Source: Macrostomum hystrix (taxonomy: Eukaryota; Animalia; Platyhelminthes). From it: a stretch of 64,000 nucleotides of DNA. Numbering within the stretch: the first letter of the stretch is position 1; each line of letters begins with the position of its first letter. The stretch covers positions 1,736,001 to 1,800,000 of the forward strand of contig CATNEN010000008.1 in assembly GCA_950097015.1 (NCBI GenBank), written 5' to 3'. A program made the translations under genes and the position numbers. The notes below the pieces were generated by a model. It made no database searches. It worked only from the letters and a program-made list of their open reading frames with translations, and was not told the origin of the DNA. This document shows, one piece after another, positions 1-64,000 of this stretch.

Positions 1-1048
1 GTTGCTACCCAGTTTTGGATTGTCAGTTGCTACCCAGTTTTGGATTGTCAGTTGCTACCCAGTTTTAGATTGTCAGTTGCTACCCAGTTTTGGATTGTCG
101 GTTGCTACCCAGTTTTGGATTGTCGGTTGCTACCCAGTTTTGGATTGTCAGTTGCTACCCAGTTTTGGATTGTCAGTTGCTACCCAGTTTTGGATTGTCA
201 GTTGCTACCCAGTTTTGGATTGTCAGTTGCTACCTAGTTTTGGATTGTCAGTTGCTACCCAGTTTTGGATTGTCAGTTGCTACCCAGTTTTGGATTGTCG
301 GTTGCTACCCAGTTTTGGATTGTCAGTTGCTACCCAGTTTTGGATTGTCGGTTGCTACCCAGTTTTGGATTGTCAGTTGCTACCCAGTTTTGGATTGTCA
401 GTTGCTACCCAGTTTTGGATTGTCGGTTGCTACCCAGTTTTGGATTGTCAGTTGCTACCCAGTTTTGGATTGTCAGTTGCTACCCAGTTTTGGATTGTCA
501 GTTGCTACCCAGTTTTGGATTGTCAGTTGCTACCCAGTTTTGGATTGTCAGTTGCTACCTAGTTTTGGATTGTCAGTTGCTACCCAGTTTTGGATTGTCG
601 GTTGCTACCCAGTTTTGGATTGTCAGTTGCTACCCAGTTTTGGATTGTCAGTTGCTACACAGTTTTGGATTGTCGGTTGCTACCCAGTTTTGGATTGTCA
701 GTTGCTACCCAGTTTTGGATTGTCAGTTGCTACCCAGTTTTGGATTGTCGGTTGCTACCCAGTTTTGGATTGTCAGTTGCTACCCAGTTTTGGATTGCCA
801 GTTGCTACCCAGTTTTGGATTGTCGGTTGCTACCCAGTTTTGGATTGTCAGTTGCTACCCAGTTTTGGATTGTCAGTTGCTACCCAGTTTTGGATTGTCA
901 GTTGCTACCCAGTTTTGGATTGTCGGTTGCTACCCAGTTTTGGATTGTCATTGGATTACATATTCAGTTGCTACCCAGTTTTACATATTTAGTTGCTACC
1001 CAGTTTTACATATTTAGTTGCTACCCAGTTTTACATATTCAGTTGCTA
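1..1048. repeat. 25-bp minisatellite (GTTGCTACCCAGTTTTGGATTGTCA), ~40 copies, intronic, runs off the window edge
   Basis: Period 25 read directly. The last units degenerate to GTTGCTACCCAGTTTTACATATTYA just before the minus-strand donor at 1064. Confidence 0.97.
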
Positions 1049-1064
1049 ACCGAATCAGACTTAC

Positions 1065-1563
1065 TTTAGCAAGCATAAATTGCCGAGCAGCGCTCGTTGA
1101 CACCTAGTCAGCACCCGATCCCAGCTAAATAGATACAAGCAGCCGCCGCAGGCAATCAAGGCTCCCGGCTGTAGGGCAGCCGGTCGGTCCTCCGTCACCG
1201 GCTCCCAGTTGACAAACAGGGAGGCAGCAGAGGTGGCAATCTCGGCCCAGGCGCCAGAAATTTCGATTCGCACATTGAATTCCTCTTTACATCCGTTGCC
1301 ATTGTCGCCCGTGTCAATGTCGGTGGCTTCAAAGGTTGGAGGAGACACTCGAGTAACGTCGTCATTGGCCAGAGGTATTATAGATACACTGGCTGAGCCT
1401 GCAGAAGAATACGACGATAACAGAAGCAACAGATGCGGCTCGGGAGCGGAAAGGACAGCTTCGCCAATACAAGGAGATGATACTTGAAGGCCGGGCAAGG
1501 CCGCGACTAGATCAGGATCGGTGCACAATGATCTGGTCTGCATTGACTGCTGCGCTGATGCTG
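1065..1563 (-). CDS. Internal exon of a gene continuing leftwards, encoding an FHA-like domain of kinesin-3/PHLDB/afadin type
   Basis: GC-rich open frame PHLLLL..SIIPL..TRV..FVNWEPVTEDRPAALQPGALIACGGCLYLF resembles this FHA subtype. Strong donor AAA|GTAAGT at 1064; acceptor TCTTCAG near 1564 is approximate. The ORF-track start is TTG, not a true ATG. Confidence 0.5.
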
Positions 1564-4500
1564 CTGAAGATTTTGCCAATATGGTGATAGTTTGATGAAT
1601 TTCTTATTGACTGGGTAACCAGATTATCTACTAAGACATTACACTTATTTAAATATATATTATTTGCTTTGATGTGTCTTAGCTGTATAACCAGCTCAAA
1701 ATAATTTGAAATATATATATCCTTTAACATAGGCTGCTATCTAGAAATGTATTTGTTCGAACATAGAAATATAGATTATAACTTTTGTGACATTTTCTTC
1801 CTAATTATTTATCTAACCAACTTTTTGGTTTGAATTAGTGGTTCACTGGTTCTCTTTTTCGATATTCTGTCTAATTAGAATTTTTGCAAGAAATAAAGTC
1901 CAAGACTTGAATAAGAAGAAAGTAAAAATGTAAGTAAAAAAGGCTATGGCCTAAAAAGCCAATTCATTTTTTTGTAAAAATGCAAAAATTATTATTGTTA
2001 AGGATGCAGTAGGCCTACCTATTATCATTGTTTTCTCATTATTCTTTCCTTTCTTCAGAGGCATTATTATATAGCTCCATTTGGTTATTTCTACAATGGA
2101 TTGAATGAAACTAATATATGACAGACAAAATATAGCTAAAGTACAATGTTTGCCAATAGTAAAGTAAATTATAAAAAAATACTATAGCATATGTACAGCA
2201 TCATAGTACATTGAAAAAGATAACAATTTTTTGGATTGGTCAGGATTAGGAACAAAAATATACATCAAAACTCAGATCAGATTAAGGCAAAATAATAGTT
2301 GAACCTAGAATCTATAGATGACAAACCCTAAAAAAGTAGTAAATGTGTATTAAAAATTGGTGGCATTAAAATGCTAATTACTAAAGAAGGCATTAATGCT
2401 ACTTTTTTGTTTGTGTGCATCTGTGCAGGTTTTTTGAAGATTCATTTTTGACACTGCAAAGATCTATTTTGTAGCAATTGTTAGGAATCCTTTATACAAC
2501 AGCAAGAAGTAACGTTGGCAACAACAATTTTGGCAACAAGCTACTTTTTCAACAACAATTTCAGAGATGATGAATTAATTTTTTTAATCAGTTACATAAA
2601 ATAACAAATAAATTGTTTTTATTTTTTAACAAGCAAATGGCAATTCATTTTAGCAAAATTAAATGAAAATAAGGTAAAGTTCATGTACCTATAATGTTCA
2701 TGTAAGTAAAATGCTGAAAGATTGTCAAAGGTAAAATGTAGATTTAGTAAAAGAGAAAAAGGAAAAATTAAGTTCATGAATAATGTAGCCTATGATAACA
2801 ACACATACAAATGATATTTTATTGTCCAACAAGGCCATTCAATTTACTGTAGACAAGCAGGACCTAGACCTGGTGCCAAGCTCATACTCAGCCTAGAAAT
2901 GTGGCAATGTGCTATTTTTTGTCAAAGGCCTATGCAATTTACACTCCTATTTTCTTTTTACATTATTGTTACTCTCTTTGTTTTAAGTCACCACTTTTAA
3001 TTCACACAGCAACTAGGGCGTAGTATGGAAATAAATTGTTGAAATGTTTGTTGCCAAAGTGGTTTGTCACCAAGTATACCATGGGCCATGGCATTAGTAG
3101 CTAGGCAGCTAGGCTAGGGGTCTGGTTACACTGTAACACTGATACTGCTAGCAACAGTCTAATAAAAGAAAAACATAGTACATTGACACGACTTGTGATG
3201 CTAAGAACTTCAGACATTGTTAGGTAGGCCTATGTTGCATATCAAAGGCCTATAGGCCTAGCTGTTTATATTGGAATAATGTACAGTGCTGTATGTCCCT
3301 AGACCAAAATAGTTTTTGGCATTCAGGCTAACTCAAAACTAACAACAGTTAAGCCAGCCTTTAAAATTAAATTAACTAAAACAACGTTTGTATAAGAACA
3401 GCTAAAGCTAATGACTAAGACTATCACTTATCAGATGTAAGTTATAACATAACAAAACGAATTTAATTGTGCGAGCTAGTTTCCACATGCTCTTTTTGAA
3501 AAAAATTAAAGTTTTGCACCAAGACACTAAATGTTACTTTATCAATGTAGTCTTATTTACGTATAGGCCCTATATTAGGCCTATTTGCTGAAGCATGTGA
3601 CCCAGACCCAGACCAAGCTTTAGACGACAATTTTTAACCCTCTACGTTTTAAGAAAAGCACTAACTCTTCATAATGTTGTATGATGCTCTTGCTACTTTT
3701 AAATATGTTCCTTATTTGTATTTTCCATTTCATATTTTATTGTTCGCGATGTTATTCTATTATTCTATTCTGTATTCGTACCGTATTTCCTCTTAATTTA
3801 TTGCGCGTATTGTACTTTACTGTATAACTATAAGTATAAGTAATTGTTTTAGGCCTACCGTATGCCTATGACACTTAAATACTGCATTGTCATCGCAAAC
3901 TCTTATACTGTACACTGAGAGGTTCAGAATATATAAATACATTTATGGTGATTGGCGGCCAGACCGGTGGCGCTCGGTGGGTTAATTTCTCAAATTCGGC
4001 CTTGTAACCATTTGCAGTTGCGTTGTGTATTGTTCATAATTTAAATGCCTTGGCAACAGGTCCATTTGTGTTACAACAAGTCTTTTAAAATGAAAACTTT
4101 CCAAGAAAGTAGAAGTAACACAACAAAAACGTATTTGCGACACTTCTTGCGATTCAAAATGTAAGCAATTTTTATAGAATTTCGTTAGAAAATTACATAG
4201 TCATAATTAATGTTCGATGTGCAATCACCCCGTGCTCGCACGCAAGCCGCAAATGGCTACTCTGAAAAATAAGGTCGGTATACTGCCGCAAGTTACGATA
4301 TTTATTACGAGTATTATTGAGTTAAATTATTGACAACCGTGTTGCCACTGCTTAGTTCCTGATTCTTAGCTCAGGTCAACTCATCTATTTCTTAGTAAAT
4401 CATTACGAGCATATAGTGCCTCATTCATTTTGTAAATTTGAGATCTTTGTGCACAGCAACACCATATGGCTTTATAATTTAATGATAAATGGCCCACTGA

Positions 4501-5233
4501 ACATAGTTCAGCTGCAGCTTCTATTGATTGAGTCTAGGAGGTATCGGACTTAAATTGCCCCTATTATACGCTATGTACTGCAGCGCTTGTTTCATCGATC
4601 TGTAGATAGATTCTTTATGAAGTTTTGATTTAAAAAGTTTAATCGGGGTTTGTACAATTATTACTAATTTGTATATAGCTAGTCATATATACACGTATAT
4701 AGGCAGTAAAGGCTCGTTCACACTGCCTCAAGAGGCCAAAAATCAGGATTTTACGTCCTTTTTTATGACCATTCAACTAAAAATCGCACAAAATGTATCA
4801 CAAAAACGAGTCATTTGATGGCCATGCAGTCTTTATGAGCAAAATAAAACCGATGAACAAAAAAGTACCACATAGTGAGTATACAAATCCAGGCCAGTAA
4901 AATTGTGTCGGCAGCAAGTCAGCAGCAAGCCCATAATACTTGTACGTGCCAAGTGCCAAGCTTGTATATAATTATCTCTACACGTAGTTCCTCCGTTTCT
5001 CATGCAGCCTTTTATTTACATGCACGCGCAGGTAAATACGTACAGTGTTCTAGCAAATTCCCTTGCAACACTATAGCATATACAAAAATACGAGAAACTT
5101 ATAAGCAATGTGACCACTTCCCAGCCGTTGAAATTTCAAGCTATATTATACTCGTATATTCATTCGAGAGGAGCACAGAAGCAAAAAAATTGTTGCACCA
5201 AACACAATCACTAAACGCACCCGATAAAAAGCA

Positions 5234-6536
5234 ATGAACTTCCCGCTTCCCAGACTAACGGTGCCAACCTTCACCCCGATGACACCGGACGGGGAAGTCG
5301 ACTACGCCAAAATTCAGCCGTACGCGCGCCTACTGAGCGACTCCGGTGTCCGCAGCGTTTTCGTCTGCGGCAGTACAGGCGAATTTCCCAGCCTAACGCT
5401 GGACGAACGTCGTCGTGTTCTGGAAGCCTGGTGCCAGATTAAAGCCGACGGTATCATCGACGTGGTTACTGCTCAGGTTGGCACCTGCTGTTTAAAGGAT
5501 ACGATCTTGCTCGCTCGACATGCCGTACAAAAGTGCAATGTTGATGCTGTGGCGGCCGTTGCTCCCTGGTACTTCCCAGTCGATCAGGTGGACGCCACAG
5601 TTGACCTGCTAGTTAAAGTGGCTGCCGAATGCGACGGCAAGCCCTTCTACTACTACCACATACCGCTGTTCATCAACAGCACGCTGAACGTGGCGGATCT
5701 GATGCGCCGTGCCGCTGTTCTCATACCTAATTTGGTCGGACTGAAGTTCACGGACGCGTCACTGACCCAACTGGCCGCCTGCTCGGAGGTCACCGCGCCA
5801 GATGGCCGCCGGATGCAGGTTTTGTTTTGCTTGTTGACACTTTGTGTTTGTGTATTTTTTAATGACACTGTAAATGGGTGGAAATTTGTATCACGGTTAC
5901 CATTGTCTATGGGCCACAATATTACTGTACATCCATTGCCCATGGGTCACTATTGCAGTACATCTATTGTCTATCGAACAGCTATACAATAGATGTATTG
6001 TCTATTGTCTATTGTCTATTGGTGCGCTCGTATTATCGATCCCCTAGACTAGTGATCAAAAGAATTCAGTTTGGTCTACGAGTAGATAGGATAAAATCAT
6101 GAATTTTTCCTTGAATCAGCATCTGAGTCTTTAAACCAACCGAAAAAACCTCGACAAAAACTAGGCTCTCGTTGGCCTGGACGACCTAACGCTACCGGCT
6201 CGTGCTGTCGGAATCCGGGAAGGCATCGGCGCCAGCTATAACCTGATTCCGGACATTGTGAATTCGCTGGCCGATAGTCTGGACTCCGGCGACTTGGACT
6301 CAGCCAGGCGACAGTCGGCCAGGATCCGGACCCTGTTCAACGGCATCTCAACGGCTGTGGACGGCTACGGCATGATGTCGCTGCTGAAGGCGACAATGTC
6401 GCTGATGCGCATGGATCTCGGCCCGCCGCGCCTGCCGCTGAAACCTTTGAGCGCGTCGGCTCGCATCATCCTGGAGCAGCGGCTGTGGCATGACGGCTTC
6501 GTCTCGAGAAACGACACAGCAGCGCAGGAGCCTTAA
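5234..6536 (+). CDS. NPL: N-acetylneuraminate lyase (DHDPS/NanA class I aldolase family), 2 exons, 318 aa
   Basis: Exons 5234-5818 and 6165-6536, phase-0 intron GT..AG. Motifs: TPMT..G, GSTGE, FYYYHIP, Schiff-base Lys in GLKFTD, GLDD, GASYN, MDLGPPRLPL. Confidence 0.9.
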
Positions 6537-6610
6537 AAGCAGCCGGCCCACTTATCAACGCTATATTACACAAACAATTAACAGGCGATTGGACTAATTC
6601 TAAAATTTAA

Positions 6611-6909
6611 AATAAAGTTATTTCCTGAGCGATTAAAAATCCAAGTTTATAATAAAATTCCCTGATTCACATCGAGAAGTACAAGTGAGTGTATGTCTTA
6701 AAAAGCACGCAAATGTCAGAAATATTAGTAATCAAATGACTAATATCCAATAGAGCTGCATCGATGTCAGCTGAGCTGCAACTTTTAAAGCAGCTAACGC
6801 GTTACTAACTATGAAAGCATCAGCTTTTTGTTTATTTCTGCGAGTAATCATTATATTTAGCATTGTAGGCGCGTAGTACGCTCATAAGTAATATGATGTG
6901 CACTTTATT
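6611..6909. promoter_or_regulatory. Candidate poly(A) signals of the convergent NPL (+; AATAAA 6611, 6651) and GABA-receptor (-; AATAAA at 6831, 6904) genes
   Basis: Hexamers seen downstream of both stop codons. Usage is not demonstrated. Confidence 0.4.
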
Positions 6910-7261
6910 AGATGAAGAAAGCTTGTAAGTCAAAACACGTTTAAAAGCAAAGTTCACATATAATTATCAAACTGCTCGTGCCTTATCGGTTTTTGAGGTT
7001 CTAAATTGGCTGGGGCTCCTATCGTAAACTATTGTAAACTCGTATTTACCACTAATACTTTAAACGCCTTAAATCTGATCTCGGTCAAAATTTCCTCAAA
7101 TACTAAGTTGCTTAAGATCGTCAAATGATGATCATCTGAATTGTATGAATTGGCAAAGTACATGTAGATAAAGTACACATACATAATAATACGTGCTGCT
7201 TGCGTGACCTTGCAATATTTGTCACACGCCGTGACCTTGTGATTTCCATCGCGTCCTTAAA

Positions 7262-10200
7262 TCACGCCATATTGTCGTGCAGCTCGCTATGGCCCATCAG
7301 ATGGTCGCCCGGTGCAAATCGAATCCGCTTCAGGTAGGTCAGCCAGTACAATACGTTGATTGCCGTGAACGCTGTCGGAAAAACCACCTTGGCTACCTGG
7401 TCGATTCGCGACACTGAGTTGATGCGAGCCGAGCGACGCCTTTGTCGGCGTTTGTCCGGCCCCTTCAAGCAGCTGATGACCTGGCGAAGACACAGCAGCA
7501 TGCGCGCTAGCATCGACGGCTGTGCTCGATTCTTCGCCAAACCGACGGCGGTCAAGGAACGCCTCACAGTGGGTGTCTGAAGCGTGGGTGTGTAGAAGCG
7601 CGTCTGTACTTTCGTACTGTACGAGAAAGCTAATTGGACCCGCGATTCAGACACTCACATCCACTCGAAGCGACCTCCGGCCGGTCACTTGCGCCAAATG
7701 ATTGCTTCTACGCCTGCCGCCTAAATAGGTGATAATGTGGCGAGCGTTGTTTCCACTCTCGCCTTCGTTATCGTTGCCATTCTCGATGTTGTTCTCAACG
7801 TTCACGTAATCTTCAACTCCGCTAATGTACTGACACTCGTTGCACTCGTCGGAGTCTTCACTCTCATCGTCGTCATCAAAGTCGTCCTCAAGCGACGGCT
7901 CGCCGTAGCCAGACTTCGTGAAGTGATGCACGCAGGCGAATTCCACAATGCTGCCAATTAGAAAGCTGTAGCAGGTGACAATGTAGTAGTCCAAGGCCGT
8001 GGCATACCCAACCCGGGGCAGGTCCTGTCGGCTGTCGTGACACAGCGTCGTCAGTGTGAGCACGGTGGTGATTCCAAGGGAAACCCGGTCGGCTGTGGCC
8101 TCGCGGTTGATCCAGAAGCTGACCCACGATAGTACGACCAGGAGGCCGCAGGGCAGATACACCTTGCAGTAATTTAGTTAGGTAGAAGTGCTTTTGCTTA
8201 TCGCAAATAGACAAATATTCTTCTATTCAGCTGACTGGTGTTGCAGGTGGAGTCTTACGGTAGACATTAGGCTGGGTAGACAAAAGACAGGGTAGAGAAG
8301 AAAGAGGGGAGAGATGAGGCAAGTTGGAGATAAGACAGGCTAAAGGTGAGACAGGTAGAGATGAAACAGGGCATAGATGAGAGGGTATAGATGAGACGCG
8401 GGAGAGGTTAGACGAAGGAGAGATTAGACAGTGACACCTGTCCCTCACGATGAGACGGGTGAGAGATGAGAAGGGAAAGAGATGAGACAGGTGAGAGATG
8501 AGAAGGGGAAGAGATGAGACGGGTGATAGATGAGAAGGGAAAGAGATGAGACGGGTGAGAGATGAGAAGGGGAAGAGATGAGACGGGTGAGAGATGAGAA
8601 GGGAAAGAGATGAGACGGGTGAGAGATGAGAAGGGAAAGAGATGAGACGGGTGAGAGATGAGAAGGGAAAGAGATGAGACGGGTGAGAGATGAGAAGGGA
8701 AAGAGATGAGACGGGTGAGAGATGAGAAGGGAAAGAGATGAGACGGGTGAGAGATGAGAAGGGAAAGAGATGAGACGGGTGAGAGATGAGAAGGGAAAGA
8801 GATGAGACGGGTGAGAGATGAGAAGGGAAAGAGATGAGACGGGTGAGAGATGAGAAGGGAAAGAGATGAGACGGGTGAGAGATGAGAAGGGAAAGAGATG
8901 AGACGGGTGAGAGATGAGAAGGGAAAGAGATGAGACGGGTGAGAGATGAGAAGGGAAAGAGATGAGACGGGTGAGAGATGAGAAGGGAAAGAGATGAGAC
9001 GGGTGAGAGATGAGAAGGGAAAGAGATGAGACGGGTGAGAGATGAGAAGGGTAAGAGATGAGACGGGTGAGAGATGAGAAGGGAAAGAGATGAGACGGGT
9101 GAGAGATGAGAAGGGAAAGAGATGAGACGGGTGAGAGATGAGAAGGGAAAGAGATGAGACGGGTGAGAGATGAGAAGGGAAAGAGATGAGACGGGTGAGA
9201 GATGAGAAGGGAAAGAGATGAGACGGGTGAGAGATGAGAAGGGAAAGAGATGAGACGGGTGAGAGATGAGAAGGGAAAGAGATGAGACGGGTGAGAGATG
9301 AGAAGGGAAAGAGATGAGACGGGTGAGAGATGAGAAGGGAAAGAGATGAGACGGGTGAGAGATGAGAAGGGAAAGAGATGAGACGGGTGAGAGATGAGAA
9401 GGGAAAGAGATGAGACGGGTGAGAGATGAGAAGGGGAAGAGATGAGAATGGGAAGAGATGAGAAGGGAAAGAGATGAGACGGGTGAGAGAAGGGAAGAGA
9501 TGAGAAGGGAAAGAGATGAGACGGGTGAGAGAAGGGAAGAGATGAGAATGGGAAGAGATGAGAAGGGGAAGAGATGAGAAGGGGAAGAGATGAGACGGTT
9601 CGAAGGGGCCAGGAGTCGGATTTGGGAGCTTCACGGTGCCGACCTGATGACTAGACTAGTTAGTTGCACAGTACTTTCCCCCGTACACATATCAAAGCAA
9701 TATACTGCTGAAAATAGTATACTGGTTTGAAACGGTACCAGCAAACGGTGCAAGGCCTGTTTGAAGCTGCAGAGACAGGAAATTGTGGCAATGTCGTAGA
9801 AAGCGCGCCTTTCTTTCTTTTTTTTAAACCAGAGCATGAATAATTGTGTTTAGCTAGCAAAAGCAGATGAAAAAGCGCAGTGCGCACCTCTTCCGTTAGC
9901 TTAATTTTTTATATTTAAACCTACCTGGATAATAAAAAAGCCGGTGTGTCGTACTAAGTGAAAGTACACGGACAATACTGAAAAATTTCCGCGCCGAGTG
10001 ATGCGAAAGTATCGCCTGACCTCCGGACTGGTAGTGAGGTTGAACTGGGACAAGGTGACGTTTGTTGAGATCACTACCGGGGCACGTTCGATGCCGGCCG
10101 TCACCTGCTTCCACCTGTAGATTATGTCCGTGCTCGGATAACCGTAGCTGCCAAATATTAATGGGCACACTTGCTCGTCCATGGGAAAATACCTGAAAAA

Positions 10201-13200
10201 GGTTTGGATGAAACTGGCAGAGTAGAGTCTTCAAATGATAGTGGTGGAGTAGAGTCTTCAAATGATAGTGGTGGAGTAGAGTCTTCAAATGATAGTGGTG
10301 GAGTAGAGTCTTCAAATGATAGTGGTGGAGTAGAGTCTTCAAATGATAGTGGTGGAGTAGAGTCTTCAAATGATAGTGGTGGAGTAGAGTCTTCAGGGTA
10401 GATGATAGTGGTGGAGTAGAGTCTTCAAATGATAGTGGTGGAGTAGAGTCTTCAAATGATAGTGGTGGAGTAGAGTCTTCAAATGATAGTGGTGGAGTAG
10501 AGTCTTCAGGGTAGATGATAGTGTTGGAGTAGGGTTTTCAAGGTAGATGATAATGGTGGAGTAGGGTCTTCAGGGTAGATGATAGTGGTGGAGTAGGGTC
10601 TTCAAGGTAGATGATAGTGGTGGAGTAGGGTCTTCAAGGTAGATGATAGTGGTGGAGTAGGGTTTTCAAGGTAGATGATAGTGTTGGAGTAGGGTTTTCA
10701 AGGTAGATGATAGTGGTGGAGTAGGGTTTTCAAGGTAGATGATAGTGGTGGAGTAGGGTCTTCAGGGTAGATGATAGTGGTGGAGTAGGGTTTTCAAGGT
10801 AGGTGATAGTGGTGGAGTAGGGTTTTCAAGGTAGATGATAGTGTTGGAGTAGGGTTTTCAAGGTAGATGATAGTGGTGGAGTAGGGTCTTCAGGGTAGAT
10901 GATAGTGTTGGAGTAGGGTTTTCAAGGTAGATGATAGTGGTGGAGTAGGGTTTTCAAGGTAGATGATAGTGGTGGAGTAGGGTCTTCAAGGTAGATGATA
11001 GTGGTGGAGTAGGGTTTTCAAGGTAGGTGATAGTGGTGGAGTAGGGTTTTCAAGGTAGATGATAGTGTTGGAGTAGGGTTTTCAAGGTAGATGATAGTGG
11101 TGGAGTAGGGTCTTCAGGGTAGATTATAGTGTTGGAGTAGGGTTTTCAAGGTAGATGATAGTGGTGGAGTAGGGTTTTCAAGGTAGATGATAGTGGTGGA
11201 GTAGGGTTTTCAAGGTAGATGATAGTGTTGGAGTAGGGTTTTCAAGGTAGATGATAGTGTTGGAGTAGGGTTTTCAAGGTAGGTTTGAGTAGTGTTTTTT
11301 AGTTTTTGAGGCAAAAGTATCGATTTTACCTGAGATGCATCGGACAGGACGCCTTCACCGTGAGTCGCATGCTATACAGAATCTCTCCGTTGGGATAAAG
11401 CCGGATTAGTTTGTTCGGGGTAGTCAGGGTGTGCATGTAGGAGCCCTTGCCGTTGATGAAGTAGGTATCCGGCTTCCAGATATTGTCCAGCATCCGCATA
11501 CTAAGAATCAGGCCTGGAGAGTTTGGAAATTCGTATTGGTTGGTGCCGGATGGAGTGAGGTGGTTGGCAGAGAGAGTGAGGTGGCTGGCAGAGGGAGTGA
11601 GGTGGTTGGCCAAGGGAGTGAGGTGGTTGGCCGAGGGAGTGAGGTGGTTGGCAGAGGGAGTGAGGTGGTTGGCAGAGGGAGTGAGGTGGTTGGCAGAGGG
11701 AGTGAGGTGGTTGGCAGAGAGAGTGAGGTGGTTGGCAGAGGGAGTGAGGTGGTTGGCAGAGGGAGTGAGGTGGTTGGCCGAGGGAGTGAGGTTATAAAAG
11801 AGAGTTGGTACGAGACATGTCTGGACGCGAGAAAAATGTTTTCGTCTAGCGATTAAGGACTATTCAAATATATAAAACTCGATTTTTTTAACTGGTAACT
11901 AAGATCTTTGATAATCTATTTTCCTAGTTGCTTAAGTCAAGCCAAAAACTGTACCACTACGTCAGAAATCAATGTCTGCTTAAATTTCCAGATAATATCA
12001 GTCAGTTCTCTTGTCAGTTTAGACCAGAACAGTGTGTTGTACTCAACTGATAAATTTACAATCAATAGTCCGACTAGCATTTACAATTTATGCTATGGAT
12101 GTGGAGAAAAATTCCAACTTAGACAGCCCCTACACAGAATGAGACGAATTCGAGTCTGATTGTTTGTGTTGCTCACATAGAAACCCCGCATGATTTGCAG
12201 CGAAGTTTAAGGATGTACTTGTCAAGTAATGTACAGTCTATCGCGTAGGGTCTTTGAGTTAAGATAAGGATTGGAAGTAGTCTTGTGTGTTATCTTTGAG
12301 TTAAGATAAGGAGTGGAAGTAGTCTTGTGTGTTATCTTTGAGTTAAGATAAGGAGTGGAAGTAGTCTTGTGTGTTATCTTTGAGTTAAGATAAGGAGTGG
12401 AAGTAGTCTTGTGTGTTATCTTTGAGTTAAGATAAGGAGTGGAAGTAGTCTTGTGTGTTATCTTTGAGTTAAGATAAGGATTGGAAGTAGTCTTGTGTGT
12501 TATCTTTGAGTTAAGATAAGGATTGGAAGTAGTCTTGTGTGTTATCTTTGAGTTAAGAAAAGGAGTGCTAGATGACGTGGGTATCGTCATTGAGATAAGA
12601 TAAGGAGTGGAAGTATTATTTGGTGCTATCCTTCAGTTAAGATAAGGATTGGAAGAAGTCTTGGGTGTTGTCCTAAGGTTAAGATTAGGAGGACTGTGGG
12701 GGGTCCTTTAGTCAAGTTGAGGAGTGCAGATTGAGTATTTTCAGATAAGATTAAGTGGCAAAGTACATAAGTACATAAGTGCATTAACTGCTACAGCGGC
12801 ACAGACCAGTGGACATGTTGTTGGATATGTTGAACATGTCGTAGCGCAGTCTCGGATCTTGCCAGCGCTGTCGGAAGTACAGATCGAGCGCGTAGTCCAT
12901 GTGCAGCTCGCTGATGGGTCCCATTGACCGGATGTTGATGTAGGATGTGATCACTGTAGCCTCCGCGTCCTTAACAACGGGCCTTAGAGACTTGTCGTAG
13001 CCTGAGTTTTTTTTTGAAGAGTTGGGTTTAGCCTTTTTGACACGCAAAAATTTAGCAAAATGTGAATACTTTGCTACGCCAGAGTAAAACTTTAGCGAGC
13101 GGATTATCAGACGAATCGCTGGCATTAAAAGCGTGTACTTTAAAAATCAATGGAACGTAGCTGTACTTTTGCGTGCTTTAGAAAATACTCCAATGATAAA

Positions 13201-13230
13201 ATTGTCTGTCTGTCTGTCTGTTTGTCTGGC

Positions 13231-13327
<97 letters not shown>

Positions 13328-16300
13328 AAAAGTTCATACGAAGTCTTCTTGTCTTTCAATTCGTCATCTTATCCACTCGGTCAGCTTATTTGCGGCCGCG
13401 GATAAGCCAAATTCCTGACTTATGAATTGTCCAAGAATTGTGCCCCGGGCACAATAGACAGCTAAGGAAGTCTTCACTTATAATCCCATTTTTACATTTT
13501 ACCCTGTGAGTTGCGCTGTCTGCCGAGCCAGCCACCTCCACCACCCCCACTGCCCCAATCTGCTCAACGAATTTCTGATAAGCGGCGAATTATTCTGGGA
13601 GTGCGCGGGGTGAGAAAGCCGCCAAGGCTTCTTCGGGGCTCTGAAGAAGGATTAAGGATTGTATTTCATCAATTAGGGGGCCAAATATTTGCTCTGGGGA
13701 GGGGAGGGGGTGGGCAGACGGACTAGTTCGAACCGGGAAGAGAAAAAAACTGGTGAAGTTAAGATGGGAGAAAAATAAGAGGATTCTTCTCTTATAATCC
13801 TTTCATAATCCAGAGAAAATTAAAGCAGACATGACTGCTTATCTTTGCTTCTGAATTGTTTTGGCTCTTGAGAAACCGCTTGGGCTGCATAGTAAGCTTG
13901 TTGTTAGCTATACAGTCCCTACGTATTTATCCCAATCCTCACCCACACCCCAACTGATTTATCCCATTCCTGAACCACACCCCAACTGATTTATCCCATT
14001 CCTGAACCACAACCCAACTGATTTATCCCATTCCTGAACCACACCCCAACTGATTTATCCCATTCCTGAACTGCACCCAAACTGATTTATCCCATTCCTG
14101 AACCACAACCCACCTGATTTATCCCATTCCTGAACCACACCCCAACTGATTTATCCCATTCCTGACCCACAACCCAACTGATTTATCCCATTCCTGAACC
14201 ACAACCAAACTGATTTATCCCATTCCTGAACCACAACCCACCTGATTTATCCCATTCCTGACCCACAACCAAACTGATTTATCCCATTCCTGAACCACAA
14301 CCAAACTGATTTATCCCATTCCTGACCCACACCCCAACTGATTTATCCCATTCCTGAACCACAATCCACCTGATTTATCCCATTCCTGACCCACAACCAA
14401 ACTGATTTATCCCATTCCTGAACCACACCCCAACTGATTTATCCCATTCCTGAACTACACCCAAACTGATTTATCCCATTCCTGAACCACAACCCACCTG
14501 ATTTATCCCATTCCTGAACCACACCCCAACTGATTTATCCCATTCCTGACCCACAACCCAACTGATTTATCCCATTCCTGAACCACAACCAAACTGATTT
14601 ATCCCATTCCTGAACCACAACCCACCTGATTTATCCCATTCCTGACCCACAACCAAACTGATTTATCCCATTCCTGAACCACAACCAAACTGATTTATCC
14701 CATTCCTGACCCACACCCCAACTGATTTATCCCATTCTTGAACCACAACCCACCTGATTTATCCCATTCCTGAACCACAACCAAACTGATTTATCCCATT
14801 CCTGACCCACACCCCAACTGATTTATCCCATTCCTGAACCACAACCCACCTGATTTATCCCATTCCTGACCCACAACCAAACTGATTTATCCCATTCCTG
14901 AACCACACCCCAACTGATTTATCCCATTCCTGAACTACACCCAAACTGATTTATCCCATTCCTGAACTACACCCAAACTGATTTATCCCATTCCTGAACC
15001 ACACCCCAACTGATTTATCCCATTCCTGACCCACAACCCAACTGATTTATCCCATTCCTGAACCACAACCAAACTGATTTATCCCATTCCTGAACCACAA
15101 CCCACCTGATTTATCCCATTCCTGACCCACAACCAAACTGATTTATCCCATTCCTGAACCACAACCAAACTGATTTATCCCATTCCTGACCCACACCCCA
15201 ACTGATTTATCCCATTCTTGAACCACAACCCACCTGATTTATCCCATTCCTGACCCACAACCAAACTGATTTATCCCATTCCTGAACCACAACCAAACTG
15301 ATTTATCCCATTCCTGAACCACAACCCAACTGATTTATCCCATTCCTGAACCACACCCCAACTGATTTATCCCATTCCTGACCCACAACCCAACTGATTT
15401 ATCCCATTCCTGAACCACAACCAAACTGATTTATCCCATTCCTGAACCACAACCCACCTGATTTATCCCATTCCTGAACCACACCCCAACTGATTTATCC
15501 CATTCCTGAACCACACCCCAACTGATTTATCCCATTCCTGAACTACACCCAAACTGATTTATCCCATTCCTGAACCACACCCCAACTGATTTATCCCATT
15601 CCTGACCCACATCCCAACTGATTCATCCCATTCCTGAACCACAACCAAACTGATTTATCCCATTCCTGAACCACAACCCACCTGATTTATCCCATTCCTG
15701 AACCACACCCCAACTGATTTATCCCATTCCTGAACTACACCCAAACTGATTTATCCCATTCCTGAACCACACCCAACTGATTTATCCCATTCCTGAACCA
15801 CACCCCAACTGATTTATCCCATTCCTGAACCACAACCCACCTGATTTATCCCATTCCTGACCCACACCCCAACTGATTTATCCCATTCCTGAGCCACACC
15901 CCAACTAATTTATCCCATTCCTGAACCACACCCCAACTGATTTATCCCATTCCTTAACTGACAATCCATCTAAAAATATCCCCTTCTTCCCACTATTCGC
16001 TGGCTTTGAATAACTTTTTGTTCTTAGATTTGCAGTTCTCTAGCTTCAACAAACTCATTGTCCCAATCGCCAAACGCCAAACGCCAAAGTCCCTTCTTAA
16101 ACCAGTTCAATCCGCTCACGCGTTCCTGATACTTCATTCGATGCCTTACGAATCCGTCAGTGGGTGGAGGCCAGATTGGCTCCGGCCAATGATTTCTTTA
16201 ACTTCTTTCGCACAATTTCGTTTAACTTTTCGTCAGCAAAAAACGGGACGGTTTCCATGTTGACCGCTTGTCGAGAGACTGAGTGGAATGTGAACTACAA

Positions 16301-16342
16301 ATTAGAACTTTTGCGACTGCCTAAACTGACTGCTTGTGCCTG

Positions 16343-16411
<69 letters not shown>

Positions 16412-16628
16412 ATCTATCTATCTACTCTGACTCACCCTTCAACAGCGAGTCCAGCAGGAAGGTGACCTGATCTCTGGTGCTGCTCAGACCTGCCATTGCT
16501 CGTCGCATAGACTCGGTACCACGCAGCATAGTCATTTGACAAATGGCTTGCTGAATCAGCAATGCCAATAGCAGCAGCAGCAGCAGCAGCAGCGTAAACT
16601 GAGGCGATGGCTTCGCAAATGCTACCAT
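7262..16628 (-). CDS. GABA-A receptor-like Cys-loop channel subunit, alpha-like GRD/8916 type, 6 exons, ~561 aa
   Basis: Exons 16628-16436, 13001-12807, 11513-11330, 10192-9925, 8162-7659, 7603-7262 (last acceptor ambiguous). Poly-Leu signal peptide, [22 protein letters not shown], Cys-loop [22 protein letters not shown]1-M3 [37 protein letters not shown]4 [12 protein letters not shown]. Confidence 0.93.
8330..9600. repeat. Purine-rich 16/32-bp minisatellite (GAGATGAGAAGGGAAA/GAGATGAGACGGGTGA) in GABA-receptor intron 4
   Basis: Alternating 16-mers read directly; same family as the arrays at 22095 and 36540 but opposite orientation. Confidence 0.95.
10215..11285. repeat. 27/29-bp minisatellite (GATAGTGGTGGAGTAGAGTCTTCAAAT grading to GATAGTGGTGGAGTAGGGTTTTCAAGGTA) filling GABA intron 3
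   Basis: Read directly; occupies over 90% of intron 10193-11329. Confidence 0.95.
11565..11792. repeat. 21-bp minisatellite (GGGAGTGAGGTGGTTGGCAGA), ~11 copies
   Basis: Read directly; GABA intron 2. Confidence 0.95.
12250..12700. repeat. 42-bp minisatellite (GTCTTGTGTGTTATCTTTGAGTTAAGATAAGGAGTGGAAGTA), ~8 good plus degenerate copies
   Basis: Read directly; GABA intron 2. Confidence 0.93.
13203..13327. repeat. (CTGT)n microsatellite
   Basis: Read directly. Confidence 0.97.
13925..15955. repeat. 32-bp minisatellite (ACCACACCCCAACTGATTTATCCCATTCCTGA), ~63 copies, with a 480-bp higher-order duplication
   Basis: Period 32. Rare variants recur at 14454/14934 and 14738/15218. Confidence 0.96.
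16343..16423. repeat. (CTAT)n microsatellite next to the GABA exon-1 donor
   Basis: Read directly. Confidence 0.97.
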
Positions 16629-17259
16629 TCTTCGAAACAGTACAGTCCCAGTACGAGACACGACAGTCCTACTCAAACTTGAGTTATTTATTATTGACCA
16701 ACGGCGCCAGATTGTTCAATCCGAACTGTACGTCAGAAGCCGAACTGATAAATTGGCAGCTAAAAATGAAAGATATAGAACCAGTTGCTCTTATCATAAG
16801 CGGCGCACTGCCTAAAAAAAGTTTTCCCCTCGCTAGTTCTCTGGGTTTTTTTATTCCGCGCCCAAATTTTTTTGTCACCGCGGCCAGGACTCAAAAAGGA
16901 GCCAATCATAATTTTTCTACTCCCAGTTAGACTAGGGAGATTATTCAGAGCCGTCTCGAGTTTGTCAATCAATAATAAGCCTTGTCTACTAAGCGTGTCA
17001 TGTTAGTGCTAATGAATGCAGGCTTTGGCCTTGTAGAGCAACGGCTTAAAAATGTGTGCCGCACCTCGTATGTTCAACACCTGTCGGCATTTTTTGGGGG
17101 GTATTTTACTTCCCGTCGTCCGGTAGCGAGGGGGTGACGAGAGTCAGGAGAGCGTCAAAGTTGAACTGAAAATCCACACTTGGACAAATGCGTTAAAGCT
17201 GTGTAAATATGTTGTGATACCCACCGCAATGGCTTAACATCGTAACCTCAAGCTTATAA

Positions 17260-18115
17260 GATCTAGATTCTCAATCTTATGGGATCTAGATTCTCGAGAT
17301 TATGGGATCTAGATCCTCAAACCCGTGAAATCTAGATGCTAAAACCCGTGAAGTCTAGATCCTCAAACCCATGGGATCTAGATCCTCAAACCCGTGGGAT
17401 CGATATCCTCAAACCCATGGGATCTAGATCCTCAAACCCGTGGGATCGATATCCTCAAACCCGTGGGATCTATATCCTCAAACCCGTGGGATCTATATCC
17501 TCAAACCCATGGGATCTATATCCTCAAACCCGTGGGATCTATATCCTGAAACCCGTGGGATCTATATCCTCAAGCCCGTGGGATCTAGATCCTCAAACCC
17601 GTGGGATCGATATCCTCAAACCCGTGGGATCTATATCCTCAAACCCGTGGGATCTATATCCTCAAACCCGTGGGATCTATATCCTCAAACCCGTGGGATC
17701 TATATCCTCAAACCCATGGGATCTAGATCCTCAAACCCGTGGGATCGATATCCTCAAACCCATGGGATCTATATCCTCAAACCCATGGGATCTATATCCT
17801 CAAACCCATGGGATCTAGATCCTCAAACCCGTGGGATCGATATCCTCAAACCCGTGGGATCTATATCCTCAAACCCGTGGGATCTATATCCTCAAACCCG
17901 TGGGATCTATATCCTCAAACCCGTGGGATCTATATCCTCAAACCCATGGGATCTATATCCTCAAACCCGTGGGATCGATATCCTCAAACCCGTGGGATCT
18001 ATATCCTCAAACCCGTGGGATCTATATCCTCAAACCCGTGGGATCTATATCCTCAAACCCGTGGGATCTATATCCTCAAACCCGTGGGATCTATATCCTC
18101 AAACCCGTGGGATTT
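17260..18115. repeat. 23-bp minisatellite (GGGATCTATATCCTCAAACCCGT), ~36 copies
   Basis: Read directly; upstream of the GABA-receptor gene. Confidence 0.96.
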
Positions 18116-19014
18116 ATTTTATCTGATCTGATTATCTCTAATCATTAAAAATGATCCCTTATCCCAAAAAGAATTCCTGATCCTCAGATCTTCAAACATG
18201 GTCCCTAATCATGTCCCGGGAATTCTGATGCTAGTTAAAAAGTACATTTCACATCCTATTGCAAAACCAGCCCCTTTCAGCCTAATCTAAATTCTGTCAG
18301 TGCAACTGTCAATTAATTATCTCGTCGAATCGTCAAACTTGACTTGTTGAGAATTTCAATATTTTTCATTCACAATGAGCAAACTGAATAAAGATAAGAA
18401 AAAGACAAATTAAAAGTGCAAGCAAAGCTGAGAAAGGAGATCGCTCACCAGTTGGCTGTGACGATCCTCAAGGATTTCCTGGAATCTGAGCCCAGAAAGT
18501 CGCGCAGGAAGTTTGGATGCAAATTTTTGTTAAATCTTCGATCCCATGAAGGTCAAAAATCCCGGGCTCTAGGATTGGGAGATGATGTGAAACAGAAGGG
18601 AATTTATCCCCAAATCAAACCGGGTCTGTGTTTTCCATCAAAGAGTTGCTAACTGGGAGACAAGCTCTGATTGGCTGTCTTAAAAGTCTTCTTTTCAGAA
18701 AGATTTCAGCAGAAAACAAGAGTACGAACTGACAACTTATCCCTTTGGGATCTGCGACATGGGTCTCAACGTCTGCCCTGTATTTAGTTTTTTACGTTAT
18801 ATCTTAAATGATATTAGTTAACTGGAGAATATTTTGCCACTGTAAAATATAATTTCTAAGATTTTTTCAATTTGGCAATCGATTAGAGTTTCCTAGAAAT
18901 CGCCGATTCAGTCAGACGCAAAAAATGCACTTTAAGAAAATCCCAGATGACATTAGTGTCTGATATTTTAGTTTGTTGTCTGTGAAAAGAATATTTCAAA
19001 TTTAAAATGATCGA

Positions 19015-21440
19015 TCCTGTTAGATAGATGATTTGTTAGACAGACGGCTCTGAAACCGTTAGACTGTTTCTCAGCCTGTTAGATAGACTGTTCTCAACCT
19101 GTTAGATAGACTGTTTCTCAGCCTGTTAGATAGACTGTTCTCAACCTGTTAGATAGACTGTTTCTCAACCTGTTAGATAGACTGTTTCTCAACCTGTTAG
19201 ATAGACTGTTTCTCAACCTGTTGGACAGACTGTTTCTCAACCTGTTAGATAGACTGTTTCTCAACCTGTTGGACAGACTGTTTCTCAACCTGTTATATAG
19301 ACTGTTTCTCAACCTGTTAGACAGACTGTTTCTCAACCTGTTAGATAGACTGTTTCTCAACCTGTTAGATAGACTGTTTCTCAACCTGTTAGATAGACTG
19401 TTTCTCAACCTGTTAGATAGACTGTTCTCAACCTGTTAGATAGACTGTTTCTCAACCTGTTAGACAGACTGTTTCTCAACCTGTTAGATAGACTGTTTCT
19501 CAACCTGTTAGATAGACTGTTTCTCAACCTGTTAGACAGACTGTTTCTCAACCTGTTAGACAGATTGTTTCTCAACCTGTTAGATAGACTGTTTCTCAAC
19601 CTGTTAGATAGACTGTTTCTCAACCTGTTAGATAGACTGTTCTCAACCTGTTAGATAGACTGTTTCTCAACCTGTTAGATAGACTGTTCTCAACCTGTTA
19701 GATAGACTGTTTCTCAACCTGTTAGATAGACTGTTTCTCAACCTGTTAGATAGACTGTTTCTCAACCTGTTGGACAGACTGTTTCTCAACCTGTTAGATA
19801 GACTGTTTCTCAACCTGTTGGACAGACTGTTTCTCAACCTGTTATATAGACTGTTTCTCAACCTGTTAGATAGACTTTTCTCAACCTGTTAGATAGACTG
19901 TTTCTCAACCTGTTAGATAGACTGTTTCTCAACCTGTTAGATAGACTGTTTCTCAACCTGTTAGACAGACTGTTTCTCAACCTGTTGGACAGACTGTTTC
20001 TCAACCTGTTGGACAGACTGTTTCTCAACCTGTTAGATAGACTGTTTCTCAACCTGTTAGACAGACTGTTTCTCAACCTGTTGGACAGACTGTTTCTCAA
20101 CCTGTTAGACAGACTGTTTCTCAACCTGTTAGATAGACTGTTTCTCAACCTGTTGGACAGACTGTTTCTCAACCTGTTAGACAGACTGTTTCTCAACTTG
20201 TTAGATAGACTGTTTCTCAACCTGTTAGATAGACTGTTTCTCAACCTGTTAGATAGACTGTTTCTCAACCTGTTAGATAGACTGTTCTCAACCTGTTAGA
20301 TAGACTGTTTCTCAACCTGTTAGATAGACTGTTTCTCAACCTGTTAGATAGACTGTTCTCAACCTGTTAGATAGACTGTTTCTCAACCTGTTAGACAGAC
20401 TGTTTCTCAACCTGTTAGATAGACTGTTTCTCAACCTGTTAGATAGACTGTTTCTCAACCTGTTAGACAGACTGTTTCTCAACCTGTTAGATAGACTGTT
20501 TCTCAACCTGTTAGATAGACTGTTTCTCAACCTGTTAGATAGACTGTTTCTCAACCTGTTAGATAGACTGTTTCTCAACCTGTTAGATAGACTGTTCTCA
20601 ACCTGTTAGATAGACTGTTTCTCAACCTGTTAGATAGACTGTTTCTCAACCTGTTAGATAGACTGTTTCTCAACCTGTTAGACAGACTGTTTCTCAACCT
20701 GTTGGACAGACTGTTTCTCAACCTGTTAGACAGACTGTTTCTCAACCTGTTAGATAGACTGTTCTCAACCTGTTAGATAGACTGTTTCTCAACCTGTTGG
20801 ACAGACTGTTTCTCAACCTGTTAGACAGACTGTTTCTCAACCTGTTAGATAGACTGTTCTCAACCTGTTAGATAGACTGTTTCTCAACCTGTTGGACAGA
20901 CTGTTTCTCAACCTGTTAGACAGACTGTTTCTCAACCTGTTGGACAGACTGTTTCTCAACCTGTTAGATAGACTGTTTCTCAACCTGTTAGATAGACTGT
21001 TTCTCAACCTGTTAGATAGACTGTTTCTCAACCTGTTAGATAGACTGTTCTCAACCTGTTAGATAGACTGTTTCTCAACCTGTTAGACAGACTGTTTCTC
21101 AACCTGTTAGATAGACTGTTTCTCAACCTGTTAGATAGACTGTTTCTCAACCTGTTAGATAGACTGTTTCTCAACCTGTTAGATAGACTGTTTCTCAACC
21201 TGTTAGATAGACTGTTCTCAACCTGTTAGATAGACTGTTTCTCAACCTGTTAGATAGACTGTTTCTCAACCTGTTAGATAGACTGTTTCTCAACCTGTTA
21301 GATAGACTGTTTCTCAACCTGTTATATAGACTGTTTCTCAACCTGTTAGACAGACTGTTTCTCAACCTGTTGGACAGACTGTTTCTCAACCTGTTAGATA
21401 GACTGTTTCTCAACCTGTTGGACAGACTGTTCCTAACCTG
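19015..21440. repeat. 24-bp minisatellite (CTGTTAGATAGACTGTTTCTCAAC), ~100 copies with sporadic 23-bp units
   Basis: Read directly; explains the RNSLSNRL and DRLFLNLL pseudo-ORFs. Confidence 0.97.
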
Positions 21441-22094
21441 TAGGATAATATGTTCTCAACTTGTGTTTCTCAACACAAAGACAAATTGTGTTTAATAATA
21501 AAACACTTTTTAAGGGGAATTATGTTTGCATTTTAACTTGTGAAAAATGCCAAAACTCGCCTACTACGAGTAGTAGTTTAACAAGCAAACGAGTTTTTTC
21601 TTTTTGTAAAACGAAGTAGAGATTTGCAACGGAGACCACGCGAAAGTGAAATGGGGCCGTGTTTTGCAGAGCTAAGACAGGGTTAAGTAGCAGCTGAGAG
21701 AAATAAAGTAATTTTCCTGTCCAAATTTGGTTCCTTCGGCCAGGGTCTCGTGTGCCACCGCCACTCTGAGCCAAAGCCCGGCGACCCTATTGTTACCTAT
21801 TGGCGTCATAAGAAAATTCTTATTCTTCTTTCTGCTCTGCGCTAAAGCTGTCTCTTCCTTTCCTAACTTGTTTACCTGATTCGCCCTAGCCACTCATAGC
21901 CTGCGTTTTTGCTGGTCACATTTTGGTTACTCACGAGAGTTATTGTCTGTGCGTTTGTAGCATACCCGTGGCAACGCCAGACCAAAATAATCTCCTCTGC
22001 TAGCAGCAGATCTCTAGAAAGTTAGAATACATTTATGAAGAGTACTTGGGATTGATAAATCACGATAGAAAAACAAGGGCATCTCAATAGCGTG

Positions 22095-23100
22095 TCTCAT
22101 CTCTCCCCTGTTTCATCTCTTCCCTGTCTCATCTCTCCCCTGTCTCATCTCTCCCCTGTCTAATCTCTCCCCTGTCTCATCTCTCTCCTGTCTCATCTGT
22201 CTCCTATCTCATCTCACCCCTGTCTCATCTCTCCCCTGTCTCATCTCTCCCCTGTCTCATCTCTCTCCTGTCTCATCTGTCTCCTATCTCATCTCACCCC
22301 TGTCTCATCTCTCTCCTGTTTAATCTCTCCCCTATCTCATCTCTTCCCTGTCTCATCTCTCCCCTGTCTCATCTCTCCCCTGTCTCATCTCTCCCCTGTT
22401 TCATCTCTTCCCTGTCTCATTTCTCCCCTGTCTCATCTCTCCCCTGTCTAATCTCTCCCCTGTCTCATCTCTCTCCTGTCTCATCTGTCTCCTATCTCAT
22501 CTCACCCCTGTCTCATCTCTCCCCTGTCTCATCTCTCCCCTGTCTCATCTCTCTCCTGTCTAATCTCTCCCCTGTCTCATCTCTCCCCTGTTTCATCTCT
22601 TCCCTGTCTCATCTCTCCCCTGTCTCATCTCTCCCCTGTCTAATCTCTCCCCTGTCTCATCTCTCTCCTGTCTCATCTGTCTCCTATCTCATCTCACCCC
22701 TGTCTCATCTCTCCCCTGTTTCATCTCTTCCCTGTCTCATCTGTCTCCTATCTCATCTCACCCCTGTCTCATCTCTCCCCTGTCTCATCTCTCCCCTGTC
22801 TCATCTCTCTCCTGTCTAATCTCTCCCCTATCTGATCTCTCCCCTGTCTCATCTCTCCCCTGTCTCATCTCTCTCCTGTCTAATCTCTTGCCTATCTGAT
22901 CTCTCCCCTTCATCTCTTCCCTGTCTCATCTCTCCCCTGTCTCATCTGTCTCCTATCTCATCTTACCCCTGTCTCATCTCTCCCCTGTTTCATCTCTTCC
23001 CTGTCTCATCTCTCCCCTGTTTCATCTCTTCCCTGTCTCATCTGTCTCCTGTCTCATCTCTTCTCTTGTTTCATCTCTCCCCTGTCTCGTCTCTCCCCTG
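22095..23100. repeat. 16-bp pyrimidine-rich minisatellite (CTGTCTCATCTCTCCC), GAGATGAGA family
   Basis: Read directly. The right flank (23103-23147) resembles the hAT MITE subterminal sequence. Confidence 0.93.
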
Positions 23101-23864
23101 TTAATCCGGCCCACAGCGTTCTGTCTTAGATTTTCTCATTAGCCCGCTGCTTGGGCATATAACTTCCCTTACTACAGTTTTTTATGATAATTAGTTATGC
23201 TCACTTCGTCCATCATCTTTAGAAGCAATCGGACTATCATGAAGCAGTCTTTCGATTTTATTAGTTTGGCTAAGAGAGAAGACAGAGAAAAAACCAAAAG
23301 ACAGTACCCATGCACTTTTTGGGTCAACACATTTTTTGTCAAGTTTTCGAAAGCGATTAAATGACAAAGAAAAAGAACTTTTAAACTTATTTTAAGTGAG
23401 AAAAAAAGCAACTAGAAATGGCGTTTTTCCACTGTGGGAATGTTTCAGCGAATTCTTGACAGTTAAAAATATGTCGACCTTTCATTCTCACTGTCGCGGT
23501 GCATGCAGAGAGCAAAGTAAACTTTGCGCATTACTTTGCACGAAAATAAACACTCGTTGAAAACTTTTGGCCTGTCTGTCTGCCTTAAAGATAAGCAATA
23601 TGTGCTCAACTGTCAATAAAAAAATACATTGCTCAATTTTAGTGCAGTTGTAGAATAATTTAAGCGGCGATATTAAAAGGCATCTCCAGGGATCCCAGTT
23701 AAAAATATTGGGAACGACCTTGAAAAATCACCGTTCCTTAGGAACGACCTAGAGTTAGTTCCGGAATCGGAACGGAAGGATTGAGCGGTGATTCCGCTGG
23801 GAACGATCTTGGGAACGATCTTGAGACCTCGAAGAATTAGCGTTCGTAAATTAGGAAGGTCATG

Positions 23865-23865
<1 letters not shown>

Positions 23866-23897
<32 letters not shown>

Positions 23898-23915
23898 CCC
23901 TAACCCTAACCCTAA
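23866..23915. repeat. Interstitial telomere-type (CCCTAA)n tract
   Basis: About 8 units of AACCCT within a region rich in GAACGA(C/T)CT motifs. Confidence 0.9.
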
Positions 23916-24037
23916 CACTAAAACCTTTAGAATCACAGTAAAAATGAATAAGCGACCTTGAGGGATCAATGACAGAAAAACGAAAAGAAGAATTTTGAAA
24001 TCCCAGTTAAACTGGGATAGGTTGCAGTTTTAAAAAG

Positions 24038-24137
<100 letters not shown>

Positions 24138-24647
24138 CAGCAGACACACATCTAATAGTGCTCGACGTCAGTTTAAGCATTAGACAGTGAATAGCCTGCA
24201 GTGAATAGCCTGCCAACAACCATCTCTCAGTAAGTAAGATGTTCATGAAAAATAAAGAAAAAACATTATTAGAGATACACAGAGCGTTAATAATACTAAT
24301 TAACCCACAGTGGGTGAGCTTGCTTGCAGACACTAGAGACTGATGCATGGAACCATGGCAACGGGAATTCAAATCTCTCTATACCACCCCCTTTTTAGCA
24401 TTCATTCATTCCTTGCACTAGTCATATCTTCTCAGCATTGTTAGCGCCTCTTCACTGCTTAGTTGAGTTTAGACTCTATCTCCCTCCCTGCTCTGCTATT
24501 GTCAAAGAAATTGCTGCTAAGAGAGGCAATTGCTGCATTCAGATGCTGAGCCTAATTCAGACACTTACAATAGCCCTGCATGTGTGAAACATTGTGAGAA
24601 TTGATGTAGCTGCATTCGCAGAGATAAGCTAAACAATAAAGACTCGA

Positions 24648-26232
24648 AGCTGAATCCAACAGTACAGTCACAGCTGAATCCTACAGTACAGTCACAGCTG
24701 AATCCAACAGTACAGTCACAGCTGAATCCTACAGTACAGTCACAGCTGAATCCAACAGTACAGTCACAGCTGAGTCCTACAGTACAGTCACAGCTGAATC
24801 CTACAGTACAGTCACGGCCGAATCGAACAGTACAGTCACAGCTGAATCCTACAGTACAGTCACAGCTGAATCCTACAGTACAGTCACAGCTGAATCCTAC
24901 AGTACAGTCACAGCTGAATCCTACAGTACAGTCACAGCTGAGTCCTACAGTACAGTCACAGCTGAATCCTACAGTACAGTCACAGCTGAGTCCTACAGTA
25001 CAGTCACAGCTGAATCCTACAGTACAGTCACGGCCGAATCGAACAGTACAGTCACAGCTGAATCCTACAGTACAGTCACAGCTGAATCCAACAGTACAGT
25101 CACAGCTGAATCCTACAGTACAGTCACAGCTGAATCCAACAGTACAGTCACAGCTGAGTCCTACAGTACAGTCACAGCTGAATCCTACAGTACAGTCACG
25201 GCCGAATCGAACAGTACAGTCACAGCTGAATCCTACAGTACAGTCACAGCTGAATCCTACAGTACAGTCACAGCTGAATCCTACAGTACAGTCACAGCTG
25301 AATCCTACAGTACAGTCACAGCTGAATCCTACAGTACAGTCACAGCTGAATCCTACAGTACAGTCACAGCTGAATCCTACAGTACAGTCACAGCTGAATC
25401 CAACAGTACAGTCACAGCTGAGTCCTACAGTACAGTCACAGCTGAATCCTACAGTACAGTCACGGCCGAATCGAACAGTACAGTCACAGCTGAATCCTAC
25501 AGTACAGTCACAGCTGAATCCTACAGTACAGTCACAGCTGAATCCTACAGTACAGTCACAGCTGAATCCTACAGTACAGTCACAGCTGAGTCCTACAGTA
25601 CAGTCACAGCTGAATCCTACAGTACAGTCACAGCTGAGTCCTACAGTACAGTCACAGCTGAATCCTACAGTACAGTCACGGCCGAATCGAACAGTACAGT
25701 CACAGCTGAATCCTACAGTACAGTCACAGCTGAATCCAACAGTACAGTCACAGCTGAATCCTACAGTACAGTCACAGCTGAATCCAACAGTACAGTCACA
25801 GCTGAGTCCTACAGTACAGTCACAGCTGAATCCTACAGTACAGTCACGGCCGAATCGAACAGTACAGTCACAGCTGAATCCTACAGTACAGTCACAGCTG
25901 AATCCTACAGTACAGTCACAGCTGAATCCTACAGTACAGTCACAGCTGAATCCTACAGTACAGTCACAGCTGAATCCTACAGTACAGTCACAGCTGAATC
26001 CTACAGTACAGTCACAGCTGAATCCTACAGTACAGTCACAGCTGAATCCTACAGTACAGTCACAGCTGAATCCTACAGTACAGTCACAGCTGAGTCCTAC
26101 AGTACAGTCACAGCTGAATCCAACAGTACAGTCACAGCTGAATCCAACAGTACAGTCACAGCTGAATCCAACAGTACAGTCACAGCTGAATCAAACAGTA
26201 CAGTCACAGCTGAATCAAACAGTACAGTCACA
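24648..26232. repeat. 24-bp minisatellite (ACAGTACAGTCACAGCTGAATCCT), ~66 copies, 648-bp higher-order repeat
   Basis: Variant CACGGCCGAATCG at 24815, 25031, 25199, 25463, 25679, 25847. Confidence 0.96.
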
Positions 26233-26594
26233 GCTGAGTCCTACAGTACAGTCCAACAGTTCAGCCCAGCAACCAGAATTAGCCAGTTGCGCATGGGAAG
26301 TGGAACATGAAAAAACAAAATTAATGGTCACTCAGTCAGTTCACCCACAGGGACAGTGCAGTCGACGCGTTACTGTGCCGTTCGGAATGCTAGACTTACA
26401 GTACATATTGCACGCAAGTATCTAATGGATAATTGAATGTTTTATGTACTGCACCTTCATTAGCTTAACGAGGGCGTCTTTACAAACTATGGTCAGATAT
26501 TTTGACCGTTGTTGTTCCTAATCAATTTAGGGGGTGATAATAATCTCATGATAACAGTTGTTTCCAAATTTTTACCGGATCGGACTAGAGCATG

Positions 26595-27085
26595 AAACCA
26601 AGAGGGATAGGATCGGGATTAGGGAAAGGGATAGGGTCGGGATTAGGGAAAGGGATAGGGTCGGGATTAGGGAAAGGAATAGGGTCGGGATTAGGGAAAG
26701 GAATAGGGTCGGGATTAGGGTAGGGAATAGGGTCGGGATTAGGGAAAGGAATAGGGTCGGGATTAGGGGAAGGAATAGGGTCGGGATTAGGGAAAGGAAT
26801 AGGGTCGGGATTAGGGAAAGGAATAGGGTCGGGATTAGGGAAAGGGATAGGGTCGGGATTAGGGAAAGGGATAGGGTCGGGATTAGGGAAAGGAATAGGG
26901 TCGGGATTAGGGTAGGGAATAGGGTCGGGATTAGGGAAAGGAATAGGGTCGGGATTAGGGAAAGGGATAGGGTCGGGATTGGGAAATGAATAGGGTCGGG
27001 ATTAGGGTAGGGAATAGGGTCAAGATTAGGGAAATTAGGAAAGGCGATAGGGTCGAGATTAGGGAAGGGGATTGGATCGGGAATA
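26595..27085. repeat. 24-bp G-rich minisatellite (ATTAGGGAAAGGAATAGGGTCGGG) containing TTAGGG
   Basis: Read directly; same family as 30149-30685. Confidence 0.94.
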
Positions 27086-28364
27086 TCAGAATGAAATCAA
27101 GGGATTTCAGATAAAAAAGAACAAAGTAAATCCTCAGAAACACAACCGGATTAAGTTATGCGGCATGACAAAAAAACTCAAAGTCCTCAGTCCAACTACG
27201 AGTATTCACAAGAATTGTATTATTGAATTGTTTTGCGTTAGAAAAAGTATTTGATGATGAGTAACACCTATAAGCTAGCATTTCGGTGGGGTGCGATGGA
27301 GGCATTTTAAAAGCTTGGGAGACAAGTGTGCCAACTTAAATAATCCCCAAACGCAAGCTCATACTAATTAAGCGGACAATAGCAAGCTACGGCTTTGAGC
27401 TTAGAGAGCATCACAAACTGGGACACATTATCCATATCGATTTAATGTCCATAATTAAGATTTTCAATCGGTTGTCGAGAAACAAAGAAATATAAAGTAC
27501 CATTTTCAAAGACTTCCTGTTGCTAGGAAAAAAATGAATTAAAAACAGCTGTTTCTGAACAACAAATAACAACAATAAATAAGAGAACTAGAATAAGGAC
27601 AGCTGTTTTGGGAATAAAAATAGATTACAAATGAATTTATTAGGTCAGTTATTAATGTACTACCCGAACTGTAATTAATATAGTATTACTTGAATGTAAA
27701 GCAGAATAAGACAAGCCTGTGACCCAAAATTGAATTGAAAAAAAACTGTTTTATACAAAAACTTACGATTGCACAAAACATAACAAATAAAAGATTACAC
27801 TACTGTGGAGAATAAAATTATTCCGTATTAATTACTCTATTATCATTAATATTTGTTACTAAGCTCAATTTGGACTTATAATATACCATGTATAACCAAC
27901 ATAGTTAGCTTTTGCATTGATTTAACAAACAAAATCAATCAGAAGTATAAATAACCGCGATATTATTTAGGGGAAGATTAACAATTTTTGTAACAAAAAA
28001 ACTCTTTTTGAGGTAATACACGATTTTTTTATTAGCATATTTTCTCTTAAACAGAAAGTAACTAAAGAAACATTGTGACATTTTGTACAAGTTAATTACG
28101 TACACGGAATTCAAACCACTACAGTCCGGTTATGAAAAAAAGGTATTAAAAAAGCGACTCATGCTGTTGTTTTTGATGTTGTTGAGATTCTAAAACTCAC
28201 AGCTGACATGTAAAGGGGGGACACACAACAAAAGGTGTTATTTATATAAATAAATAACGGATTATAAAACTGATAACAGATCAGAGCAGACTAAAAACAC
28301 TGGTAGGGGTGGACTCGTGGATAAGCTATTGTGTCTCTGATCATCTGCGTTTTGTCAATCAAAT

Positions 28365-31300
28365 TTAAACCTCGTCCAGAATCTCCTTGGCCGGTGAAGG
28401 GCTGTCGCCGCCGCCGACAAAGATGACGGCGCCCTTCCGGCTCTGACGCCGGCGCTGCGACGGGCCTGCCATGTCAGGGATCAGAATTAAAGGGTAAGAC
28501 TCGGATGCCGCGGATTATCTCCCCATGTAATCTCGTGGATTAACTCCAATATTCTTCCTAGTTCAATGATATCTTCCGATATTCTTCTCAATCCTGTGGA
28601 TAATCTATTAATCCTACTAATCCGGTAGATTATCTCCCAACAGTCCCCCTAATCCGGTGGATCATCTCTTAGTAGTCATCTTAATTCGGTAGATTATCTC
28701 CCAACAGTCCCCCTACTCCGGTGGATCATCTCTTAGTAGTCATCTTAATTCGGTAGAATATCTCTTGACTATCTTCCTAATCCAGTTGATTATCTTCCCA
28801 TATATCCTTAATAATCTCATTGACAAGTAGACTTTACTTCCTAATCTTCCAATAGTCCTTCCAAGTCCTGTTGATAATCTCGACATGCTATCTGCGAATC
28901 ACAGCGAATGTAATCATTGAGTTTTATATTTAAAAATGGCGACAATAGTCCCCACTGTCATTCGACCATAGACAACAGCAGAGGGCGGGCTGCCGTTAGT
29001 TTCAACCTCGTTTCAACACGGTTAGGCTAACTACAACGCAATTTCATTTTCCTATCTCCAAGTAGATATAATTTAAGGATTTTAAAGTATAATAGCGGGT
29101 TCAGTTCAGCTAGAATTAGTTTATCTAAATAACTAAATGTAAAAGTAATAATAAAATGCGCATTTTCAGCCCTGTAAGACCTGAATATTTTTATTCTAAT
29201 AATAATAGTAAACGCAACTTTTTCTTTTTGTTATTTAGAATCCACGCTCCAAATAGAGACAATACTCTCTTATGAAAAATAAACATCTCCTACCTCTCTG
29301 CCCTCTATCTCACCCTTTCAACCCACTATCTCACCCTTTCAACCCACTATCTCACCTTTTCAACCCTCTATCTCACCCTTTCAACTCACTATCTCACCTT
29401 TTCAACCCTCTATCTCACCTTTTCAACCCTCTATCTCACCCTTTCAGCTCACTATCTCACTCTTTCAACCCTCTATCTCACCCTTTCAACTCACTATCTC
29501 ATCCTTTCAACCCTCTATCTCACCCTTTCTACCCATTATCTCACCCTCTCAACCCTCTATCTCACCCTTTCTCCCCTTCATCTTCCCTTTCTCCCCTTCA
29601 TCTCACCTTTATACCCCTTCATCTCACACTTTCTCCCCCCTCCCAGCCCGGCCGAGCCGGCACTCACCGATATAGCTGAGTAGCACTGGCAGGAACACGA
29701 GTCCGTGGAGGGCTCCGAACAGCACAATGCCCAGGTACATGCGGAAATAGAAGATTCTGAACAATTGAGATTTAGCGAAGCCCAGAACAATAATGCCGCC
29801 CAGTTTGGTGAGCGTGATGCCTGAGAACACTGAGCTGCCCATGTGGATGAAGCACTCCCTGGAGCGCAGCAGGCGAGTTGGCTCCTCAGATACTGTGAAG
29901 GCCCGCACCATGTGTGAGCAGAACTCCACCGAGATTCCGAGCGCCTGTAAGTTTCACCATAGACATTGGATAATGCAATAATGAATATGTATAGCAATAA
30001 GTCGCACATGCTGTGTACAGCAGTTCCGTCACACCTAACAATCTACATTTCTACTCCAGCTTAGTTAACTGTTCTTGGTTGATTGGGAAGTCACTGAGCT
30101 CGATTCCGCAGCGAGGCCGCATTCATTTCGGGAGCTTGTCTTGCAATTAGGGAATTAGGGAAGGGGATAGGATCGAGATTAGTGATGGGAATAGGGTCGG
30201 GATTAGGAATGGGAATAGGGTTGGGATTAGAGTAGGGGAAAGAGTCGGGATTAGGGTAGGGGATAGGGTTGGGATTAGGGTAGGGGATAGGGTCGAGATT
30301 AGGGAAAGGGATAGGGTCGGGATTAGGGTAGGGGATAGGGTCGGGATTAGGGTAGGGGATAGGGTCGAGATTAGGGAAAGGGATAGGGTCGGGATTAGGG
30401 TAGGGGATAGGGTCGGGATTAGGGTAGGGGATAGGGTCGGGATTAGGGTAGGGGATAGGGTCGGGATTAGGGAAAGGAATAGGGTCGGGATTAGAGTAGG
30501 GGAAAGAGTCGGGATTAGGGTAGGGGATAGGGTTGGGATTAGGGTAGGGGATAGGGTCGAGATTAGGGAAAGGGATAGGGTCGGGATTAGGGTAGGGGAT
30601 AGGGTCGGGATTAGGGTAGGGGATAGGGTCGAGATTTGGGAAAGGGATAGGGTCGAGATTAGGGTAGGGGATAGGGTCGGGATTTTTTGGAAGGAAATCA
30701 TGGTATAAAGAGAATTTACGCCCTTGAGGGCCAACCTCAAAAAGCACAGTGAGAGTGTACACTGCCTGACGATGAGAAAGTCGGGGCAGATGTACACTCC
30801 TGTGTGAGGTGTGTGCTCAAGGGCATCGGAATGGGCAGAATTGCCTGCTTGCTGTCTCTTGGATGCACACTTTCCCAAGGGCTAAGATTCGAACTCCCGA
30901 CCTCTTGCTCTACCAAATGGGCCGCAGGCTCACCATCACGAGGTTGACCAAGGACACTGCGTTCAGTGTGATGCCCCAGAAGCACATGAATCCCAACATA
31001 GAGTTGAGTATTAGCGCAATTGTCAGCATGATGATAAACGTGGCGTACAGATCCAGGCCAAGAAGAACAAAAGTAACAGCGGCAATGGCCGCGCCGCAAA
31101 TTGACAGATTAACGACAGTATCCCTAGCAATGGTCAGGTACTGCTCGTAGAACACGTAGAACACGCTGTAGGGGAACACCTTGAATTCTGGCGTGTGGCC
31201 AAGCTCCCTACGGAAATGCTCGTTAATCTCATCCGAGATGGCTATAGCCGAACGGTAGGCGTTGGTGAAATCTTCGTCAGTTCTAAGCACGGAATGATAG

Positions 31301-34300
31301 GCCATGAAGTGTGAAGCAGATATGCCGGCCACTTTGGTAGACACGCCGGCCTGTCTGACTAGCGACACGGCGCTAGCGTATGCCGCGTGCCCGCCCTTGG
31401 CGCAAGCAACGCCCGGATTGTCCCGCAGGAAAAAGTCCAAATGGCCATAGAATGTGGCCGACTCTGGCCAGCTCCCGGCGCTGCTAGTGTGGGTGAAATT
31501 CACCCGACATGCGGCACAGTCGCTGCGCTGGCCTAGCGAAGCCGGGCAGAACTGGTCAGGCTCTGACAGGCGATGACGGCAGCATTGGACTGAGCTGCCG
31601 CTGCCACTAGGCGTCAACCAATCAACGTAGTCGTCTAGCCAGGAGCTGGCAGGCGTTGCCAAATAGGAGCCAGCCTGACGATCGAGCTTGGACAGTCTGG
31701 CTAGACGGCCAGTCATGGAATCCTGCGGGCAGCCGGTTCTGCTGCAGACTAAATTGGCGTGAGCCGGCTTCGAGAAATCAATGCTGGGCCCGGCTAGTAC
31801 GAAATAAACCGGCGGCCCCACACTCAGATAGCGACGAACGCCGTCGAAATAGTCGGCCATGTAGCTGTCTACAGGCATGCTGATCTCCTGGTCAAGGCCG
31901 CTGCGAATACTGGGCACAGCGGCCAAACAGATGAATGCCCAGGTGACAAATAGCACCATTACTATTGGACGGCATAGGCGGGAGAAAAGGAATTTAGATA
32001 GGTGACGCTTGAATAGCTGGAATAAGAAGCCGCGGCTCTCCTTCTTCACCGTCGAGCTGTCCTCCGGCCTGCTGGACATCGGCTGCGACTTGCTGCTCAG
32101 GCAGCACAGCACATCGAATCTGGATGGCGATTAGATGGGGTTTGTTATTTGAGCTCAGGTAACTACCCTGAGGTGTCCTCAGGTAACCCTAAATACCTGA
32201 CCCAGTGTCTTCAGGTAACCCTAAATACCCGACCCAGTGTCTTCAGGTAACCCTAAATACCTGACCCAGTGTCTTCAGGTAACCCTAAATACCTGACCCA
32301 GTGTCTTCAGGTAACCCTAAATACCTGACCCAGTGTCTTCAGGTAACCCTAAATACCTGACCCAGTGTCTTCAGGTAACCCTAAATACCTGACCCAGTGT
32401 CTTCAGGTAACCCTAAATACCTGACCCAGTGTCTTCAGGTAACCCTAAATACCTGACCCAGTGTCTTCAGGTAACCCTAAATACCCGACCCAGTGTCTTC
32501 AGGTAACCCTAAATACCTGACCCAGTGTCTTCAGGTAACCCTAAATACCTGACCCAGTGTCTTCAGGTAACCCTAAATACCCGACCCAGTGTCTTCAGGT
32601 AACCCTAAATACCTGACCCAGTGTCTTCAGGTAACCCTAAATACCTGACCCAGTGTCTTCAGGTAACCCTAAATACCCGACCCAGTGTCTTCAGGTAACC
32701 CTAAATACCTGACCCACTGTCCTCAGGTAACCCTAAATACCTGACCCAGTGTCCTCAGGTAACCCTAAATACCTGACCCACTGTCCTCAGGTAACCCTAA
32801 ATACCTGACCCACTGTCCTCAGGTAACCCTAAATACCTGACCCACTGTCCTCAGGTAACCCTAACTAAATACCTGACCCAGTGTCCTCAGGTAACCCTAA
32901 ATACCTGACCCACTGTCCTCAGGTAACCCTAACTAAATACCTGACCCAGTGTCCTCAGATGACCCTAACTAAATACCTGACCCAGTGCTGTCACATGACC
33001 CAAGAACTCACCTGGCCCCAGCCTGCCGTTTGCAGTCCAACGTGAGCAGGGCCACAAAGCAGCTAATCTGTAGCAGGAAATCAATTAGTACAGCCATGCC
33101 GGCGTACAGGGCGAACACTCGCACAGCTGGCATAGGTGTCAGGGCGCCAAAGAAGAATGCCACAGACTCGCTGGCGCTCGACAGCAGCATGCTGGGTCCG
33201 ACTCGACCAACTGCGCGAGCTACTCGAGATTCGACGGAATCATTGAAGCCGCTGTAGTCTCTCTGGTAGGCCTGTACCAGGATGAAGATATTGTCAACTC
33301 CAACTGCCAGCACTAGGAATGGAACGACTTCAACTATGATGAGAGTGGCCGGGTAGCCTAGGAAGCTCCACACGCCCAGAGAGGAGGACACGGCCAGTAG
33401 AACGATGAGCACGCCGGCCAGGCCTAGGGTGACCTTCAGGTCGATCATAACGCGAGAACAAGTCTTATACTGTCCCAGGGTGATTGTTACATAGGCGAAC
33501 ATGACCAGGTAGCTGATGAGGATTGTGAGCACGTCCGAGTGAGACTCGCGTTCTAGCTCGTCCTGGATGCTTCGCTCGCTGCGGTAGCGCAGATCCCAAA
33601 GGTCGGCGTGCTGGCTGGCGTGTCTGCGCACAGCGAGACAGAAATCGAGCAGACATGCTTTTTGTTATTAATTCTCATGGATGATATTAAAAAATATACG
33701 ACTTCTACGATAAGCATGACCTCTGTATTACAGTTTCCCATGTTCTCATTTCCATGACCTCTGTATTACAGTTTCCCATGTTCTCATTTCCATGACCTCT
33801 GTATTACAGTTTCCCATGTTCTCATTTCCATGACCTCTGTATTACAGTTTCCCATGTTCTCATTTCCATGACCTCTGTATTACAGTTTCCCATGTTCTCA
33901 TTTCCATGACCTCTGTATTACAGTTTCCCATGTCTCATTTCCATGACCTCTGTATTACAGTTTCCCATGTTCTCATTTCCATGACCTCTGTATTACAGTT
34001 TCCCATGTTCTCATTTCCATGACCTCTGTATTACAGTTTCCCATGTCTCATTTCCATGACCTCTGTATTACAGTTTCCCATGTTCTCATCTCCATGACCT
34101 CTGTATTACAGTTTCCCATGTCTCATTTCCTTGACCTCTGTATTACAGTTTCCCCATGTTCTCATCTCCATGACCTCTGTATTACAGTTTCCCCATGTTC
34201 TCATCTCCATGACCTCTGTATTACAGTTTCCCCATGTTCTCATCTCCATGACCTCTGTATTACAGTTTCCCATGTTCTCATTTCCATGACCTCTGTATTA

Positions 34301-37300
34301 CAGTTTCCCATGTTCTCATCTCCATGACCTCTGTATTACAGTTTCCATTTCTCATCTTCACTGACCTTCTCACAACCTCCATGAATCCGGCCTCCCAGTC
34401 GATGGCCTTATGCCGAAGCGCTGGATCGTTGCTAACTAGAAAGGTGAGTACAATGGCGCTGGCATTGAGATACTCGGAGCCGTTGTAGCCGCCAAACACC
34501 ACAGCTGGATAGATCGGACCGCCCCATTCGGCTAGGCAGGCTGGGCCCATGGGACTGTTTGTGCAAGAGGCCAGGTGAGTTATCCAGTCGTTCTCTATTA
34601 GCTTTACGCCCATCATCAATTCATCCTCTGCAAACTTTTCTAGCAACAGACGGCTGAGGTTGGACTGAAAATAAATAGAAAATAATACTTTGACATCATC
34701 AATGATCATTATAACTGAAGATCATTATCCCTGAAGCTGCTAACTGAAGATCATTATCCCTGAAGCTGCTAACTGAAGATCATTATCCCTGAAGCTGCTA
34801 ACTGAAGATCATTATCCCTGAAGCTGCTAACTGAATATCATTATCCCTGAAGCTGCTAACTGAAGATCATTATCCCTGAAGCTGCTAACTGAAGATCATT
34901 ATCCCTGAAGCTGCTAACTGAAGATCATTATCCCTGAAGCTGCTAACTGAATATCATTATCCCTGAAGCTGCTAACTGAAGACAATTATCCCTGAAGCTG
35001 CTAACTGAAGATCATTATACCTGAAGCTGCTAACTGAAGACAATTATCCCTGAAGCTGCTAACTGAAGACAATTATCCCTGAAGCTGCTAACTGAACATC
35101 ATTATCCCTGAAGCTGCTAACTGAAGACAATTATCCCTGAAGCTGCTAACTGAAGACAATTATCCCTGAAGCTGCTAAGTGAACACCTGAGGCGTGCCAT
35201 GAAGCACCTTATCAAAGAGTGTCGTAACCAATAACTCACCTGAAAATAGCCCAACGGGCTCTGCACAGCGCAGGTTGTATAGTCAGGCGCCAAAGGTTTG
35301 AAGCAAATGTCTGACAGGGTGATGTTAGTCGAGCTGCCCTCTGTGGTGCTGGCCACCGACAAGCTGGTGACATCCAGCTGCAATTGAAGCACATGACGTA
35401 GGAATTGGCGCCGCAGGGCCGGGCCCAGACTCGGATGCTTGGGCTCATCATAATAGTTAGACGGGTCTAGAGTGAACCGGCTCTGATTTTTCGGAATTAT
35501 GATCACCTGCTCAGTTCGGAAGAACGGCCTGTTAGGATAGAAGTTAGGCGATGATGCTAGTAAGCTACTCACAATGGGAATCTAACAGTAGCATTTTTAA
35601 AAGTACATTTTGGCAAGTAAAAACGATTCTATTCAGTAAAGTCATCGTTCCCATTTCTGTTATGATAATAAAACGACCTAAAAAACTCGCGTGCCAGAAT
35701 CAGGCGAGGAGAGAGAGAGAGAGAATGAGTCACACATGCGCACAAACACACCACACACATGCACAAATATACGCATTTACTGTGCGCAAATCCTTGTATG
35801 GAATTCTATACACAAGGCGTAGAGACACAGGGAGGGGAGGGGAGGGAGGGAGGGCAAAAGTGCATCACGCCATCGGACCACCAAGGCCACACGACACACG
35901 CCCCAACGCACAGCAGCTAAAAATAGCCTGTCCAATATAAGCTGATCGCCCTTGGCTGCAGGGAAGGCCCGGAATGGTTCGGGAAAAGGGAGTTAGACAC
36001 GACACGGCCGTGGGGGAAGAAAGGACGGGAGGGAAAAACTGGGGATTTTTGCCAGAAAGGAATGACCGAACTGAAGGCCTTCGCGTTGTCATGGAAACGT
36101 CCCACAGACTGATAGAAGAGAGGGAAGAGGCAGAGGGCTAATGTGAAAATGGGCAATGAGATAGATAGGGTATGAGGGAGTGGAGGCCTAGACTGATCCA
36201 AAATCTCCCCCGCCAGCCTCTGTGATCCCAGCAGAACAGGAGCTTAACACAGAAAATAAAACCAAGATAACTATGCTGCGTTTAGACGACGATTACAAAA
36301 AAGGAAATCGATTTCGAGGCCACGCCCGATCAAGGGGAGAGAGATGGGATCAAGAAAGGGATTAGAGAAATTCGCTATTCCCTATATTTAGTATTATGTC
36401 CATGAGCATAGCTAAAGCTCTACTGCAAAATGGCGACCACGCCCCATATACTAGAGCAGGGGTCGGCAAACTCCGGCCCGCGGGCCAGATGCGGCCCTCG
36501 AAGCTCCCAAATCCGGCCCGTTGCCCTTTGTGACATCTACAGTGTCCTGTTTCATCTCTCTCGTGTCTAATCTCTTCCGTGTCTCATCTCTTCCATGTCT
36601 TATCTCTCCCGTGTCTAATCTCTCCTGTGTCTCATCTCTCCTGTGTCTAATCTCTCCCGTGTCTAATCTCTCCTGTGTCCTATCGCTCTCGTGTCTAATC
36701 TCTCCCGTGTCTAATCTCTCCTGTGTCCTATCGCTCTCGTGTCTAATCTCACCCGTGTCTCATCTCTCCCGTGTCTCATCTCTCCCCAATCTCATATTTA
36801 TACAGTCAATGCGGCCCGCTGTCGTCTTTAAGGTTCTCTCTTTGGCCCGCCAGCAAATAAGTTTGCCTACCCCTGTACTAGAGGCTCTAGGATCCAGGCC
36901 CAGCTGCGTTAAAAACAGGAGACAAAAAACAAAAAAATACAAATTTCTTAAATAGGCTAAACATCCGTATATATTATAAAGTTCTATAGTCAAAGTTTCT
37001 TTTCCGGAAAGAACTTACACTATTGAAGCTAACGGCTAGTTTAGCAATATAAACTGAAAAGATCTGTAAAATACGTGGGCGACTAAAAATTGCTAAGCTG
37101 ACAGCTGTAGCTATGGGTCCTCCGACAGAATGCTAAGTGGCCACATAGCAACTGCTGTTGCATAAAATTCACTGATCCCCTGAATATAGCATTCAGTGCT
37201 CTCTCTCGGACTATCCGCTTCTAACTGGAACAGCATACTTGCTCAGCAATTATTGTTCTGTTCTAAGCTGGACTCTTCATTGTTATGTAGCAAGAATTGA

Positions 37301-40300
37301 ATTGAATAAACTATTCGGGCTCAATGTTTGAAGGATGGCCATGAAAGGCCGTGAGTTTGATGTCAAAGGCCAGTTTGATGTCAAAGGCTGTGAGTTTGAT
37401 GTCAAAGGCCGTGAGATTGATGTCAAAGGCCGTGGAGTTTGATGTCAAAGGCCAGTTTGATGTCAAAGGCTGTGAGTTTGATGTCAAAGGCCGTGGAGTT
37501 TGATGTCAAAGGCCGTGGAGTTTGATGTCAAAGGCCGTGAGTTTGATGTCAAAGGTCGTGAGTTTGATGTGAAAGGCCGTGAGTTTGATGTCAAAGGCCG
37601 TGAGATTGATGTCAAAGGCCGTGGAGTTTGATGTCAAAAGCCGTGAGTTTGATGTCAAAGGCCGTGAGTTTGATGTCAAAGGTCGTGAGATTGATGTCAA
37701 AGGCCGTGAGTTTGATGTGAAAGGCCGTGAGTTTGATGTCAAAGGCCGTGAGATTGATGTCAAAGGCCGTGAGATTGATGTCAAAGGCCGTGGAGTTTGA
37801 TGTCAAAAGCCGTGAGTTTGATGTCAAAGGTCGTGAGATTGATGTCAAAGGCCGTGGAGTTTGATGTCAAAGACCGTGAGTTTGATGTCAAAGACCGTGA
37901 GTTTGATGTCAAAGACCGTGATTTTGATGTCAAAGGCCGTGATTTTGATGTTAAAGGCCGTGAGATTGATGTCAAAGGCCGTGAGATTGATGTCAAAGGC
38001 CGTGGAGTTTGATGTCAAAAGCCGTGAGTTTGATGTCAAAGGTCGTGAGATTGATGTCAAAGGCCGTGGAGTTTGATGTCAAAGACCGTGAGTTTGATGT
38101 CAAAGACCGTGAGTTTGATGTCAAAGACCGTGAGTTTGATGTCAAAGACCGTGAGTTTGATGTCAAAGACCGTGAGTTTGATGTCAAAGGCCGTGATTTT
38201 GATGTTAAAAGCCGTGAGTTTGATGTCAAGGCCAATGCCATAAGAGCAAGTCCAGCAACTAGGATCGGTCGAGCAATATACAGTTAAGCTGATTGCTTAG
38301 GCAATCACTGGCTAATTAGATCAAACCGCTAATACAAAATATAATTACACAATCCAATTACGGGCTAGCGTGCTAATACTATGATTTGCTTAGCCGCCAT
38401 ACAAATAAATGGATTAGCTAGTTTAGGAAGGCAAATACAAAGCTGAAGGCAAATAGAAGCTGAATAAACTTAGCGTCTAATAATTTATTTGGTAAACTAC
38501 GACAATAATAAAAGTATACAATTTAAAGTCGATGCTAGTTAGTCGTAAAATAAGATAATATCAATATGTAAAAATACTGGATACATACATACGACATACG
38601 ACTAAATAATAGTTGATCGGAGAAATAAGCTGGTTTTATGTTAATTACATTAGGAAGCAGGGACTGGATGGTTATGGAGAATTAGGGGATTGGGAAGCAG
38701 GGACTGGATGGTTATGGAGAATTAGGGGATTGGGAAGCAGGGACTGGATGGTTATGGAGAATTAGGGGATTGGGAAGCAGGGACTGGATGGTTATGGAGA
38801 ATTAGGGGATTGGGAAGCAGGGACTGGATGGTTATGGAGAATTAGGGGATTGGGAAGCAGGGACTGGATGGTTATGGAGAATTAGGGGATTGGGAAGCAG
38901 GGACTGGATGGTTATGGAGAATTAGGGGATTGGGAAGCAGGGACTGGATGGTTATGGAGAATTAGGGGATTGGGAAGCAGGGACTGGATGGTTATGGAGA
39001 ATTAGGGGATTGGGAAGCAGGGACTGGATGGTTATGGAGAATTAGGGGATTGGGAAGCAGGGACTGGATGGTTATGGAGAATTAGGGGATTGGGAAGCAG
39101 GGACTGGATGGTTATGGAGAATTAGGGGATTGGGAAGCAGGGACTGGATGGTTATGGAGAATTAGGGGATTGGGAAGCAGGGACTGGATGGTTATGGAGA
39201 ATTAGGGGATTGGGAAGCAGGGACTGGATGGTTATGGAGAATTAGGGGATTAGGAAGCAGGGACTGGATGGTTATGGAGAATTAGGGGATTGGGAAGCAG
39301 GGACTGGATGGTTATGGAGAATTAGGGGATTGGGAAGCAGGGACTGGATGGTTATGGAGAATTAGGGGATTGGGAAGCAGGGACTGGATGGTTATGGAGA
39401 ATTAGGGGATTGGGAAGCAGGGACTGGATGGTTATGGAGAATTAGGGGATTGGGAAGCAGGGACTGGATGGTTATGGAGAATTAGGGGATTGGGAAGCAG
39501 GGACTGGATGGTTATGGAGAATTAGGGGATTGGGAAGCAGGGACTGGATGGTTATGGAGAATTAGGGGATTGGGAAGCAGGGACTGGATGGTTATGGAGA
39601 ATTAGGGGATTGGGAAGCAGGGACTGGATGGTTATGGAGAATTAGGGGATTGGGAAGCAGGGACTGGATGGTTATGGAGAATTAGGGGATTGGGAAGCAG
39701 GGACTGGATGGTTATGGAGAATTAGGGGATTGGGAAGCAGGGACTGGATGGTTATGGAGAATTAGGGGATTAGGAAGCAGGGACTGGATGGTTATGGAGA
39801 ATTAGGGGATTGGGAAGCAGGGACTGGATGGTTATGGAGAATTAGGGGATTGGGAAGCAGGGACTGGATGGTTATGGAGAATTAGGGGATTGGGAAGCAG
39901 GGACTGGATGGTTATGGAGAATTAGGGGATTGGGAAGCAGGGACTGGATGGTTATGGAGAATTAGGGGATTGGGAAGCAGGGACTGGATGGTTATGGAGA
40001 ATTAGGGGATTGGGAAGCAGGGACTGGATGGTTATGGAGAATTAGGGGATTGGGAAGCAGGGACTGGATGGTTATGGAGAATTAGGGGATTGGGAAGCAG
40101 GGACTGGATGGTTATGGAGAATTAGGGGATTGGGAAGCAGGGACTGGATGGTTATGGAGAATTAGGGGATTGGGAAGCAGGGACTGGATGGTTATGGAGA
40201 ATTAGGGGATTGGGAAGCAGGGACTGGATGGTTATGGAGAATTAGGGGATTGGGAAGCAGGGACTGGATGGTTATGGAGAATTAGGGGATTGGGAAGCAG

Positions 40301-42774
40301 GGACTGGATGGTTATGGAGAATTAGGGGATTGGGAAGCAGGGACTGGATGGTTATGGAGAATTAGGGGATTGGGAAGCAGGGACTGGATGGTTATGGAGA
40401 ATTAGGGGATTGGGAAGCAGGGACTGGATGGTTATGGAGAATTAGGGATTAGGAAGCAGGGATCGAATCATAATTATGGAGAATTAGGGGATTGGGAAGC
40501 AGGGACTGGATGGTTATGGAGAATTAGGGGCTTAGGAAGCAGGGACTGGATGGTTATGGAGAATTAGGGGATTGGGAAGCAGGGACTGGATGGTTATGGA
40601 GAATTAGGGGCTTAGGAAGCAGGGACTGGATGGTTATGGAGAATTAGGGGATTGGGAAGCAGGGACTGGATGGTTATGGAGAATTAGGGGATTGGGAAGC
40701 AGGGATCGGATCATAATTATGGAGAATTAGGGATTAGGAAGCAGGGATCGAATCATAATTATGGAGAATTAGGGGATTAGGAAGCAGAGATCGGATGAAT
40801 ATGGAGAATTAGGGGATTAGGGGCAGGGGTCGATAGTCATAGAGGATTAAGGCATTAGGGATCTGAGTGATTTTATATCGAGGTTTTGATAACTGACTGA
40901 CAACAACATTGTTCGTCCTTTGTAAGTGTGCAGATTTGCCAACCCCAGGAACAGAACTCACCCAAAGTGGGAGTCAAAGTAATCCTTCTGCTGCCTAGCG
41001 GTGCTATCCGGTGCGCTCCACAGATCCACAGGATCGGTGGTTACCTTGAATCGAATGATACCGCAGCTCAGGACAAGGCAGGCCAGCAGGCCGATAGTCA
41101 GGACCAGCACAGGGTGTCCAGACACAGCTCGGCCCCAGGCGGCAAAGGCGGATTCAATTCTGCGATCGAATCCGGCGCAGATTCTCTCCGAGGCCGCGTC
41201 GCCAGAAGAGGAGCCAGATGAGGACGAAGATTTAATCTTGGAGGCGACTAGGGCGGCTTCGGAGTGAGACAGCGGCTGCCTGGTCTGGTGCGGCAGGAAG
41301 CATTCGCGACTGCTCTGTGATGTCATGCCGAAGGTTACACCGTTCGGCGGACAGCTGTCAGTTGAAGCGGCGGCAGCGGCGGCTGCGGCTGTGGCGGCCG
41401 CGGCATCATCTTCTGGATCTTCGATAGCGGCATTGTCGATCGGTTCGGCTGTAGCGTCACCATTTCGTTGACGACGCATCGGCGAGGCTCGCTTCGAAGG
41501 CGGCGAATAGACGTAGAAGTACAGGTTGGAAGCGGAGAAAGCAACAAGGAAGGTGACGTAGCCAATGGCGAGGCCGATGTACCAGACGCTGATGCCGAAA
41601 ATTCGCCAACCGCTTGTGCTGCCAGGCAGTGAGCCGACGTCACTGTTAACGCCGTCAGGTTCGGAGGCGCAGACAGCTGGACAGTCGACACAGGAGCAGG
41701 CGGCGTAGCCTTTGTAACCGCTCTGGCAGGGCACAATGATGGTGTTCATGCCGCACTGGGTTTTAGAAGCAGCGACTGGTGCGGCTGGACGCGAAGTCGA
41801 AGCGGTTGTCAGTTTATTTGTGACAGAATCGGTGACAGCGGTATTATTCGACTTCGCGGAATACACTGATGTTGCAGGCTTTTTAGCTCCAGTTGTTGAA
41901 GTACCAGTTGCCACGGTTGACGACAGCGACACCGTGGCAGTTGTGGTTGCCACGTCCGGGACGGGCTTATGTTTGAGATCGTCGTAGTCGCCAAAGTCAA
42001 AATCTTCCGGTTCGGAGCGACGCACGCGGCCTAAAGCTGGCGATTTGACCGGACAGGCGTTGTCAACCACGCTAAATTTGGTGACAAACGGAGCGTAGGG
42101 ATTAATACTCGGACTGCCAAGAAAATTTAATACATCCAAAACTGTGCACTTCGCAGCCGGAGTTGGATAACAAAGGGAGCCGATGACTTTGTCGTTGCCC
42201 ATCGATACGCTGCGACAGCTGTTAAACATGCCCTCGGCAAACTGCCGACTAACTGTGTAGTCAATCTGCAGAACTCCGCGCGTTTTCGGATCAGTTTCAA
42301 CGACGCGCAAAAACTCGTCCTGCCGAGGCGAGCAGGCGTATTGACAATAGAGGCTGCGAAAGTTGCGCCAGCAGCTGGGACAGCGTTGGAACAGCATGCC
42401 AGCATTGCCAAGACCGGAGCTCAGCGATAACACCTGGCTGGCTGAGCAGCACAGCTGTGGGTGACCGTCGGGACCACGCATGTCGCTCTCTAGCATCTCT
42501 GGACACAGCTGGGCCAGGGTATTCAAAGCACTAGCATTGGTCATAGGCTGGGGTGGTCCATTGTATTCACAGTTCAGCGGCTTGCCAGTAGTTGGGCTCA
42601 GGCCGCACTCATTGTGCCAAACACAGCTTGTGGAAGCCTACAATACATACATCATATAAGTCATGTAAATATATTTGTAGAGCTATTGGAATATCTAGAT
42701 ATCCAATATATTAAAACACTTACCAAATGCACACAGATGGCAAGAACAAATCCAAATGCAGATATTATATTCAT
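28365..42774 (-). CDS. NPC1: NPC intracellular cholesterol transporter 1 (Niemann-Pick C1 family), 8 coding exons, ~1496 aa
   Basis: Exons 42774-42724, 42637-40962, 35528-35240, 34664-34366, 33623-33012, 32119-30934, 29944-29668, 28465-28365, all phases compatible. Signal peptide; [34 protein letters not shown]; TTDPVDLWS; FGPFFRTEQ; [22 protein letters not shown]; GLDQ..P.DSY; VGPPVYFV; [13 protein letters not shown]; GISVEFCSH; [11 protein letters not shown]. Confidence 0.96.
28505..28880. repeat. Degenerate low-copy repeats (GATTATCTCCCAACAGTCCCC..) in the NPC1 last intron
   Basis: Includes a ~62-bp direct duplication at about 28620-28745. Confidence 0.6.
29300..29630. repeat. 21-bp minisatellite (CTATCTCACCCTTTCAACCCW)
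   Basis: Read directly; NPC1 intron 7. Confidence 0.92.
30093..30810 (+). mobile_element. 5'-truncated tRNA-derived SINE (family B) interrupted by a ~570-bp G-rich minisatellite insertion
   Basis: Colinear with the 45121 copy: CTGAGCTCGATTC..GCGAGGCC.CATTCATTT..TTGCAATT [insert] CCCTTGAGGG.CAACCT..GCACAGTGA..GAAAGTC.GGGCAGAT. Confidence 0.75.
30149..30685. repeat. 24-bp G-rich minisatellite (ATTAGGGTAGGGGATAGGGTCGGG)
   Basis: Read directly; four G-runs per unit give G-quadruplex potential. Confidence 0.95.
30840..30925 (-). mobile_element. tRNA-like SINE head (A box TGGTAGAGC, B box GTTCGAATC) lacking the anticodon arm
   Basis: Minus strand reads TTGGTAGAGCAAGAGGTCGGGAGTTCGAATC, starting just after the NPC1 exon-6 donor. 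Confidence 0.55.
32160..32985. repeat. 32-bp minisatellite (CAGGTAACCCTAAATACCTGACCCAGTGTCTT), ~25 copies
   Basis: Read directly; fills NPC1 intron 5. Confidence 0.96.
33715..34355. repeat. 38-bp minisatellite (CCATGACCTCTGTATTACAGTTTCCCATGTTCTCATTT), ~17 copies
   Basis: Read directly; fills NPC1 intron 4. Confidence 0.96.
34710..35185. repeat. 29-bp minisatellite (AACTGAAGATCATTATCCCTGAAGCTGCT), ~16 copies
   Basis: Read directly; fills NPC1 intron 3. Confidence 0.96.
36457..36875. mobile_element. Non-autonomous hAT (Charlie/Buster-type) MITE, 419 bp
   Basis: TIRs CAGGGGTCGGCAAACT and AGTTTGCCTACCCCTG; perfect 8-bp TSD TACTAGAG (36449-36456 and 36876-36883); GGCCCGC subterminal repeats; internal CTCATCTCTCCC-type minisatellite at 36540-36790. 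Confidence 0.9.
37340..38230. repeat. 21/22-bp minisatellite (GTGAGTTTGATGTCAAAGGCC), ~42 copies
   Basis: Read directly; NPC1 intron 2. Confidence 0.96.
38650..40830. repeat. 40-bp minisatellite (GGGAAGCAGGGACTGGATGGTTATGGAGAATTAGGGGATT), ~54 near-identical copies
   Basis: Read directly; NPC1 intron 2; degenerates at the right edge. Confidence 0.97.
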
Positions 42775-44080
42775 CTGAAACAAGGAGCAACAACACTAAT
42801 CAATGATACATATGTATGCATAAAATGAATGATTTTTTCTTTCTTATTAAATATAATACTTATTTAGTGCTTAACAAAAAAGCCATGACCTTACTAGATA
42901 TTACATGGAAGATTCTGATTCTGCAATGAATAAAGTGGCTAAAGTACTACAAAAATATTTTATGCATACAAATAATAATTATTTTTGTCTAACTATACTC
43001 TTATCTAATTAAAAACTACCAACAAAGTTTCCTTTCTTTCCAACAAAGTTCTTAGGCCTGCTAAATAAACTAGCTAAGAAAAGAATAATAACATGTTATA
43101 TCTTTTTAGGTTAAAACCCAATATATAGCTAAAAATTTTTAAAAATAAATTCGTATTAATTAGGTAAAAAAACTAACAGTTACTAATTAAAATAACTAAC
43201 TAACCAAGTAAAAATATGTTTAAATGCTGAACGTATAAATAAAAAGCGGCTAATTAATTCCATAGCAATTGATTTATAACAATGGCTTTTGATATGAGAG
43301 TGTAGAAAAATAAGATCGTGGAGGCTTGATATAGGCTTGAGAAAACAGCAAAAGACACTGGGCAATCACAGAAAAAAGCTTCTTTGTTAGCAACGAAGTG
43401 GCGCCATATTTATCGTAACCTTCGCATAAAAGATAAAGGGGCGCCTAACAAGAACATTCATTTCATACTGTTTAATTTTAACTTATTTCAGTAAAAAAAG
43501 AAAAAAAGAAGCGCGTGCTATTTCCAAAACCATAAATTCGTTGCGATTGTTTTTCTGTTTTATACTTTTTTCCGGATTAAAAAACGTAAATTGTTTTTAA
43601 CTCAGCATTTTAACTCAGTGCTAAGCGTATTCTTGACAAGTTTTACTGTTGGTTATGAAGATAGATAAAACAAAAAGTAATAGTTTTTTGTTAGCAACAT
43701 TACTGAAACTCGCAATATAAAAAGCAGAGTTTAATTGTAACCAAATGGAAGCTCAAATTTTTGTTTAAGTATTTTGCCGACTTAAGCCGGTTTTATGCAC
43801 TTTTATGCACATCACTTCTGCTTTTGTACCATAAAAGTAGTGCCTTTTGAATTAAAACTATTTATTCGAAAAAAGATAAAGAGAGAGTCATACATCTTAA
43901 CCCTTTAGAACGGAGTTACGCTGAAAAATAATTACTTCCAAGCCACAACAGTCACTACAACCACTACAATTGCAACCATTTAATTTTTTCGCTTGTAATT
44001 TATTAATGGGATCAAAAAATTAAGTAAGATTGTTGGAATTTTTCGTTAATAACTTTATCCGAAAATGGTCTTCCGCATTT

Positions 44081-45766
44081 TTAAAGCACCACAAATCCCT
44101 TCGCGGATACAGTAGAGTGTCCGATTAGAGCCACTCGGCCGCGTTCCACGTCAACCTTCAGGCCAAGGACGCCGCCACGTCGGCTACACTGCTTGGCCAG
44201 CAGGTTGTCCCGGCCACCAAGTCTGTTTCTCCAATAAACGGCTAGAACTGTGTGCGCCGCGCCAGTCACGGGGTCCTCGGGTATGCCAACCCAGGGAGCG
44301 AAGTAGCGGGATAGAAAGTCGTAACGAACTTCGCCGCCTTTTTAAAGTAGTAAATTTAAAATATACACAATTAACTTGCTGTGTAATTTATCTAATTAAT
44401 CCTCACTAAAATAAGCACAGCTAAATCAGTAGATAGAAAGAAATCAGAGCTTTCTATTCTGTTTGTATGGCTGTACATAGCTTTCTATGGCACATCCAGA
44501 GGCTGCATAGCTGCTCAGTACACGGAATGGGGCGATGCCACACCGACTACAATATCTACTCCAGCTAATGTTGACACCTTTTTAACAGCTGGGTAAAACT
44601 GAAGCAATAAGCAACTAAGTGTCACGTCCTAGGACACAATTACTTTGTCCCTCGCCGGAGATACGAACTCATAGGTGTCTTAAACAACCTACCAAGAAGT
44701 TTAGATAAACCCTTACGAACCTTCCTCAGCGTCTCCCTCGTCCCTGCGATATCCCTCGCCGCTCATGGTGACAATGACACCTCGAATGTGACTTCCAGTG
44801 GGCGCTGCAGCCATCAAAGCTGCCGCGTCCGGCCGCATTCCTAGAAACTGGTCCGCTAGACTCGGCCCCAGCTCAATCAGCAGCTTCTGCCGATCTGGCG
44901 AATGAGCCAGGCCGATAATGGTCGAGTTAAAGTTTTCTACAATGTCGGCGCCAAGAATCGCCGTCAGCAGGGCCGGCGTGACGTCACGTTCGCCCAGAGA
45001 GATCGGCTCAACCGACCCCAGCGGTAGGTCCAGACTCCACTCATTGGTTTCCGAGTTCCTTTTTAGAAAGATTTCATGAAATAAAAAACTTGATTTGAAA
45101 CCAAGCTACGCGAACCAACTAAGACTAGAGTGGTCTAAGCGTAACCTCTCGCACCAAGGTCCCTGAGCTCGATTCAGCGGCGAGGCCACATTCATTTGGG
45201 GCGCAGCCGCGGAGAGAAGGCTTGGGGCTTGCAATTTTGGCCCTTGAGGGTCAACCTTCACGGCACAGTGAAGTGCATGAAGATGGGAAAGTCAGGGCAG
45301 ATCACACCTGTGTATCTGTGTTTCCATCGAATTCCCAGCTTGAGCAGAATAAAATCAGAAGCCCAACTCACCTAGCAACCGTCAGTCGGCCGCTCAGTGT
45401 GTCGAATTCGATTCGCTGTCCGGCTAGCACCGAGCCGCGCAGGTGCTGGTGGACGGCGGTGGCCGCGGCGAGGGTGGCGTGACCGCAAAGTGCCACCTCG
45501 CACGCGGGCGTGAACCAGCGCAGTCGCATTGGGGCCAGAGCCGCCGTGGCCTTCGAATCGTCGCCAGATTCAATGGCCGCCGACGGAAGCCAGACGAAGG
45601 CGGTCTCGGAGAGATTGAACTCGGCGGCCAGCGACTGCATCTCCGGCTCAGTCGGCAGCTGCTGATCCTTGGCCGGCGACAGAAGCACCACGGCTGCTGG
45701 ATTTCCGCGCCTTCGACGCTTTGTGAAGGCGTCGACTATGTAGAATGGGTATTGCTGCGTTGCCAT
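44081..45766 (-). CDS. PBLD: Phenazine biosynthesis PhzF-like epimerase/isomerase (PBLD family), 3 exons, 329 aa
   Basis: Exons 45766-45372, 45058-44721, 44337-44081, phases 2 and 1 consistent. Motifs: VDAFT..GNPAAV, NLSETAF, RWFTP..EV.LCGHATLA, FDTLSG.L, YDFLSRYFAPWVGIPEDPVTGAAH. Confidence 0.9.
45121..45345 (+). mobile_element. tRNA-derived SINE (family B), antisense in PBLD intron 1
   Basis: A-box-like TAGAGTGGTCTAAGCG and B-box-like GAGCTCGATTC; body shared with 30093-30810. Confidence 0.75.
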
Positions 45767-45994
45767 TAATAACAGGCCCTACTTAACAGCTGCAAATCCA
45801 AAAAGGAGAAAGACTTACAAACACATTTGAATAATGTGTATTTTTCCAGTTGCTTCTACAATATCATGAAATTCGTCCATTAATAATGAGATCCTGAAAC
45901 TATTTATCCAATTACTTGCCTGACAAGCTAGTACATAGTGGGCTAAACAAATGGGGCATGATTATCTCACCTGATATAATGCGACAAAGTAAAC

Positions 45995-46505
45995 ATAATT
46001 ATCTGTCACACCTGATAATGAGGTAGGTCAAACTGGAGGGAGGCATAATTATCTGTCACACCTGATTATGCGGTAGGTCAAACTGGAGGGAGCCATAATT
46101 ATCTGTCACACCTGATTATGCGGTAGGTCAAACTGGAGGGAGCCATAATTATCTGTCACACCTGATTATGCGGTAGGTCAAACTGGAGGGAGCCATAATT
46201 ATCTGTCACACCTGATTATGCGGTAGGTCAAACTGGAGGGAGACATAATTATCTGTCACACCTGATTATGCGGTAGGTCAAACTGGAGGGAGGCATAATT
46301 ATCTCTCACACCTGATTATGCCGTAGGTCAAACTGGAGGGAGCCATAATTATCTGTCACACCTGATTATGCGGTAGGTCAAACTGGAGGGAGCCATAATT
46401 ATCTGTCACACCTGATTATGCGGTAGGTCAAACTGGAGGGAGACATAATTATCTGTCACACCTGATTATGCGGTAGGTCAAACTGGAGGGAGCCATAATT
46501 ATCTC
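45995..46505. repeat. 50-bp minisatellite (CATAATTATCTGTCACACCTGATTATGCGGTAGGTCAAACTGGAGGGAGC), ~10 copies
   Basis: Read directly; lies between EML and PBLD. Confidence 0.95.
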
Positions 46506-47999
46506 TTATGATTGTATTATCGCAGATTGCGCACCTGATTTTGCGGCAGCGGACAGGTAAGAATGTCAGCTACTAGAGAGCGATCGTGTTTACAAAAAGT
46601 AAAAGTAAGTAAAGCAAACGATTTGGCTCGATAGATACAATCATGTCTTTATAAACATAAATATGATTAAGGCTTACTTATTTATGCGCTTTGAAAAGTG
46701 CAGTAAGACATTGTATTTTCCCAGAAAGCTTTGCTTCAAATTTTTTTTGGACAGCAAATAGGCAAAAAGTTCTTTAATATAGGCTACTAAGTCTACGTCG
46801 TGTGGCATTTAAAACCAGCCGAAAATGAACAGTCTATTAAGCGTTATAAATATAATTTGTAACAAAACAAATAACAATTAAATTAAACTACTTTTTACCA
46901 TTTCGTAATTCGTATAGTAAAACCGGAAAATTTGTTAGATCGTTCTCAACAAATAACAGCCATTTTAGACTAAACTTTGCTAGGTCTACATGCGAAAATA
47001 TTTAGAAATACAGAACAATGCAAAATAACAAAACAGAATAAAATGTTTTTAGGAAAAGAAGGTTTACTAATCAGCAATATCTCCAAAATATATCTAAAGC
47101 CTAATTTAATGAAGAACTATATTGCACATAAAACGGCACAATCGCCATAAATACGAAGAGTAGTGCAGTGACTAACCATAATTATTGCACGAATTGAAAA
47201 AGAGATCGATATAAGTAAAAGTACTTATTAAAAAAGAGCCAGTTTTTGTCCAGAAAACTGCTTTTGCTTTTAGAATTTTCTATAAATAAAGTTATCTTTA
47301 ACAAGAGAATAAAATAATGCCAGTCTATAAAGAGCCAGACGTCACTAAAGTACCGTTCACAAATAGCTTCGTTTATTTATTTCTTTATCACAAACTTAAA
47401 GCGATAAATTATAAGAGGTAAAACTAGTCAAAAACGAATTTTACTAAATTTAAACAAATTTATTAACGACTACAACACCCAACTCATGCTACTGATAGAA
47501 GAGAAAAACCACTAAGCAAATATTGCTAACAAAGAATAAAGGAACTGCAGCGTAGAAGCCACGGCAAGGAAAAGTATTTTTTCATATTAATTTTCGTGCT
47601 ATTTTAACAAAGAAAACATTAAACAGATGATTGTGACACTGCAGGTTATTTAAGTAATAGACAAAGAAAAAATTCTAAAATTAAAAAGACAATTCACGAA
47701 CCGTTTGTTTTATTTATTTTTGTGTTTTCGTTGTCTAATAAAGAGACGCACAACATGCTACTGAATATGACACAATCTAGATAAGTAGTAAGCTGAGATT
47801 CATAATATCAATAGGCTGCAGAGCGGATTAGAGTTTAAGAAAAAACTTGCACAAATAGTGTATGTTTGTATTCATTCACAAATCGATGCTTATTCGCCAT
47901 ATCTTTCCAATTGTTATTTAACAATATGATTACGTTACTGCTAGTCGATTTTCATTGGCTAAGGTTGGTTACGTGGTTCCGATCGTTAGTCACAATTCG

Positions 48000-48125
48000 T
48001 TCTAAAAATAGAAACTAATTTGTTCTAAATATAGAAACAATTAGTTCTAAAAATAGAAACTAATTTGTTCTAAAAATAGAAACAATTATCTCTTAAAATA
48101 TAAACAAATCAGTTCTAAAAAGTAA
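48000..48125. repeat. Degenerate AT-rich short repeats (TTCTAAAAATAGAAAC..)
   Basis: About 4-5 imperfect units. Confidence 0.6.
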
Positions 48126-49071
48126 AACTAATAACCCCATGGCCAATCGAAAATCTATATTATACAGTTTCTAATTGTCCAAAATAGATCTGGAAACTTA
48201 AATTGAAAGCAGGAACAAAGCACTTGGTTACAGATAATCAGCAAAGCATATTCTTGTAGCATCTGCCAAAGGTGGCGTTCATATTTTAAGCTTTCAATTT
48301 CATCGGTAATTAACTATGCGTTAAATAAGGCGTTCAATAGTACAAGTGAAAAACGTAAAGAAAATGTAAAAAGCTATATTTAACTCGTAAGCATCTCACA
48401 CGGGTAAAAAGGAGAGAAAAACGCTATAAAACAATGAGGCATAGACACAGAACTTTTTGGGACTTATTGCAATCTTTAAAATACGGGAAACAACAGCAAA
48501 GGCAAAAGCAGATAAAGAGATAGAGAGGAAATTTTATAATTTTTTTATTTGCTTTCTCGACCTTTAAAAACACGCTGGGCAACAGTCGGTAAATCCAGTT
48601 CTCGGGTACAATGAAAAATACTAAAAACGTGACGACAAGAAAACAATTACGTCGTAGAAGTTTTAGAATGAAGGCTCCGTCAAAGTGTTGACCCAAAAAA
48701 AGCTATCGATTAAAAACGACCTCGAAAAATGATAACCTTGAGGAGAATCCAATAACGCGATTAGCCCTACTAATTGATGGCCTCGAAAAAGACACTGACT
48801 CACGATAAAGAACGCTCTTGAGAAATACAAGATCAGAAAGAATGACCTTGACGAGTTCTAGTGCGCGACTGCTACGTACATCACGAAAAGTACTAGCTTA
48901 CTAATGATAACTTTGGATGACCTTGGAGAATCCAAAAGACCGTGATGGAAAATTCCTGGCAGCAGACGAAAGTCTTAAGAGAACTGGATTAGCGCTATGC
49001 AGTGACCTTCAAACCCAAACCTAATCAAACGACCTTGAACAAGTGACCTTGAAAGTGATTCCGATCAGCGC

Positions 49072-52000
49072 TTAAAGAATCTCCCACTGCAGAACGGCGA
49101 AGTCGCGTCCGCCAGTAGACAACAGCCGGGAGTCGTCGCGCAGGAAGCGCACATTAGTCACGTGACTTGAATGACCGCCGTAGGCGTGACTGCGTGACTT
49201 GGCCTGATAGCAGGGGTGGCGGAATAGCGACACGTTGCCAAAGTCGTCGCCGCTAGCCAGCAGGCTGTGGCCGGCGCTACGGTCGCAGGCGTTGACATCG
49301 GTACCATCGGCGCCCTCTGGCCAGATGCCGGCGGTCTGGAAGGTCAGGGTGCAGCGCTGGCTGGCCCAGGCCACGTCGCGCAGAGTGGCAGCGGCTGGCA
49401 CCTGGCGACAGTTGGCGGCAGTCCAGAACAGCAGCTCGTGATCGCCGGAGTTCGAGCGCAGATTGGCGCCATCGGCCGACCAGTCCAGGTGTGTGACAAA
49501 CGACGAATGGCCGCAGCATTTGCCGATGCGAGAATATTTGCGCCCAGCCTCTGTGCAGGAGTACACGTACAGGCAGTTGTCGCGAGAGCCGAGGGCCAGC
49601 ATGGAACCGTCTGGAAATTGTTTTTGTCTTTCATTTAGCCGGGGCTGAATAAAGAGTGCTGTTAATTTTCAAATAGTATTACTATAAGTAGAGCAACGAG
49701 CCGCTCAGTCCATGGACTGGGGGACGCCACACCCACCTTCAATTTCCCTAGCTGAATGACTAAAACAATACAGAGTTTGGTATCTTGCACGGGAGTCGAA
49801 CCACCGACCTTCATTAGGCTGCAACCCCGACTGAAAATATAATCTCGAACTTGATTAAAACTTGAATGACACTTGGATAAAGCCAACTAACACGCCAAGA
49901 CCCAACTAACTAGTAGGCCAGTCAGTTTGTTGGCCATTAAATGTAGAAAGACAACGGGGGCATTTCAAATATCCAAATTTCTCTTTCTTCTGTATCATAC
50001 AAAATGTTCAACCCATCGCCATCAAAATCCAGGGCACCGGCTAGAATTTTCCGCTCTAACCGCTGAAACAACTTCCAGAATCACAAAACATCGGCATCGG
50101 CGAGATATTCAACGATTCTCTGCGAGTGTAAGGCCGGCAAAAACCACCAATATTGGCTTGATTTTTCTGGTCACAAAATTTAATCACTCCTCAAACACCT
50201 ACTGACAGTAGAAAGTAAAGAGTTTTTGCTAATTAACAAAAATGTCGGCTCACCAGGCGAGAATTCCAGACACTCGATCTGTTCGTTGCCATCGGTGTGT
50301 ACGGCCACAATCTCGCGCCTCTGCGAGTCCAGCACGTACCAGCGCCCGGTCTGGCAGCCCACAGCCAGTGTCTCACCAGTGGGATGAAAGCAGGCACAAT
50401 GAGCCGGATCATTCAGCTCCTTGCTCCACACAACCTGGTGGGTGAGCGCGTCCCACAGGTAGATCCATTTGTCGTAGGCGCAGGTGGCAAACTGCAGCTG
50501 GCTGGGGTGGCAGGCCAGGCCCCACAGCTCCTCAACGTGGCCCTCCACAATGGGAGAGAAGTCTAGGTTGAAGGCGCCCTGGCGATTGTGTTGGCAGGCG
50601 GCGGTTGCAAACAAATCAAATAGGTTCTTTCGTTCACATATAAAATCATTCACAACGAGTCACAACGACACACCTGCAGGATGCAGTTGCGGGTGGTGCC
50701 AACCAGCACCACGTTACCAGGTCCCTGGGACAGAGTCCTGATTGGCCCGAACTGCTCGGGAATGACGGCCTCAGATCCTGTGCGACTGTAGGCGGCGTCC
50801 CACTGCACCAGACGTCGGTCCTTGCCGCCGGACACCAGGTTGTCGTCCTTCAGCACGCAGAGGCTGAAGATGCCGCCCTCGTGAGCGCCAGTGACCGCGT
50901 GAGAGATCTTGTTGCCACCGCGGGCCCACACGAGGATGTTGCCGTTTGAATCCCCGGTGATTAGGTCGCCATTTTGGGCGAATGTCAGGCAGAGGACAAA
51001 CTTTGGCTTCTCGTATTTCTGAAAGCGGATTGGCGGCAACAGTCAGATGACAAAGAGCTAGGAATAGTTTGATTAGTTCACAGGCGCTATTAGTTATCCT
51101 AAAGCTAGGATAATCCTTGAGCTATTCTTATTGTTTTGAAACGGGTATTGATTCAACATTGAACTTAAACTAATGCGATTGGTTTAAAATTGCAACTTAT
51201 TTAACCTTGAGCTTGAACCATTCCTATTGGTTTGCAACAGCTATATATTTGACCTTGAGCTTGAACCATTCCTATTGGTTTGCAACAGCTATATATTTGA
51301 CCTTGAGCTTGAACCATTCCTATTGGTTTGCAACAGCTATATATTTGACCTTGAGCTTGAACCATTCCTATTGGTTTGCAACAGCTATATATTTGACCTT
51401 GAGCTTGAACCATTCCTATTGGTTTGCAACCGCTATATATTTGACCTTGAGCTTGAACCATACCTATTGGTTTGCAACAGCTATATATTTGACCTTGAGC
51501 TTGAACTATTCCTATTGGTTTGCAACAGCTATTCATTTGACCTTGAACTTAACTATTCTAATTGGTTCTAAATCAAGTGTCACTTCATTTTTAACTGAAA
51601 CAGTTTCAATTGGCTATAGATACATACGAGTCGCCTGATCTAAAACCGAATTCAACTTTAAATTGTCAAACTCACCTCAAAGACGCCATTCTTCTTTGCC
51701 AGCTGACCACCCTCCATGGTCCAGAAGGTGAGCTGGTTCTTGCCGCAGGTGACAATGGTGTTATTATCCAACGGGTGGTACTCGCAGCCCAGCACGGGAT
51801 CTCCGGAAGTCTTTGTCTCGGCCAGTTTGTGAGGCTTGCGCCAGTCCCACACTGAGATCATGTGCTCATTGGATTCGTCCACGGCGCAGAGAAAATTGCC
51901 GCCGTCGGCGCGGCTGAAGGCCAGGCAGCAGACGGCCCGCTCGAAGTCGCCGAGGCCGAGCACGTGCAGAGTGCTCAAATCCACGCTGTTCCACACGCGA

Positions 52001-55000
52001 ACGTGCGGCTGGAGATGGTGGCGGCGGTGGATAATAAAATATATTATCACGCGACAATTAATTAATAAAAGTCCATTTCAAGGTTGGTTAGAATTAAAAA
52101 TGTGTAAATGTCTACAGCATTATGGTAGCCCCACAGAATCATCAAACAGACATGCCGCTTTGTTCCGGTGCATCAGTGCGCACACAAGAACTAGATAGAG
52201 TACAAACCAGTGCCAGCCAATAAAAGTGCATTTTTTTATTCAATACAAAAGTACAATTGCTTCACAAGCACGAACATTTTTGCACAATGCAAGCGTCTAA
52301 ATCTCAACTAAATTTTTTAATGAGTCAACTGCGTTATTTAGAATGCACTAAAATGCTTTAAAATGCACCCGATGTACTTTAAATACATTTGTAAATGTAC
52401 TTTAAGTAATAAGGTTATCTAAGAGCGGAAAAAAACAAACCGACGACTGCCAGGCGCTGCTCAGAGCGTCAAATTTCTGTCTCAGAGTGAACGCCAAACT
52501 CTGCGTTTTTTTGTTAAATAAGAAATGAACATAAGAATAGAGATACTTAAGAAATAAAGATAAAGCTACGCAATTTTAAATAAAAAATACAAAACCTCAG
52601 TAGATATTCTTTCATTTCTACTGCAAGTAGACAGATAACAAAAATCTAAGAAATTCTAATAGAAATCAACGGTCTTTACCTTGCCCTGCGTCTTGTCGTG
52701 CCCGGCCACCTGTCCTGTAGCAATGGTGATCTTGTCCGGATGCACGGCGATGCACTTGACGTCGTCGTTATGCCCGGTGTAGTGCCTCTGCATGCCCTCC
52801 TCGACGTTGTGCAGTACCACCACGCTAGCAACAAAGTAGACCATCTCGCCGGTGGGTAGAAAGTACAAATTCGAGCGACAGTCACGGCCGCGATAGCCGT
52901 AGGCCCATTCGAGTTTCAGGCGTTCGGTTGGCGGCTCAGCCGGGTCAACCTGTTGAACGTCGCGAAGCTGTTCTACTAGATCAGACGGCGCGTACAGATT
53001 GATGGGCCGGCCGCGCAGGTGCATGCGAATGACGCCGTCCTCTGCAAATTAGACATTAAAAAAATTGTCACAGTATGTCAATCGCAACTCACTACTGAAT
53101 TGCCGAAGCAGTAGAGTGTTTAGCGTTACACTGGCAACATAAGTTTAAAGATCCATATGAAGCGAACCTGTAGAGCTAGAGGATACGACCCTGAAGAGCT
53201 AGAGGATACGACCCTGAAGAGCTAGAGGATGCGACCCTGAAGAGCTAGAGGATGCGACCCTGAAGAGCTAGAGGATACTACCCTGAAGAGCTAGAGGATA
53301 CGACCCTGAAGAGCTAGAGGATACGACCCTGAAGAGCTAGAGGATGCGACCCTGAAGAGCTAGAGGATGCGACCCTGAAGAGCTAGAGGATACTACCCTG
53401 AAGAGCTAGAGGATACGACCCTGAAGAGCTAGAGGATGCGACCCTGAAGAGCTAGAGGATGCGACCCTGAAGAGCTAGAGGATACTACCCTGTAGAGCTA
53501 GAGGATACTACCCTGAAGAGCTAGAGGATGCGACCCTGAAGAGCTAGAGGATACTACCCTGAAGAGCTAGAGGATGCGACCCTGAAGAGCTAGAGGATAC
53601 TACCCTGAAGAGCTAGAGGATACTACCCTGAAGAGCTAGAGGATGCGACCCTGAAGAGCTAGAGGATGCGACCCTGAAGAGCTAGAGGATGCGACCCTGA
53701 AGAGCTAGAGGAAGCGACCCTGAAGAACTAGAGGAAGCGACAAGAAACTAACAACTCACCTTTCGACCAGACAGACTCCTTGGCGCTAAAAGTGAAAAAG
53801 TTTTAAAAGGAAAACATTTTTAAAGGATAGTGTCTGATGAATTAAAAATACAAAGCTGCAAATAACTACAATCAGTAATTATAATAAAATGTACTAGACC
53901 TGCCCAAATTGGGCCTGATGTGCAGCCGACAACACAGCCGCAGCTATTTATCTGATGACTGCGTACGGCTGTTCAGTCCATGGACTGGGGGGACGCCACA
54001 CCCACCCTCAATTATTGTCCGAGAAAATGCCAAATGACACACGCATAGCAGCTGGATGAAATGAAGCAACCCAGAGTTAAAGTGTCTTGCTAAATTTGTT
54101 TCACGTGAGTCTGGAATCGAACCCCCGACCTTCTAATCGCGAGTCTGACACTGAGAAAAATGAAAAAAAAATGAATTAGACCTAATATAATCATTTAAAC
54201 AAGCATAGTTGTGGCTTCGGTACTTAGGCATGGAATTTCAGAAATTCAACTATTTACAAAACTACAAATAACTGCGTGACAATGTAATCATCTATTTGTT
54301 TACCGAACATGGGCAGTAGGTACTACAATAATACTAAGCATGATTTAAATGCAAATCAGTATCTTTTCTTTTTACGCTCACTTTAACGAGCACAGGAAAG
54401 TGTGCGATCGATCTATTTAACACAAAATGAAAAGAAAATAATTGCGTTTTAATCTAGTTTTTGAATCACGATCCACTTTCTGGAACTATCTAGTGACAAT
54501 CTGGAACTATCTAGTGACAATCTGGAGCTATTTAGGGACAATCTGGAGCTATTTAGGGACAATCTGGAATTATCTAGGAACAATCTGGAATTATCCAGGG
54601 ACATTCTGGAGCTATCTAGGGACAATCTGGAATTATCTAGGGACAATCTGGAGCTATTTAGGGACAATCTGGAGCTATTTAGGGACAATCTGGAATTATC
54701 TAGGAACAATCTGGAATTATCCAGGGACATTCTGGAGCTATCTAGGGACAATCTGGAATTATCTAGGGACAATCTGGAATTATCTAGGGACAATCTGGAA
54801 TTATCTAGGAACAATCTGGAATTATCCAGGGACATTCTGGAGCTATCTAGGGACAATCTGGAATTATCTAGGGACAATCTGGAATTATCTAGGGACAATC
54901 TGGAGCTATCTAGGGACAATCTGGAATTATCTTGGGACAATCGGGAATTATCTAGGGACAATCGGGAATTATCTAGGGACAATCTGGAATTACCTAGGGA

Positions 55001-58000
55001 CAATCTGGAGCTATCTAGGGACAATCTGGAATTATCTAGGGACAATCTGGAGCCATCTAGGGACAATCTGGAATTATCTAGGGACAATCTGGAATTATCT
55101 AGGGACAATCTGGAATTATCTAGGGACATTCTGGAATTATCTATGGACAATATGGAAACATCTAGGGATCATCTAGGGACAATCTGGAATAATCTATGGA
55201 CAATATGGAAACATCTAGGGATCATCTAGGGACAATCTGGAATTATCTATGGACAATATGGAAACATCTAGGGATCATCTAGGGACAATCTGGAATTATC
55301 TATGGACAATATGGAAACATCTAGGGATCATCTAGGGACAATCTGGAATTATCTAGGGACAATCTGGAATCATCTAGGGACAATCTGTAATCATCTAGGG
55401 ACGTTCTGGAAGCATCTAGGGACGTTCTGGAATTATCTATGGACAATATGGAAACATCTAGGGATCATCTAGGGACAATCTGGAATAATCTATGGACAAT
55501 ATGGAAACATCTAGGGATCATCTAGGGACAATCTGGAATTATCTATGGACAATATGGAAACATCTAGGGATCATCTAGGGACAATCTGGAATTATCTATG
55601 GACAATATGGAAACATCTAGGGATCATCTAGGGACAATCTGGAATTATCTAGGGACAATCTGGAATCATCTAGGGACAATCTGTAATCATCTAGGGACGT
55701 TCTGGAATCATCTAGGGACGTTCTGGAATCATCTAGGGACGTTCTGGATGTCTCGGGACATTCTGGATATCTATGGATCTTCTGGAAATATCTTGGGACG
55801 TACTGGGGTAAGTAGGGACGTTTGAAAAAAGCCCTGAGAACACCCCGAGGCACTAGATCAATCTCTAGGTATTTAAAGCATTGAATCAATGGTATCAATT
55901 ATGGAAATTATCTAAAATTATCAAAGACCAAATTTTCAAAGCCGCTGTAAATTTATCAAACCGGAAAAGTTACTAAAGCGAAGCACTGTTTATGCATTCG
56001 ACGTTGATCTCGCAGCTCGGTGCGTCCCTAATTAGCTAGCACAATAAATACCCACCGATGCTTAGCAACTGGCTTGGCAACCGACCGACCAGCGAAGCCT
56101 CCAACAGCTGGTATGCTGAGTAAAGAATTCGCCTTGGCTAAGTGCAGCCTGTACTTGCCAGGTTTTTTTTTGTTTACAGTCGTGGGATGGAAAGATGGAA
56201 TTATTTAGAGATTATAATTAACATATTTTTGTATTGCTACTATGAGTAGTTAAATTCACCTTTCACGTTTTCTTTAAAATGTTTATATTTCTACTGTGAG
56301 TAGCGTAGTGCAAGTGTAATGCATTTATTTTCCTAAACAATCATCGACTAACCTAGAACCGTGCGAAGCGGACAGCTGTTGCGACTGCTCGGCGGAGCCG
56401 CGTACAGACGAGCCGCGACCGACGCCGCCGGGACGCTGCGAAGCCGGGCCGCCGAGTCCAGTCGAATGGGCGCCGCTGCTGGATTTCCGACCGCCGGAGG
56501 GCGACGCGGCGGCAGTCGAAGACGACACGGACGCTATCGGCTGTTCTGATCGAGTCGGCTTGCGAACTAACGGCGCTGACTGCGGCTTACGGCCGGCACC
56601 CGAAGAGGAGCCGCCGCCGCCCGCTGAATGCTTCGCACTGACGGCGCCGGAGCCGGCAGCGCCCGCCGACTTCGGGGAAGCCGACGAGTGCAGAGCTAAA
56701 GTTATTTTTAATAAATTTAAAATATTTTACTGTTTACTGCATGCTGAGTTTCAATTAAAGAAAATTCTACTGAAATAAATGAACAGCAGACAACGTGCTC
56801 TATAATACAACGTTTAATGTGCACATGACACAGAAAGAAGGAAAAGGATGGATGCATCAGGGTAGGTAGTCCTTCAACACTTATCACATACAGTCTTATG
56901 GGTCGCTCATAGGGTCGTATGCAGTCTTTGGGTCTCTCCTAGCATCACATAAAGTAGTCTATGGGTCACTCAATGCATCACATAAAGTAGTCTATGGGTC
57001 ACTCATTGCATTACACGCAGTCTATGGGTCACTCATTGCATTACACGCAGTCTATGGGTCACTCATTGCATTACACGCAGTCTATGGGTCACTCGTAGCA
57101 TAATATACAGTCTTTGGGTCACTCATTGCATCAAATGCAGTATATGGGTCACTCTAGCGTAACGTGCAGTCGATGGGTCACTCGTAGCATTATTTACAGT
57201 CTATAGGTCACTCAATGCATCACACGCAGTCTATGGGTCACTCGTAACATAATATACAGTCTTTGGGTCACTCATTGCATCAAATGCTGTATATGGGTCA
57301 CTCTAGCGTAACGTGCAGTCAATGGGTCACTCGCAGCATAATTTAGTCTTTGGGCCACTCGTTGAATTGCATTGTTATAAAGTAGTCTATGGGTCACTCA
57401 TTGCATCACACGTAGTCTATAGGTCACTCGAAGCATAATATACAGTCTATGGGTTACTCTAGCGTACCATGCAGTATATGGGTCACTCATTGCGCCACGA
57501 ACAATCATTGCCCACATCGAAATCAAAACCAAAATCAAAGCTAATTTATAAAGCTATTTATAAAAAAGCATTTCAAGCAAGAAAAAGGCTAGCAAACAAC
57601 TAATTTAACACAATGAACCAAGAAAATCAAGAGCCAACATTTTCATCAATTAACTACACTGCATGTTCGAGAACATGCATTAGAGCTTGTATCGCATTAA
57701 CAACATAAGAAATTGTCCAAGACAAAAAAGAACACAAGCCACAACAAAAAAAGGTAGAAGAAGAAGAGCACACAACGAGGAGGAAATTCAAGAAACCAAT
57801 TTTTTTCTAAGAATCGAACGCTGAAATGGAGAGGATTTTGGTTTGGTTGTGTGCGACGGTTGAAGTTACTATTGTATCGATCTGAGTCTTAAATTAATCT
57901 ATTTTTTAGTTTCATCACAAGGGAGTTATTGCCTAGCGGTTAGAGCGTCGGACTCAAGACTTGAAGGTCAGGGGTTCGATTTCCGACTCAACTAGAACAA

Positions 58001-59910
58001 TTCGTGTCCTTTAGCAAGATAGGGCCAAATGTGCAGCCGACAGCACAGCCGGAGCTATTGCGCAGTGCATCTGAAGGCTGCGTACGGCTGTTCAGTCCAT
58101 GGACTGGGGGCGCCAAACCCACCCTCTAAATGACAACAGCTAATGATGATAACCATTCCATTTTATCATATGGGTTAACTGAAGAGATTCAGAGTTAAGT
58201 GACTCACTAAAGGACACAAATTGTTCCAGTCGAATCGCACCCCTGACCTTCCAGTCCTAAGTCCGACGCTCTAACAACTAGGCTACAAGCCCTGCTAAAT
58301 CCACCAACCAGGATTCTATCCACCAATCTAACAGAGAATAAACAGAGAGTTAACTCTTACCCAACACGTCCGCGGCACAGTAGCTGTTAGCAGATGGTGG
58401 CAAACAAACGGCCGGAGACCCACCTTTGCTTGTCTCCAGGCCGGCCAGACGTCGCAGGCAGTCGGACAGAGCCGACCGAAGGCAGACTAGTTCGTCGGCT
58501 TGCGATTGCACCCGCTGCTCCAGGTCGCCAACGCGATCGCGCAGCTCACTATTCTCCTGGCTGAGTAGGCCGTCTAGAGTATAATAAAGGGATGGATTAA
58601 ATTTTTTATTAAACCAGATTTTTTTGTTTCTAATCTGCAAATCAGCAAAGAAAAATATTGACTAGTGGCTTAAACTCTTAAATCAAGTTTATGGATAACA
58701 AAAATAAAAATAATTTTTTGTGATCAAGCACTTTGCAATTTAGCACATGTATTTGTTTTACTATTAAAGCTTGTTCATTAATTGTCTGCAGTGTAAATTA
58801 TTCTTACCAAAACCCTTTTCTGAAAAAGAAAGAAATTAACATTATTGAAATTATTTTCATCTTGACAAATATCAGTTTTTCAATAAAATACTCAATTGAG
58901 TTAAGTTAAACTGCTTATCTTGTATTTTTAATTAAAAAACACAGCAGCAGAAAAAATATATTCTTTTTGGAAGCAATATTTCTTAGTTTGATAATTCTTT
59001 CTCATTAAGGATAAGAACTTAAAATGTTTTATTTTAAACTAATGTGCGAACAATAAGGTACAAGTTTTCCATAAAAGTGATGTAGGTATATACAACACCA
59101 CACAATTTTTATAGAAGTTTTTGTACAAATTGTTATGAAGCTGTTATTTGATGTTTAAATATAGCCTTCAATTTATTCACATTGTACTTCTGACTTGCTC
59201 TGATCTCAACTTATTGAAAATAAAATTATGATGCTAAAATACTAAAAATAAGATAAAGGACTAATTAATCTCCATTTTACAATTATTCTATAAAACATTT
59301 TAGCAGTAATAAAAAAGAAATTTAAGCAAACAAAAATTTAAAATCTCAAGAAATGAATAAGTAGTACCTGCATTAGCTATATAATAGTCTGATTAGCGGT
59401 ACAGGCAAAATTTAAAAAGTTTATAAATATTTATAAAACTATTCTGAAAAAAGGAAATAGAAAAAATTGGAGATGAAGATTGTGTTGAAATATTTTTCCT
59501 CCTTTACTTACTTGCCATGACTATCTAGTTCACATAGCTACAAATACTGTTAAATTAAAATCTTGTCTTGGTTTTATATTAGCAAATCAAACAATTATAT
59601 TAGATTAGTTTAGTACTATATTCATGAAAGAACAGAGTTTGTAAGTATATCATATTTTAAGGAACTATATACTCAAGCAGTAGACAAAAAGCAAATGTGT
59701 AATTTTGTTTAGATGTTCATGATAGAATATTCTAAAAACCAAAAGAACCGATAGATAAAATGGAACGATATAGTTGAATAAAAAACCAAGGAAACAGATT
59801 CTGTGGGTAAAACAGAGCAGACCCGGTTCCCACTTACTTATCCCTTGGCTAGTAGCACTTTCGTCCAGCTGTTTTCCGCAATTCTCCTGACTAGCTGTTG
59901 ATGCATCCAT
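49072..59910 (-). CDS. EML: Echinoderm microtubule-associated protein-like (EMAP/EML1-4 type: coiled coil, HELP motif, WD40 TAPE domain), 9 exons, ~852 aa
   Basis: Exons 59910-59838 (first exon tentative), 58573-58361, 56695-56353, 53785-53760, 53041-52680, 52008-51676, 51018-50674, 50578-50254, 49610-49072. Coiled coil LEQRVQSQADELVCLRSALSDCLRRL; HELP LKLEWAYGYRGRDCRSNL; HYTGHNDDVKC; PHVRVW; ITGDSNGNI; GHVEELWGL; GHSSFVTHLDWS; YGGHSSHVTNVRF. Confidence 0.93.
49705..49835 (-). mobile_element. tRNA-derived SINE family A, partial copy
   Basis: B box GGTTCGACTCC on the minus strand; core CAGTCCATGGACTGGGGGACGCCACACCCACC. Confidence 0.7.
51200..51570. repeat. 48-bp minisatellite (ATTTGACCTTGAGCTTGAACCATTCCTATTGGTTTGCAACAGCTATAT), ~7 copies
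   Basis: Read directly; EML intron. Confidence 0.95.
53165..53742. repeat. 23-bp minisatellite (ACCCTGAAGAGCTAGAGGATRCG), ~25 copies
   Basis: Read directly; ends ~18 nt from the donor of the 26-nt EML microexon. Confidence 0.96.
53905..54150 (-). mobile_element. tRNA-derived SINE family A
   Basis: Minus strand has head GTCAGACTCGCGATTAGAAGGTCGGGGGTTCGATTCC and then TTAGCAAGACACTTTAAC; shared core and tail read on the plus strand as TGTGCAGCCGAC..CTGCGTACGGCTGTTCAGTCCATGGACTG. Confidence 0.75.
54472..55800. repeat. 21-bp minisatellite (GGGACAATCTGGAATTATCTA) switching at ~55140 to a derived 53-bp unit
   Basis: Both periods read directly. Confidence 0.95.
56895..57492. repeat. Diverged ~30-bp minisatellite (CAGTCTATGGGTCACTCATTGCATTACACG)
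   Basis: About 20 imperfect copies; EML intron. Confidence 0.9.
57920..58295. mobile_element. SINE family A copy (58020-58295, minus) with a second, inverted tRNA-like head (57920-58020, plus)
   Basis: Both arms read inward as GCCTAG..GTTAGAGCGTCGGACT...GACT.GAAGGTCAGGGGT.CGATT...GAACAATT.GTGTCCTTTAG. Confidence 0.8.
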
Positions 59911-60630
59911 TTTGCTAAAGAATCGGATAAAAAATATTGCACTGCAAAAATGCTGCCCACTTTGTGGTAGAAGAATATGAGACCGGGATTAGATTTGGAC
60001 GATAATTTATTTTCCTGCTGAAACCGTGTTTAAAAATCCCACTGACGCATTTAAGTGCACATAATTAGTTAAACATAATATACCCGACAGAAAACGTTTA
60101 AGTTGCTTTTAGATACAAGCTGTCAAATTTATTCATTTTAGTATAATGTTGCTTTATCTACTATGTCAACAAAATGTGTGCAAATATTTATTAATAACCC
60201 TTCTAATTTTTGGGCGCCCGGAATAAATGCGTTATTTATTCCTCATTCAACGGACGACTCTTTTTTAGCTCGTTCTAGTTTTCTGGGCTGAACATATTCT
60301 ACATCAACTAAAACAGGAATTTCGAATGGAAAATTATAATGGAACAATTCCTTCGAAATTAGAAGGTTAGGACATAAAATAATTTAGTAGCTTTTTCGGA
60401 TTGCTTTTTTTCAAAACTGCTTAGTAACTCGAATAATTGTTTAAGCATCAAATAATATTCAAAAGAAAACTGTCTTGAGCTATTCAGTTCACGTACCAGA
60501 TAAATCAAATTCTTACAGCTTTTGTTGATACAACTAGCTGATACCTCACATTTGTATGCAGTAATTGAGTAAAAAATTAGTAAAATACACGAGCCTATAT
60601 AGAATTAGATAATGGCACAATTGCACTTAC

Positions 60631-60811
60631 TAGACACCCCATTCGTGTCAGCAAGCCTGTCAGGTGAAAATACGAATACGTCATCGATACGCGCCTGAGG
60701 AGAAGGGCTGAATGCGACGTGCAGTGGCTGATCAGGCTGTTGCAGCTGTCGCCGGCGGCTCCAGGATCCGGATCGAGAGCCGGGCAAGTGATAACTCCCA
60801 CCTGAGCTCAT
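60631..60811 (-). other. Possible alternative first coding exon or 5'UTR exon of EML
   Basis: ATG at 60811, GC-rich, strong donor A|GTAAGT at 60630 in phase 1, compatible with the acceptor at 58573. Confidence 0.4.
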
Positions 60812-61509
60812 ATCACTTTTGTATTCAATATTACTATTACAATATAGATCTAATCAATTGTAGTGTTCCTTCTATTATATTCGAGCTGAAACTCTTGAAT
60901 CCACATTTAGCAACCGCAAAGAATGCAGGGCTACTTTTCTGTCGAGTTAAATATACATAGCCTAACAAAATGAGACTCTTAGGCTAGGTATATACTGTGT
61001 AGCTCAGCACAATGAAAGTTCAAACTTCTGAAAATGAGAGGCCACTTATCTTTAGTTCTATTTTTGCATTTTTGTATTTAAATAGGCACCACGAGCTGCC
61101 AGGGTCGAAAAAAGAGCCAAATTTACGTGCCAAATCTTATTAACCTATAGCAATCTTCTAAACCGCTGCCTAACTCATCCACAACTTCGCAGCGGGCCAA
61201 CTAAATGGCTATGTTGAATGCAATAGTTGTATATTATATATGTGCTTCTCTTGCTCCGGAAAAATGAATTAAACTTAGTTTCTTACTTTGAACTCAGGGA
61301 AGGGAGGTTGGAGACAGCAATTCGTACAGCGACTTGAGTAGGTTGCGATGTCGACTAGTGGCTAAACAGTGCAGATTAGATATCTCGATTTAAGCGCTAA
61401 AGTGAGTTTAAAATGTGCTTCGCCTAGCAGAGTATAGAGTACTTACTTGTAGAGTACACGCTTTCTTAAATGAAAGGATTTCTCACTCTGAGATCTCCGA
61501 CAGCTTGTT

Positions 61510-62205
61510 GGATTTTCTCACCCTCCGATCTTCCCCAACTTGAGGTATTTTCTCACCCTCCGATCTTCCCCAACTTGAGGTATTTTCTCATCCTCAGATC
61601 TTCCCCAACTTGAGGCATTTTCTCACCCTCAGATCTTCCCCAACTTGAGGCATTTTCTCACCCTCCGATCTTCCCCAACTTGAGGGATTTATTCATCCTC
61701 AGATCATCCCCAACTTGAGGGATTTTCTCATCCTCAGATCCTAACTTGTTGGATTTTCTCACCCTCCGATCTTCCCCAACTTGAGGGATTTTCTCATCCT
61801 CAGATCTTCCACAACTTGAGGGATTTTCTCACCCTCCGATCTTCCCCAACTTGAGGCATTTTCTCACCCTCCGATCTTCCCCAACTTGAGGGATTTATTC
61901 ATCCTCAGATCATCCCCAACTTGAGGGATTTTCTCATCCTCAGATCCTAACTTGTTGGATTTTCTCACCCTCCGATCTTCCCCAACTTGAGGGATTTTCT
62001 CATCCTCAGATCTTCCCCAACTTGAGGGATTTTCTCATCCTCAGATCTTCCCCAACTTGAAGGATTTTCTCATCCTCAGATCTTCCCCAACTTGAGGGAT
62101 TTTCTCATCCTCAGATCTTCCCCAACTTGAGGGATTTTCTCACCCTCAGATCTTCCCTAACTTGAGGGATTTTCTCATCCTCAGATCTTCCCCAACTTGA
62201 GGTAT
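61510..62205. repeat. 35-bp minisatellite (TTTTCTCATCCTCAGATCTTCCCCAACTTGAGGGA), ~20 copies
   Basis: Read directly. Confidence 0.95.
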
Positions 62206-64000
62206 TCCAGCAATCGTCTAATTCCAGTAATCTTCTAATTCCAGTAATCGTCTAATTCCAGCAATCGTCTAATTCCAGTAATCTTCTAATTCCAGTAATC
62301 GTCTAATTCCAGCAATCGTCTAATTCCAGTAATCTTCTAATTCCAGTAATCGTCTAATTCCAGAATCGTCTAATTCCAGTAATCGTCTAATTCCAGCAAT
62401 CGTCTAATTCCAGCAATCTTCTAATTCCAGCAATCGTCTAATTCCAGCAATCGTCTAATTCCAGTAATCTTCTAATTCCAGCAATCGTCTAATTGCAGTA
62501 ATATTCTAATTCCAGCAATCGTCTAATTCCAGTAATCTTCTAATTCCAGCAATCGTCTAATTGCAGCAATCGTCTGATTCCAGCAATCTTCTAATTCCAG
62601 TAATATTCTAATTCCAGTAATCGTCTAATTCCAGCAATCGTCTAATTCCAGCAATCGTCTAATTCCAGCAATCTTCTAATTCCAGCAATCGTCTAATTCC
62701 AGCAATCGTCTAATTCCAGCAATCTTCTAATTCCAGCAATCGTCTAATTCCAGCAATCGTCTAATTCCAGCAATCGTCTAATTCCAGTAATATTCTAATT
62801 CCAGCAATCGTCTAATTGCAGCAATCGTCTGATTCCAGCAATCTTCTAATTCCAGTAATATTCTAATTCCAGTAATCGTCTAATTCCAGCAATCGTCTAA
62901 TTCCAGCAATCGTCTAATTCCAGCAATCTTCTAATTCCAGCAATCGTCTAATTCCAGCAATCGTCTAATTCCAGAATCGTCTAATTCCAGTAATATTCTA
63001 ATTCCAGCAATCGTCTAATTCCAGCAATCTTCTAATTCCAGCAATCGTCTAATTCCAGCAATCGTCTAATTCCAGCAATCGTCTAATTCCAGTAATATTC
63101 TAATTCCAGCAATCGTCTAATTCCAGCAATCTTCTAATTCCAGTAATATTCTAATTCCAGCAATCGTCTAATTGCAGCAATCGTCTAATTCCAGCAATCT
63201 TCTAATTCCAGCAATGGTCTAATTCCAGCAATCGTCTAATTCCAGCAATCGTCTAATTCCAGCAATCTTCTAATTCCAGCAATCGTCTAATTCCAGCAAT
63301 CGTCTAATTCCAGCAATCTTCTAATTCCAGCAATCGTCTAATTCCAGCAATCGTCTAATTCCAGAATCGTCTAATTCCAGTAATATTCTAATTCCAGTAA
63401 TCGTCTAATTCCAGCAATCTTCTAATTCCAGCAATCGTCTAATTCCAGCAATCGTCTAATTCCAGCAATCGTCTAATTCCAGTAATATTCTAATTCCAGC
63501 AATCGTCTAATTGCAGCAATCGTCTAATTCCAGCAATCTTCTAATTCCAGTAATATTCTAATTCCAGCAATCGTCTAATTGCAGCAATCTTCTAATTCCA
63601 GCAATCTTCTGATTCCAGCAATCTTCTAATTCCAGCAATGGTCTAATTCCAGCAATCGTCTAATTCCAGCAATCGTCTAATTCCAGCAATCGTCTAATTC
63701 CAGCAATCGTCTAATTCCAGAATCGTCTAATTCCAGTAATATTCTAATTCCAGTAATCGTCTAATTCCAGCAATCTTCTAATTCCAGTAATCGTCTAATT
63801 CCAGCAATCTTCTAATTCCAGCAATCGTCTAATTCCAGCAATCGTCTAATTCCAGCAATCGTCTAATTCCAGTAATATTCTAATTCCAGCAATCGTCTAA
63901 TTGCAGCAATCGTCTAATTCCAGCAATCTTCTAATTCCAGCAATGGTCTAATTCCAGCAATGGTCTAATTCCAGCAATCGTCTAATTCCAGCAATCTTCT
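62205..64000. repeat. 17-bp minisatellite (AATCGTCTAATTCCAGC), over 100 copies, runs off the window edge
   Basis: Read directly; directly abuts the 35-bp array. Confidence 0.97.

Follow-up and report, generated by a model that had tools for sequence, protein, structure and literature searches.

A cysteine-bracketed loop of about 100 residues with a furin-type consensus in the NPC1 N-terminal domain of a macrostomid flatworm

Cholesterol enters the lysosomal export route through the N-terminal domain of NPC1. In the human protein, this domain, for which structures are available (3GKH/3GKI/3GKJ; full length, 3JD8 and 6W5R), is followed by TM1, a cytosolic loop and TM2, and one of its hairpins, which is the subject of this analysis, is tightly constrained in both sequence and length across animals and fungi. 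NPC1L1 and insect NPC1b, which mediate sterol uptake at the gut surface, are paralogues within the NPC1 family that carry the same N-terminal domain. The roles of N41 and Q79 as sterol-pocket residues of human NPC1 were reportedly described by Kwon et al. in 2009. The P202A/F203A substitution abolishes cholesterol binding by human NPC1 (PMC6062155). Among RND proteins, proteolytic regulation has so far been reported for Dispatched only (PMC8630017). Dispatched-1, which belongs to the same RND/SSD superfamily as NPC1, is cleaved by furin in its lumenal/extracellular domain, upon which the cut chains stay associated and an access-blocking loop is freed, and this furin requirement has been called unique among RND proteins (PMC8630017).

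The window analyzed here is a stretch of 64,000 nucleotides of the Macrostomum hystrix genome (contig CATNEN010000008.1 of assembly GCA_950097015.1), to which all coordinates refer; the gene described below lies on its minus strand. The first exon (42724-42774), as read from the sequence, contains the start codon and a 17-residue hydrophobic signal peptide, and is joined by RNA contigs from 42724 to 42637 across an 86-base GT..AG intron (42638-42723; the joint 42636>42723, with the cut at +1 and CT..AC on the plus strand, is found in contigs of both RNA runs, X3 and X4). Exon 2 (40961-42637), the first residue of which is residue 1 in our numbering, consists of 559 codons in a minus-strand frame that is open from 42637 to 40961, and encodes the NPC1 N-terminal domain with the insert, TM1 (41507-41608, a hydrophobic stretch), a cytosolic loop, TM2 (41048-41116) and the start of the middle lumenal domain. 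Farther downstream, the minus-strand ORFs at 35117-35572, 33008-33631 and 30910-32112, each taken separately, read like exons for the NPC1 middle domain, SSD and C-terminal part; the orthologue from Macrostomum lignano (P0002) contains PF12349 and PF02460.

Over the exon 2 region 40961-42636, the spliced contigs from X3 and X4 (for X4, contig record 23) have 0 differences from the genome and 0 gaps, and they depart from it exactly at the donor, 40961. No joint was found within 41753-42055 in these contigs, which drop rare isoforms, so that a minor insert-skipping transcript could escape. Because the spliced contigs run through the exon without a gap or an internal joint, the insert is coding sequence and not an intron; it is expressed in mRNA inside a single exon. 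The claim of a preliminary description of this stretch, that the insert lies within one uninterrupted exon and is unlikely to be an annotation artefact, is thus borne out. Contigs from two further organisms also contain the insert, with 1 to 5 substitutions and no indels. The GC content of the insert is 0.54 and that of the exon is 0.57, whereas AT-rich, non-coding windows in the flanks have about 0.3.

We identify the gene product as the sterol transporter NPC1 of a macrostomid flatworm. The Pfam NPC1_N profile matches the N-terminal domain with 136.4 bits against a cut-off of 27 (E = 1.7e-39), in two stretches with the insert between them; phmmer aligns residues 3-185 of the query with residues 3-184 of the crystal chain of human NPC1, 3GKH (E = 4e-28); and a Foldseek search with the AlphaFold model retrieves 3gkh_A (E = 5.5e-20, TM-score 0.86 by target length). 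The flatworm protein is a better match to NPC1 than to NPC1L1, for the structures of which the E-value is 3.5e-17 by sequence and the TM-score is 0.80 by target length. The human and flatworm domains have in common the fold, 18 Cys and the pocket residues, with human N41, Q79 and P202/F203 matched by Asn, Gln and Pro-Phe in the phmmer alignments to 3GKH and 3JD8, and the order of the domain, TM1, the cytosolic loop and TM2 is also the same. The 20 Cys of the flatworm domain comprise the 18 that are typical of the family, being Cys in 76 to 97 of 97 aligned homologues, and two extra ones.

The first part of the domain core (42056-42637, residues 1-194), which is modeled with pLDDT above 90, ends in a beta-strand (185-191) after the conserved Pro-Phe dyad, and the insert starts 11 residues past this dyad, at the tip of a beta-hairpin. 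Its boundaries are the two extra Cys, Cys195 (42053-42055) and Cys295 (41753-41755), with 99 residues between them. At this site, the phmmer alignment places 28 residues of human NPC1 (205-232) against 123 in the flatworm protein, which adds, along with the two Cys, a convertase motif, an acidic patch and a Ser/Thr-rich tract. The second part of the core (41654-41752, pLDDT 87-97) contains the C-terminal Cys cluster of the family, C-x9-C-x-C-x2-C-x3-C, the Cys of which are invariant or nearly so in the homologue alignment (A2). Ahead of TM1, the flatworm protein lacks the proline-rich stalk of human NPC1 and has a Ser/Gly-rich linker instead.

Within the insert, the proprotein-convertase consensus RVRR (42017-42028), with Ser next to it (42014-42016), is the sole instance of R-x-[KR]-R among the 559 residues of exon 2. 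The motif is located in the lumenal part of the protein, after the signal peptide and ahead of TM1, in a segment with pLDDT below 50 (residues 201-208), although the residue two positions after the putative cut, Glu here and Pro in the diverged orthologue discussed below, may be less than ideal for furin. The motif is followed by a 12-residue acidic, aromatic patch (41978-42013) and by a Ser/Thr/Ala-rich tract (41756-41977) of 74 residues with one N-x-T sequon, in which Ser and Thr account for 37%, Ser/Thr/Ala/Pro/Val/Gly for 73% and Pro for about 7% of the residues. TRF detects no tandem repeats in 41753-42055, which rules out a tandem-repeat origin of the tract, and no second copy of the insert is found within the window. 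With so little Pro and no tandem repeats, the tract hardly corresponds to a textbook mucin PTS domain, although repeats, typical as they are of mucins, are not required in O-glycosylated linkers. AlphaFold predicts the insert to be disordered, with pLDDT below 50 for residues 201-279 compared with more than 90 in the core. The Cys-flanked insert of roughly 100 residues that the preliminary description reported is therefore real, down to its coordinates, the RVRR motif and the count of 99 residues, and the structure prediction that was proposed as a check yields a confident NPC1-type core with a disordered insert; the ‘stalk', to which the mucin-like tract had been likened, has to be given up because the tract is part of a loop anchored at both ends.

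Compared with 100 residues here, approximately 130 representatives of the NPC1 family, among them crustacean, mollusc, chelicerate, insect, hemichordate, nematode, sponge and fungal proteins, hold -12 to 25 residues at the insert site. Because of this narrow range, the insert is not common in invertebrate NPC1s, and among the sequences compared it is lineage-specific. No planarians, flukes or tapeworms were identified among those taxa of the representatives that were looked up. The exhaustive search of the representatives yielded no full-length close orthologue, just two fragments that both start after the insert. Protein word searches gave 0 matches for the insert region, only M. lignano P0002 for the whole exon, and 0 matches for the domain alone at the over-strict cut-off of E = 1e-15. 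These near-empty results, which probably stem from low-complexity words and the length filter, are little informative. A metagenome scan recovered merely distant, intron-rich eukaryotic NPC1 genes with 30-40% identity, which are uninformative for the insert site.

The two Macrostomum NPC1 paralogues recall the NPC1a/NPC1b split. In the M. lignano orthologue, the P0002 model is truncated, so that only the last 9 residues ahead of the second bracket Cys can be read, and this Cys is present. The M. lignano paralogue PAA85170.1 (P0004, locus L002) shares the exon layout of the gene described here: a single exon, ending in ..FG|gt, encodes everything from the N-terminal domain through TM1 and the loop to TM2. 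The paralogous domain, which is 46% identical, carries both extra Cys at the corresponding hairpin in uninterrupted genomic sequence, in the form of C-x8-C, but lacks RVRR, the acidic patch and the Ser/Thr tract; past the Cys cluster, the locus has an assembly frameshift. The first bracket Cys is absent from nearly all other representatives. Because the paralogue has both Cys around 8 residues, the pair was not acquired together with the insert, and the loop apparently grew within an older two-Cys bracket. The notion that the extra Cys pair belongs to the insert accordingly holds in part: the pair flanks the insert and is kept along with it in a relative, but it predates the insert.

This relative is the one diverged orthologue, from another species, in which the head of the insert can be read (locus L001); synonymous sites are saturated between the two sequences. 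The frame is open in both species, and the insert of 115 residues in L001 compares with 99 here. L001 keeps both Cys, the Pro, RVRRS (as RRVRRS) and the pattern FG-x-aromatic-D-acidic, so that the convertase-type motif, identical in L001, and the Cys pair are both present in a relative, as the preliminary description would have it. Three of the five RVRRS codons are synonymously changed. The counterpart of the acidic patch, PNDGDLDPFGEFDE, keeps the pattern, with Phe in place of Tyr. The dN/dS of the insert head is 0.18, with dS saturated, similar to that of TM1 (also 0.18); TM1 is 82% identical to L001, and the last 75 residues of exon 2, which include TM2, are 91% identical. The tract, by contrast, has an amino-acid identity of 0.24 and pN of 0.57, with composition and length roughly kept (Ser+Thr, 37% here and 32% in L001; Pro, about 7% and 17%, respectively). 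By this measure, the head (about 25 residues) is under purifying selection and the tract (about 75 residues) is not. The head consists of a short stub, RVRR with its Ser, and the acidic, aromatic patch. The survival of the Cys pair and RVRR|S at saturated synonymous divergence fits a disulfide-closed loop that a convertase could nick.

From these features, we infer disulfide bonding, cleavage, glycosylation and a functional effect. The domain is exposed on the lumenal side of the secretory and endolysosomal pathway, where a furin-type proprotein convertase would cut after RVRR. The bracket pair, Cys195/Cys295, probably represents a tenth disulfide that, jointly with the family disulfides across the site, would hold both chains together, and the loop, no longer closed, would lie on the surface of the sterol-binding domain as a free, glycosylated tether, about 85 residues long and acidic at its tip. 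The tract most likely bears O-glycans, and the tether could protect the domain against lysosomal proteases or alter its accessibility. This reading, in which a disordered, probably O-glycosylated loop at the hairpin tip undergoes a furin-type nick that results in a disulfide-held two-chain domain, seems to us to have an even chance of being correct. The bolder version, in which the cut at RVRR turns a disulfide-closed lid into a tether and thereby switches sterol loading from NPC2 or direct uptake, is improbable.

Several other readings of the same features have to be weighed against the nicked, two-chain domain. The loop could remain uncleaved and act as a disulfide-closed, O-glycosylated shield or spacer against lysosomal or gut proteases, in keeping with the location of the N-terminal domain at the lysosomal glycocalyx surface (PMC6062155), with the head conserved on other grounds, for example because it forms an internal salt-bridged turn, binds metal or docks a lumenal partner such as NPC2. 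The retention of the composition of the tract but not its sequence points in this direction, as do the acidic, aromatic pattern of the head, which is kept as strictly as the basic motif, and the Pro two residues past the putative cut in L001. An uncleaved shield nevertheless appears to be a possibility of limited likelihood, because a four-residue stretch that matches the convertase consensus exactly, with Ser next to it, persists through saturated synonymous divergence in a disordered, lumenally exposed segment, and convertase-consensus sites like RVRR in secretory-pathway proteins are usually cut. The nearly neutral rate of the tract (pN 0.57) and the predicted disorder of the insert would also suit a functionless low-complexity expansion, by slippage or drift, that is tolerated at a permissive hairpin tip, the similarity of the heads being residual. 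The same protein has another enlarged loop, with poly-Ala, and because this cytosolic loop also holds low-complexity runs, the lineage seems to tolerate functionless-looking expansions. What makes such an origin unlikely for the insert is the low dN/dS of the head at saturated dS, including synonymous changes in the RVRRS codons, along with the retained length (99 versus 115 residues), the lack of a tandem repeat or microsatellite signature and the open frame in both species.

Still less probable is that a sulfated acidic Tyr is the functional core of the insert. The Tyr of GDYDD does lie in the strongly acidic context that led the preliminary description to propose a sulfation site, but the aligned residue in L001 is Phe (GEFDE), and hence Tyr is not the conserved element and tyrosine sulfation is not a conserved feature, which leaves the proposal weak. 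That the insert is an artefact, with an unspliced intron or an assembly error mistaken for coding sequence, has a negligible probability and, as far as contigs can show, is ruled out: the contigs that cross the insert without a single difference are spliced at both borders of the exon, the GC content of the insert is close to that of the exon and far from that of the flanking windows, and the frame is open in two species, with the contigs of the two further organisms holding the insert free of indels.

The two-chain reading resembles Dispatched-1 in that the furin site is located in a flexible part of a lumenal/extracellular domain, as predicted here. In Dispatched, however, cleavage is experimental, whereas here it is predicted; the Dispatched site is in ECD1, which corresponds to the middle lumenal domain of NPC1; the fragments are held non-covalently; and an NPC1-type N-terminal domain is missing altogether. 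If true, a convertase-gated NPC1 would be the second furin-type-controlled RND transporter in eukaryotes, after Dispatched, and the first case with the NPC1 N-terminal domain as the regulated part. A lineage that retains a 100-residue loop with a conserved convertase motif at this hairpin is a natural experiment on the tolerance of the domain and, potentially, on proteolytic regulation of an NPC1-type transporter, although the answer would concern an elaboration of this lineage rather than a general principle. Transgenesis and RNAi are established in the laboratory model Macrostomum lignano, and because this species also has an insert-less paralogue, the question of the loop is directly testable.

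Apart from the insert, a G-rich repeat at 39773-40447 adjoins the stretch that was used for the RNA comparison, and ARAGORN gave no support for a tRNA-derived nature of the high-depth repeat at 45145-45227. The TM1-TM2 cytosolic loop (41117-41506) is itself enlarged, with 130 residues, presumably about twice the length of the loop in human NPC1, and contains a poly-Ala run; it is part of the same gene but separate from the insert in the N-terminal domain. L001 has one block of this loop, 41282-41365, in identical form, and M. lignano has it nearly unchanged.

The gene is on the minus strand. A first exon of 51 bases (42724-42774) with the start codon and signal peptide is separated by an 86-base GT..AG intron from a second exon, in which the open frame runs uninterrupted from 42637 to 40961. 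Residues are numbered from the first residue of this second exon, and sequence searches were run exon by exon. The first part of its frame matches Pfam NPC1_N in two stretches (136 bits, compared with a cut-off of 27). The domain core (residues 1-194) leads to Cys195 (42053-42055), then to 99 additional residues, namely, a stub of eight residues, RVRR (42017-42028) followed by Ser, an acidic, aromatic patch of 12 residues (41978-42013), and a tract of 74 residues, 37% of them Ser or Thr (41756-41977), and then to Cys295 (41753-41755). Beyond Cys295 come the terminal Cys cluster of the NPC1 family, a Ser/Gly-rich linker, TM1, a cytosolic loop, TM2 and, to finish, the first part of the middle lumenal domain. 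Translation of the minus-strand frame reproduces all the coordinates and motifs of the insert in the preliminary description.

Such an insert is rare. When 1.84 billion representatives were searched exhaustively with HMMER, 1218 relatives were recovered, and in about 130 of the best 150 of these, the spacing of the flanking anchors could be measured: it ranges from -12 to 25 residues and is typically about 7, compared with 100 in the window, so that similar inserts, which would have made the case unremarkable, are not common among these NPC1 proteins. The insert is absent from all the named representatives, namely, those of crayfish, clam, horseshoe crab, sea spider, acorn worm, mite, cricket, bedbug, nematode, sponge and rust fungus. 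The human NPC1 structures have 28 residues (205-232) where the window protein aligns 123. The insert begins 11 residues past the Pro-Phe dyad, the mutation of which abolishes cholesterol binding in human NPC1 (PMC6062155).

The insert is part of the mRNA. Four public sequencing runs (one organism, one study) contain all sampled words of the stretch, and the sequences from two of these are spliced contigs and therefore RNA. One contig of 4155 bases spans 40961-42636 with no differences or gaps, is joined to exon 1 and stops matching the genome precisely at position 40961, the predicted donor. The contigs run through 41753-42055 with no splice joint inside it, although a rare isoform lacking the insert may escape them. 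Contigs of two other organisms also carry the insert, with five substitutions in one (I300V, S257A, K252N and two synonymous changes, leaving RVRR and the acidic head untouched), one in the other, and no indels in either. The possibility that the segment is an intron or an artefact is therefore rejected.

The window is DNA of a macrostomid flatworm, and the nearest named proteins are those of Macrostomum lignano. The orthologue model A0A1I8F8T8 is incomplete, beginning in a Thr-rich tract nine residues before the equivalent of Cys295. The insert can be compared in L001, a Logan contig from a diverged relative; past the insert, its protein shares 79% identity with that of the window. The frame of L001 extends upstream of the called gene, where it reads as the insert: Cys and Pro, a Ser-rich stub longer than that of the window, RRVRRS, an acidic patch that includes FG-E-F-D-E, an Ala/Pro/Thr/Ser tract of 81 residues and finally Cys-Gly-Met-Asn. 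Thus, this relative lacks neither the RXXR site nor the Cys pair. By the Nei-Gojobori method, with synonymous change saturated (dS about 1 to 2) and one diverged orthologue for comparison, dN/dS is 0.18 for the insert head (stub, RVRRS and patch), the same as for TM1 (0.18), and 0.05 for the 75 residues that end the exon (TM2). Given this value and the synonymous differences at three of the five RVRRS codons, the head is under protein-level constraint. The tract, with 24% amino acid identity and pN of 0.57, conserves only composition and approximate length, as is typical of glycosylated linkers. The Tyr of the window is replaced by Phe in L001, so that, of the interpretation originally attached to the insert, which is otherwise supported in part, tyrosine sulfation is weak; the observation of the insert itself holds.

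An AlphaFold2 model built with a 98-sequence alignment has a mean pLDDT of 80, with the core above 90 and residues 201-279 below 50. In the model, which Foldseek matches to the NPC1 N-terminal domain 3GKH (E = 5.5e-20, TM-score 0.86 by target length), beta-strand 185-191 runs into the insert. The insert is thus modeled as a disordered excursion out of an intact sterol-binding fold.

Of the 20 Cys in the domain, 18 are those of the family and two bracket the insert, an even count compatible with one additional disulfide. In M. lignano, a second NPC1 gene (PAA85170.1) carries the bracket pair with only eight residues between; its genomic exon is uninterrupted at the pair, and its terminal boundary, ..FG|gt, is that of the window exon. 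Among the about 130 relatives measured, only one other has a comparable C-x10-C. The bracket is likely to be older than the insert, macrostomids having first had a small hairpin turn closed by a disulfide, which was then expanded in one paralogue; this direction of change is suggested because the outgroups are short and Cys-free. At the locus of PAA85170.1 (L002, 10880-11100), the frame shifts in the assembly immediately past the Cys cluster, ahead of TM1; either the assembly is wrong there or the copy is decaying.

Because the N-terminal domain is lumenal, passage through the late secretory and endosomal pathway would expose RVRR|S to furin-type convertases. A cut would release nothing because the bracket disulfide and the family disulfides across the site would hold both chains; rather, it would open the loop, leaving a free tether about 85 residues long with the acidic, aromatic patch at its start. 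O-glycosylation of the tract is probable. Dispatched-1, a member of the same superfamily, requires furin cleavage in a lumenal domain and has been described as unique among RND proteins in this respect (PMC8630017); it provides a precedent for the cleavage that we infer here.

There is about an even chance that the insert is such a cleaved, glycosylated loop, the biochemical steps being those we propose. An uncleaved shield, with the head conserved for another reason, is a tentative reading, rather on the unlikely side. That the insert is a tolerated low-complexity expansion is improbable. The question is open to direct test in a laboratory flatworm.

Elsewhere in the protein, a Ser/Gly/Asp-rich linker (41609-41653) connects the N-terminal domain to TM1; it has no proline-rich stalk of the kind described in human NPC1. 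The TM1-TM2 cytosolic loop (41117-41506) consists of 130 residues, presumably about twice the human length, and contains a poly-Ala run. The 28-residue block that follows this run (41282-41365), identical in L001 and near-identical in M. lignano, looks like a conserved cytosolic motif.

The intron downstream of exon 2 contains a long G-rich repeat (39773-40447), with a GC skew of about +0.8 over 38500-40500, and long spurious ORFs on both strands arise from several tandem repeat arrays within introns of NPC1 (29272-30762 and 37300-38300). The upstream neighbor, also on the minus strand (43855-45766), has introns 44337-44719 and 45058-45370 confirmed by RNA contigs and a first exon whose reading suggests a PhzF/PBLD-type isomerase. 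A short element within one of its introns (45145-45227), in which ARAGORN finds no tRNA, reaches an RNA-contig depth of 1700-2000, compared with about 20, and occurs in many different contexts among the RNA contigs, which suggests a dispersed, transcribed repeat.
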